A DNA stretch of 63,660 bases, filler included, from Sphacelaria rigidula (taxonomy: Eukaryota): NCBI GenBank assembly GCA_964200075.2. It is 9 parts of 9 records of this genome, joined end to end, with 100 filler letters (N's around TTAATTAATTAA, not from the genome) between each part and the next. Parts side by side here need not be neighbours in the genome. Positions count along the whole stretch, not along the records: positions 7,086 to 14,070 come from CAXNAA020017077.1; 8 more parts are not named here. One strand, given 5' to 3'. Each line of letters opens with the position of its first letter. The stretch's first letter is position 1. The notes below the pieces were generated by a model. The model saw only the letters and a list, made by a program, of their open reading frames with translations, was not told the origin of the DNA and did no database searches. Below, piece by piece: positions 1 to 63,660 of the stretch. The position numbers and the translations under genes are program-made.

Positions 1-335
1 GGCATTGTAGGGATGCGAGGTCAATGGTCTCACGACTATGGCATGCATGATCATGAGTACACCCCCGTTCTCCCCCTTCCTTCCTCGGAAGTAGCCCGTA
101 CATTGAAGCAACCCTCTCATCTCTCCCCAGTGTGGTACCTGTCTCGCAACCAGTTCTCGTGAACCGGATCATGACTGTCAGCACTCATGCAGCCCGTCGA
201 CTTCTGTCGGATTCCTCCGCCAACACTCGTTCATCACGTCTTCACTCACGTGCTTGTACATCAAGCCAATCTTATTTTGCCCTCTTCCCGCCCAATTTTT
301 TTGTTCATGATCTGTGTGTGTGTTTTTTTTTCAAG

Positions 336-474
336 CTCCACTACGAGCGGGATCTGGGTGTACCCATAGACGTTATCGACCCGAAAAACTACCTCTTACC
401 AAGGAATCCGCCGCCGCTGGCGCCCGAGGACGAGGCGTTGCTGAACTGGAGGGAAGGAGATGGGCACGCGTCAG
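336..474 (+). CDS. PAF1: PAF1 (RNA polymerase II-associated factor 1)-like, internal exon 1 of 3 visible (LHYERDLGVPIDVIDPKNYLLPRNPPPLAPEDEALLNWREGDGHAS)
   Basis: T-rich tract with caag| acceptor and TCAG|GTGAGG donor, phase 1. Peptide resembles the PAF1 motif ExDLGVxIDLI.P..Y......L.P.DE.LL. Confidence 0.85.
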
Positions 475-544
475 GTGAGGATGGTCATCAGACATGGATA
501 TATATATATATATATATGTCGAGAGAGAGAGAGAGAGACATGGA

Positions 545-645
545 TTGATTCGATTTATTCGATTTATTCGATTGATTGATTGATTGACGCACTTTAACTG
601 ACCCCCCCCCCCCCCAGGGGTCATGATCCAGTCGTGGTCACAAAA
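545..645 (-). repeat. Retroposon-like 3' end with (ATCA)n-type tail; a second copy lies in opposite orientation at ~4055-4117
   Basis: Shared sequence ctggatcatgac(c/t)cctggggg..gtcagtt.aag.gcg..aatcaatc in both places. Confidence 0.55.
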
Positions 646-1139
646 CTGAAACACTCGCTGAAGAAAAATAAGGAATAGAAAAAGTCAAATAGACCGACAG
701 AGTAGACTAAGACGTGAAAAAACAAACAAAAGCAAAGCACAGGAAAAATGGCCGATTTAAAATAAAATTGAAGGAAAAAGAGGAAAGCAAAAAGCAAAGT
801 ATGTATATAAATGTATATCCGTATATCCAAAGTTGTACAGATGTAGTGTTGGTGCTTACCAGTGCTCATCATGTATGGAGCATTTGGCCATAGGAGGTTG
901 ATTTTTTTTCATATATCAATGTGTAAGTGATGGTCGTGCACACAGCGATGTTGTGGTTTTGTCGAGTATCGTATCAGACCAAGCATGACGTCTCATATTC
1001 GTAGCGTTGGTTGACATATGCATGTGTGTGTGTTGTGTGTGTCAACTTGGTTTGCTGGTGGCTGAAGGTGGTCGAAGCTTCCTCGATTCCTGAGTTTTTC
1101 AGATTACATGGGGTATCGACTTCCGGAAGTACCCCAAGT

Positions 1140-1400
1140 ATTGTAGGGGTGCGGGGAGGGGGGGGGGATACTTATGATGTTGCATGCCATAGTCTGATAT
1201 TGGCCTCGCGTCCCTACAAAGCCGGGACGGAGCACGCCAGGTTTTCGCCGGGCCAGGTTCGCAATCAGTCACCAAGCACGAAGCGCCGTGATGTGTTGGG
1301 CGAGTAGCATGAAGGATGAGGTGCGTCCTGCCACGACTGTTCGGCCCGAAGCGTACCGATTATCTTGCATATGGCAAATATTGAGGGGGGGGGTACGCGG
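1140..1400 (+). mobile_element. High-copy non-autonomous element (G-run, gtactcatgatcatgc..., aaagccgggacggagcacgcc...); copies at 1-66, 14171-14240, 20085-20385, 27875-28225, 41860-42170, 42375-42408 and 56480-56576
   Basis: At least 8 alignable copies on six scaffolds. Several scaffolds start or end within or right beside it. Confidence 0.8.
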
Positions 1401-2019
1401 GTGTATTTGTACTCCAAACTAGCAGCCACTCGTACGAACGCGATCGTTACCACTTTCGTGCCTTCCGAAGCCAAGCATCCTTCAGGGCTGTGTTATAATA
1501 GTAGTAATGAGTCGCAAAGAAACATTAAGGAGAGTCGATGTGATGCGGGGGTACGTGCATCCAATCTCGCGGTACCAAAATGTTTGGCGGGTGCGGCGGG
1601 AGAGATGAGATGGGTTGATCCATCGTGGAAAGATACATGGCGGACTCGGGTTGCAGCAAAGCAGAGGTTTGAAAGCGTGACGGTTACATCAACAACAAAA
1701 CAAAACCGTCTTCACAGCTCATGCAATCCACGCCATCTTCGCAACGCGTCAACACACCAGAGTACAGACAGTGAAAGCTCCAACACATTAGAGAGGGCGT
1801 GAGTGTGTGTTTAGCTGCGGTACAGTGAAACAGGTCCTGATTTTGGGCAGGTCCTCGATTTTGGGTGCCGAGTTTGAACGCCTGGCCATGGTCGCGCTTC
1901 CTTCAATTCACCTTTGATTACCTTGTTTGTGTGTGGGATATCTGACTTGTGATGCGGGCTTCGCCCGCTAGTTTAATCAAGCAGATCCCGTCCCGGTATC
2001 TTCCTGTTGCCGAGTTTTT

Positions 2020-2170
2020 CACACCCTGGATGATGGCAATATATTAATTACATGTAAAAAAATGTACTGCGTACAGGATGGGACCCATTGTCTATTGCAA
2101 TAGAGGCAATAGTTGATCCTGTACGCAGTACAGGTTTTCGAAAATTTCTATCTATTAATATCCAGGATGT
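2020..2170 (+). mobile_element. ~150-bp MITE with CACACCCTGGA-type ends and a nested 70-bp palindrome (2063-2132); inverted copy at ~4318-4460
   Basis: Perfect 17-bp arms tgtactgcgtacaggat/atcctgtacgcagtaca. Outer arms acaccctggat/atccaggatgt. Confidence 0.7.
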
Positions 2171-3490
2171 TTTTTTTTGTGAGATTTTGCTCACACTGAA
2201 AGTTGTTGATGTGCGCATGCCATTGCGTAAATGCGGCTCTTGCCTTGTACCGTGAACGGGTCACTCGTTCGCGAAGACCTCGTTATGCTCGTGATGTGTT
2301 GAGGCTCCTCGCGAAAGCCTATATTTGTGCATGTATTCCCGACCCCGCCCGTCCAACCCAAAAGAGGAACGGGCTGTACTCTCGAACAACTGCGTAGTTC
2401 TTTTGGGATCTTTACTGCAGTGGCGTTCGTCACATGAAGAATCAAGTCGTGAAATGTTCGCGTCGGTACAGATACAAGTGAAGCCGAAAGCAGAAGACCA
2501 TTTCGCGTTCAGAGAGTTTATTTGACCCGTTGACTTCCACGACGATTCATCTGTTGAGCTGGCATCGTTTTCAATATTGAGAGTCAACGCAAGGCACCAA
2601 TGACCCACCCTAACGGTCAAAGGGTTTCGAGACCAACATGCGCGGTCAGCCAGGGACAGATTCAATAGTAGGCGAGAAGATCTGGCTCTCGCTTGTGTCA
2701 CATCAAGGCTTTTTTTTTTTTTTCCTCTGTCTGGGCTCATCTGGTTAATAGTGTCTGTGTCTGTGACTGTTATCATCATTGTTATTGTTTTTGTTGTCGC
2801 ATTTTTCGATTTATTCTTCGTTATTTATTATACTTATTATTATCTCATCATTAGTTTCATTATTAGTATTATTTAAGGCGACTTCCCCTAGGTGTGGGAG
2901 TGGTAGTCTCGGAAGGCACAGGCGTGGCCGTGGGACGTGCCTAGACAGTTCGTTCTTGTGTGGAAGGAAACTCCAGGGTCGAGAGGAGAAGTGACTCGAG
3001 GGGGCACCGTGATAGGTGCCGCCTCGAGTTGGAGTATGACTAATACTCCGGGGACCTGATAGACAGTGACCCGAGGGGACAGACTGGTGTTCCAGAGGGA
3101 ACGTTCCCGGAACTATGCCGGAGATATGAAGTTCCCTGGAACGGAGCGGAGGGACCCATGAATATTCTCGGGAAATATGCCGAGGGGAATATGGTCCCGT
3201 AGCGGTTGTGGACACGTGGAAGACTTGTGGACTACGCTGGTGCTGACATATTTATCATTATCATTATTATTACTATTACTAATATATTATTAGTAGTAGG
3301 TTCGCGAGATCGGACTAATGTGCGGAAATAATAATAATTTTAAAAGTAGTATTGGTAGTATTATTTATTTTATCAGATTATATTTTTATTGTCCAATATT
3401 ATTTATAATCATTTATTATTGTTAATTTACTTCCCTTTTTCGTTTCAAAATATTTCTGGCGCGCTGTTTGGTTCCATGGAAATATCCAAG

Positions 3491-3625
3491 GCAAGAACGA
3501 AGACCTGTCCATGTCGGCGCGACGAAAGAAGGTGGATACTTCGGTGACCTGGCTCAAGAAGACGGTGTACCTCACGAACGATCCCTTCGACCCGGTGCAC
3601 CAGTTCAAGTCCGAGCAGCAGGCGC

Positions 3626-3627
<2 letters not shown>
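3491..3627 (+). CDS. PAF1: PAF1-like exon 2 (GKNEDLSMSARRKKVDTSVTWLKKTVYLTNDPFDPVHQFKSEQQAQ)
   Basis: ccaag|GC completes the phase-1 Gly codon from the previous exon. VTWLKKTVYLT resembles PAF1 VxWLRKTEYIS. Donor CAG|GTGTGT, phase 0. Confidence 0.85.

Positions 3628-3681
<54 letters not shown>
3628..3681 (+). repeat. (GT)27 microsatellite beginning at the splice donor
   Basis: Read directly from the sequence. Confidence 0.95.
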
Positions 3682-3682
<1 letters not shown>

Positions 3683-4588
3683 TTGTCTCTCTTTTCTTCC
3701 TCACCACTTTTTTTTTATATTTCGAGCCCTTTTTTGTCCCCCTCCTTTTTTTATTTTCAGCTCCTTTCGTTATTTTCTTGCCACCGCTACCCCCTACCGC
3801 TGCCGCACACCTTCCGATTGTTTCAAGCTGCTGCGTCTTGGGAGCGCCCATCTCATTTATTTTCGGGTTTTTTCACTGCACAAATATCGTATCGCGCGTG
3901 GTGGTTGTTGTTTTTGCTGTTCTCTTCACATTTGAAACCGTTCCGTGTGTGTGGCAGAGGCCGGCCATTTCTTTCCTCTCCTTTTTATTTATTATTTTAT
4001 TTTTCTTCCTCTTGCTTCAGTTTTGTTTCGTCTCGGGTACCTTTATAATGTGGATCTCGACCGCGGCTGGATCATGACTCCTGGGGGGTCAGTTCAAGCG
4101 CGACGATCAATCAAATCCGATCTCTGCCTTGTACCGGTTAACAATCGCACTGGGCATCTGATGCGGATGCCTCATGTGGTCACAGGCTAGATATTTGATA
4201 GCAACTATCCAACATGAGGTATACGAAAATCAAAGGAAAACATAAAATAGAAAACTCAGAATAATCAACACAGACGCGAATCCGAAGGAACGTTGGAGGC
4301 AAACATCGTGCAATGTTCACACCCTGGACAACAGCGTGAATACACAGTCGAAGAGTGCACTGCGTACAATATCGACTATTGCGCCTATTGCAACGGACAA
4401 GAGATCCCATACTGTGCGCAGTACATTTTTTTACAGTATAATCTTTTGTCCAGGACGTGGTACTGTTGAAAATAGATGGCGCAATATACTCACAGGCGTC
4501 ACAGTGAAGACCCGCCCTTTCCGTCGTCGCTCTCATTCTCTCTTCGGGACCATCCTTGACGTCGCTGGATGTGCGCATGTACATACAG

Positions 4589-4693
4589 GCCGACAAGCAA
4601 AAGGAACTCGAGATGGAACTGGCGAGGGGCAGCACCGTGGACCGCAAGACGCTCATTTTGGAGTCGTTCATGCACGCCAACAGCAGAGAACCG
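4589..4693 (+). CDS. PAF1: PAF1-like exon 3 (ADKQKELEMELARGSTVDRKTLILESFMHANSREP)
   Basis: catacag| acceptor, CCG|GTGAAG donor, phase 0/0. Resembles the PAF1 segment DR..QI..IE.TF..A. The gene continues beyond the scaffold at both ends. Confidence 0.7.
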
Positions 4694-4769
4694 GTGAAGT
4701 GTCGTTTTTTCCGCTGGTAATGCTACGTGTCCAGATGGATGATGGTGACGATGATGATCCCATGCAAGG

Positions 4770-5377
4770 TAGTGTTGGATGTCGAAACCATTCAGCACTT
4801 CGATACGATACCGACTTTCTCAGCGTTCGATAACGATAGTTTTCGATAATTTTCGGCGAAGCCGAATCGTGATGATAGCAGCAACTCCGCTCACTGTGCG
4901 AGCCCCAAATGCCCCCCCCCCCCCCCCCCCCCCCCCCCGGGGGGGCCCCCCGGCGGCGCGCCGGGGGGGAGAAAAATTAGAATTATCACCTCATTTTTCA
5001 TCTCCATTTTCCCANNNNNNNNNNTTTCATAATTTTCGGCGACCCCAGTCGGGGTCGGAGGAGGCGCCACCCTGCCCCGGCGGCGCCCCGGTCCGCCCCC
5101 CCCCCCCCCCCCCGGCTCGTGAGGGGGCCCCGCGGGAGGCGCGTCGGAGGCAAGAAAATTTAGATTTACGACTTTATTTCCCATCGAATTTGACCTAACC
5201 AAGGTCTCCCAGCCTAGGAGAAAAGTTGTCCAGATTCGACAAAACTCGATAACCACACCGCCCGTTTTCTCTTTTCATCGAAATATTTTCGATACGATAA
5301 CGATAACGATATTTCGATACGATACGTGAAAACTTTCGAATGATGCATAGAAACTTTCGATACGATATACAACACTA
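4770..5377. mobile_element. hAT-like MITE with TAGTGTTG...CAACACTA termini and subterminal tcgatacgata repeats; contains an internal gap
   Basis: 8-bp direct repeat atgcaagg at 4762-4769 and 5379-5386, with one extra A on the right side. Confidence 0.75.
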
Positions 5378-5691
5378 AATGCAAGGTTATGTTGGTGGGC
5401 GTCGAAAAAAAAAGCTGACACTCTTCTTCAAATCCCCGATTCCCGAGGGTGCTTGATTCGGGGAGTTTTTACTTTTTTTTTCTTCAAATTTTATCCCTCA
5501 AGGGAAAACGCAGTGATCTCAGTTCGCTGGGTTGATATATGGAAGTCCTTTTGTCTACAGGTATCCCTATTTCTTTTTTTATTGGGTTGTTACTTCTGTT
5601 CATATTTTTCAACATGTATACTAAACTGCAAATCCAAAGGCTCATTGGTGCATCCATTCGGCGTAATTTTGTGAGCTTTGCGAGCTAGCCG

Positions 5692-6045
5692 ATTACCCCG
5701 GTGGCTCAGTTGGTAACCTCGAAACATTCTGAAGGTTGTGTCGTCGATTGGAATCTCGGTGCAGTAACACAAACCTGGAATTTTCCTCACACAGTGGCCA
5801 ACAGTGGAGAGCGACCATGTCGTTAGTACACAAAATTTGACCATGCGGTCGACGACGGAAAGAGACTGCTAAACCTCTCTCGCGATAAAAATAAGGCAAG
5901 CACCGCAAAAGGAAGGTAGAGTAATAATTAAAAAAAACTCCTGTGTTGGCCTTCCTCCTGTGTGACCCCGGCTAATGGGCCCACATATACCGAAAGGTGT
6001 CGACTGGGATCAAAAATAGACGAGATGACAACAATACATCACACA
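5692..6045 (+). mobile_element. tRNA-derived SINE (~350 bp, CA-rich tail)
   Basis: A box ggtggctcagttggt, degenerate B box, body shared with at least 5 other copies (ccaacagtggagagcgac...). Confidence 0.8.
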
Positions 6046-6171
6046 TAGCTGGCTCGTGCCTATCGATCGTTGCTACAGGCGAGCCTAAAAGTGTGTCCGT
6101 CGACGTGCATGATTGATTGGCTCACCTCTACCCCGTGTTTCCGTGGTTTTCAAGCTTGTGTTCAGTAGGGT

Positions 6172-6545
6172 ATGTGTGTTTCGTTGTCGTCGTCCCATCT
6201 ATTCTGGACGGCAGTCTGCACTTTTCGGTATATGTGGGCGCATCAGCCGGGATCACACGGGAGACATGCTAACACACGAGCTTTTTCTTTTTACTTTTGC
6301 TTTGGTAGTCCGCCTTCCTTATGCGGTGCTTGGCAATATATTTTTTCGCGAGAGGGGTCCAGCAGTCTCTCTCTCTCTCGTCGACCGTGAATCCATTCGA
6401 AGTATGTGTATCCACAACAAAGTCGCTCTCCACTGTTGGGCATTGTGTGAGGAAAAATCCCAGATGGTGTGACTGCACCGAGATTCGAACCCACGACCCA
6501 ACCGTCAGAAAGTGTCGAGGTTACCAACTGAGCCACCGGGGCGAC
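6172..6545 (-). mobile_element. tRNA-derived SINE, best-preserved copy
   Basis: Reverse complement reads gtcgccccGGTGGCTCAGTTGGtaa...gtgGGTTCGAATCtc, with intact Pol III A and B boxes, and ends in (CA)n. Confidence 0.85.
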
Positions 6546-6985
6546 TGGCTCACCGGCTGGAAATTCGACACTTTCACGGAAGTATAGAATAGGTGTTTTA
6601 TCGGGAAATGCTCTTCCGGACCATATCTAAGTATTCGGAACAGGGTTCGGTATACTGCCATACAACACCGGAATGTTTACCGAACATTTCGGTATGGTTA
6701 GTTTGCCACCCGGAAATCACTCATCTCCGGGTACACTCTACGGAACACACGCTTGGAATTTTTTGTGTGGATCTTTGGATGATACCGCGGTATATTGTTG
6801 CCTCACGCATACAGTACATGGGTATCACAACCGACGACCCGGGATCGGATACGAAGGCTGGAAGGGTAATTTACGTTTTTATTTTGTCTTCTTTACTGCT
6901 CATCATACGTCAACCTGCGAGCTGATCCTCACTTTCGTCGTAGGACAACTGGGCCTCGAACTCCTTCTGCCAGGCAATGTCGTCG

Positions 6986-7085
6986 NNNNNNNNNNNNNNN
7001 NNNNNNNNNNNNNNNNNNNNNNNNNNNNNTTAATTAATTAANNNNNNNNNNNNNNNNNNNNNNNNNNNNNNNNNNNNNNNNNNNN
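6986..7085. other. Artificial 100-nt scaffold spacer (N-run, TTAATTAATTAA, N-run); also at 14071, 21156, 28241, 35325, 42409, 49493 and 56577
   Basis: Eight identical spacers carrying a six-frame stop linker. Intervening pieces are 6985 bp (four) then 6984 bp (five). Confidence 0.98.
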
Positions 7086-7330
7086 CCCTCCAGGCAAAAC
7101 AAGCCTCCAGAGGCCTTTCATCCCATTGGAGGAAACCAAACACTACCGACCCGGAGGGCCGCGCATCCCTCCGGAGGAATTTGGGGTATGCGCGGCCCTC
7201 CAGAGGTACAAACAAGCCTCGGGAGGCGTTTAATCTCTCTGGAGGAAACAAAAAATCTCCTCTGGAGGGCCGCGCACCCCTCTGGAGGCTCGAAAAGGTT
7301 ACCCACCTGGAGGAATTATGGGGGTAGCCA
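7086..7330. repeat. Cluster of short ccctc(c/t)ggagg-type quasi-palindromic repeats, probably the subterminal array of a DNA transposon
   Basis: About 8 variants of cctc.ggagg/cctccagagg, three of them in a cgcgca.ccctc-like context. Confidence 0.5.
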
Positions 7331-7961
7331 AATGGCCGCGTGTGCAGTTGTCAAGGCTTTGGGTCAGGGAAAGCACTATTTTCGAGTTGAAGCTCATTTT
7401 TATGTTCAATCCCATTTATTAGGATCCTCTGTTATTCTCAGTTTTGAAATATCACACAGTACAGCACACAGTGTACTGACGTATCATCATGCGAACGATA
7501 TACTATGTGCCACTTTATGTGTGCTAGGGTTGCTACTGAATCACACCCATAACTAAGTGGCTCAATAGAAACAATACTCGATAATTGGCAGCTGGAAGCT
7601 GGCAGCTGGCAGCTGGCAGCTGGCAGTCATCATTCAGCACTCACAAACCGGCGGTTTTGTCACGCCACATGGACACATGGGGCACCGGTATGGGCACCTG
7701 CTTAGTGGCCGCCGGCGACGCATGGGCTATACGCGCGAACTTATGCGCATTCTATCCTCATTATTATGCGTTTCAAAACCAAAAATATGTGTTTTGATCA
7801 AAAACATGATGAAGCGCTAAAGAACCGAATCATGCAAATCTTTATGCGCGCATAGAGGGTGAAGACTTGATTTTCATTCTTTCTATTATGATGATATCTG
7901 CATGGAAATGGATGGAAATATGTGAATAGTATGAAAAGTAACACCCGTCAATAAGGGCCCT

Positions 7962-8050
7962 TGGACGGCGAGAGTAGGTCACCTGTTCCATCCGCACCAA
8001 TTTCACTTGAAAAAGGTATGCATGGCCAAGATGGACTATCCTCGCGGTAT
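7962..8050 (+). mobile_element. ~90-bp mini-MITE (TIR ~tagaccgcgagggtag); other copies at ~40955-41037 (+) and ~41333-41392 (-)
   Basis: Shared core gcaccaa(c)tttcacttgaaaaa.gtatgc.tg..c.agatggacta.cc with inverted termini. Confidence 0.65.
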
Positions 8051-9436
8051 AAGGTTTAGGCACCACACCTCTCTGATGTAGAATAGTCGGGTTTCCCCAC
8101 ACAGGCGCTGATAACCCGACGTTGTCCTTTGGTCAAATCGAACGTAACCCGATCTCGTGTGTGCACGTTTTCTCAACAACTCTTAACACGGAATCCTCAC
8201 AAATGGGAACGAGATTTTCCTAGGGGAGCGAAGTGATGGCGAAATTGCAAATAAGATAGACTCGTAGTACTGGTCAAAGGTACCTTTCGGTCTTCTAGTA
8301 GGTGGTATGGCTGAGGTCCCCGCACAGTTACAGTGGCTAAGGTTAGAGGCAGGCGAGGAATATTATTATACTTCATCATGCGTGCGACATCCCCCCGCAT
8401 TTGTTTGTCGCGTTTGTGTGAGGTAGACCGAACACTACCCGACATCACGAGATTAGAACGGGCACAGAGCTGAGTGTTTGAGGGATTAAACCAGACCAAA
8501 CCGCGTTGCGTCCGTGATAAGTGTACAGGACGATGGAAATTATCTTTAGGGTAGATTGTTGGAAGAATACGAGCAAGCAGCAGCAGCTTTTCACTGTAGG
8601 TCGTGGATGGCGACCCGACGTTGTAAAGGCAATTGATCACGACTTGCTTAACAACGTGACCGTTTGCAGATCGGTTCATCTTTCGCCGTGCTCATGCGTG
8701 GTAGTTGACAGTGGCGGCTCGTTCTTTCAGACAAGGGTTGTTACGAAAAAGGATTCCGATGCTTAGTCTTTGTACTGGATAAAATCCAGAGAAAAGGCTT
8801 CACTCTACACTTGATCCAACACCGGAGAGGAGAGACACTCACGCCATTAATAAAGTTGATGATTTGATGGTGTTGTGGGAGTGGGGAGATATTACAGTAG
8901 TGGTGCGCGGAACAAATTTTGAACGGCGGATCGTTTTCACAACAAATTTGGAGCATGTGGGGCCAGCGACCGTGGGGGTGTCCCACGAGTACACAGTCCT
9001 AGGTTTTAGCAGGCTTGTTGTCATTTTCACTCGACCGAATCATTCTTGATCATGGTGGACAGTCGTCCGGAATCAGTTCTTGAATTTGTCAGCCATTTAC
9101 GCAACAGCCCGGTGGTTCCGCCGGCAACCTCGAAGCCTTCCGACAAATGGAACGTAGGTAAATATCTCGGTGAAGAGTCGTGACTCGGTAGGGATGCTTA
9201 AATAATATCTGGGCTGGCGTATTGAAGTTATAGACCCTCGCGCACTTCCACTGGTGCACTTAAATAGGACGAGAATGCGGCTGAACGTGAGGCGATTCTC
9301 TCGCAGGCGAACACCACAAGTTGTGAAAAGTGTCATTCTTTCGCTTCACAACGTGAAAACACCTGACAGTTTTTTTCGGCCAAAAATGCGCACCCCAACC
9401 GTCGCACGACTCTGAAGTCAAACGACCTCGGTTGTT

Positions 9437-9710
9437 TCTCACACCATGCCCAATAGTGGAGAGCGACCATGTCATGAGTACACGAAGTTCGACTTCACGA
9501 TCGACGAGGGAAAGAGACCGCTGAATCCTGTTCGCTATATCAAGTGGGGGAAACGCCGCAAAATGGAGGTGGGGCACTGAAATAAAACCAAGATTTTCTG
9601 TGTTGACCTTCTTCCGCTGCGATCCCTGCTGATGTGCCCACATATGCCGAGAGGCGTAGATTGGCGTCCAGAATATAGGTGATGAATTCACACACACATA
9701 CACACACACA
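9437..9710 (+). mobile_element. tRNA-SINE body; other copies at 10393-10585 (-, partial), 41049-41305 (+) and 49275-49350 (-, partial)
   Basis: Aligns with the 5692 and 6172 copies and ends in (CA)n. Confidence 0.75.
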
Positions 9711-10844
9711 GCTGAAAAAATGTGTTTTCGGACCAACGTACGGGTGGTGACACCGCCCACAAAAAGAGGTTTCAACCCCGTATTGCCCCGACAATACAAA
9801 ATTATATGTCGTCAACGATCGGTTCCTCCTTCCAAGGCCTGCCGATTTTCGAACTTTCGAGTGGAAATTGTGACAATTACGACAACTTGTATTCAAATGG
9901 TGACTACAGTACAGTTCGTACTGTATCTGATTTAAGAGGGAATGTTTGAATGCTCGTATAGCTTGCCTAGCAACATCTATCATCGTTCAACGCTAATTTA
10001 TCAGAAACCGTCATCCTTATTCATTTGGTGACATACATGGGGATTAAGCGACAAGGGTGAACGGAATTATTCCGCCCGGGGGATCAAGGTCAATGAGTAA
10101 CAACACGCGCGCTCACGCGCGCACACTACCGACGCCGGATGGCCGGCATGAAACAAGGGCTCAACATAACAGAGTCGCCATGAGAACGGGGTCACACCAC
10201 CGTCCTTCCTGCTCACGACCACCCCTTGCCCTACATGACAAGAGAGGAAATAACCGTAGCTTCGGAGTATCTTCGGCAACGTAACTACGACAGTAGCCTT
10301 CAGCAAGAGGGACCGCAGACCCGCCGTTCGGCAGCTCACGAAGTCGTATCGTAGGCACCTATTCACAGCGGAGACAACTGCGACTTCCCAATTTGTGTGT
10401 GTGTCTTGTCGTCCCATCTACTCCGGACGCCGGTCTATTTATACACATTCCGGTATATGTTTGCGCACCAGCTGGGGTCAAAGGAGGAAGGCCACGACAG
10501 GAGTTTTTTTTTTCTGTTTTGTTCTAATACTCCACCTTCCTTGTGCGGTGCTTGCCCCTTGTTTTATATCGCGAGGGGGATTTGCTTATCTAAATTCCAA
10601 AATATTCACAGTGATCCTTGGCTACAATCGTACGACCATAAACATGCAACCATCAATCAATGCATGTTTGTAATACATAAGCCTCACCAAAACGTGGTGC
10701 GAATTCCCAGCCCTGCTACAATCGACCGCACCATAATGTACATAAAATATGAGAACGAATAAACGATCCTCCATAATCAGACATGCAGCTCCGTTTGACC
10801 TACGCTAGATTCCGACATAATGAACCACGCATGAACAACATCAG

Positions 10845-10950
10845 TTAACGTCGAGCCACAACGCCGAAAGCCTTCTTATCCGTCTTGCAATCACGAAAAC
10901 CAGCGGCCACGAGCCGCTCTATCACGCCCCGGAACAACCTCCCGCCCTCG
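10845..10950 (-). CDS. COG2521-like methyltransferase terminal exon (EGGRLFRGVIERLVAAGFRDCKTDKKAFGVVARR*)
   Basis: cgtag| acceptor, phase matches the previous exon (AA|C = Asn). GV.ERL..AGF......A.GVVA C-terminal motif. TAA stop at 10845-10847. Confidence 0.88.
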
Positions 10951-11381
10951 CTACGGTCGCACGCGCCAAGATTGGTAGACAGGAAGCAAGCACACAACAG
11001 CACAAACGCAAGTGCGCGCATAATACAGCGCACACAGACAACGTCGTACGGCCGGGCACGAGGGAAAATATATGTATGTGGTTACGTTCACGGTGTGGTC
11101 GTGTGTGTTCGGGGGTACACATATGCAAGGCACATTCAATGTTGAAACAGAAAGAGATACGCATCATTTCTAGTGGAGCTGTTACACCGGGCAGATGCTG
11201 CGCCATGCCAGTTTTCCCGAATATTGCGTGTAGCGATGTCTCAGAACAGTGCCCAGGTGGTGGTCAAGAGCATGGTATATGGAAAACTACACGAACGAAC
11301 GTGCACATGAATGCGAGAAAGTTGGACTGCAGGAGAGCAGAACGGTTTTCCGCCACAAGAACGTTTCCGGAATTCTCTTAC

Positions 11382-11551
11382 TTGCTCGTTGGGTTGCCAA
11401 TGTAGTGAAACAGCGTACCCCCCGGCTTGAGCACTCTGGCAAGGTCTGAGTAGAAAGCGGCGCCGTACATATCTGTCGTCTTGCACAGGGCACGCGCAGG
11501 TGGATCGTGGATAATAGCCGCGAATTCGCCGTCGGCAAAATCTTTCACCAG
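11382..11551 (-). CDS. COG2521-like methyltransferase exon (LVKDFADGEFAAIIHDPPARAL...MYGAAFYSDLARVLKPGGTLFHYIGNPTS)
   Basis: Pyrimidine tract with cacag| acceptor, AA|GTAAGA donor. Contains IIHDPP (motif IV) and RVLKPGG.LFHY.GNP. Confidence 0.92.
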
Positions 11552-11685
11552 CTGTGAAGGGGGGAGGGGAGAGGCACCGAAACATATTGTCGCCGCCGAA
11601 ATGAGTTTTGTGCACGCGCAGTTGTCTTGCTCTGCACCAAAAGCATAGGTGACGCGTTGGCTTGCTCTGTAGTTTCGGTTCACAC

Positions 11686-11869
11686 CTCACAGCAGTCCCC
11701 CTCGAGGCTGGTGATCTTGTCGCTCTCGAACATCTCTCGGCTCCACGGATTGCGGGCGCACAACCGCAATGACACCTCGTCGAGTTCCACGGTGACAACA
11801 CCAGAAACACCGCGACCCCGTGCAGCAGCGATTGCGGTGTAGCCTAGGCCGGTGCAAGTGTCGAGGACC
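11686..11869 (-). CDS. COG2521-like methyltransferase exon with SAM-binding motif I (VLDTCTGLGYTAI...VVTVELD...NPWSREMF...LEGDCCE)
   Basis: ctcag| acceptor, GAG|GTGTGA donor. VLDTCTGLGYTAI and NPWS are signature motifs of this family. Confidence 0.92.
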
Positions 11870-12125
11870 CTGAGTGTTTGCGTTGCAACAACCGAAGGGT
11901 GAGGTACACAGTATGCTCTCTTCGATGAGGGATGGGCGCGATGTGAACAATTCGATGTAACCTCGACCAAACGCAAAGCTCGCGTGGGTGCGATACCGAT
12001 TGGGTCTTGGCGGGGCGTGAGGGGGCGAAGTGAACTACGAACACATGGTTCCGCACACCCTCGTCACTGCCAACAAGACTAAATTTTCGTATTTTATTCC
12101 AACGTCATCCGCGTGAGCTACGTAC

Positions 12126-12193
12126 TTTCCATGCGCCTGCCGTGCACCAGATGCCGTCACTTTGTGCTCCGTGTCCAGGCCAGGCTCCATCGT
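12126..12193 (-). CDS. COG2521-like methyltransferase exon (TMEPGLDTEHKVTASGARQAHGK)
   Basis: cgaag| acceptor, AA|GTACGT donor (phase 2, completed by the first G of the next exon). EPGLDTEHKV resembles DP..DT..KV. Confidence 0.75.
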
Positions 12194-12500
12194 CTTCGAA
12201 ATCACCCATCAATGGAAAGACGGGAAGATAGCATGGGAGAAACACGGCGAGTAGAAACTGTGAATATAGTCAAAAGACACGTCTTGTCTCGTCGGATCTC
12301 TATATTCTAGTGTCACCCAGGAGCCCGAGTAATCTCAAGTTTAGACCATGGTGGATGTGTACTCAGCGCTCACGTTACTGGAAAAGGCCATGAGGCACGC
12401 CTCACGCTCTGGGACAAAACCATATTGTGGCCGACATCATACAAATGGTTACGTCACTGGCGTAACTTGCTTGTGTAACCTATACTACATGCGCGCGTAC

Positions 12501-12622
12501 CGACTTTTGGTCGCCGCCGCTGATGCGGTGCATGGCAAACCCGCCCAGCACCATGGTAGGCGGCCCCGGCGCCCGAAGAGGGGCGCAAAGCATGGCCGCA
12601 CGGCCGGTACTCTCGCTGAAGT
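12501..12622 (-). CDS. COG2521-like SAM-dependent methyltransferase, first visible exon (FSESTGRAAMLCAPLRAPGPPTMVLGGFAMHRISGGDQKS)
   Basis: gtcag| acceptor, TCG|GTACGC donor. PPTMVLGGFAMHRI resembles the family N-terminal motif APT..I.GI.MHR. Confidence 0.8.
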
Positions 12623-12685
12623 CTGACACCTACCAAGCCACGCCGCACGAATGGTTTGGGCGTATGAGGGAAGAGGAGAGAGCAA

Positions 12686-14070
12686 TGTTGGTGTTGTCGT
12701 TGTTGTCTTCACATTAAAACTGTTCCGAAATCTGCGCGGTACATTCGTACTGGGCATTTGATGCGGACGCCTTCCGTGGTCACAGGCTAGCTGCCTATAA
12801 TGAGGAATGAGGAAATCAAACAAAACGGTAGAAAACGAAATAGACCCAGATTAAAAACTTACAACACGCGATACAAGCAAAACAGGAATCTATCATTAAA
12901 AAAAGAGAGAATACATATGGCTAAGCTCAGAAGATCCGGTGCCGCAGGTGGCCATTCGGACTTCAGGGGGTGGCACCCGGCTCTCCAACTCGACGCGCGA
13001 GGCCGAGTAGAAATGAACATAGGGTCCGACTACGGGCGAAACTCAAGGCCCAAAAGACCACCAACCAGAGAACTAAGAATCGCAAGGTGCCATCTTTCGA
13101 CCTCTCGAGGGACAGTCATACGCACAAGCATACCAGGCATATCAAGACAAGAACTGCATGACATGACGACACCCGTCATCGGGGGGGTTCACCCCCCACC
13201 CCCCCTTCTCTGGACCATCGTCCTTGCTGTGTTATCTTGGCTTCTTTGGTCTCCCGTCCAATCGCACGCAGTCGGCTGGCCTCCTTATTCCTGTGCCATG
13301 AGGTCATGAACCTCTCCGCTCCCTGCAGCACTCCCACGTGCCACGGCAACCCCTCCTCCTTATTCGCTGCTGAGGGCCATAGGACGCGGTCAATTCCGAA
13401 TGTCTGGCGGTTGTCGTCCGTAGAGCCGTCTGTGGCTCCGAAAGCGTGGCGATCGTCCCTCAGGCACTTCACCTAGTTTTGTTCCGGGCACTCTGGTCCT
13501 GGATCTTCCCCCCGAGTAGTGTTCCGAATGCTATTCGCTTCGGTAGTCGTCCGTCCGCTTGTCTAGCCAGGGCTGCCGCGAACAGCAGTTGTCGTTGCCG
13601 GACGATCGCTTCGGCACTTCGTTATCCGGTCTTCTTGAGGGCCTGTGCATACGAAAGCTGTCGGTATGTGCCGGGCACTCGGCGGCACCCGATGACTCGC
13701 AGGAGGAGCCGGTAGTGTTCCTTTCTCAGCAAGTCGTAGTGTTCGCGGCGTGGGGGCAACGTCATGCATCCGTACAGTAGGGCCTCCATCGCCTCCGCTT
13801 TCAGCAGTCGGACCTTGAATCTCCACGGTGCTTTCGGTCGGTGAAAGAGCTCTCGGGAGAACTTCCTGATGCACGACCACGTTGCTCTGCTCCGATTGTT
13901 GATTTCTTGCTTGAGTTCGCCCTCTCCGTTGACGAGCCGGCCCAAGTATCGGAAACTTGTTTTTCGGGCGTATTTCTGGCCCGCTGCTTCGATGATCAGC
14001 CGTGGGGGAGATGGTGTTGGTGGCTCCCCCTTCTTTGGTGCTTGCCTCGGTACTCGCATCAAAAGAGTCT
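12686..14070 (-). mobile_element. LINE (non-LTR retrotransposon) 3' fragment: RT C-terminus, 3' UTR and (ACA)n tail; most likely inside an intron of the methyltransferase gene
   Basis: FRYLGRLV....EL.QEI.NR...W, KVRLLKAEAMEALLYGC and LLLRVIG motifs, with disablements. The 3' UTR motif tagcctgtgaccac...gcatca.atgcccagt also occurs at ~4150-4190. Confidence 0.88.
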
Positions 14071-14384
14071 NNNNNNNNNNNNNNNNNNNNNNNNNNNNNN
14101 NNNNNNNNNNNNNNTTAATTAATTAANNNNNNNNNNNNNNNNNNNNNNNNNNNNNNNNNNNNNNNNNNNNAGGGATGCGAGGTCAATGGTCTCATGACTG
14201 CGGCATGCGTGATCATGAGTACACCCCCTCCTCCCCACCGCACGCGAGAGATACGCGAGGGTATAGTTGATGCCAACTTTGTTTGAATGCATTCGATACC
14301 TGTGGTACCCATCCTTGACTTTGAACGTTGGAACTTTGACATTTTTTTTCGTGGTCGGGAACAAAACGAATTGAATCTCAACAG

Positions 14385-14558
14385 GTGGAATACAAGGACC
14401 TGGAGGGTAGAACATTCCTGGCTGTGCCGGGGCACACGTTGAAAGCCACGTACGAATTCGGAACCATGACTCAGTTTGCCTACCGGTTGGAGGGTGGAGC
14501 AGATGCGGAGGAGCTGGTGGTGGCCACGACGCGTCTCGAGACCATGCTAGGTGACACG
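14385..14558 (+). CDS. VARS: Valyl-tRNA synthetase exon (VEYKDLEGRTFLAVPGH...EFG...FAY...EELVVATTRLETMLGDT)
   Basis: caacag| acceptor, ACG|GTGAGT donor. Carries the editing-domain motif ATTRxETMLGD and the eukaryote-cytosolic-type VPG..EFG segment. Confidence 0.95.
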
Positions 14559-15682
14559 GTGAGTAGAGACGAGTCATTCACGAAGGTGCGCAACATCGAT
14601 CAACGCGCTCTGTAGTTTCGTTCCTGTTCCTCTTTGTATCTCACTGTCTGCCATGTGACTACTACTGCGAAATCGATGCGCGGATCTCATGATGGAAGGT
14701 ACAATTTACGTTCAAGTTTGCCTCGTTTGAAACCGTGCGAGTGCCTTGACAAGCTTGTGTCCTGGAGGGTACTACTAGGAGGTGAAACATTTTGAGCTAG
14801 CATATCAAACGATACAGGACTACTTTTGTATATCAAGACCGACCCGTAGATGGCGGGCGTGGCTTATCCAACCCACAGGCCCGAGATCAGGGTCCGGGTA
14901 GACTTGCCCGGTGTTATCAGCGAGAGCGTCGGGTCATGAAAATGTCATGATCACAGGGTACACTCTTCCTTGGATTTGGCAGGGTATCCAGCGTTGTTCG
15001 GAACAACGTGGAATGGTTTGCGTGGGTATTTACGGGTGAATTATCCATCCCACACCCGGGACATGGAGCAGATTACATGGTCAAAAAGTGTCCCACGCAC
15101 TGTATCGGCTGTTGCATCTAATGTGATGAACTGTGGAGTGCAAGCAACGGTAGAGCATCTCAAGCAATACTCGGTACTGATTGAAATTGAATCGAGTCTT
15201 GAATGAAGAGATCACAGAAGTAGTGGTGATGGTCCATGGAAGCACGTTTTCACCGCGGTAGCATGGGGCCTCGACTTGGGAGAAAACCTTCGAACAGGCG
15301 GGACCTCACCATTGTGTAATTTCCCACATTGTAACCGACGGGTCACGGGCAACCACAGAAGGGTATCGTACATCTTGCGGCCGACAGTAGTTATAGTAAA
15401 ATTAAGTACTTTATTTGTGCTTATTTTTTATTTCAGCACGTAAGTCTGATCTCTCACATCCGCTTCATTCCAACCGTACCCGACACACTTTTGTCGAGTC
15501 GAACTATCTTGGCGATCAAGGGGTGCAATGGTGTCAGAGGCTGGTCCTTGGGAGCAGCTGAGGGTGAACTCGAGTAAATGAACGGGAAATACTGCCCGCT
15601 CCGTCCTAAATATGCTGTCGATGTTAACGTTCCTCTCTTTCCTTGCCTTTCCTCTCTTCCCCCCCCTTCCCCCCCGCGCCAG

Positions 15683-15823
15683 GGTGTGGCGGTGCACCCC
15701 GAAGACCCTCGGTATAAGAAGTTCCACGGCAAGACTCTGATTCATCCCTTCACTGGCAGAAAGATTCCGGTTATCCTGGATTCCATACTGGTTGACATGG
15801 AGAAGGGTACGGGTGCTGTGAAG
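15683..15823 (+). CDS. VARS: Valyl-tRNA synthetase exon ([17 protein letters not shown]...[13 protein letters not shown]...[11 protein letters not shown])
   Basis: C-rich tract with ccag| acceptor, AAG|GTGAAG donor. AVHPED.RY and GTGAVK motifs. Confidence 0.95.
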
Positions 15824-17449
15824 GTGAAGTCGTCGGTGGGAGTTGGAATAGATTCAGGAAATTGGTCCTCTGTGGCTTGTGGTACTGCTGCTGTGTGTGT
15901 TACTCGTGTATACTGGTGCCTTGCTGACTTTGTCATGCAGAGGGGTGTCACCAGCGCTGCTGTGATCGATCGTTTGTTTGTCCTTATTAATGACTGTGGT
16001 GATATGTGTCTACTCTTCCTCTTTTTTGCGTTTCACGTTGTTCCAATACTGTCATCTCTCTCACTTCAGTCTTGCTGCATGGTTGACCAAATTGCAGGCC
16101 CATTCAGGGTCGAGGCGCACGGGTTGGTAGTTGGTGCTGTTGGTGGCAATGATTTCTTATTGCAACTTGGGAGACTTGTATTGCTGAAAAGACGTTGATG
16201 ATGAGGAGGACGTTCACGACTCCCTTGCTTCGTCGACGCGGTTAATGGGCAGACGACGATACCTTTTGAGCTTCTTGACTCATGAAAGAGATGGGGAAAA
16301 TCTAAGGAACAAGTTGTTTCAGGATGATGAATCACCAACGTCTGCGCGGGAGCTGAAAGCCTCACTACGGGAGCTTCGGACCTGCCTTTGTTGTCCGTGG
16401 TGATTGGCGGCGGATTGCCCCCACCAGATGTGCCATCAATGATTCGATTCGGAAATGTAGAAGCAAGGACAGCACGGCACATTATTTAAAGTCAGGGACA
16501 GACAGTACGCACCACCCTGCAGTGCAGTGCGGTGCAGGACGGAACAGTACACTACACTGCAGTTTCATACACAACTATGGTTCGTTGCGTTTCTTTACGG
16601 TGCAGTGCCGCATACACCACGGCGGTACTTCCAAATAACAGACGAACACCGATATTGCGCCATTCCTCCCACAGCAGTCAATGGTCAAATGACTAAGGCG
16701 AGCAACAAATGAGTACGCCCCCCCCCACAGCGATGGTGGAAGATGTCATGAACTCCAAATATACAGCAGTATAGCCCGTTGCAGCACTGCTGCTGCTCGG
16801 TCGACCGCGACCCGTTCACACCGTCTTCTGCCAGCTGGACATATACACACGAGATTTGTAACACAGTACTCGGGAGCTGTACTGTAGTCGGAATCTTGTA
16901 CACTCCGACCACTTGGATTAAATGTATCAACCAAGCGAACGCTGACATCATGACGGTACGATGATGGCCTGTATGCGGTTGTTTAGCGTTGCTACTTCCG
17001 TGACGTATTTATTGTGATGAGTGTTATAGGTGACGTCCCACGTGGTATGCTGGGGTATATTGATCGTGAACTAGCTTCGACCGGTGGTAGCGTGGTCGTG
17101 ATTCCTCTTCGCTCCATCCTGACTCCTGAAGAGGCATTTCAGACTTCCGGACGAACGATCCGAAATAAGGCTACGATCCCGAAAAATCCATATTTCAACA
17201 TCGAACTTGTTCTCTGACCGATTACTCCCCCCCCCCACCCCCACCCTGATTCTAACTGTAAAAATAAAAAATAAATCCGAAACTCTGTAATAGCAACAGC
17301 TCGCAGACGGAGGTAACCTGGAAATCTCAACGAAAGACTCGAATCATCATCTTGCCTTTCGTCTGAATTTTTTTTGCTGCCTCTCTTCCCCCTTCCCGCC
17401 TTGGTCTTTCGTGCTCTTTTTTCCTCGTGGTCCATCTCAACTCCCGCAG

Positions 17450-17548
17450 ATCACCCCGGCGCACGACCCGAATGATTACGAATGCGGGAAGCGCCACGAC
17501 CTTCCCTTCGTCACGGTTCTCGGTCTGGATGGGGCCATGAATGCCCAG
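17450..17548 (+). CDS. VARS: Valyl-tRNA synthetase exon ([33 protein letters not shown])
   Basis: cgcag| acceptor, CAG|GTACAT donor. ITPAHDPND editing-site motif directly continues GTGAVK. Confidence 0.95.
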
Positions 17549-17898
17549 GTACATTTCAGTATATATCACGATCATAAAAGGGTACTTTCGTGTATGAAAC
17601 TCGAGGAAACCAGGAGCCTCTCGTTGCTTGAACGCAAAAATTTCAGCTTTTACTTATTATTGTAGCCCAGGGTTTTTGAGAAGATATTTGTCTTGAAGAT
17701 GATGGGACGCTGTTTTGTAAAATCGTGCTAGCATAATAGCTGAAAGCCTACACACATAATGCTGTTGACGTGTAGTTCTTGAACACTATTCAAAGTGGAC
17801 TTTTTTCACCTCCACAGTAATATTATGGTGCTCGTAAGAGGGCGCGCCAGTGATGGTTAATCCTAGTTTCCCCTGGAAATTGCACCGGAACAACACAG

Positions 17899-18059
17899 GC
17901 CGGGGAGTTCGCGGGCATGATGCGATATGACGCGCGTACCGCCGTTGAGAAAGCTCTGGAGGCGAAGGGCTTGCTAAGGGGAAAGGAATCGCACAAAATG
18001 AACCTGGGCTTCTGCTCTAGGTCGGGGGACATTATCGAGCCCATGATTACACCGCAGTG
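17899..18059 (+). CDS. VARS: Valyl-tRNA synthetase exon ([54 protein letters not shown])
   Basis: cacag| acceptor, TG|GTGAGT donor (phase 2). CSRSGD.IEP...PQW motif. Not present in the supplied ORF track. Confidence 0.95.
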
Positions 18060-18699
18060 GTGAGTTAGCTGTTGATGGTGTGGGCTAGTTAGTGCAGCGA
18101 CAGCGTGTGTGTTGGGTGAGTTGCTTCGATCCTCTTGTGACACATGCTTGGGTCACCAAAAGAAAATGTACGAAGGAACGGTTTATTTTTACTCACAGGG
18201 TGTCGACAAGCCCGCTTTTCTGTGGGTATGGAAGAGTGATGCTTATATGACTAGTTTCGGCGCCGATCCTTGTCCGAAAAAGGGACTGGTTTTTTGGGCA
18301 TTTCTTTTTTCGATCCTGTTGTCCATTTGTTTCCTATTGATGGTGAAGAGTTTCGGAATAAATCACGACACCTTCCAGAGTCGGAGTGGAAGTTTTTGAG
18401 ACTTTACAGTTGACGTTGGAAAATTTTCTATTACGGAAGCTGGTGTAGCGTGGCGTGTCTTGACGTCGATTTCACTTTGTGGCAGTGGGGCCGTGGGTTG
18501 CCCCACCGACTGTGCGATCGACCAGCGTCCAGTTCCAAAATGCATAGGTCAGCTTTGCACTGTCTGTACGAAGGCAGTGGCGAGTCTTCGTTGTATCGTA
18601 CCCTGCGGCACCGTACCTTACCGTACACTACGCCCCACTGCACTTGCACTTCAGTCGTGGGCGGTCTAACTATTCAGCGGAGTTTTAGGGTTCTCCTCG

Positions 18700-19200
18700 C
18701 GTACTACTCTTCGATAGAACTCGAAATTGCTAGCGTCGGTGGATTTTGGTACAACGAACAGATGATCCTTGAAACACAGTGCCTAAGTCAGTGCTAGTTG
18801 GTGTCACCGGGCGAAACGAGTAAATAATCCGTTCATCAGGAGGGTGTTACTTACCGTAAAGCACAGTTTTTTTACTCTAGTGCAACGAGTAGACATATTA
18901 AAAAAAAAAAAAAACGCCCATTTTTCAGAAGTATGATCGGGACAGGCTCGATCGACCGAAAATACCGAAGAGTAAGAATTTGGGATGAAACGTCGCAGGA
19001 CCCCCGATGACCGGTCAGCCCGCGAGTCACTCAACATTGAGTACAGATGATTTTTTTCTTGGAATGTGGAGCGGATACATATATCTTCAGATCCCCAATG
19101 TGTTGAGCGGTGGCAAACGAAAAGAGTCCAAGAAAATCGTCAATTACAGAGAAATCACAAAATGCCTCAAAATGAACACGTAGACCGCCCACTACTGTAA
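18700..19200 (+). repeat. ~500-bp dispersed repeat; homologous copy at ~47730-48230
   Basis: Colinear similarity from ctcttcgatagaactcgaaa.tgctagcgtcgg through gatcgggacaggctc.atcgaccgaa to ggaatgtggagcggatac. Confidence 0.8.
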
Positions 19201-19848
19201 ACTGCACTACGGCGTATTACAGGTAAAGTACAGTGCTACCCAACAGAACGCATGGCAGCACTTCCAAAGAACAGACAGCGCCGCGTTGCAATAATTTTCC
19301 AACAAGACACCCGTAACGGTGGTGCGAGATGCCCTGACCTTTAACGGAATGACAAGGCGGCCAAGTGCAGCAGAGGAGCTGTACCCAAGGCAACGTCTTT
19401 TCCCGCCGAACATTTGGATGGTACGCAACACAACCAAGCGTATTGTAATACTACACCTTGGTGGCGGCAGGGAGCCCCTGTGGTTGCGATGCCAAGCGCT
19501 GCTATTTCATGTCGGTTCATTGTGATGGAACATGACAGTTGTGATGGATGTCGCACTTTGCTTGTGAGGGTTATTGACTTTGAACTGGCTGTGACCGTTG
19601 TAGTGGGGGTTGGGAGTGTTTTTTTTTCGTCTTGCCGTAAAGTTTGACGAGGCTTTTTAGTCGTTTTTCAGAGTGGCGTGCTGTAAGCAGCACTTTACCC
19701 TGAAACTGTTTCCCTTGTAGACCGCACACCGCTACTGGCTTTTCCCCCCCCCCCCCGCCCTCTTCCACTGTGACTCTGGTATGCGGGAAAAAACAACACT
19801 TGACAAAACTGTTCAATATTCCCGTGTTCCCGCGTATGTGTTTACAAG

Positions 19849-19971
19849 GTACGTGAAGTGCGAGGGCATGGCGAAGCGAGCCGTGGACGCCGTGAAAAAA
19901 AAGGAGCTGAAGATAGAGCCCGCCATGCACGAGAAGACGTGGTATCAGTGGCTCGACAACAGTCGGGATTG
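19849..19971 (+). CDS. VARS: Valyl-tRNA synthetase exon (YVKCEGMAKRAVDAVKKKELKIEPAMHEKTWYQWLDNSRDW)
   Basis: acaag|G completes Trp, TG|GTGCGT donor. W..WL.N.RDW motif. Confidence 0.95.
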
Positions 19972-20407
19972 GTGCGTCAACTAATGACTCTTCACCCCCC
20001 TCCCATCCTCATGAAAAAGCAATACGGAGTAGAACTTATGCAGTGGCACAAGGTGAACACCAAGAAAGGAACGTGACGGGTTGAAAGGGGAAATGTGGGG
20101 AGTAATCAAAGTTGGCATGAATTCGTTCGGTACATGACACAAAGGTGTGAGAAAATGATCGCCATACAACAACATAGATGGCCGTAGACGGCGACGCAGG
20201 AAGGGGATAGTATATGTATAACTCCATTTATGCGACTTGTTGAGCACATCACGGTGCTGAGCGCTTGATGATGGCGAGCCTGGTCTGGCGAAAACCCGGC
20301 GTGCTCCGTCCCGGCTTTGTATGAATGCGACGTCAATGGTTTTATGATGACATGCAAGATCATCAGTACACGCCCCGCCCTTGGGTCCAATGAAAACCAC
20401 GGTGTAA

Positions 20408-20632
<225 letters not shown>

Positions 20633-21599
20633 TGATGAACATGAACTCGCATGGATAGATGGCATTTCAAGCTGGGGTGTTGATTCCACGGTCCAGTGGT
20701 GAGGCCCGGTGACCTTCGAATCAAGCGTTGCAATACCTTCCTGCTAGAGACGGCACCGGCTTTGAGTTGACAACCAAAATGTATACCCGACCCCTCGTCG
20801 GGTGGTCGGTAGCCGTGCGAATGACCTTTTGAACTCAGCATTACATCCCCGCTACGAGCTGGACCAGCCAAGAGTAGGCGCGAACCTCGCTCAGGCAACG
20901 CACGGCGAGATATTAGGAGTTGGCCGCTGAAATTTCGACAGCACCTTTTCGTGATCGAAATGCCGAAAGTCACATGAGCAGGGAAGAAAGAAAATACAAA
21001 TAAGGAAGTTATGGGGATTCGAAATTTCAGAAGAAGAAAGTAGATGGTGTCGCAAGCCCAGGGAAAGAAGCTGCAGCTGGATTCGTGAAGTATCAGTTCC
21101 TTGGGTGCAGAAGATCTTCCTGAAATTTCAGCTCAACACTCGTCGAATTGGGCCGNNNNNNNNNNNNNNNNNNNNNNNNNNNNNNNNNNNNNNNNNNNNT
21201 TAATTAATTAANNNNNNNNNNNNNNNNNNNNNNNNNNNNNNNNNNNNNNNNNNNNTCTCCCCCACACACCTGCGGCGGGGGGGGGGGGGGGGGGGGGGGC
21301 TATCGTAGAAAGTGTCGGCAGCCCACTCCCCTTTCCCGTCGACAACGCTTGGCGCCGTCTCAGTCCACCACCGGCGACGGGCAAGTTCATCGCCTGAACC
21401 AAGGTCTGCCAAGCGGTACAACATAGCTCAAAAGAGAAGTCTTCCGTGACAAGTCTTGTGGGTGCTGCGCATGCGCGAAAACCTCAAACCAGCCTACGAT
21501 CGCCGTACTGTCGATTACTCTGCCGATTCCCCACGCTCGTGTCAGGAAGGGACACGACGTGCACAGTTGGGAACGGATGAACGACAAAACGACACGCCT

Positions 21600-24500
21600 A
21601 CGCCGACGTCAAGGCTGGGAAGACAAGATAACAGCGACTAGTTCTCACAGGCTTTACGCTCATGCCCAAATGATGCGGAAGTTCGCCATTGGTACCAAGA
21701 GGACTGCCAAAAAACTCGTATCTCGATAATATTGTCCAACAGGCATGTTTGCGTGTCCCGAAGAACCTTCACCCAAGTATGTAGAGACACAGATGTTTGT
21801 TTTAGAAGCATCTTGACAACAGGTCTAATTCAACGTAGGTTTCAACCCCTGAGGCGTCGTACCATCCAGGATGCACATCACGGAGTACCTCCGAAGTGGA
21901 GCGATGCTTACCACCATATTTTACCTACACGCCACTCCGAAAAGCTACCCCTATGTGCCACCGATACACCAGCCAACCCCTCATACCAACCTTGGACGGG
22001 TCCAAGCTCTCCTTCTTGTCTTTCTTCTTTTTTTTCTTCTTCTTCCCTGCCTCCGGCGCCCCAGCGCTTGCTCGACCTTCCTCTGATAACTCTGTTGGTG
22101 CCGCTGCTGCTATGGATCCATTGGCCGACGCTGCAGGCGGTGCTGCGGGCTCGTCCTGGGCTACTGTAGGCGCCACTGTCATTTCCACAGATGGGCGAAT
22201 CGTACGGGAAAAAAAACAGACGCAAGCCACTCACAATATATCTTGTTCTTTATGGGGGAAAATGCTGTGAAGGACAGATTGGCATTTGCACAAGTTACCC
22301 GCCGTTCCAACCCTTGAGCTGCCATTACAGGGGTCATGTTGCGTCAGTAAATGACAACGTCAACAGGATGGCTCGCAGCCATGATCCTCAGAAGCGCATG
22401 CGACAAAACCCCGTTTCGCCCGAAGCGCTACGCACGTCAGTGCGTTATCATCCACCATATCGACTTTGCACCGAGTTTTTCTCCACAAAAAATAATAGGA
22501 AGCCTGAGCAAGACTTCGGCTCAACATCAACCCGAATAAATATCTGCCAGCCACATCTGATGCACAGTGACACTCTTGTACAACGTGGCAAACAGCGCAA
22601 AACGTAAGGACACTTTCCCTAATTGTTGCACTCGTGAAAAGGTTCAACAGTGTGCTCGACTATCAGCAAAAGATTGTGAAGGTGTGTTGCAAAGCGTCAT
22701 TTTGACTCCCAAAACCGCCGGAGCCGGGGGCATGTGCATCCGGGACAAAAGGTGCGAGCTTGAGTGATGCGGAAGATGTGTCCTCTTCTTTCGATGACCA
22801 AGCACTGCTGCAGTAGAGATGCTAGACTATTTGCGGTAAAAAGGCGTCCGACAAAAGTTCGAGAAATCTTGTATTACTAAACTCGGCCTAGCTTGAAGAT
22901 ACTCCGTAACGCTTCCCGTACATATACGGAAGGTTGAGGGACGCCGACAAGATGCAGTGACGACGCCACGGCCACGTTGCTCCTGGGAAAGCCAGTGGCA
23001 TTCCACGACTCACTACACACATGAAAGATTCCTCGAAGATTCCTCGTCGATAGCGAGAGGATCCTCTCTTACGCTGGAGCAAATGTTGGGGCTACCGCCC
23101 TGTACACCGCATCATTGGGCCCGCATTCTCCGCTTGTGGGAATGCCGTGTTGCCATGATCAGCGTGATGAGGTATTGGCATTCACTCAGAGCACGTGACA
23201 CTACATCTTACTCGTGTGCACAACTGTCGGTGAACAAACAAGATATCACGTTCCTGGCACCATACTTGCTGGCCCGTTGGTGGCGTCATCATCGACAACA
23301 AGAGTCGCCTTGCTGCTACACTACCACCCAGGAGAGAGATACCCAGGGCAAGTGGAGGACAAAGCAAACACAGGAGGGGGAACAGAGGCCTGATGCAGTT
23401 TGTCCTAGGGACGCCCGTCTAGCAGAAGTGACCCAAGAACATGGTCAACAACATCGTTCCACCTGCGAATGGAGGGCCGAGGGGGATCAAAAGCAGGAGA
23501 GGAGTACGGCGGGTACTGTCGCCGTCACCCACTCAACACAGCCATCTCACAAAATATAGGCAACCTGAATGGTTGCAGGCGTCAAGGAGGGCACATGGTC
23601 GCGGTTGGGACAATGGTGAATGAAGGCCCACACATGACAACAATGCATTGCGCACACTGAACGCTTCTCTTTCTAGGTGAAACACGCTTCATTTTTTCCA
23701 AAACACGGACACGTATGAACAAAAAACATACGGTCATGACCGAACACGACGATCCTCTGTGCAGCATGTTGTGGCCAGGCCAGCTCAAATCCTGCCCCTC
23801 CGTCGCATGGAGATGGCGCGTTTGGCATCACCCGGAAGTGCCAGACTCCAGCAGCATCGCTTGATGGGAGGCACATGTCGCGATATGGTACACAAGGTCT
23901 CGACGGCAGTTCATGGTCTCCACAGGCCACCCTCAAAGTCAAACTTGCAGCGGATCAACTACCCGTACAAACATAGCACCGGGGGTACAGAAAAGCTCAA
24001 GGTCACGACACTCCAGACGAACAAGCCGGCGTTGATCTCACGGAGTGTCAGCAGTAACAAAAAAAAGTACGCGCACGGGTGAGAGCATGTTCTTTTGGCA
24101 GAGAATTTTCAGTCGGCCTCCCTGTATTGTAATGCTGGGAAAAGCATGAGTTCCTTCGCGATCCTCTGGATGATTAGGGCCCTGCTTCTCTCGATAGAAG
24201 CACGTGCGGGTACAGAGGATCCCGGCGAGGATTTTCGTACCATGCACCGTGAGAGGGCGATCCCCGAGGCGACAGCGATTGATGGTACCCGCACCCGGGT
24301 CTTCCTCGCTAGATCCAAAGCACGTCCCCCTGGCGCTCGTCTTGTCTCGTGGATGTGATCCTCGACAGACAACCCGAGCTTTCCCACCGTAATGTGCACC
24401 AGCGCGTCTGCACTGAATCAGGATTGTGCGAACAACAATTCACGCCTTCCAGCCTTGTTCCGTGGACGAGAGCTGGATGCTGAATGCTAGCTGTTCCAAC

Positions 24501-27300
24501 GAACGGGAGGACGAAGGCTCGAGTGCCTGCGCCAGCTCCGCGTTAGCCGCCCTCACAACGTTTTGGCCGCAGGTAAATAGATACCCCGCGATCCCAAAGG
24601 TGATTACTTTTGCCCCACAAACAGGCAATCACTGGAACAAGAATGGGCGATCGCTTCACGGCAGATGTGTATCGCCGTTTCGAGAGGCCATGCACCTCTA
24701 TCGTGCGACCATTCCTTGCGCAAAGCTCCAATGTTTGGTCGTTGACATGCACGGGTCTTCCCGGCCGGCTACTGTAATCAGGTGGTGAGTTCGACAGCCG
24801 TTGAGATGCGCCGCTGCGTTTACATAACGGTGTGATGTGGCTCAACAGTAGTGTCGGACAAAGTTCTGAGTATTTGCACAAGCTTTTAAAAGGCATCTTC
24901 CTGGGGTTTTACGGAAGAAAACAGGATGGAGGGCACTCACTACTCATGGATATGAGGCCTCAGGTCTCGTATTTTCAAATCCTGCCTCGTCCATCAATGC
25001 ATCGTCCCTTCCCGACAGGGGAATATTTGGTTGACGAAAGCGGGTACCATCAATCGCTCACAGCACTTTTGACTGCCGCTCAATGGCTCCACGCAACATC
25101 ACCGAGTGGTTGAGGTACATCTTTGCTTGCGGACAGATATCTCGGCGAGAGCGGGGAGTCTGATTTGCTGCGGTGTAAAAATGAGGCTCCGCTCTCGTTT
25201 CGGGTGGCAATGGCATGTGCACCCACGCAGTACCGGGATATCTGCTCCTACGAGACCCGTGGTGGCGCCGCAATCCGGAGAAGGGCACGTATCGTGTTGG
25301 CAAACGCACAACCCTGTCTCGATCGCTCACGCCATGTCTTTTCCCGACAGCGCGTGGTGTGTTGAAAACAACCGCTCGGTCCGCCACCCAGGGAATCATC
25401 ATGGCTACGAAACCTGCGCTCTAGTGCAACTCACATCGACTTTCGCGGCACCAAGCCCAAACGTATTTTCCATCGACCGCCAGTTGCGACCCTAACGATT
25501 CGTGCCTTCGCCATGGAGCACTTCTCATCATTTTGGTCGTGGTTATTGCCATACAGCTCCCAGATGTTGACGGGTCGATAACTTGAACAATCATTTGTAG
25601 AATTCGAATAGTGCGCATGCCGGAAATACCGCATCGGTGCAAGGTCTAGGGGATGTAAGCGCGGGCTCAATCCTCCCATCTGTTGTTCCAGTGATCCGTT
25701 GGCACACCGGGACACCAAGCAGACGCGTGCGCCGTCATGCTGCCTCTATCGTATGATTGTTGATTCATCCACGCCTCGCCGTCCTTCCCCATGAAGGCAC
25801 GACAGACCGACAGCGCCATCAACAGCGACACCGCGATAGGCTTGCCGTGCAGGTGATGCAGTGGGCTGCATCGGAAAACCTCATGATCGAGCATAGAAAC
25901 TCATGTATCAGGAGAAACGTACATGAGGCGAAGCAAGATCTCATTCACAACCAAGATATTACCAGCCAGGGACCCAATGTCTCGCATTTCTCATGCATGA
26001 GGAAGGGAGGTCGGACTTACTGCACAGCAATACACCGGCCGGTCTCGCCCACACGGCGCAATACGAAGTGATTCCTGCTCGAACGTATTCGGCGATTCGG
26101 CCCATGTCATTAATACTCCATGACGCGGTTTTCGAAGCATACGTTGTTGGGAGCAATTTACACCCGCACCAAAATACAACGGACAGCGAAACCTTGACGA
26201 CTATTGTCGGCCGGCAATAGTTGCAATAGGCCTATACTATATGCAGCACACTTCCCGTCTATTGCATACTTTGACCATATTTTGTCCAAGGTGTGAACTA
26301 TTTTCAGCTTCATTCCAATGCGACAAGGAGCGGGGAAGAATGACGTACTGGACGCAGTCTGACGAGTGGGCGGTGTGCTGTGCTGTGCGGCCGGTGCGCC
26401 CACAACATGGCCTCTGAGGCTAACCAACAACCGTCACCGGCATAGACAGAGACCACGTTCTAGGCCAAGCCGCACAGCACACCACAGCCAGCGCAAGCAC
26501 GGTAGCCATTTCGATGCCATGTCGGATTTAAAGTTAGATGAGACGATGTAGACGTTTGAGGGGACCATCTCAATAGCAATGACACGGCGGCGCCAGTGTT
26601 AGAGGAGTCAGTGCCAGGGCGGGTTGCCCTTACTGGGTAAACGGCAAGCATGAGAAATCGAAAAATCCAATCGAAGGCCACACGTTGTCATCGCGAGACA
26701 TACACGGAAGGAGTAGCACGGACAACTGGTTCGGGAACGTCGGTTCTGCCGCGACTGGGCACTCAATCAATTTTGGAGCCACGGGCCAGAACGATTTTCT
26801 CGCTCAGTGAATGCTGAGCCCTCATGAACCATCTCAACCCGAAAAGTTACAAGTTCGCTCAACCTCTCTCCGTTCGATTTCAACATCATTCGATCGCTTC
26901 GGACCAGAGTTACGACCATTTCTCTGACAAATTTCATGCAACCTCCAGCCACCTCGGTAGCCTGCGCCCAAGTTTTTGGCCACTTCGGCAGTTGCAATTC
27001 TCGAGTGTACAGAATTTCAAGAGAGGCCTGCCTTTCCCGCATATCCTTCGAAGAAGTGAAGCAATTTATGTCAAGGCAACAGTTTAGGCCGTCAAGAGCC
27101 ATTTCCCACGGTAGTTTGGTCGGCGGTGGAGTGCACATCGAGACTTCAGTAGTATCGTTCCCGAGCGTTCTCTTCTTGCCCGTCATCTGTTCAATTCCTC
27201 TCGCTCTCTCTTGTTCCTTTCGTCCCTTCTTCACCATGTCACCTTCGTCAAGTTTGCTTCACGGGGGGATTCCTTGTATTTCCCACGGGGCAGGTCTATC
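21600..27300 (-). pseudogene. Heavily decayed, apparently multi-exon coding relic with Cys clusters; possibly a CxC/KDZ-type transposase
   Basis: Protein-like stretches on the minus strand broken by stops: 26767-27237, CVCQHDTCPSPDCG...CTCHCHP...LIFT...ISVRKQRC at 25099-25311, and an exon-like Lys-rich piece at ~21990-22177 bounded by AG/GT. Confidence 0.35.
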
Positions 27301-30194
27301 TCGTGACTACATTGCTGGACTCACGAGCGGATGGTCAAGTGTGCCAGACCCCCATCAAACTCGGACAGAGGTGCAACGGTATTGAAACCGGATAGGTTTC
27401 TGTGGGATAAAAAGTGGTCTGAAGACGTCCCAACGCGGGTGGTGTCGAGAACACCTCACGCTGGGAAGGGATATGGACACATATGCGCGTACAAGCACCA
27501 ACTAGTGAGAGACTGGAGTAATACCTTCGAATGACAGCATATCGTGTCCGTAGTGGCTCTATCTCACGCTTGACCGTGTGTCTCGAAAGCGTGTGTGACG
27601 ACGCCCCGGCGGATGTGGGGTAAACTGCCCCTCGGACACAAGTACGATCACAACAGACATTAAACACTTATTTGTACATGCCCTTTTCGCAATATCAGCT
27701 CATCCGTCCGCTGTGCAAATCAGAGCTGCGCGTTCGCAAGGCCACACAGGCACACACTATTGATCAGCTATTGATACCGACACATATTGTATTGGCGTGA
27801 TGACCACCCTCCAAATCTCGCCGCGTATTATGCACTTCTTCAAAGTCATGCTGAAGAGCTGAACGGTGTAGCGTATTGTGGTAGGGAAGGCGGGGTATGC
27901 TCATGATCATGCATGCCATAGTCATCAGACAATTGACCTCATCCCTACAACGCCGGGACGGGGCACGTTCGCCGGACCAGGCTTGCACTCAAACAACCAA
28001 GCGCGAAGCGCCGTGGTGTGTTCGGCGAGTCGCATGAAGGGTGAGCTGCATCCTGCCATTAATTGTTAGACCCGAAGCCTAGTGATTTATCTTGCATTTG
28101 AATGACAGGCAAAAATGAGTTGCTTTATTCTTTGGTATCGCCACTTCCAGAGGCAGACACGGCTTTTACACTGCCTCATGGGTGCATACCATATTGCATG
28201 TGCATATAATTGGGGGGGGGGGCGTACTCCTTTGTTGCTTNNNNNNNNNNNNNNNNNNNNNNNNNNNNNNNNNNNNNNNNNNNNTTAATTAATTAANNNN
28301 NNNNNNNNNNNNNNNNNNNNNNNNNNNNNNNNNNNNNNNNGGTCCCCGTTCCCCACCGTAGTACTAGTCTGGCTTAACTTTTGACGTGAAACGTGAAACA
28401 TGAAAGTGTAACGTGGTTTTTTGCCCGGGGAAATCGCTAGTTTGCGCTGTCCTATTGAAAATCTGCGCCAGGCAATCCCAATTATGCTCAATCCTCCTTC
28501 AAATCTGCTGTTTTTTCTGAAAATCTTCGACAAATGTCGGTTTTCCTGCTGTTTCATTTGCGGCCGTTTTTCTGCGCAAAAAAACGGAATTCTGCGTTTT
28601 CTGCGGCCGCAGATGGAGTCATAGCCTGATGATATCATGATGCCAGCGACACTCTGAACGCTCTCAGTTGACATACTCAATGCGCTACTTCAAGTTCAAG
28701 TTGCAGTCGAGGGGTCAGCCCCTACATGTACAGTCAAACGTTTCGTAGACGGTCCGAGATGTGCATTTGGGAGCAGGTGAGGAAACTATGCTTCCACGCA
28801 AGACTAAGAAAAGCGGGGACCACCAGCCCCCGGCACCGACACAACATCAGAGCGAGTCGCCAGCAACGTACACCAAGGTAGCACGTGCTCGAAATGCGCC
28901 TTATCTCCGGCACAGATTTGAATATACACGGTGAGTCGCGGAAATATATGGCGGCGCGGAGACAGACCGGGCATGACACACTTCAGGGCGTTGCCTATCT
29001 TAACACGTTCTTGATCGCATGCCACATCGGCGGACAACGCAAAGATCTCGACTGAAAGTTTAAAGACGAACGCAGTACTCACGAGACACTGCGTCTCCGG
29101 GGGGCCTTCGGGTTGTGCTCGGCGTTCTCCAACAGATTGCTCGAAACTCGATACGCCTGCGCGAAAAAACCATAGAGGGGAGAGTGGTGCAGGATGTACT
29201 GAGGGGTGGGGGGGGGCGAACACCACTCGCGAGTGGACGGGCGTGCCGCGGCAAGCCGGTACTACCTTACGCACACAATTTTGAGGTGACGCTTTTAAGT
29301 ACTGTTCACAGGCATATGGACATATGTACAGCATCGATCCAAACCCCCTTGATCATTTGTACAGACCTATGGGCATATAAACGCAAAAATACTCATTATG
29401 GATGGACAATGAAAGTTCTGGTTCAAATCTGTGCTGTTGTGGTATTATTTTCGCGGTGCAAATGTTGTTTCAACAACATTATATATATATGGATCGTATT
29501 TAGGCAGTTTGTATAACTGAGGTCCCCCGGCAATGTTCCTCATGACTGGGGGACTGAACGCAAGAGTATTCACGAGGCAGTTGCAACAGCTTGTCTTATC
29601 CGTCTTGTCGTGTCAACATCGCGCACCGTATCTGCGCGATGTTTTTCCTCTTGAAAAAAACAAAATGCGCAGGTGAACTCGGATGCACCTACTTGTTCCA
29701 TGGCAAATCTGCACATCGCCCGTGAGGAGTAGAGCTTGAAGATACCTTACGTGCCGGTGCTTTTACACGACGAAAAAAAACCAATCCCCTGGACATCCCC
29801 CACCCCGGCCCTACCCCCACATCACCCCACCCACCACACCTCGCACTCGTTCCCTCCAGGCGGAAAGTCACAGCCAGCGTGATCCTGATACTCGACCTTT
29901 AGTGTAGGGAAATTGTGGCGGCTGTCGGAGCGCATGCAATTACAGAGGAGTTTACGAAGGTGAATATGAACCAGCCTTGCTCCTGTTGCTGGATGCACAG
30001 TCGATGGAGCGGGCTTGCACAGTCTTGAACTTTGATTTGAACTTTTTGGAATTGTCTTCCGATTTGGCTTCCTTCAGACTTCCGTTTTTTCATTCGAGAC
30101 GACAGACGTGGCTCGTGAAAAAAAACTACCCCGCTCCTGTTCAGTGGTACAGCAGGGTCTGCCTGAACTGTATCGAGTCGCTGGTGAGGCCGCT

Positions 30195-30652
30195 CCTTAT
30201 AACAGACGAAAATAATACCCTGAAAAAGTGCTCTTTTGGAACTTTCACGTCGTTTTAGGCCATGAGAGAGAGCTAGGCGGGTTTGACACCTTGGAATGAT
30301 TTGCTCTACTCGTTGAGGGGGTTCCAGGACATTTCCTCGTTCTCCGGTGGCCGTAGTTTTTATTTCCGTCAAACAAGAATTTTGGTCCAAGAACAGTTGA
30401 AAACAGTCAAATACAGAGGAATTCGCCATATTTCTCTGGACTTGACCCTTCTTGGACAAAAGTTCTTCTTTGGCCAAAATAAAAACTGCAGCCATCGAGA
30501 AACGGGAAAATGTCCTGGAACCACCTCAATGAGTACAGCAAATCACTGCAAAGTGTCAAACTCCGCCTAGCTCTTTGTGAAGGCGTGAAACTATTATGTA
30601 AAAGCTCCAAAAAAGCAGTTTTCCAGGTTTATATTTATGTTTGTTATACGAG
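30195..30652. repeat. Large imperfect inverted repeat (~200-bp arms, ~55-nt loop)
   Basis: gagctaggcgggtttgacac...ggttccaggacattt...ggtccaagaa pairs with ttcttggac...aaatgtcctggaacc...gtgtcaaactccgcctagctc. Confidence 0.88.
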
Positions 30653-31544
30653 CTGGGCCAGCCTAAAAACATATTCAAGCTTTAAAAGTAATATCTCATC
30701 GACACAGACGAGTTGGGTCGTGATCCGCATATCGTATTAATCGTCTAACTAAGGGGAAGGCGCCCATCTGCTCAAACGTTTGGGCCCATATTTCCTTATT
30801 GATTCAACCCCATGTCTAATAATTCCTATACCTGACGGAGATGGCGTCCATACTAAAATATCTATGAAACCCCCGATCGATGCTTTCAGCGGATGACTAC
30901 GAATATTGGTGTGGACATTCTCTGGAGCAAGGGGAGACGATAGATACCCTCACCTTCACCTAATTCGTTATCTATCCCGAAATATGGCTCATAAAAAATT
31001 TCATACTAAAATCAACATATTACGAGCAGGGGCACTAGAGTCCCTATATTTGGATATCGCGTCTTAGTTTCTGAGAGTTGTTCCATAAAACTTTGTGTGG
31101 TAACCGCTAGTGCATAATAATAAAAATAAAAACGGCTTCCTACCTTTTCAATTTTCTTAATTTTTTTCCGTGCTTTTTTTAGTGAAGTTTTGAGGAGAAA
31201 CGTACGTTGCTCTCAGGCCTTATCCCAATGTTTTAGCTCAGTTTTTAGAATTGTGATTTGAAACTTAGCATGGAGAACCACGAAAGTGTTCCGGATAAAA
31301 AAGAAATGGGCCTTCATTATTTAATTGTTTTTCCAGAGGTGAGGGCGTTCTCGTAAAGAAATGGTCTTTACCACACTAGAATGCCCTAAACCAGTGAAAA
31401 AAAAATATATATATAAAAACTGACCCGCTTTGTTCTGTTGACTATGCCTTAGAGAGCGCCAACACAACATTTCAATACACGAAAACCAAACGCGGGCCGG
31501 TGAGTGGCCTTCGAAATATTGTTCCGAATTTCTACCGACACGGT

Positions 31545-31825
31545 GTTTTGAAGGCCCATGCTTCCGCCAAAATTTAGCGTTGGATCCTGAAATTTGGTAT
31601 GGACAACGATTAGGGCATGAAAAAAAAACTACCTCGGTACCAAGAGTTTTTTTTTCATGAGTTATGGGCAATAGTCAGTTTTTATGTGTCATTAAAATGC
31701 CTTCAACTCATGAAAAAAAAACTTTTGGTGCCGAGGTAATTTTTTTCTTCATGCCCTTTTTATTGTTCATTCCAAATTTCAGGGTCCAACTCTAAATATT
31801 GGCGGGAGCATGGGCCTGCAAACTT
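31545..31825. repeat. Imperfect inverted repeat (~120-bp arms, ~35-nt loop)
   Basis: aggcccatgcttccgccaa...ctgaaatttgg...agggcatgaaaaa...catgagtt pairs with aactcatg...ttcatgccct...ccaaatttcag...ttggcgggagcatgggcct. Confidence 0.9.
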
Positions 31826-34260
31826 CAAATCCGCCTCTAGGCTGGCCCAGCTCGTGAGAAGCGGCCTGAGTGGCGTGCTCGAGTAGGTCGGAGAATATCG
31901 TTTCACGGTCGACTGCAAACGTTGCGGGGTATATGGGACCGACTGAATAAATCCCGAGCTCAACCACCGACACTGCTGCTGTACCGCATTGCTGACTGCA
32001 CTAGAGTGTGACATGCGCTACATGACACAGACCATGATGCTACACACTACACTACGGTCCGAAGGGGCAGTCGGCTGCAGGAAGAGTACATACGCCTGCT
32101 CTTTCGGTCCTCACTTCAATTGTTGCCAGGGTTCGGGTGTGTGTATGCGTGTGTATGTGTTTGTATTCACACGTGAGGGGGGTGACCAGCCCATATAATC
32201 CGCACCCCATTGCGGCAACCTACGAGAAGCGACCTCAGGGCAGTTGCTGTCGCCAACACGTTTTTAGGCTAGTTTCTCCCACTCTGACGACTTCCACACG
32301 GTCGTGGCTCGCGAAGAAGTTTATGTCGCCACCACACCTCCTTGGCACTCGGCATCACCCTGGCGGGGTGGGACTTCCCAACTTTTGCGACTCGCATGTA
32401 CGTGTCCGGGGCTTCGACGATAAGCTTTGGAGATGAACACCACCGCGGAGTGAGAAAAAAGGTATCTGGAGGCAGTCCGTGCACACTTTGTTTACGGCAA
32501 TGTTTCGGCAAGGGATATGACTACACGGTCCCTCGCTTTTTCGTCACGACTGAACATTATTACAAGATCTGAGAGCACATCGAAGTAATGCAGTGCTGTT
32601 AACCCTGTAACGTACATACAGCATCTGTCAATGAGAGCTCCCCCCCCCTCCCCCGCAAGTGCCTTACGTAGTATTACATGTTGCGACAAGTCTCAGCCAA
32701 GCTTCGACCGAGAATCATCAAATTCAGAGTGCTCCTCACAGTGGTTGGTTGTGGTAAATCTCTCATGACGTCCGGATCATCATACTGCCATAGGACAGGT
32801 TCACCCTCCCAGGAGATGTCGTGATGGGTATCAGGGTGGAGAGCACGCAGCTACTGGAGATCGCTCTCGAGCTTGGTCGTCCCACGGAGCTCTTCCTCCA
32901 CAACCGCGGTCTCGAGACCGACGTTGGGGGCCGTATGGAGAGGGCCTTCCAAAAGGCTTTCATGTCGGGGATGCTCAAGTCAAGCCGATAGAGCCCTTCT
33001 GGACTCAGAACAAGGTCACAAGATTGCTCCAAGGGCTTCCTCCCTCACTAGGGCCTGGAGACTTCAAAACAGTTGTTATTCATAAACACACGGCCTTCGT
33101 TATCGGAAGTAGCCACATGCGTGAAGCATGTAATGTTTAAATCCACATAGTCTGCCGATCAGACCCGCAAGCCCGTCAACCAATAGAAAACGCCTACAGC
33201 AGATTATTCCACTTGTATACCATCATGAATCTTCACGTACGTGTACTGGAGGTGGACTACTCTACAGCACCCCCAAAACTCCGCACTACTCGAAGTAGAA
33301 AGCGAGTTTGACAAACAGTAGACACCGACAAACACGTTCATGCTACCTTTGTCCGCCCGTTGGTGACACATGACCATGCTACGTCATGTTCACAAAGAAA
33401 ATGATCATTCGCAAAACGCTGAACAACGACACTTGAACACAGCGTCCCAATCGAATTTAGTGAAGTCAATCATTTATTCCACGGCAATTTCCAGTCGTGG
33501 CATGCTCACACAAAGCAAACACACCGAGGAAAATACCGTTTCAAACCGCAGCATTCAATCATACCATGCACTCAAAGCTTGATACCGTACTTTGCCTACA
33601 ACCGTGCCCGCACCGTTTGATATAGTTCGAACTGACGCAGCTCAGAACAAATACGCGGTGCTCCTTCCAGAAAAATGGGCACACCATCCACATTCTCCGT
33701 TTTGCAGATGCGAAGCACCATGTATGCGCTTACCCAAACACTCAAAGATGTACCACAGTAAAAGATCACTGTATTCGCGTACGATTTCTTTTATCGTCAA
33801 CCTCTGGAAATACTCACGTTATACTTGTTCACGTACAAGCCTACGCATCTCGTAGTTTCCACTCATTTTCACGCCAGCAGCAGCAATCACCATCTCCTAC
33901 AGGCAGTTTCGGCAAACCGCACAATGATGATTCCAATTTTTGCGCGAAAAATGATATACGAGCTGTATTTCATTCAGCACACAGCAGTGTATTGGAAACT
34001 GAGTCACTCTGACTCTTCATCAGACACCATGCACATCAGTCACACCTGCATGCTCATATTTCACTCGGCAGCTTCTTTGCAGAAACCACCGTGTATCATG
34101 CGTGCCAACCAGCGCAACACAACAGACAGGTCCAGGAACGATGCCACCACCACCTACAATCGTTCATAAACGATTCAGGCATACAAGTCACAATGTGCTT
34201 CCTCATTCTCAACAAGCAATTCCACTAGTACTTGCTCCTTAACATCACCCAACCCGGCGC

Positions 34261-35324
34261 TCAAGGAACATCGAGCACCTCAGGTAATGCCTGCCTTGTA
34301 ATTATCCTGCGCTCCTCCTGAGAAACAGCAGCTCTCCGGCTACAATCTCGTCCACACCGTAGAGTAACATTTCCACTCCAGCAGTCGCTCCTCGCATCAT
34401 AGATGCAGCAGCTACAGCTCTCACAGCTATCCCGAAAACCAGTGTGCAATGCCCACTGCACGGCAGGTACCAAACCCACCCAGGCGTTGGCATCGAATCT
34501 TCCTCTCTGAATTATGACCTTCAAGGCATGAACAATATCACGCACCACTCGCTCACATTCACGATGTGACAACTGCGAGTTGGCCACCACGAATCTGCGA
34601 TCCATCAGCACCTTCTTAGGCACTCTCACCACACGATTCTCATACTGCGATACCGTATCGCTGACCCATCCCTCCTGCGGCCCCAGCGCTTTACACCATG
34701 TCAACACATGCTTCACCCTCGTTGCCGCCGTACAAGACTCCGCGGGCTCCAGCCGCACGAAGTCGCCCGGGTCATCCATCCTTACCAATATGTACTTGAA
34801 CCCATCTCCTTTGTCCAAGCCATTATCTCCCAGCGGACCACCCTCGCCAACAGTGAGAAAATTGAAATGAAAAACCTTCCCTGGGCGAACACCATGGACC
34901 ACCTCCTTGTGGTGACGGGCAACGCCCTCCCCCGCCTTGTATGCATTCATCCAGCGGAAACAAGACTTCTCGGGCGTTGCAATCGCCGCTCTCGCCCACT
35001 CTACCTGCAAACTGCAGTACATGAGCCCGAGCGCCACCAATGTTGCGATGCAGCGTGCCAACCACGCCATCCTGGCCGGAAAGTACACCCTCGGCCGAGC
35101 CTTTGCCTCCACAGCAGCCGGTTTGGATTTCACCTTCAAGGGCTCGACGCGATCAGGGGGATAACCATGCAGCACTCGCCTAAAACTCCTCTCTCTGTTC
35201 CGCGCAGGCTCACGAATTTGGCTCACGTCGCTATCCGATATGCCGTTACCCGCGGCGGCTTGTACTGCCTCCTCCGGCGCAACATCAAGCTCAGCAAGCT
35301 CTTGTTCCGGGGATATGCTCATCG
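34261..35324 (-). mobile_element. Ty3/Gypsy pol relic: RT N-terminus fused directly to the integrase core
   Basis: PPDRVEPLKV..KP......ARPRVY (RT start), then VFHFNFL, FKYILVRMDD, WVSD, ERVVRDIV and WVGLVPAVQWAL (rve domain). A possible LTR start TGTTAAGG lies at 34244 on the minus strand. Confidence 0.88.
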
Positions 35325-35486
35325 NNNNNNNNNNNNNNNNNNNNNNNNNNNNNNNNNNNNNNNNNNNNTTAATTAATTAANNNNNNNNNNNNNNNNNNNN
35401 NNNNNNNNNNNNNNNNNNNNNNNNCCTTCTCTCCACCTCTCGGGCGTGTACTCGTTCTCCCAGATCCAGTTGTACAGCATGACCAT

Positions 35487-35719
35487 CTACGATAGGGGGG
35501 GGGGTATGTGGGGCCGTTTTATTCCATGAAATTCTGCTTCAATCGCTCTTGAAAGCAGCCGACAGTTGTTCGAACGCGCTTGCTCCCGATAAATAACGTT
35601 TGTCCATACTGCCTTACACCGCTTGTACCCAAATACAAGCGCACCGCGAGTGTTTTAGGTCGTTTGACGCATCTATGAGCACGTTTTTTCGTGGAATCGA
35701 ACACCCCCCCCTATCGTAG
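35487..35719. mobile_element. 233-bp MITE with CTACGATAGGGGGGG / CCCCCCCTATCGTAG termini and a possible 3-bp TSD (CAT)
   Basis: Perfect terminal inverted repeat. cat at 35484-35486 and 35720-35722. Confidence 0.8.
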
Positions 35720-37175
35720 CATGGCTCATTTCGTCTTGGTTTCCTCTTGCCTCCTTCCATACTTTCTCGGCTGCTCTATCTCATCCTATTCCAGCCTGCC
35801 CTTTACCATGTTCTTCCATACAATCTTATCAACTATAGCTTGCAATCTCTTTCTTTGCATGTTCCTTACGCCGTATTATCATCTCAATTTTCTCATATCT
35901 CTGCTTGTTTTAAGTGGGTGCGTTCCCAATTCTGCTCTCAATGTTGTAGTACTCGTCGTTTCCGAGTATTCAAGTATTTTCTTAGCAGCTGTCATCTCTA
36001 CTGTTTCCAGCTTCTCCACCAACGTCACGTTCCCCTCCCATACTTTTCCTGCATATTCCAGCTTTGATGCAATCGCTTTCATCAGGATACATATCTCAAT
36101 CCTAGTATCTAGGTGCGAGTCTCCGAGTATCACGTCCATCTTGTCTATCTGTGCCTTATCCTTTTCTATTTTTTAATTTATGAGTGCATCCCAAAAACAA
36201 TTATTCAAGATCTCTATGCCAAGGTATGTGTACTGGTCTACGATCGGCAGTTCCTATTCTCCTCACTTCCATTTAAACTCTACCGGATTGTTTTTTTATC
36301 TCCGTTACAGACGAGTACCGCGTATTTCTTAACGTTCGCTGTCAATCTCCATTTCCTAGTGTGTTCTAGCGCCTTCTCTACTTGCTCCTGCAGCCCTTCT
36401 GGTGTTTCTGGTTTTCCCACAAAATAATCCGCGAACATCGATCCTGATACCATATCTCCAACCACCTTGACTCCTTGCTTTGTTGCTTCTATTGCTATTA
36501 TCAGGTCACTAATAAACACCTCGAACAAAGTAGTTGATAGCGTACATCCTTGTGCAACTCCTCATGACATACCGAAATATTTCGGTATTTCCCCGTCTAG
36601 CATCATAGCACTTTTGGCACACTCTGTCATCTTCTTCACCATTCTCCACATCTTTCCTCTGATCCCAGTTTCCCAAAAACGTCTCCACAGCCCATTTCTC
36701 TATACTGTGTCATGAGTCTTTAGTACGTCCAGAAAAAAACAGTACCTTGTCAGCCCGGAATCTTTCCTACCTTAAATAACCTTCCCTAATGTGTATACAT
36801 GGTCTAGGCAACTACGGTTTGGTCTAAATCCTGCTTACCCCTCGCTGATTTGTTCTCCCTTTTTCAGCATCATTCCTACTTCATCGTTGAGAATCTTACA
36901 CAATGTTTTTCCCTACGGTGCTCAGTAACGTTATCCTTCTATAATTCCCTGGGTCAGCCTTGTCTTCATTCTGACGATCTTCTCTTCACCTCTTGGGTAC
37001 GTACTCGTTTTCCCAGATCTAGTTACACAGTAGTATAAGCATCATATCCCCTCTCTCCCGTACTTTAGAAACTCATTCATTATTTTGTCATTTCGTCTGC
37101 TCCTGCTGCCTTTCTGTTCTGGAGTTTTGTTACGCACTCCTTCACTTCATTTCTGGTAAATTATGTCTACAATTC
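35720..37175 (-). mobile_element. LINE reverse transcriptase relic (frameshifted); a second copy fragment lies at 35425-35486
   Basis: PGNYRRITLLSTVGK, AGFRPNRSCLDH, FLDV, GVAQGCTLS..LF.VFI.DL, MFADYFVG (YADD position) and LRAELG motifs in order. Confidence 0.92.
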
Positions 37176-38739
37176 TTTGAAGCCACTACAGGCGTATACC
37201 GGGGAGAAATGGGTTGATCACTCGAGACCACGAACTCGTCCCGAGGCAGGGAAAGGGTTCAGAGTGTGACAAAGAAAAAGTCCCCCATCGCACCAAATTC
37301 TAGTAGATGTTTTTTCACCATACTAATACGAATAAGAGGGAACAAAATATCGGAGAATACCTCCACGTACTTATGGGGGTCACGATATTCGCTGGATCCC
37401 ATCCCCAGAAAAACACTATAAATATATAATGTTGATGTAACCCCATGGCCGCCCAGGTGTGTTAACCTGTTGAATATCAGACCCCCGTGCCCATCTGCAG
37501 GGGCTCCATGCAAGGATTTAACGGTTAAAATCCCAACTGGGTGTATTGATTCCAGTATGATCCATGTGTACCCATGTTGAGCCGTTTTTGCTGCAGCGCA
37601 ATGAATGCGTTTTTATTTCTTTTCGGGCCTCAAGTCAGATGTACTCGTTTTTCCTTGCAGGGGGATCATGAGATGTTTTCTCCGCACTCCTACCTCTTGC
37701 CGTTCGTTTCTTGGCAGGATTTTCTGAGCTTGTTCGCCCCTTCATCTGGCAGAGACGACGCCAGTATTGTCAGCACCTTCGACACTTTTTGATTCACCAC
37801 AAAGTGGAAGAGGCCGGATGTGGCCTTTTTATGCGTCATGGCACGCGCGTATGAGAAGCATCGGGCGAGATTTTTGTGTTGAGAAATGTGGCAGTACCAA
37901 TAGAACCCTGGTAACGTGCAAGCGCACAAACCCATCCTTGTCAGTAAGAGTCGTTTTGTATCCGGAATAATAATGAAAAGGTACGACGTCACCACCCGAT
38001 AGTTTTGCTTCGGTTGTGGCGAGAACATCCCGCTAGGGGATTCAGTGGGGGTAACTCGTGAAGTGTTTGTGTGGTGTTCCTCCCCTGGTTAGTGCACAAC
38101 ATAATCTCGAACAAAGGCGAAACCTATGGAAAGCTTCGTGTTCCGAGTGGTCTTACAACCTGGCATCCAATTTATGTATGAGTAGATAGATCCTGAAGTA
38201 TGAACGTTACCATGAAAAATGGATTACAACCAATAGACGAAGGTACGGTACTTACCTACGAGCTGGTTCACATTAAACATCCTAAATGAAATCACGGTTC
38301 GGACGAATGAAATCATGATTCGACTCATCAACATGTGGACGAATCAATCATACGATTCGTACACAATTTGTGATTCTTACATATTTTGGGTTCGTGATTC
38401 ATACGGCACTACTTCGAGTGTATATACTCCCAGGTCGTGGTTCGTATGGTACACCGTCGAAGGTACACGTTTCCTACCTTCCATTCGTATGGTATGAATC
38501 ATAGGTGGATGTTTCATGATTCGGAGGAGTCAGAGTTCATACGGGTTGACCTCGCATGAATATGGAATGCAAATCATGTACCAAAGAGTCATTCGGTACG
38601 AATCACGGATAGTAACGTTGCACGCTCAAGGCCATACTGCACGAATCGCGAACCGGGAATGTGTGCACTACAAGTAGTGTCACACGAATCAAGAGTTCAA
38701 AGTATGTGCCATTCACAATTCCTGTATGAATCATGGATG

Positions 38740-39065
38740 CCGAACATGTACACTTGATCATTATTTCATGAAGGTGGGGAACATGTACGAATGATTCATG
38801 CTGCATGAATGGAAACTGAGAAACATGTACTTATGATTCATCTCTCATGAATGGGAGGTGAGGAACGTGTGCCTATGATTCATGCTGCATGGATGAAAGG
38901 GGAGATACATGTACGCTTGATTCACCTCGTATGAACGGAAGGTGGGAAACATGTATCTATGATTCATGCTCACGAACGCAAAGTGGAAAACGTGTACATG
39001 AACCACGTGATTCACGCTTCAAGAAGTAAAGGGGAGGAATACAGCATGTGCCTATGATTCATATG
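38740..39065 (+). repeat. Degenerate ~42-bp minisatellite, about 8 units
   Basis: acatgtac..atgattcat...catgaa.gga..gtg.gaa recurring at roughly 42-bp spacing. Confidence 0.8.
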
Positions 39066-39358
39066 CCGTATGAATGCAATTTTTTTGTACTACTGTTGTC
39101 TGTTGTCCGCTGAACAGATTGTACAGTACTATGCTGTGATGTGATGTGCTGTACTGTCCGTCAGCTGCAGTGGGCGCTGCCGGAGTGTTTACGAAAACCC
39201 ACGCGAACATCCGGGACGACACTTGGAGTACTGGTGCTGTCTGAAGCTGTTTTTGCACTGTTTATATATTCAGGCCAACTGCACCGCAGAACAGCACACT
39301 AAAAGCAGAAATACCGTCAATAGCTCCACTTGGAAAAATAAACCGCTCGAAGAATCAC

Positions 39359-39790
39359 TGTTATGGATCACGGCGTAGTGGTGGAGGGTCAGTGAGAAGA
39401 TGGGCTAGTTGTTCGACTCGTGAGCCCGGAGGGCTGATTGCGGGACCGGCTGGTATCCCAGTCAGAGGTTGGGGATCTTCGTGTCCATGTTCCGGATCCA
39501 TAGGTCATTGTCCAGTCGATTGGGCTTTGTGTCGTATTTTACTTATGCTTGGTATTCGGTGAGTTATACTCCCATGATCTGAGACGCACAGATATTGACC
39601 CTCAAGCGCAGACGACGTTTTGGGACCGATCTCGACAAGAACAGCAGCAATTAGCCTGTTCGCCGATAATACAATGAAGAAGCATCTACGCCATCTTCAG
39701 GACGGCTTTTCAGAGGTGTCTCCGGTCTTCGTCTAAAGTAAGCCTGCTTTACATGCAGCTGATGCTCTTTTTAGCGCTTGTGTGACAACT
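39359..39790 (+). mobile_element. LTR-like fragment related to the LTR starting at 62150
   Basis: tgtta.ggatc.cggcgt.g...gatgggc...gcccggagggctgattgc...ggct.gta.c.cagtcag.ggt shared with 62150-62275. Right end uncertain and no TSD seen. Confidence 0.6.
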
Positions 39791-42700
39791 TGCAGTCCCA
39801 TGCATAGCTGCTGAGCATATTATGCGTACAACGAACTCGGTCGGATTGTTGGTATTCGAATGTGCATGAGTGTCACGGATCGATCCAGGAAGCGGTCCGG
39901 GTCCTAAGGTAGTGCTGCGCCTTCCTCCACTTGCTAGGATTAGCGATGTGTCATGTTCCAGTTTTGAACATCAGAGGACGACAACAGTCCTCCCCTCAGT
40001 GTTTCATGCAGGACTTCCTTGTAATTCATTGTCCAGACTTCCGTTCGAGTCTAGGCCTAGCATCAGCAATAATCAATACACGATACCACGACTCTGCAAT
40101 CCTGGGACTTGTCTTATATTGCTTTCTCTGCCTCATCACTGAGGATCCGCTGACCACGTCCCTACTGAGCTCTCCGGTCAACGATCTTATATCCAAAAGG
40201 CAACCGCATCCAGGTACCTCGTAATGGTTTGGGGTTACGTGCAAGGCATCTTGAGGCAGCCAGCTGTACATCAAGACAGCTGCTATCGGGAAGCCTTGTC
40301 ACAAATCGGTGGTAAAGGCCTAGAGGTAAAGGGTGCCAGTCTGTGGGCGTCTGAGCACCCTCGGGCTCATGCACATTTGAGTACCATCGGTTCGTACCGA
40401 GTTCGCGGTACGCACATCATGCTCAGCAGCGAAGAGGCTGCGCGTTGTCATGCAGGTGCTCAAGAACATCGGCTGCATGCGAGTCGGGCTTACTTTAGAC
40501 GAAGACCAACGACACCTCAACAACATTTTCGTGAAATTGAGAGTTGAAGATCCAATTGAGAATGACATCTGTTTCCGACCGGCGTGACATTCATCTTTTA
40601 AATGGTTACACGACACGTTGACTCCTAGCATAATAAGAGGCCCGTTGATCCTCAAAGCTGTAGACCTGATGAAATGTTCGTACACAATGGTTGACAGGGA
40701 TGACTACTCGATTTTAGAGTTGATAAAGTGAGCAGTGGACCCAGCTCGTCCAGAACGTGTTTTTGTCGAAATCGGAGCCTGCCGCGACGTTTCAAAGTCT
40801 GCCAACGCACACTTTGGCTCGGGGAAACTATGCACACTCCTCGCTCGAGGGTCTCGTACGCCTTGGGTCGGGGTTAGTGTTAGTGTTAGTCTATAACATT
40901 CAGTGATGTTCCCCATCAACCATTATCTACGAGCATTTCTTCAGTTTTTTTTCGATAGACCGCGAGGGTATGTCACCTGCTGAATCGGCACCAACTTTCA
41001 CTTGAAAAACGTATGCGTGATCGAGATGGACTACCCGCACCGCGGCGGTCGCCCCAGTGGCTCAGATGGTAACCTCAGAATCTTCTGACGGTTGCGTCGT
41101 GGGTTTAAATCTCGGAGCGATCTGGGATTTTTTCTTACACCATGCCCAACAGTGGAGAGCGACTATGTCGTGGGTACACAGAGTTCGACTTGATGGTCCA
41201 CGAGGGAAAGGGACTGCTGAACCCCTCTTGCGATGAAAAAGGAAAAGCAAGAACCGCAGAAGGAAGATGGAGTACCAAAAACAAGTGGGAAGACAACACG
41301 CACACCCGAATCACGGGCTCAGGGCTAACCCTTAGACCACGAGGGTAGTCCGTCTGAATCACGCATACCTTTTTCAAGTGAAGTTGTAGCACCGGCCTCG
41401 TGCTCGACGAGTCCTTTCTTTTCACTTGTTATTATCACGGAGTGATCCTTAACAGATCACATCAAGAGCCAGACAGCAAGGGGCCACACAGATGAGGGTC
41501 ATCAACTCAGGATCCCCTGTCCCCTGCGACTGCTCCAATCATGCATACGATTATACTGAAATCTACGGCTTGGTATCATTTGGCTACAGGTTTCACCGTG
41601 ATTCGTATGCTGCCATCTCCCTTAGGGTCGACCACTGACGGCGAAGGGCAATGCCCAAGGGGGGAGTGTCGTATCAAGCCGGCTCGTGAGCATTCATCCA
41701 GTATAGCGTTCACGTCTTTGGTAAGGACTGAATTTTTCCGATATGGTCTTGAAGAGATGGACGTTGTGCGGTGTTGGAGTTTTGGCTCGAAGGGAAGCGT
41801 CTTGCCGTGCCCCGAATCGGGTTGAATCCTCGAAAAACGATCTTGATACGAGTGATGCCACGATAGGGGAGGGCGGGGTACTCATGATCATGCCATAGTC
41901 ATGAGACCGTTGACTTTGCATCCCTTCAAAGCCGTGACGGAGCACGCCGGGTTTTCGCCGGACCAGACTCGCACCCAATCACCAAGCGCGAAGCACCGNN
42001 NNNNNNNNGTCGCATGAAGGGTGAGCTGCATCCTGCTGAGATTGGTCGGCCCGAAGCCTACTGACTATCTGGCATTTGGGTGACATCCTACAATAAGTTG
42101 CTTTATTTTCTGGTGTCGCCACTTCCAGAGACAGCCACGGCTCATACGCTGCCTCATGAGTGTCTCACCATTTAAACACTACGTAGCACGACCGTCTCCA
42201 TTGTGCGGAGTTGAGGTTCTCCCACGCCGCACAACATGACCAAGCTCGACTACCATCATGTTTATAGCAAAAAAAAACGCGGACGCAAACACAATCGGTA
42301 ACCTGGTTGCCTAGCTGACGCAGTGAGTGGCGTGTTTTACAGCGGCATGGCCAACCGATGCCCACCCCATCGGGGGTCCGCCCCCACAAAGCCGGGACGG
42401 AGCACGCCNNNNNNNNNNNNNNNNNNNNNNNNNNNNNNNNNNNNNNNNNNNNTTAATTAATTAANNNNNNNNNNNNNNNNNNNNNNNNNNNNNNNNNNNN
42501 NNNNNNNNAACTTTCTTGATAATCCCTGAGTTTTTCCTTATCTCTGAGTTCTGATTTGTGTTTCCGAAACTCTCTAATATAGGTGTATATTATAGGTTTA
42601 AACTATACACATGCTTCTTCTCCTTAGTATATACTATATTATATTATAAACAATATATTCATATACTATTCAATATAATTCTATATATAAATATTTATAT

Positions 42701-43244
42701 TGTTTTTCCCTTGCTCAAAAAAAGAAATCAACCATCCAACCATCCATCCTCAAACAATCTTTAATTAATTAATTAATTAATTGTTATTTTTATAAGAGTT
42801 TTTAACATACTCTACTCGACCTACCCTTGGATTGTTCACTTTGGGGACATTTCAGGCACTTCTAGACCCCCAGACAGGGAAAACCGCCAACACAGATGCC
42901 ACTAACTCTTTGGCCCGTGCCCTTCACGAGTTCGTGGGCCACTGCTTCGCGCAGGCTGGACGGTCAGCCCACCTGGCTTACCCTCTTTATGAATCGCTGA
43001 CATACCGTAATTGCTCGAAAGACAGGGAAAAAATGACTGCTGGTTTCGAAAGTCTCCACGCAAAATTTGCGCCATTCCACGCCCCCGGGCCGCGCGTACC
43101 TGGGTTGCAACGCTGAAAACAAAGCGTGCGTATGGTACGAATATATTACGCTTACATCAAGTAATTTCCAGACGAAATATTGATTCGTCCGACCCCTGAG
43201 AAAGTGTACAGCACAGTACCGTGTTATAGAGGCATTTTACTGAA

Positions 43245-45945
43245 ATTATGATTCATCATGCGCGGCCTCAAGGGAAAACGGTCATATTTCAAAACCTCAT
43301 ATATCCTGAGACTAGAGCGGCAGACGTTCTTGGGAGAGAGGTCTCCACATCAGCACGGATACCTCGCGCTACAGACGATAATAGTGACCGCGCATTTGGC
43401 AGCAAGATGGGAAAGGATGTCTCTCACTCCGAAAGGGAGAAGCTTTTATTGCACCATATGCGTCCCGTCACGGCAATACTCGACGAAGTTGACACGGTAT
43501 GTTCCTACTGGCAGTAACGAGAACTGTAGTGCTGGCTCCATGATGCGAACCACGCCTCGACAGGGGTAGAATACCTGCAATGCATCCGTGAAAAAAATCA
43601 GATTGCAAACTTTCACTCTGTCCTATTCTGAAACCAAGTGAAAAATCCGCATAAGGACGACCACGCGCCTCTCAGAGAAAGGTGAATAGCTTGACGCGGG
43701 AGCATGCAAGCGAAGAATACCCTGTTGATTCTGATAGAAGGAGACTACAGCAACTGCCCCTCTCTTTCTCAGACCGTCGTGGTAACGCGCACGCGAAGTC
43801 TGGCACTGTGAGGGAGGAGACATTGCCCCTGACCGAACAGATTCGCAGTGGTACTTGACAAAAGACATTCTTCTCTTTGACTGCGTTGTTCGGCCGCGGC
43901 TTACTCGGCACGGCGTATAAAACCCGAGGGCATCTGCATCTGACATATGAAGAAGCTTAACTGGTGGATATTTCCCGTTTTGGTGCCCGCCTCAACCGAC
44001 AGGGGGCCGGCGTAAACAACGAGGATGGCAAAATCTACTCGAGTCCGTGCGCGGATTTCATGTCGTCATCCTCTAGAAATGTCATCAAAAACTGTTCTTG
44101 TTTCGGAACAGTTTAGCATCGTGCATGTTCATCCTTTCAAGCCACACGCAGCGCACAAAACGCCTCGGATCACCGAAACTGCTGCGTCGACACGTGCCTG
44201 CGGCTTCAGCCCACACATACGTCAACTTTCAGCGTCATCAAATGCCAGGTGTACCGTCTTGGGGCACCTTATCTCCAAAAATATCGCCTTTATACTATTC
44301 AGGGCTATACCCGTTACACGTTCACGTTACGTTTACGTTACGTGACGTGTGTCATGTAAAAAAAATATAACGTTACGTTAACGTTACATTTGAAAAATTA
44401 ACGTCACGTTCACGTTACGTTCATCACGTGAAAAGAAAACAACGTTCACGTAACGTTTCGGCCACAACGTAACGTGTAATGCTATGGCACGTGTAACGTG
44501 TATAGCCCTGATATTATTGAAAAGGAACAACACCGAGTACTATCATGGTAGGGTCGAAGCTCATGACAGTACGAATCGGGCGGCGCGTGCACTGCGCCAA
44601 GTTGACAGAGGTTTTCGTAGCTACGACTCCCACACCTGCCTTGAGCACAGCTTTCCGAGCGCTCGAGGCGCGTACTTCACATGACTGCCGCGAGGCGTCT
44701 AGCCGACCCTGGGTAATCGGCACACGAAGCCGCTTGCGGGGTAAGTGTTGGGTGAGGATTCTCCTACCTCCACAGAGATTCATAAAAAGCACTGTGCGCT
44801 CCAGTACTGTCTGTTTACATGACCCGCGCTCCAAATTCTCTTTTACAGGCGCAGTCAGCGTTCTTCATTTTCAATATTATGGGGGCAATTTTACAGCGAT
44901 TATGATTCATCATCCATGGCGTCAATGAGAGACAATCATCCTCCAAGGCCTATAATATGCTGAGACTAGAGAGGTAGGCGTCCTTGGAAGAGAGGTGTCC
45001 AAGTCAGCACGGATGCCTGGCGCAAACGAATAGCCCCAGCGCGATTGGCAGCTGGATGGGAAAGGGTACACATCACTGCGGAGGGCGGAAGCGTTTATTG
45101 TACGATATGTGACCCTGTGTGTTCCTGATGGCAGTACAACGAGTACTGTTGTAGTACTGACGGTACGATTCGAACCACGCCTCGGCAGGGCTTGAAATGC
45201 CGCGATCCATGCGTGAAAAAAAAAACAATTTGCGACTTGCACTCTGTCCTGTTCTGGAACCAAGTGAAACCTCGGCAAAAAAGCGATCACGCGCCTGTCA
45301 GGGAAATAGTTTCACGTGAGAGAAAGCGACGTCAGAATATCTAGAGTTGATTCTCATAGAAGAAAACTACAGCTACCGCCCCTGTCATTCCTAGGCCGTC
45401 GTGGTAACCGCTGCGCCAAGTCTGGCACTATGAGAGAGTAGACGTTGCACCCTGCCTAAACAGGTCCGCGGTCGTCCTCGGCTGAACACACTTTTTTTTT
45501 CGGCAACGCTGTGAGGCCACGTCTTGCTCGACACGGCGTATAAAACCCGAGGCTGTCTGCCTGTAACATGTGCATAACCTGAAGTGGTGGTTATCCCCAG
45601 TCTTGGTGCCAGCCTCAACCGACAGAGGCCCGATGAAAACAACAAGGCTAGTAAGATTTCCCCTGCTTCCGCGCGGATTTCATATCGTTACCCTCTAGAA
45701 TTGTCATCAGAAAGTGTTTTTGTTTTCGGAATCACCGCGGCGTCGTGCATTATCATCCTTTCAAGCCACGCTGCGCACAAAACGCCTCGGGTTGCCGAAA
45801 CTGCTGCGTCAACACCTACGTGCGGATTCAAGCCACACATATGCCAAGTTTCAGCATCATCAAACGCCAGGTATTCTGTGTTCGGGCGCACAACCTCCCA
45901 AAATACCGCCTCCATATAATTGAAAAGGAGCAACACTGCAGTCGT
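43245..45945 (-). pseudogene. Tandemly duplicated ~1.05-kb decayed coding-like segment (copy 1 43245-44540, copy 2 44898-45945), family unknown
   Basis: Two colinear diverged copies. Substitutions are enriched at the wobble position of the minus-strand frame (LAFDDAE.W.MCGL.P...VDAAVS..RGVLCAA). Many stops. Confidence 0.55.
44300..44510. mobile_element. hAT-like MITE, CAGGGCTATAC...GTATAGCCCTG, interior made of (cacgtt/tacgtt) repeats
   Basis: 8-bp TSD atactatt/atattatt (1 mismatch). The paralogous site at ~45915-45930 is empty. Confidence 0.9.
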
Positions 45946-48653
45946 CCTCCAAGTGAAGCCGCTTGTATAATCCTGAAAAGAGGTCTGGATGAGTTCGCGC
46001 AGTGACCGTTTCCCGACAGCCTTCCTCAAAAAACAATTTCCGGAACCGTATCTTCTACTATCCAAACTCCGGGAAAACTTTGACGAGTCTTACATGAAGA
46101 CGGCGGCGCCCACCCGCATGATACTGATACTTCGCCATGATTGATTTAGTGTACGAAACAGCGACCGTTCAAGAGCGCCTCGCCCATTTTTTCATCCGGT
46201 AGAGTTCCTGCGCACACGACGTCCCAAGTCTATTCTTCAAACGTAGTTGGGGTAAGCGTTTAGTGTGTGGATCAGCGCGTTCGTATCTTCACGGGGCTCA
46301 CAGCACCATGGTCTCCGTGGCTTACCTCTGCCGGCGCACACTTCGCCCATGGTACTATTCAGCTCACCTCCTTACCCGAGGGTTTTCTCCACCTTTGGTT
46401 CGGGCTAGGGTTAGCCTTACTGTAGGGTTTTGATAAATACAACAAACAAGTGCGTCAACCGTAGACTTGTGTCGCCAGACTCGCCACGATGTAGAACCCT
46501 CCGTCTTTTCTTGTCCGGTGGGCCAATCAAAATCCTTTTTTTTCATGCGAGGCCACAGGTGAGGACCCCTCTATATCCACGAATTGTCATCAACAGGCGT
46601 CTTGCGGTGTCATCTTTTGCGGTAAATGCCCGTACCCCTGGCTACTTCGTGTGTTGATTGATGGATAGGTTGACTGATTGTCGCGCGTCGACTGATCGGC
46701 TCCGAATACGATTGTGGTTACAAGGCAATGTGTTGTGTTGCATGTACATTACTACTACTAGGCGCTGTGCCCAGACTGGTAAAAGGTATGGGCATCGCCC
46801 TAGACCGCCTGCGCTCGCCAGATACATCGTGGGCAAGCTATGAGTGGGCCATTTGTTAGCTGCTGTGCGGCAGGCTTGTTCGGAAGGGAAGCATCTGTGG
46901 GTGGAGCGCCGTCACTGCGGCGGCAAAAGCAGCATGGGCAGCTAGAAGTGCCCAAAAACAACGCTATTATTTCACTGTCCTGCTTTCTGGCGCAGCATTA
47001 CGTTGATCAAGTGTACCCTGCGTGGTATCCGGCTGCAGCAACATCAGCATAAGGAGGTAAAAGTGCCCGAAAGAGCGCCATTCCTCTACTGCCCTGCTCG
47101 CTTCCGTAGCATTTTTTTTTTTGAGTGTACCCTGCGTGGTACCACCCGGGCTTACTTGTATGCATACACATCGAGTTCGACGGTTCGTTTTCATTACGCT
47201 GACATCATTTTTACTGGTCGTTCGCACAGGCTGTACTACGAGCTTTCGGGACTTTCGAGTTGTGCATTGATCCGGAGCTCTGCCCGAGGATCTTGGCTAG
47301 TTTAGCGTAACCAGCATGAAGCACTTGGCTCTGACCCCGTCAAAGCGAATGATGCCCGAGTGTAGTCATCTCCCTACAATCAGTTTTTTGGGGTGTGAAA
47401 TGTGGCCATGCTGTTCCCTACGCACACGCAAACCAGGAAAAGCGACAGTTCAACATAGAACCAGTTTTTCGAGGTCGTGAATCGTGGTCATCATGCTGTG
47501 CTCTACGCACACGCAAACCAGAAAGAGGGACAATTTTAGAACTGCCTCGCACCTGTCAGTTACAGGTACCCCGAAAGAAGCAGTGGTTGCCTTCGATACG
47601 TGTACCGAGAATCTAGCCTTGATCTACTACAAGAAACTATGTCTTCACGTACGAGCCTACGATCGAACCCAGCAAAAGTTATGTATAGTACCTCACGTTC
47701 AAAGTGACACGTTTCTTGTTTTTGTTCTCTCGCGTACCGCTCTTCGATAGAACTCGAAAGTGCTAGCGTCGGTAGATTTTGGTACAAGAAACAGATTGCC
47801 CTCAAAACACAGTGCCCAAGTTAGTGTCGGTTGGTGTTATCGGGCGGTACGAGTAGATACCCTGTTTATCGGGAGGGTGTTATTGACCGTGAAACACAGT
47901 TTTTTCGGCTCGAGTGCAATATGTAGATAGAATTTTGAAAAACAAGCCTTTTCCTTTCTTAGCAAATACGATCGGGACAGGCTCTATCGACCGAACTTAC
48001 CGAAGAGTCAGAATCTGGGCTGAAAAGTGGCAGGACCCTCGATTACCGGTCAGCCCGTAAGTTACTCAATATTCGATTCAAATGATTTTTTCCTCCTGGA
48101 ATGTGGAGCGGATACTAATATTTTTAGATTCTCTATGTAATGAGCAATGGCAAGCAAAAGAACTTAAGAAAATCGCGAATTACGGAGAAATTACCAAATA
48201 TCCTACTTTAAAACTGAGGTACTGTAAATTGTCGCATGCGAGGCTGGAACATCATCGATATCTACCGTTGGACCAGCTCTGTGACATCTAAGATTTTTCT
48301 CCATTTCCCGAGGGTACATCGAGTCCGCCAATGCACCATGCAAGGGCTCGTTGAAGGTCGCGAACATTGGCCGGAGACAACAAATCCAGCAGGAATCAGC
48401 AAGAAGGCAGAAAGATCCGTCTCGTAACTCCCCATCAAGATACTCACCGACGAGCACACATGAGGACTGTCTTGTCAGCACGCGCGGCCCGGATACAACA
48501 GTACGGTTACATTGACATTGCACCTGGTTGCCATATACCAACATAGTGACCTATGGATTCACTTGACCATGGTGTGCGCCACCATCAACACATCGAGTTC
48601 AGCGTAGGCCACTGAACCACCGAGATGCTGTTTGTGTTGCACTCACTATAGGG

Positions 48654-48970
48654 GAGAGCTCGGAAATTGTACCAATTATAGCAGGCTATTATCATTGTAA
48701 CGGTAATAATGTTGATGGTTACATGAACTTTCGGATAATGGTTCCAAACCATTATTTACCGTTACTGGCTACGTCTGCTTCATACAGCCCTTGAAGATTG
48801 CCCCAAATATCACGTTTTTTTAGCTCTCGTGAAGCCAGATCGCGTCGCAGCGTGCCTCCCGCACGGCGCCTCCAGCCGGGCTTTGTGGCTCACGGCTGCA
48901 CCACTCGATGACCGAACCATGATGTACCACTTTACCGGTTAATGGTTAGACAAACCATTTCGGAGCTCTA
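48654..48970. mobile_element. hAT-like MITE (.agagctcggaaat...atttcggagctcta)
   Basis: Inverted termini with 8-bp TSD ctataggg/ctattggg. Confidence 0.8.
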
Positions 48971-50127
48971 CTATTGGGTCACTCGAGAACACAGTCTGGA
49001 CCAAGTGTGAAGAACCCAAATCCCAACATGCCGCTGGCACAGCCACTTGCTTGACTAGAGACGTGACCTTTCTTCTGCATAGTTTCAACCTCACGGAAAT
49101 AGTCATGTCAGGGTGCGGCCGAACACGTTTTGGACGTCTTCAGGTCCGGTTCCGCAACAGTATAAACTGCTACGAACGCGAACGTCTCATTGACCGAGAA
49201 GTTAAAATGCCTGGGCACGGCTGAGTACGCTGCAGCTGTTTTGTGTGCTGTCGTCCCATTTGTTCTCGATTTCAGTCTCCACCTTTCGGTGTATGTGGGC
49301 GGATGAGCCGGAGTCACACAGGAGGAAGGTAACCCACACAAGTTTGTTTTCGTACTTCCTCTGTCCCATAAGTCTGTATCGTTATGTTTGTACGAGCCTT
49401 CGACGATGTCCGCTTTGATTTTCGATTGTTTGGTTGCATTCGTTGGCGTTTTTTGAGCTAGAAATAACACTTTTTCTACAATATTGGTACTTNNNNNNNN
49501 NNNNNNNNNNNNNNNNNNNNNNNNNNNNNNNNNNNNTTAATTAATTAANNNNNNNNNNNNNNNNNNNNNNNNNNNNNNNNNNNNNNNNNNNNGAAGGATG
49601 TCTGGCACACTTATGAGCCTTTTTTTTCGTGCAACCAAATACCCCCCCCCTATCGTAGGATGACTCTGGTATTGTTAATCAATCTGGGTTCACCAGGTGG
49701 CCTACACGATTATTACCGTTGCGATAATTATTCTGTGAACAGTTCGCCTAAATATCACCACCACGATGACAGGGTTATAAAGAGTACACTGAACAGACAC
49801 CATTCCCGTGATATTGTGAATGAATCCAGATTCACAAAATGATGTCCAGATCACTGTTTCGCTAAGCATTCTGTGAAACATCACAACAATGTCTCCAATT
49901 CAGTGACGATGGTACGAAAAAATGACTAAAGAGTAACGGTTCCCGTGATGCTTTGTGAATCTGTGTTCACACCGATCACCGTTGCGTTAGTCCTTCTGTG
50001 AATAATGCTCAAAGTGTCACCATTTCGGTGATGGTTTCGCCAAGAATCACAATACAATCACCGTTCCTGAGACGAACTTGGTGGATCCAGATTCACAAAG
50101 TTATTGCAGAACTAATACCGTTCCGTT

Positions 50128-50340
50128 TGTAATGCGTAAGAGGACCGCGTGCTTAGAGGATCGCGCCATAGTTCAAAACACCTCAGGATGGACGTTTTTC
50201 AAAACCAATTGGGCCAGTCGTTGCAGGTACCGCGCCCCTGACCACAACCCCAACACTAACCCTAACCCTAACCCTAACCATAGAGATGTTCAACTTGCGA
50301 TGCGGTCCTCCAAGTACGCGGTCCTCTCACGCATTACACC
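50128..50340 (+). mobile_element. ~215-bp MITE with ~35-bp TIRs (gtgtaatgcgtgagaggaccgcgtgctt..aggaccgca) and an internal (CCCTAA)n tract; reversed copies at 50785-51009 and 52552-52765
   Basis: Three alignable copies with clear TIRs interrupting satellite units. Confidence 0.88.
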
Positions 50341-50387
50341 CTTCATTATTCTGTGAAGAAGTAACGCATCGTCACCGATTCGGCGAT

Positions 50388-50638
50388 ACCTTTTTTCACG
50401 ACAGCCCACCCCAAAAAAGTGCATGGTTTTGGGAGGAAAAATCTTAACGTGAATCGAAATGAGAAACGCCGAGCACAACGAGCAGCTGGGAATTCCCGCG
50501 CTTGGGTTCGTTCTAACCAATGTCGCCAATATGAGGCGCTTTATGCAGTCTGAACCCCAACATCAGGCGCTGTATGGCCATTTCTTTCGAGACACTTTTG
50601 GGCTGGTTTTGGGGGGGGAGCTATTGTAGAAAGTGCCC
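50388..50638. mobile_element. MITE-like insertion with a ggggg.gctat(c/t)gtagaaagtg end; the same end occurs at 21290-21316
   Basis: Interrupts the satellite. The left end cttttt(t)cacgacagccc is an imperfect inverse of the right end. Confidence 0.5.
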
Positions 50639-51198
50639 GATAGTTTTGTGAGACATTCATAAAACAGCCACCCTGACTGAGAAACGTTTGATGAATCCGG
50701 ATTCACAGCATGATTGCCAAAACTATCACCGTTATCTTGATCATTATATCAACAACCCACAAAAATGTCACAGATACTGTGATAGGTGTAATGCGTGAGA
50801 GGACCGCGTGCTTAGAGGACCGCACCAGAATTTGAACACCCCTATGGTTCGGGTTCGGGTTCGGGTTCGGGTTCGGGTTAGTGTTGGGGTTGGGGTCAGG
50901 GGCGTGGTCCCTGCAGGGACTGGCCCGATTGGTTTTGCAAAACGTCGATCCTGAGGTGTTTAGGACTACGATGCGGTTCTCTAAGCACGCGATCTACTCA
51001 TGCATTACAATGGGTGTGTGAAGAAGTCACGAAACAGCGACCGCACCTGTGATGTTTTTGATTAATCAAGATCCACAAAATGATTCCTTAACTCACACTG
51101 TTGCGTTGATCATTCCGTGAAATATTCACGAATGTCACCGAAACGTTAGTGGGTTTGTGAATCGGGATTCACAAGATGGTTCACAAAAATTTCACCAA

Positions 51199-51494
51199 CA
51201 ACGGTTTTGTGAGACTGAGAGTAGAGCGCTGATTGAGAGTGGCTCTGATTATTCGCTTCAACTCGGTCAAGCTTTCATTCCGTGTGTGTTTCTTTTTCCC
51301 TCCATCACTGGCGTATGCTCACAGCTACACGTCGATATCCTACTCAGGGGGTTTAAGGGCCTCAGTGGCAAGCTACCACAGAAGGCATGTAAAGCCTTGT
51401 GGAGGGGCATTTCGGAAGTCAAACGATTCAATCGCTAATTGACCGCTCTTCATTCTCAATCGCATCCTCTGCTCTCAATCTCACAAGATCATTG
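51199..51494. mobile_element. hAT-like MITE (caacggttttgtgagactgagagtagag...ctctgctctcaatctcacaagatcattg)
   Basis: ~26-bp imperfect TIRs with flanks ttcaccaa/ttcaccgt. Confidence 0.7.
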
Positions 51495-53720
51495 TTCACC
51501 GTATTGGTGGTTATTCTGTGAACAGTTTGCCGAAACGTCACAAAAATGGTGATAGACTTGTGAATAGTTCACAAAACAGCCACGACTGCTGCCTATATTT
51601 CTGCTGGAGCGAGACTCACAAAGTGATTCCCACAACTATCCCTGTTGTGCCGATCATACCGTGGAATATTCACGAAACTGTCCACATTTCCGTGATGAAT
51701 TTGCGGAGAGTTGACGCAACCGTCACGGTTCCCGTGATGCTTTGTGAATGTAGATTCATATGATCACCGTTGCGTCAAGTATTATCACGTTAGTAAGTCT
51801 TGAAATGCAACTTTTCGGTGATGGGGTTGTGAAAATTTCGCGAGATAGCCACCGTCTATAACAACACCTATGATTAATATATACTCTTTACAAAAGTATT
51901 CCCAAACGTATCATTGTCGCACTGATCACTCTGTGAAGAACGCACAAAAAATGTGATCGAAACGGTCATAGTTTCATGAAGAATTGATAAAGCAACCAGT
52001 GTTCACGTGATACCTTTGATGAGTCCGGATTCACAACACGGTTCACACAATTATCACCGTTGCGGTCATCACAATGTCAACAGTTCGCCAAAATGTCGCC
52101 ACAACGATAAGCAGTTAATGAAAAACTCACAAAACAGCCACCGTTCCCGTGATGCATTGATGAATCCAGGTTCACAAAATGATTGCCGAAACTATCACTG
52201 TTGCGCTAATCATTCTGCGAAGTATTCGCGAAAATGTCTCCATTTTGGTGATGATTCTGTGAACAATTTACAACAGTCACACCGTTCCCGTGATGCTTTG
52301 TGAATTTTTATTCACAAAGGTCGATGTTGAAGAAACTGTTCGAGTAGCCCAGATTCACTGCATAATTCCCAAGACTATAACCTCTACGTTAATTGCTCTG
52401 TGAACTATTCCCACAAATGTCACGAGAACGGTGATAGGTTTGTGAAGCGTTCACAAAACAGCCATCGTCCCCGTGATACGTTTGATTATTCCAGGCTCAC
52501 AAAATACTTAACAACACTACTACCGTGATTTCGGCCGTTATTCTGTGCACAGTCTAGAATGCGTGGAAGGACCGCGTGCTTTTTGGACCGCATCAGAGTT
52601 TAACACCCCCATGGTTGGGGCTAAAGTTAGGGATAGTGTTGGGGCTAGGGTCAGGGGCGCGGTCCCTGCAGGGAATAGCCCGAGCGGTCTTGAAAACGTC
52701 AATCCTAGGGTGTTTTGATCTCCGATGCGATCCAAAAAGCACGCGGTCCTCTCACGCACTACACCGGTCCACCAAATCACCAACGTTGATTTGATTATTT
52801 TGTGGAGCATTCCCAAAAGTGTCACCGTTTTGGTTATGGTGCTGTGAAGAATTTACAAAACGGTCGCCGTACCTATGATGCTTTGTGAATCTGGGTTCAC
52901 AGTGATCACCGTTGCGTTAATCTTCCTGTGAGAAATTCCCTAAATTGTTCCGGTGTTGGTTTTACAATATGTGACGAAGCAGATATAATTCTTGTGATAC
53001 GTTCGAGGAATCTAGATTCGTATATTAATTCCCAAGAGCATCACCGTTGCGTTGATCATTGACGGGTCAAGAATTCACAAAACGTCAACGCTTCGGTGAT
53101 GGTTTTGTGGAGAATTCGCTGGATTCCATCGATTGTTTTGTTCAGGACCAGAGTATAAGATGGGGGGAGCGATACAATCACAAAAGGCGAGACTTGTGAT
53201 CTTGCCATGCGGGCTCTAGTCAAGTGCAGATCCTTCCAGCGGTATCGTCAAGGCGGTCTGATCAGCCACCCATCACCGTCACGTGAAAATATGCTCAAGA
53301 TCGTTCGGGTGTTGAGAGACATGGACGATTGGTTCGCAAATCCTGCTATCGTCGCGTTTACGAAGGGATCACAGGCGGGTCGAGTACTCATAGCCACTGC
53401 ACCCGGAAACGGGTCACACAACGAAGTCTCAAAGAAGCTATCGGACCGCTGCAGAGGGGGTTCTTCGACGAGAGTTCCACGAGAAGGAAACGCGAACTAC
53501 ACGTCGAGGACCTCATAGACCTGTGACTACCAGTACGGATATTGGTGGCACGCGTTCAGCCTGTGTCGCACGCGATGCGATCAATGTAATTATTATATCG
53601 TTGACCGGGGCTTCGGCAACGGACAGTGGGTAAGCACTACAGTGTGTTCCCTCCACAGCTCCGTCTCGAGAAGGATGCATGGTCGATGGTCAAACGACAG
53701 AGGCAAGCACCGAATGAGTT

Positions 53721-53764
<44 letters not shown>

Positions 53765-56700
53765 ACAAGCCCCCCCCCCACCCCCCCCCACCCCCCCACC
53801 GCCCACCAACCTAGTAAGAGAAGAAGCANNNNNNNNNNCCCCAGCCCCGTCTCGAGAAGGAGGCATGGGCGAGGGTAAAACGACAGAGGCAAGCCCCGAA
53901 TGGGTTCCCCCCCCCCCCCCCCCGGACCTCTTCTACGAAAGGCGCGATGTATTCCCTCACAAGTATTCTACCTGCCCTCAAATTAGATATGTGGCAGAAC
54001 GGGGGAACGGACCAGGCGTCACGACTGCTTCGATATCAACTGCCCTAGAGCGCTGGCTCTGATCACCGATGTCACCCACGATGACACGCAACCGTCGCCC
54101 AGCAAAACGAAGGCTAAAGGCGACGCCAGCGCATGACTTCATGGCGCTCCTCGCTTGATCACTCCCTAGATTACCTTCAACCCGAGAGATGTTAAACTTA
54201 GAGGGCACGCGTCTTGTCGCCACTGTCACGGACCTACATGAGACCGTGTGTGAAACTTTAATGGGTGCGGTCTCGCCCAACCATTGGAGTGATGTTGCAC
54301 TACTGTGATGTGTCAACCGTCGCTCATAGCTATCTCACGAACAATGATCATCAGTCCTGATGAGGCTCTTTATTTCTGCGTCGGACAAGAGAGAGTCTAG
54401 TATACTCAAGTATAAACGCATGCTGCAATCCCAGAGCCCTCCATGAGCATCCAACGCGCACCTCAGACCCTGCCTCTGAGACGAGCAACCCGCCTGGGCA
54501 CGGATTATTGCACCTCATGTAGTTACGGTACTTATTTCACTTTTTCACGCTGCCGTCCCTCCCCATCCCATGTATTCTCGTCGTCTATCCTATCTTACCT
54601 CGTTCTTTGGATGATGACGTAGTTCCGGGAGGGCAATAACATGAAGATCGACAGCATATCGAGGTCTGCATTCGTCAACCGAACCTCCTTCGATCCAGTC
54701 GAACAACCCTTACGATGCTGTCTGTGCCCACATTGCTGTGTGGGCAAGTTGGTTATGAAGTCGCCGGTACGCATGCAGTCGCAGCTCCATGTTGGAGATC
54801 TCTCCGGATGGCATTGCAGCTGCCGATGTGATCTTCATACGTACGGCGGTTACAATCAATTCCTCCCAACTTCTCGCGTAAAAAAGGTATCCAGCACCAT
54901 GGAGCTGCATGGCAAGATTCTCTGCGACAGGGTTTTCTTGTACAGGACAGAAGTGGAGGGGCGATATCGCTGCACACCGCTGTGCGTGCATCATGAGACT
55001 CTGCCCAACATGCGACAAGAACCAAAGGCGATTCTCAATGCATCTCCCCAGTTCGTGGCGGGCTGCGAGGACGCCGCTGACAGTCCGGTTTTCGCTACAG
55101 AACAAGAGCTCAAGTGAGAGGTCTTCTTCACGGTTGACGATAACGGAAATGAGATTTGACCACCCCGGCGAGGAGAGCAGTCTTCTGTGTCTTAAACACA
55201 GCAGACTAGCTTCGGCGGTGATGAATGGAAGCCATAGAGGGCAAGTACGTCTGCGACCCCTAGGAAGATGAGTTTCGATATTCGTCGACATTTAGACTTG
55301 TTGCGTCATACGGAGCTTCGTCCCTTACCCCCACCCTCCCTGCCTGATTTTCGAAACCAGGGCTGAGGTCGGCGGTCAGTAGTACCACGAGACGGGTGCA
55401 CATTCTACGCCAAGAGTTGTCTTAGGTCAAGCACTTGGGCCCACACATTCTTATTGAGATGATCCACAACGTTGGAGCCGGAGCAGCTTTCCTTGCACCC
55501 GTATTTTGACACCACTCAGGTGGCCTGTCAACTAACCCCGCGTCAAGGTCGTCGTGATGACGAGCGCCGTTCGATGTTTCCCCCACTCTCCCAATCACTC
55601 GTGGTTGTAGGCTGCACACATCCCATGTACCGGTGGTTTCTCCTCCCTTTTCTCCCGCAATCGGGTCATGTTGTCGATGTCGCTCGCCCCTACCCCCCCA
55701 GCCAACCCCCCCCCCTTCCCCCCTGTCGCTAGGAATGAAAACCGGACCCGAGGAAGGCAAATCATCGTATGCCTGTGCCTCATGAAGGCATGAAACCGAG
55801 CATGAACATCGCACATTATCGCACAGGATACCCAGCGTCTGCTATGCGGCCGTCGTCGGCGCGGGCGGTGGTGTGGACAAAGGGCTTAACGATAGCCTTT
55901 TTGGTGAACATAAGACCAATTACACTCCGCCTCTTCCCTCCCCGCCGGCGGAAAATGATGCAACGCGTGGCTTTCAGCGAGATGATATCCACTCTCGAAG
56001 GAGGGCATATGAAAGTGGAAGCGGGCTTCAAGAGCGCTACACACACGACGAACAGGACGAGGTGCAATCCTAACACCGGACCCATAACCCCACCACAACC
56101 TTTCCTGGACGAGTCTTCTTCCGACTCGACGACAAGGTATGGGTATACTCATTTGTCGTCGCGAGCGACGACACATCGCAATAAAACGCCTGGGCACAGC
56201 ATGTTTTCAACAGATTGTTCCGAACAAAAAACTCATGCTGAATAGGGTCGTAGCCGCACCCGTGAACGGTTTGAAACTGATAACTGCGCGAAGCGCTTAA
56301 ATGTGCGACGTCGTTCGTGTATGGCAGACACTTCGTGTATGGCAGAGATTGTGGTCCGTTTGCTTTATACTAGAATCTGACGCCTAATCTTGGCTTCGGG
56401 CTGTGCAAGGTCAGCAGAACTAAGAAGGTCGCTTTTTCCGGCACGGTAGGCACTGCTCTAGCGCGTAAAACTAACGAGTCATCCTATGATAGGGGGCGTA
56501 CTCATGTGTTGCTTGCCTTAGTCGTTTGACCATTGACCACGCATCCCTTTCGAGACGGAGCATTACGATAGGGGGANNNNNNNNNNNNNNNNNNNNNNNN
56601 NNNNNNNNNNNNNNNNNNNNTTAATTAATTAANNNNNNNNNNNNNNNNNNNNNNNNNNNNNNNNNNNNNNNNNNNNAAAATGGACACAATCCCGGGGAGC

Positions 56701-56849
56701 GGTTGATTCTCATTTCAAAATACGTTCTCATTTTTCTGGCAACCCTGTTATATATGTATATGCTTGCACCATACAGCGAACAAGCCGGATTTTATTGCAT
56801 ACAGGAATATGAGCGAGGACAAAGGCTCAAGATGTCAAGACCATTTGTT

Positions 56850-57165
56850 TTCGAACAGGTTGACAGGGGGCCAGGAGTTTCCCTTGTGCGTGCGAACAGG
56901 CTGACAGAGATCCAGGATTTCCCATATGTTTTCGAACAGGTTGACGGGGGACCAGGAGTTTCCCTTGCGCGTACGAACAGGTTGACAGGCATCCAGGAAT
57001 TCCCATGCTGTCCGAACAGGTTGATAGGGGGCCAGGATTTTCTCACGTGTGCCCGAACAGGGTGACAGGCATCCAGGAACTCCCATGCTGTCCCAACAGG
57101 TTGACAGGGGGCCAGGATTTTCCCATGTGTGCCCGAACAGGTTGACATGGAGTCAGAATTCCCTT
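56850..57165 (+). repeat. ~40-bp minisatellite, 8 units, alternating 41 and 39-40 bp (dimeric higher-order repeat)
   Basis: cgaacaggttgacagg-type motif at 56852, 56893, 56933, 56974, 57013, 57054, 57093 and 57134. Confidence 0.92.
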
Positions 57166-58199
57166 GGGAGTCCATGAATTTATTCCTGGCTGTCCCCGAC
57201 ACGTGATACCCTGGCTAAATGCACACGCGTGAACCTGTTTTGTCCGATTATATTGCTGTTCCCTTCGTTCTCCTTCCCCTTCATTTGTTTGTTCGCTATC
57301 ATTATACTGGTAAAGAGCTGCTATTCATGGTACTGGTTCCATCGTTTCTCCCGCCGCTGATGACTGACAATGTTTCTTCCAGACACCGCCCTCGTGACTC
57401 TCGAATCATGGAGATTGTAATACACTGCAATGCATCATTCATAATTAGTTCAATCGGTGTTTTACATCTATATGGCACGTGCGTGCAGGTTTAACGTGTC
57501 GATTATCACATAGTCAAGCTCAAATCGGTGAAAAATGAGTGGAAGCCCCTTGAACCCTCGAGCCCAGCCCTTCTACCCGGCGGGATCCGTCCAACAGCCC
57601 CCCGTGCAAGCACCTTCTCATGCAGCGGTAGGTTGACGCACCTCCTCAGCAGCATTAATCTTTTGTGCGTCCGCCACTGCAGCAGTGTTTTGCGCCACGA
57701 CGATGACAGCAGTATTTTTGCGCCTTTACAATAAAACGCCGCTGAAGCGCCGCAAATGAAATTGCTTAGTGCTCCTCACCAACGGTTTGCACAACCGATC
57801 TTTCCCCCATTTTTCTTCATCGGATACTTCCAGTAACTGGGTCTGCGTTGACATTGTTCATCTTAAGCCAGGTGCAACCAGCAGTGTACATATTCCATGC
57901 TCAGCTGCTGCTGCCGCTGCCGCCGCCTCTGTAGCATCGATCTAGGGACTAGGTTCCACCTAACCCGATGGGTACGCATACAAATATTTCACCCGTCCGG
58001 GGGTACCCCTCCTTCGAACGCCTATTAGCCGAAGCGAGTAGGAACGATGCACAGCAGCTGTGGGTACAAGTTGAAGTTTGGCACCACAGCAAGAGTAGCC
58101 ACCGCTCACCAGTAACGGTGTTACTGGGCACCGGGGCAGTGGGGGGGGAGCTATGCATCGAAACAGTGGTGGAGGTTGTTGGTAACGTGAGGTAAAATA

Positions 58200-61100
58200 G
58201 CAAATAAGTTGCAACGGCAGGGAGCAGGAATTTGGAGGTCCGCTAACCCTAGTAACAGTAAGATACCTCAGAAAAACACTCTAGGGTCAGCGATAATTCC
58301 TATTCTTTTTCGCACAAAGGATAAGTTAATAAAGGTATGGGTCCGGGTGGCCCATGGATTACCATATGGATTTATTCCGGCAGCGAGCTTCTTCAGGAGA
58401 AACAAGAGTACGTTATCTTTCGGAGGGCGATCGAGATTTCGGCCTTCGCCGGAGGCGCCGTGAGTATGGTTCCTGGCTTACAGTCCCCCAAAACTCGGAG
58501 CTGTTGACACCGACCACCGCACCAGCAAGGAGATTCGGCAACTTTGGGCCTCTTCCGTGCTGTCAAGCCAAGCGCGCTCGGTGACGACTCGACGGGGGGG
58601 TTGTCTGGTCGGAACGAACTGGCAGCATCAAATGAGATGTGCAAAAATCTTGCAGTTACGTGGGAGGACGATACTACGCCGCAGTGACTGCTGCATCCAA
58701 CGGAGGATGTAAGCTCAGAAGGTTTCGCTAGCAAGCTAGTCCCGGGCTACGCTCGATCGACGCTAGCATGGGCAGCCGCCTGCGTCACGGTTCGAAAGAA
58801 AGACGGACGGTAGTTTACGACCATGTCAAGATTATCGTGGACTGAACCAACTTCTGGAGTAATACAGTGGCAGTTTGAGGTATATGCAAACCATGTATGG
58901 TGGGCTAGCAGAATCCGAGTACTGTACGAGTGTTGATTCAACGAATGGATTTTTCCAGTTGGAAATAGAGGAAGTATTTTGGCAGCCAAAGAGGTCGTAG
59001 AAGTGATACGCTGATGCGGACTGGAAGGCGTTGGGTTGTGTTGGAGTAAACCAGATTGGAAAGGGGAGGCAGGCTGGTACATACAAGTCCGGGGCGCGAT
59101 TCTTTCCACAACCTTGTGGAAGAAGTGCAACCACAAGGGTTGGTAGGGGACACAAGTCGGGTTGCCCCAACCGAATGGGCCGACCCGGAGTCAGCATCAG
59201 CCAGCGTCGTAAAAACTTTGGTCGAGTCATTCCTCTCATCAACCTCTGTAACAACGCTGATCTTGGAGAGTACTGCTGTGATGGCGCGCTCTCCTGGTGA
59301 GAACAAGCTCGTTGCTCCGTGTTGAGCAGAGCTGGGGGTCTCACTGAGCAGGCCTCAGTCTCAGCCGTGCAGGTGGGCGCACCGTATCGAAAGAGACGGA
59401 CCTATGTAGTCGCCTTGAAAGCTGATCGTCGGAGGAAAGGACAACTGCGAGCGTGGAAGCAGTAAGTGGAAACGTACACCGTCGCCTGCCCCACGTTGGG
59501 TTAGCGATTAGGGCGGACAAGTATTTATATTTCTGGTGCCGACAGGACAGGGCAAGGCGATTCACACTTCCGAGAATCCGATGACTAGATTATTTCGTTC
59601 TCAGCTGACGAAAGGGAAACCAAGGCGCGAGGAGTTCAGACCCCATGAGGCGGACGTAGGTGGATAGGAAGAAGCAGTCGAGCTGGAAAAAGATGATTTT
59701 GTGAAAGTTGCGACTACGCTCGACTGTTACAAAACACCACCCCAGTGAATAACGACGTAATGCCATAGATTGTGGCTAAGTTCGTTCACCCGTGGATGAT
59801 GAAGGCGGTTATATCAAGTGGAAGCAGAAGTTTTGTTCAGCCTGACTCATATCCAGGGTGAGGATGAGGATTTGAGCACGCTCGCTGCGATGTGAGACGA
59901 CGTAGAGTTACCACAGGCTTGGGGAGCCGCTGTAACTCGTTCGTCGATTCAAGAGGCTGAACGGAAGTTAGACCGAGGCCCTGGTGGGGGGAGGCTCCAC
60001 CTGAGGAGCCACGGATACCAGGAAAAGGTAGCCCTCAGATCGTTCTCGAGCAGGCGAGAGTGATTCTGATGAACAAGCTGCGACTAGTTTTGCTGCAAGA
60101 GCGGGACTCCCGGCTTGAGCTCATCAGGGAGAGGTTAATGTTGGAGAAAATGACGAAGGTACAGGTTAGAGGCAGAACGCGTACGTTCCAAAATGATGAT
60201 CTTCTATGGTATACCTCACCTAGGACACCAGGTAAGTTGGGCACCAAGTAAGTTGGCTATTCCACGCAGTATAGTGCCTGGCCTGCTCGCGTTGGTGCAC
60301 ACTACGCAAGGGGACGCCGGAGTGATGAAAACGACTGTAGTGGTTGACGCACGCTATGAGTGACCCGGTCTTTCCGTCGATACTCGCAAGCACGTGCTGT
60401 CTTGTGGATGTCGCCAACGCAAACGTACTATTAGTCACACCATAACGGTGCGACCCACCCGCTTCTTGTAGTTCTGGGAGATTTATGTAGATGAACATAT
60501 CAGACATAAAGCAGATTTCTACTTCTGGTAATCAGTAATTGTTGGTTGTTATGGATCAAGCAACCAAGTTCTCTTTGCTATTTCACTAGCAGCCCAAGGT
60601 TACACGCACGTAGTTAGAGGTCTGCTGAAACTGTTCTTGACGCTCGAAACGCCCTATTTTCTTTGAAGTGACGCTGGGGGGAGTTCACTCCGGAAGTAGT
60701 AAACCATGTATGCCATGTGGATGAAGGTGAAACTGGATCATGATTCCGCAGATCACCCTCGCGATCAGGGCGCCCTGGAAAGATACCGAGAGTGGTTGCG
60801 TGGCGTTTTAGCTGAGCTATGTGAGCAGGGTCTGGAATGGTGGGACGAGTATGTGTATCCTGCTGTATGGATTCATCATACTACTTCCGACCAGTCACTG
60901 CCGCATAGCTCAACGCGATTAATGCTGCTTTTGAGCGCGAGCCTCGCACCCAAGTCGACTCTGTGTCACCTGAAGCAGAATCCCTACCGTTGAATAACAC
61001 GGTAGAGCAACATCGACAAAATTGAAGGACGTTCATGAGCTGTTAACCCAACGTCACCGGCGTAGGGAAGAGGTATAATATATGATGCTAATCAAAGAGT

Positions 61101-62150
61101 CTGACAGCTCCCTTCTGAACGAAGATATACCGGCCAAATTTGTACACGACTTGTAGACTGGGCCGGGAACGGTGCAGTAGGGGGTGATACCAGGTCTCAA
61201 TCTTGAGGTCAAAATGCAGGTGCGTAAAGTACAAGAGCGAACGGTGTTCGCGGCCAACGTGGAGAAATTTCATGTGCACCCAGAACAGCTGCAGCATTCA
61301 GGTCCAGGCGAGGTCTGTTAGCTAGCTTGGGGGGGCACATTTAGGGTTGGCTGAGGACATCACGTCCACACCTCTACTATATACTCTGATGGATGGGAAA
61401 GCAGTGCTGGGCCCAGGATCGTCGTGAGGGTGAGAACATCAACGATTGTTTCACGACGGAGCTGAACCACACTGGCTTTCAGAGGAAAAGATTTGGACAG
61501 TTTCACTGAGTTACAGTTGGACGTGTTTCCATGTCTTGTGGGAATTATTTCAACCGCAGACCAGGCCCCGTCCATCCGATACACCATCTCGAGCAGAGAG
61601 GAGCTCAATTGCGCGGTAGATCCTCCGATGTACCAAGATCCGCAAACGGTTTACGGACAGCCCAGAGCGGTCAACAAGATCAGGGACTTCTCCGGATTGG
61701 ATGGGGTCGTTTCCGTACGGTGTTTAAATTTCCTACGTGGTCTAACCCGGCAGAGCGGTCAACAAGATGAAGGACTTCTCCAGACTGGGTGGGATCGTTT
61801 CTGTATGGTGTTTAAATTCCCTACGTGGTCTAACCCGACAGAGCGGTCAACAAGATCAAGGACTGCTCCAGGCTGGATGGGATCGTTTCTGTATGGTGTT
61901 TAAATTCCCTACGTGGTCTAACCCGGCAGAGCGGTCGACAAGATCAAGGACCCCCCCCCTGGGCGGGATAGAATCGTTCCTGCGCGGTGTTGAAATGCCC
62001 TACGCGGTATAACCCAGCAAAACGATTTCTAAGATCGACGGCTACACCAAGACGCCGAGTACTCGGGAAGAGGGACATGGTAACGCGGCGATCCATCGTG
62101 TGAGCCACGTTCAGTCCCAGGGTTTTTCAACCCTAGGACTGAGGGGGGGT
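58200..62150 (+). mobile_element. Degenerate Ty3/Gypsy LTR retrotransposon internal region: protease, RT, integrase, chromodomain-like tail, PPT
   Basis: LPYGFI.AASFFRRN (protease end, ~58355). WAAACVTVRKKDG/SLRPCQDYRGLN...TSVD..NGFFQLEI (RT, 58765-58975). LLVVMDQATKF, SDAGGEF and HPRDQGALER...WDEYV.PA.W (integrase, 60540-60880). DSFTELQLDVF (~61500). PPT gaggggggg at ~62141-62149. Confidence 0.85.
61663..62035 (+). repeat. 88-bp tandem repeat (~4.2 units) in the 3' non-coding region of the Gypsy element
   Basis: cagagcggtc.acaagat at 61663, 61751, 61839 and 61927. Confidence 0.95.
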
Positions 62151-62400
62151 GTTACGGATCGCGGCGTGGCGTGGTAGATAAGGGCAGTACGATGATGGGC
62201 CGTCGATTCAAAACGACTGACGCGCCCGGAGGGCTGATTGCAGAAACTGGCTAGTACCGCAGTCAGGGGTGAGGCGTTATATAAATCCGTCGAGAGATAG
62301 AATACATAAACATGCCTCTTTATATCTGGTTGGATCCGGTTCTTTCCGAGGACCGCCTCAATCGGGTGCACCCTGGTGTCCACTCCTTTTCGGAAGTGCG
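62150..62400 (+). mobile_element. 3' LTR of the Gypsy element (right boundary uncertain)
   Basis: TG start immediately after the PPT, a tatataaa TATA-like box at ~62278, and homology to 39359. Confidence 0.65.
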
Positions 62401-63660
62401 AAGTCTCGACATCACCAATGAGAGAAAGAGAAAAGAAATCGGCCTTAATCTGCGACCAAGCATATCGTAACGTTCGTCCTGTGTCATTCTGCGTTGGACT
62501 TACCTACATGCTGTGAGCTTACGATTGTTTCAAGAGTAACGGTGAGACAGTAAGGTGTTTGATTCCAGCAGCGAGCAGATGCTAGAAGGTTGACATGATA
62601 GTAAAATCGAACTGTGCCAAATGGAATGGTGAAATGTGTAACCATATATAATAATAAAAGTAAGTCATATTTGCATGAGCTAGCAAAACCTCGTAACTTG
62701 CATGACCGAAATCCTGTTGTTGTTTCGCTCTAGTACTCGACTTGTGCAGTAGAGACATGCATGTGGACAACCACTATGGCCGACACTATTCTGTTTGTAC
62801 GCAATGCCCGCGGACTCCTCCCAGCTTGCACTCCATTGCTCCAAGATGAGCGCAATTTTATTTACTGTCAAGGGTGGTGTTTACCAAACACCTGTTCTAA
62901 TATGGAATTGTCGCCCCTCTCACCGCTCTCGGCGCATTGCGCCTGGAGGTGCGTCCCCTCGTTATAGCCCTGACGGGCGTCCGCCCTTCCTGCGCCCACG
63001 TTATCGCTCAGTCTCCTCACTTCATGTATCATTATTTATCGACACTACACACTTGGCTTGTGGCGCGGTGCGGCTATCCCGCCACCGCCGGTAATTGTGT
63101 ATTGCATGTGGGGTATGAATTCCAGCATCAATTCCTAATTTGAGACCGGTGGTTATGAGCACGCCATACTTAATATCTCTCACGTTTCCAACGGAAAGTG
63201 ATCTTCATACCCGCTGTTCCTGCATCCACATCATGACTCTTTCATGCAACAACAACACATTTTATTGCAACACCACATTTTCTTTCGGTCCTCTCCATAC
63301 CGTAGCACCGACCAATCCTTCAACTTATCGTACATGCTTGGCAGGCAGGCAACCCAGCTACTTTTGTGTGTACGGATGGGTTGTCTGTATGTAGGTATAC
63401 ACTTCTCAGACAGTACAGCACCGCAAGCATTGTTCGCAATACAAAATTTTGGTGACTGCAGCGTGTGTGGTTCTCGAAGCCGTGAACGTGACAAACTTTA
63501 CCCTCTGCATATATGTAGAACGAACTAAATCGTATTGTTTTTCAGGTATAGCTCTGATTGTGTTGGGTTGTGTGGTAAGCCTTTAACAACAAATTTTGCG
63601 AATTGAGGTTTAACTCCGAGATAAGGTTCAAGCCTAAAACAGTGTTTTCCCCACACTTTC

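Follow-up and report, generated by a model that had tools for sequence, protein, structure and literature searches.

The window, i.e. the whole stretch of 63,660 nucleotides of Sphacelaria rigidula DNA that was analysed, consists of nine contigs of ~6.98 kb with N spacers between them, and the gene described here lies on the contig occupying positions 7086–14070. The initial annotation had placed on the minus strand of this contig five GT–AG exons reading in phase into a TAA codon, and this structure was fully reproduced by a script check: the exons add up to 657 nt in a single frame, corresponding to 218 codons plus TAA with zero internal stops, an AG precedes each of the five exons and a GT begins each of the four introns. 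Of the extent originally given for the gene, the start at 12622 falls 7 nt inside exon a and the “about 215” codons are in fact 218.

Exon a (12501–12629, acceptor AG at 12631–12630 and donor GT at 12500–12499) is an internal exon, the first one on the contig; it encodes the segment running from VSDFSES to PTMVLGGFAMHRISGGDQKS, which takes in the last portion of the N-terminal domain together with the linker, and matches residues 175–218 of the Ectocarpus protein P0009 (tblastn, E 1e-17). After an intron of 307 nt (12194–12500, GT..AG) comes exon b (12126–12193), which encodes TMEPGLDTEHKVTASGARQAHG plus 2 nt, matches P0009 residues 218–242 by tblastn, is bounded by RNA joints on both sides and, as judged from a comparison of P0006 with P0009, is absent from P0006, the deposited Sphacelaria gene model. 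The following intron (11870–12125, 256 nt, GT..AG) leads to exon c (11686–11869), which carries the SAM-binding motif I VLDTCTGLGYTAI at 11868–11830 as well as VTVELD and NPWS, aligns to the PDB chain 8VYD from residue 127 on and retains the invariant columns D243, G247, L248, G249, Y250, T251, E268, D270, P281 and S283. Beyond an intron of 134 nt (11552–11685, GT..AG), exon d (11382–11551), 100% identical to P0006, contains the catalytic motif IV HDPPA and the block FY..L.RVLKPGGTLFHYIGNP, and aligns to the 8VYD segment bearing D205-P206-P207-R208. The last intron (10951–11381, 431 nt, GT..AG) is followed by exon e (10845–10950), which encodes EGGRLFRGVIERLVAAGFRDCKTDKKAFGVVARR, ends with the TAA at 10847–10845 and matches the C-terminus of P0009 by tblastn. 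The motifs that had been listed were all found again in the exon translations: exon a shows PTM..G.AMHRI; exon b, EP..DT..KV; exon c, VLDTCTGLGYTAI, VTVE.D and NPWS; exon d, IIHDPP as well as FY..L.RVLKPGG.LFHYIGNP; and exon e, GV.ERL..AGF. When four orthologues were used as tblastn queries, the same five exons were obtained, with no other convincing match anywhere in the window.

The junction check from RNA runs that had been proposed gave a clear answer. All four GT–AG junctions were found in RNA-like contigs of runs X1–X3, which belong to one study, with one contig per run; the joints (12193>12501, 11868>12125 with the cut at +1, 11551>11686 and 10950>11382) read CT..AC on the plus strand, i.e. 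GT..AG on the minus strand. By contrast, no contig of the DNA-like run X5 contains any of the four joints, and a single unspliced X5 contig spans 10529–12728. Runs X1–X4 are labelled “RNA?” by guess, none being recorded as RNA, and the RNA nature of the reads rests on the observed joints themselves. Downstream of exon e the RNA contigs continue with no joint from 10950 down to 9663 (X1), 9789 (X2) and 9939 (X3), thereby delimiting an unspliced 3′ UTR of about 0.9–1.2 kb (9663–10844) that contains, at about 10265–10570, a repeat over which X5 depth peaks at 2,665–35,905.

Upstream, the RNA contigs cover 12501–12631 and then extend for a further 662–722 nt that are absent from the gene's contig, so that the 5′ exons must lie off-contig, as had been anticipated for the N-terminal exons and in keeping with the contig bounds. 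The region 12630–14070, up to the contig end, belongs to the 3′ portion of the intron that precedes exon a and consists of a high-copy repeat, its X5 word depth being 37,205–509,059 as against 73.6 over the gene. Within it, tblastn detected no exon for the first 174 residues of the orthologues, and Pfam no match for the repeat ORFs; likewise, the first ~135–237 residues of the orthologues, i.e. the part upstream of exon a, have no credible tblastn match anywhere in the window, and Rfam gave no match on the gene's contig. The locus corresponds to the 3′ portion, 218 codons out of about 350–450, of an expressed brown-alga nuclear gene.

The spliced product shares 192 of its 218 residues with the Ectocarpus “predicted methyltransferase”, of which we identify it as the orthologue, and 193 with the Scytosiphon protein. 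Over the range that it covers, all 25 invariant columns of the algal alignment and all 30 of the nearly invariant ones are retained, H-D-P-P included. In Pfam, P0006 gives only generic class I methyltransferase matches (MTS, 32.4 bits), exons c and d alone give sub-threshold generic methyltransferase matches in Pfam/NCBIfam, and exons a, b and e, searched one by one, give none, single exons being too short to be useful queries. The only PDB sequence matching P0006 at E ≤ 1e-3 is 8VYD_A (E 1.3e-37); P0009 matches 8VYD with E 2.6e-39 and a profile of 46 sequences of the algal clade matches chain residues 20–287 with E 3.9e-77, the identity to 8VYD being 33–37%. Furthermore, hhalign aligns the algal clade to the archaeal-type group with a probability of 100 and an E of 1.8e-83 over 283 columns (template columns 3–285 of 288).

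The fold was assessed on the AF2 model of Ectocarpus P0009 (mean pLDDT 86.3, residues 80–392 confident), for which the best Foldseek match is again 8vyd_A (E 2.5e-22, target-normalised TM 0.88), model residues 78–392 being superposed on chain residues 2–279. The protein is made of a small beta-rich N-terminal domain followed by a class I Rossmann-fold SAM methyltransferase domain; the former is recognised in the orthologues by both profile and model, the window holding only its last strands, encoded by exon a. Within the methyltransferase domain, VLDTCTGLGYTAI and VTVELD of exon c align to the SAM-binding core of 8VYD, and H-D-P-P-A at 11509–11495 (minus strand) aligns to h204-d205-p206-p207-r208. 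The D-P-P-A codons occupy 11495–11506, the D codon (11506–11504) being the counterpart, by alignment to 8VYD, of the catalytic D205. The columns H316, D317, P318 and P319 do not vary in any of the 46 algal-clade rows (46 of 46), and the window product has the same residues; DPP, which the initial annotation had placed at motif IV, is indeed the catalytic motif.

8VYD is the structure of TK2045, identified by Fluke et al. (PNAS 2024, PMC11551388) as the Thermococcus kodakarensis enzyme that synthesizes N4,N4-dimethylcytidine (m4,2C) at C918 in helix 31 of 16S rRNA, with m4C as an intermediate. In that report m4,2C is described as resistant to bisulfite conversion and deletion of TK2045 abolishes only the C918 signal, while the recombinant enzyme is described as methylating only ribosomes from the deletion strain, and neither rRNA nor oligonucleotides; its N-terminal beta-rich domain (residues 1–77) is stated to be needed for efficient ribosome methylation, and the D205A variant to be inactive, P206 and R208 being dispensable (PMC11551388). 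The same paper equates TK2045 with COG2521/arCOG00054, and it is by this route, rather than by direct COG scoring, that the match of P0006 to 8VYD upholds the COG2521 membership put forward in the initial annotation; the accompanying view that the family has no established substrate is superseded by the identification of m4,2C918 as the TK2045 product (PMC11551388). As to the fourth residue of the motif, the presence of A instead of R counts against the likeness; the R208A variant of TK2045 is reported to be active (PMC11551388).

Taken as a whole, the data are best accounted for by an expressed algal orthologue of the m4,2C synthase that would act as TK2045 does on the helix-31 cytidine of small-subunit rRNA, a reading to which we assign a probability of about 0.65. 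By analogy with the archaeal enzyme, the most likely function is the SAM-dependent N4-methylation of this cytidine. Naked rRNA would not be bound; the algal protein would dock on a small ribosomal subunit that is already assembled, and the universally conserved helix-31 loop cytidine (equivalent to position 967 of E. coli) would be flipped into a pocket in which its N4 is held by the DPP-motif Asp together with the Pro-Pro backbone; SAM would then give one methyl and subsequently a second one, with conversion of m4C to m4,2C. Gene structure, splicing, homology, fold and the retained catalytic and SAM-binding residues are demonstrated; substrate and product are what we infer for the alga, as is the compartment considered below, and in the literature we found no paper on the activity, product or localisation of a eukaryotic member of the family. 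The close archaeal homologues are reported from thermophiles only and m4,2C is tied to growth at high temperature (PMC11551388), which does not account for a function of the enzyme in a mesophilic alga.

A different job within the same family is unlikely but deserves the most attention among the alternatives: the algal enzyme might modify another site or another class of RNA (tRNA or large-subunit rRNA) or might stop at the mono-methyl stage, m4C. A divergent specificity would be in line with the modest identity to 8VYD (33–37%), with the 99/95 branch that parts the algal clade from the archaeal-type group, with the fact that TK2045 is the one family enzyme assayed so far and with the moderate temperatures at which the algal and bacterial members live, m4,2C918 having been linked to hyperthermophily (PMC11551388).

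Very improbable, on the other hand, is the activity suggested by the records of several bacterial homologues, which are named as polyamine aminopropyltransferases (spermidine/spermine synthase-like). PF01564 does score on P0009 (31.1 bits against 22.9), over a partial profile range and in overlap with generic methyltransferase matches; however, P0009 matches the spermidine synthase 3bwb with an E of just 0.0087, as compared with 2.6e-39 for 8VYD, and reaches 34.1 bits on NF002010 and 28.1 bits on NF002956, for which the cut-offs are 260 and 472, respectively. Moreover, unlike the spermidine/spermine synthases (PABS, PF01564), to which its identity is 12–19%, the family of the window carries the DPP methyltransferase motif, the invariant H-D-P-P being a motif of exocyclic-amine methyltransferases whose Asp is reported to be catalytic in TK2045. 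The bacterial names “spermine synthase” and “RsmD family” look like transfers from weak domain matches.

The emphasis of the initial annotation was on a prokaryote-derived gene, intronised and kept intact in an alga. Intron-bearing and intact it is; yet its being an oddity of a single alga is contradicted by the tree, in which the 11 named eukaryote rows all belong to a single clade of 47 rows (support 100/96) and form one side of a branch in each of the 200 bootstrap trees (100%). The named members come from 13 species, all of them algae (brown algae, other ochrophytes, a chromerid and two red algae), so that the broadly distributed eukaryotic family that had been set against this proposal is largely what was found. 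A recent, lineage-specific horizontal acquisition by the brown alga from an archaeon or a bacterium, with introns gained later, could appeal to the rarity of the family in prokaryotes (57 of 1,309 COG genomes; PMC11551388) and to its being prokaryote-rich, with at least 590 prokaryotic genomic stretches confirmed. Against it stand, in addition to the single eukaryotic clade, the rows closest to the window product, which are those of other brown algae (88% identity), and a tree that contradicts both a prokaryote nested in brown algae and the absence of the gene from other ochrophytes. We regard such an acquisition as highly doubtful, and the sequences compared indicate that the gene was not acquired in this lineage alone.

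Concerning the deeper origin, the ML tree places the algal clade on the side of Chloroflexota/Armatimonadota-type bacteria (join 81/73), which makes the “archaeal” label a loose one; nevertheless, an AU test with groups named after the tree was seen does not reject a topology in which the algal clade is held with the archaeal-type group (p 0.346, delta lnL 8.56). The archaeal-type link having survived this test, the claim of a bacterial donor was dropped, a sister relationship with the Chloroflexota/Armatimonadota type not being established. A search of the ESM Atlas, which covers large clusters only, listed just prokaryotic clusters, from Chloroflexota, Thermoproteota, Methanobacteriota and Pseudomonadota. 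No cyanobacterium occurs in the bacterial names among the 240 matches listed, a mere hint as regards a cyanobacterial origin, and the group of homologues around P0137 is suspected, from composition only, to be of green algae.

A gene copy that is decaying or without function, or else a contaminant of the assembly, might be suspected from the partial gene and from the contig end in a high-copy repeat; this is the least probable of all the alternatives in view of the open frame over five exons, the spliced transcripts in three runs, the 55 of 55 conserved columns retained in range and the spliceosomal-type GT–AG introns, which exclude a prokaryotic contaminant.

As to the compartment in which the algal m4,2C synthase would operate, the leaders were tallied with a crude home-made heuristic and not with HECTAR, ASAFind or SignalP. 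By this heuristic, the N-terminus is signal-peptide-like in 30 of the 42 full-length members of the ochrophyte type, and in 14 of the 42 a small residue and then F lie next to it, while 27 of 30 red-type members have a leader of at least 25 aa, net basic in 20 of those 27. Family-wide, the leaders appear to resemble plastid-targeting signals, so that plastid 16S rRNA is our first guess for the target. The leaders of the brown-alga proteins P0009, P0011 and P0066, which are gene predictions from other species and not the window's own 5′ exons, are instead acidic (D/E vs K/R of 18 vs 4, 18 vs 2 and 13 vs 1, respectively) and none of them is signal-peptide-like by the same heuristic; as modelled, they argue against plastid import and leave room for a cytosolic (18S) target. 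The organelle location proposed by the initial annotation is reasonable but unproven.

A more ambitious scenario can be envisaged, which is tentative and to which we give clearly less than even odds. The algal clade would comprise the first eukaryotic m4C/m4,2C ribosome writers, their gene having been inherited a single time, in an early alga, and then handed down together with red-type plastids; in mesophiles they would modify the P-site-adjacent helix-31 cytidine of plastid 16S rRNA. The brown-alga enzyme, having lost the signal peptide and gained an acidic leader, may have been re-routed to the cytosolic/nucleolar 18S rRNA, to a site next to the hypermodified helix-31 pseudouridine. Were this scenario true, the m4,2C mark would not be an adaptation to thermophily.

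In 2024 the status of the family moved from “predicted archaeal methyltransferase” to that of a defined rRNA m4,2C synthase, and both its substrate and its presence in algae (two homologues, mentioned in passing) have already been reported. What is added here is that the family occurs across brown algae as a conserved nuclear gene that is expressed and bears introns, belonging to one well-supported algal clade in which both domains and every catalytic residue are kept, along with a testable prediction, namely the occurrence at moderate temperature of m4C or m4,2C in helix 31 of the plastid or cytosolic small-subunit rRNA of algae. In addition, the deposited Sphacelaria gene model is corrected and the “spermine synthase” names of bacterial homologues are questioned.

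The gene does not represent a new kind of system. By identity, the closest prokaryotic sequences are the uncharacterised bacterial homologues of ~280 aa of the Chloroflexota/Armatimonadota type (for example P0061, P0093 and L078 from Ktedonospora formicarum), to which the Ectocarpus protein is 40–46% identical, as opposed to 32–37% for the archaeal type; they share the layout of N-terminal domain plus methyltransferase (P0061 residues 24–283 align to 8VYD 20–280) but have neither leader nor introns. The homologues of Chlamydomonas reinhardtii and Emiliania huxleyi, already noted in print (PMC11551388), belong to the same family and are likewise algal; they are described there as devoid of the N-terminal domain, whereas the algal-clade profile obtained here aligns from 8VYD residue 20. 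Finally, unlike that of TK2045, the gene of the window is eukaryotic, nuclear and split by introns in a mesophilic organism, its motif reads DPPA where TK2045 has DPPR, its orthologues possess an additional leader of 10 to about 145 residues at the N-terminus, and the 99/95 split places its clade apart from the archaeal-type group.

A script check resolved the window into nine pieces of 6,984–6,985 nt separated by spacers made of N44, 12 nt and N44 (N runs at 6986–7085, 14071–14170, 21156–21255, 28241–28340, 35325–35424, 42409–42508, 49493–49592 and 56577–56676); since these are nine contigs joined by spacers, features lying on different pieces are not genomic neighbors. The gene considered here lies on the minus strand of the contig at 7086–14070, where strand reading and a script check place exons a (12629–12501), b (12193–12126), c (11869–11686), d (11551–11382) and e (10950–10845), summing to 657 nt, i.e., 218 codons plus TAA with zero internal stops, every exon being preceded by AG and every intron beginning with GT. 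In tblastn searches the orthologues of Ectocarpus, Scytosiphon and Chrysoparadoxa and one from EukProt yield exactly five blocks corresponding to exons a–e (E 1e-31 to 5e-7), and no credible match in the window was obtained for the first ~135–237 residues of these orthologues, which precede exon a. The five in-phase GT-AG exons ending in TAA that the initial annotation had described are thus borne out, here and by the RNA joints discussed below, and all the motifs that it listed are present in the exon translations.

Pfam and NCBIfam, neither of which holds a dedicated model of the family, return only generic class I methyltransferase matches (MTS, Methyltransf_25 and a weak Spermine_synth). 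Among PDB sequences, the sole match at E ≤ 1e-3 of P0006, the deposited S. rigidula protein model of the gene, is chain A of 8VYD (E 1.3e-37), the structure of Thermococcus kodakarensis TK2045; the Ectocarpus orthologue P0009 matches 8VYD with E 2.6e-39, the next match being at 0.0032. TK2045 is itself assigned to COG2521/arCOG00054 (Fluke et al., PNAS 2024, PMC11551388), so that the COG2521 assignment made initially stands and membership of the gene in the TK2045 family is, by homology, near certain. On the other hand, the accompanying statement that the family has no established substrate is outdated: according to that report, deletion of TK2045 causes the loss of the C918 signal in the helix-31 loop of 16S rRNA and of no other, the recombinant enzyme modifies ribosomes of the deletion strain while purified rRNA, transcripts and oligonucleotides are left unmethylated, m4C is an intermediate of the reaction and, within the DPPR motif, D205 is essential whereas P206 and R208 are dispensable (PMC11551388). 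Family function and algal presence were therein already in print in 2024; in the literature on N4-dimethylcytidine and COG2521, judged partly by titles, no paper on a eukaryotic member was found.

In HMMER alignments, I-I-H-D-P-P-A-R of the window product faces i-i-h-d205-p-p-r of 8VYD, the codon of the catalytic-motif Asp being 11506–11504 (minus strand). When the spliced product was added to an alignment of the algal clade (A3, 46 sequences), it proved to keep all 25 of the invariant columns within its range and likewise all 30 of the nearly invariant ones. By analogy with TK2045, the best-supported reading, to which we assign a probability of about 0.65, is that the enzyme would transfer methyl groups from SAM to N4 of the helix-31 cytidine of small-subunit rRNA, that its substrate would be the assembled subunit and that two sequential methylations would take place. 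A protein of the same family whose target has shifted, or that stops at a mono-methyl product, is an appreciably less likely alternative. Far more improbable is a polyamine aminopropyltransferase, a name that some bacterial homologues bear, as the scores lie far under the family cut-offs. The public names of the bacterial proteins P0061, P0062, P0093, P0306, P0318 and P0360, such as “spermine synthase” and “RsmD family RNA methyltransferase”, look like weak-domain transfers, since among solved structures the closest to them is that of the m4,2C synthase, 8VYD (E 1.5e-53 for P0061).

Ahead of the methyltransferase core, the algal proteins and bacterial proteins of ~280 aa have approximately 100 conserved residues in common (alignment A1); residues 24–283 of the Chloroflexota protein P0061 match 20–280 of 8VYD (E 1.5e-53), a profile built from algal sequences only (46 rows) covers residues 20–287 of the 8VYD chain (E 3.9e-77), and comparison of the algal clade with 17 archaeal-type sequences by hhalign returns a probability of 100 and E 1.8e-83 over 283 columns (template 3–285 of 288). 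The structure predicted by AlphaFold2 from an 82-row alignment (A2), which is that of Ectocarpus P0009 and not of the incomplete window product, has a mean pLDDT of 86.3 and is confident over residues 80–392 but not over 1–79. The top Foldseek match of this model is 8vyd_A (E 2.5e-22, target-normalised TM 0.88), followed by spermidine synthases (E 4e-11); the 2024 release of 8VYD postdates the training of the AlphaFold2 weights. Judging from these alignments and the predicted fold, the algal clade retains the N-terminal domain, unlike the two eukaryotic homologues found by Fluke et al., both reported without it (PMC11551388); truncated gene models of those two species may account for the discrepancy. 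In P0179, a bacterial-looking protein of 528 aa, ~240 extra N-terminal residues are fused ahead of the N-domain and methyltransferase unit.

In a full scan of 1.84 billion cluster representatives with P0009, 691 clusters reached E ≤ 1e-3, the number falling to 496 at ≤ 1e-10 and to 126 at ≤ 1e-30. The 13 named eukaryote species in the search listings are all algae, namely the brown algae Sphacelaria, Laminaria, Scytosiphon, Discosporangium and three Ectocarpus, the other ochrophytes Phaeothamnion, Chrysoparadoxa and Ochromonadaceae sp. CCMP2298, the chromerid Vitrella and the red algae Agarophyton and Rhodosorus, and all are photosynthetic. As most matches are nameless, “algae only” is a pattern among named rows and not a demonstrated range. 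Chlamydomonas and Emiliania also have homologues (PMC11551388). Prokaryote genomes contain at least 590 stretches coding for relatives; the best 80 of these found with a Chloroflexota query are mostly from Chloroflexota, the others including Armatimonadota, one Rubrobacter and one Cellvibrionaceae.

The trees omit exon peptides, P0006, proteins <200 or >620 aa and the rows P0152, P0196, L009, P0166 and P0184. With FastTree (320 rows) all named eukaryotes fall in one 98-row clade (support 97). IQ-TREE (LG+C20+F+G4 PMSF, 298 columns) was run on 95 rows, i.e., A2, 12 named loci and the window product, and recovered a 47-row clade with all 11 named eukaryote rows (UFBoot/SH-aLRT 100/96), and in all 200 bootstrap trees the named eukaryotes lay together on one side of a branch. 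This clade contains a 15-row group (99/94) with both red algae and a 31-row group (100/98) with Vitrella and all ochrophytes, in which the window product clusters with other brown algae (100/100), adjoining Chrysoparadoxa; a recent lineage-specific transfer, contradicted by this topology, is accordingly most improbable. Seventeen archaeal-type rows separate at 99/95, among them P0185, a full-length match to 8VYD (E 3.5e-78). The algal clade is placed among bacterial-type rows, its join to the immediate neighbors reaching only 81/73, and in an AU test on groups picked after the tree was seen, its union with the archaeal-type group was not rejected (p 0.346, delta lnL 8.56). The sequences thus point to a single origin of the algal genes, the donor being fixed by neither the tree nor the AU test. 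Adjoining the algal clade is a tight group (100/99) formed by P0168, P0174 and P0187, which have long S/T/R-rich leaders, low-complexity acidic or basic tails and NPWS/NPHS with DPPS/DPPT, compared with NPWS and DPPA in the window; these proteins look eukaryotic and are perhaps of the green lineage.

Splicing was examined in the RNA-like runs X1–X3, three samples of one study, and in X5, a DNA-like run of another. Contigs of X1–X3 contain all four junctions of the five-exon model (10950>11382, 11551>11686, 11868>12125, cut +1, and 12193>12501), each being CT..AC on the plus strand; X5 has none of the four and an unspliced contig spanning 10529–12728. Because of these joints X1–X3 are taken as transcript-derived, their run label “RNA?” being a guess. 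The gene is real and expressed; splicing and conservation both contradict the view that it is a dead copy or contaminant, which is thus highly improbable. Downstream, the transcripts run unspliced to 9663–9939, giving a 3′ UTR of ~0.9–1.2 kb. Upstream of 12631 they continue with sequence absent from the contig, of which X2 (a 2,377-nt record) has 662 nt and X3 (a 2,287-nt record) has 722 nt; therefore the 5′ exons exist and lie off the contig, as had been surmised. P0006 (237 aa, “unnamed protein product [Sphacelaria rigidula]”), deposited from a contig of 6,985 nt, matches the whole of the exon d peptide with 100% identity, so that the organism is a brown alga and the contig a small piece of a draft assembly; this deposited model (12035–12593, minus strand) starts at an internal ATG at 12593, skips exon b (12193–12126) and translates intron as coding sequence. 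The RNA contigs and the Ectocarpus orthologue lend it no support and favor the five-exon model instead; the initial gene model is better than the deposited one.

Over 12560–14070 the X5 word depth is 37,205–509,059, compared with 73.6 over the gene; the contig terminates in this high-copy repeat, the probable cause of the assembly break. ORFs within the repeat have zero Pfam matches. A second very high-copy repeat lies at 10265–10570 (X5 word depth up to 35,905), and the window's first contig carries weak copies of the two repeats near 4141–4190 and 5879–6357.

The residues preceding the conserved domain were classified by a crude home-made rule, not by a targeting predictor. The ochrophyte-type clade has 60 rows, of which 42 begin with M and contain the full domain; by this rule 30 of these 42 have a signal-peptide-like hydrophobic N-terminus, adjoined by a small residue and then F in 14 of 42, the conserved domain beginning ~5–25 residues further on. 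Of the 38 rows in the red-type clade, 30 are full length and, by the same rule, leaders of ≥25 aa occur in 27 of 30 (net basic in 20 of these 27) and F is among the first eight residues in 14 of 30. Such leaders look as plastid-import signals are known to look in red algae and in lineages with red plastids. Against this reading, the brown-alga models, whose N-termini are predictions made for other species and not that of the window gene, have acidic leaders without signal peptide (D/E versus K/R 18/4 in P0009, 18/2 in P0011 and 13/1 in P0066); P0014 is likewise not signal-peptide-like by the rule, yet has a weak hydrophobic segment with an F after it.

Compared with what is described in the parts of the TK2045 report considered here (PMC11551388), the present data add three modest and testable points: the algal proteins form one well-supported clade, this clade keeps the N-terminal domain, and many of its members, though not the brown-alga models, have leaders resembling plastid signals.
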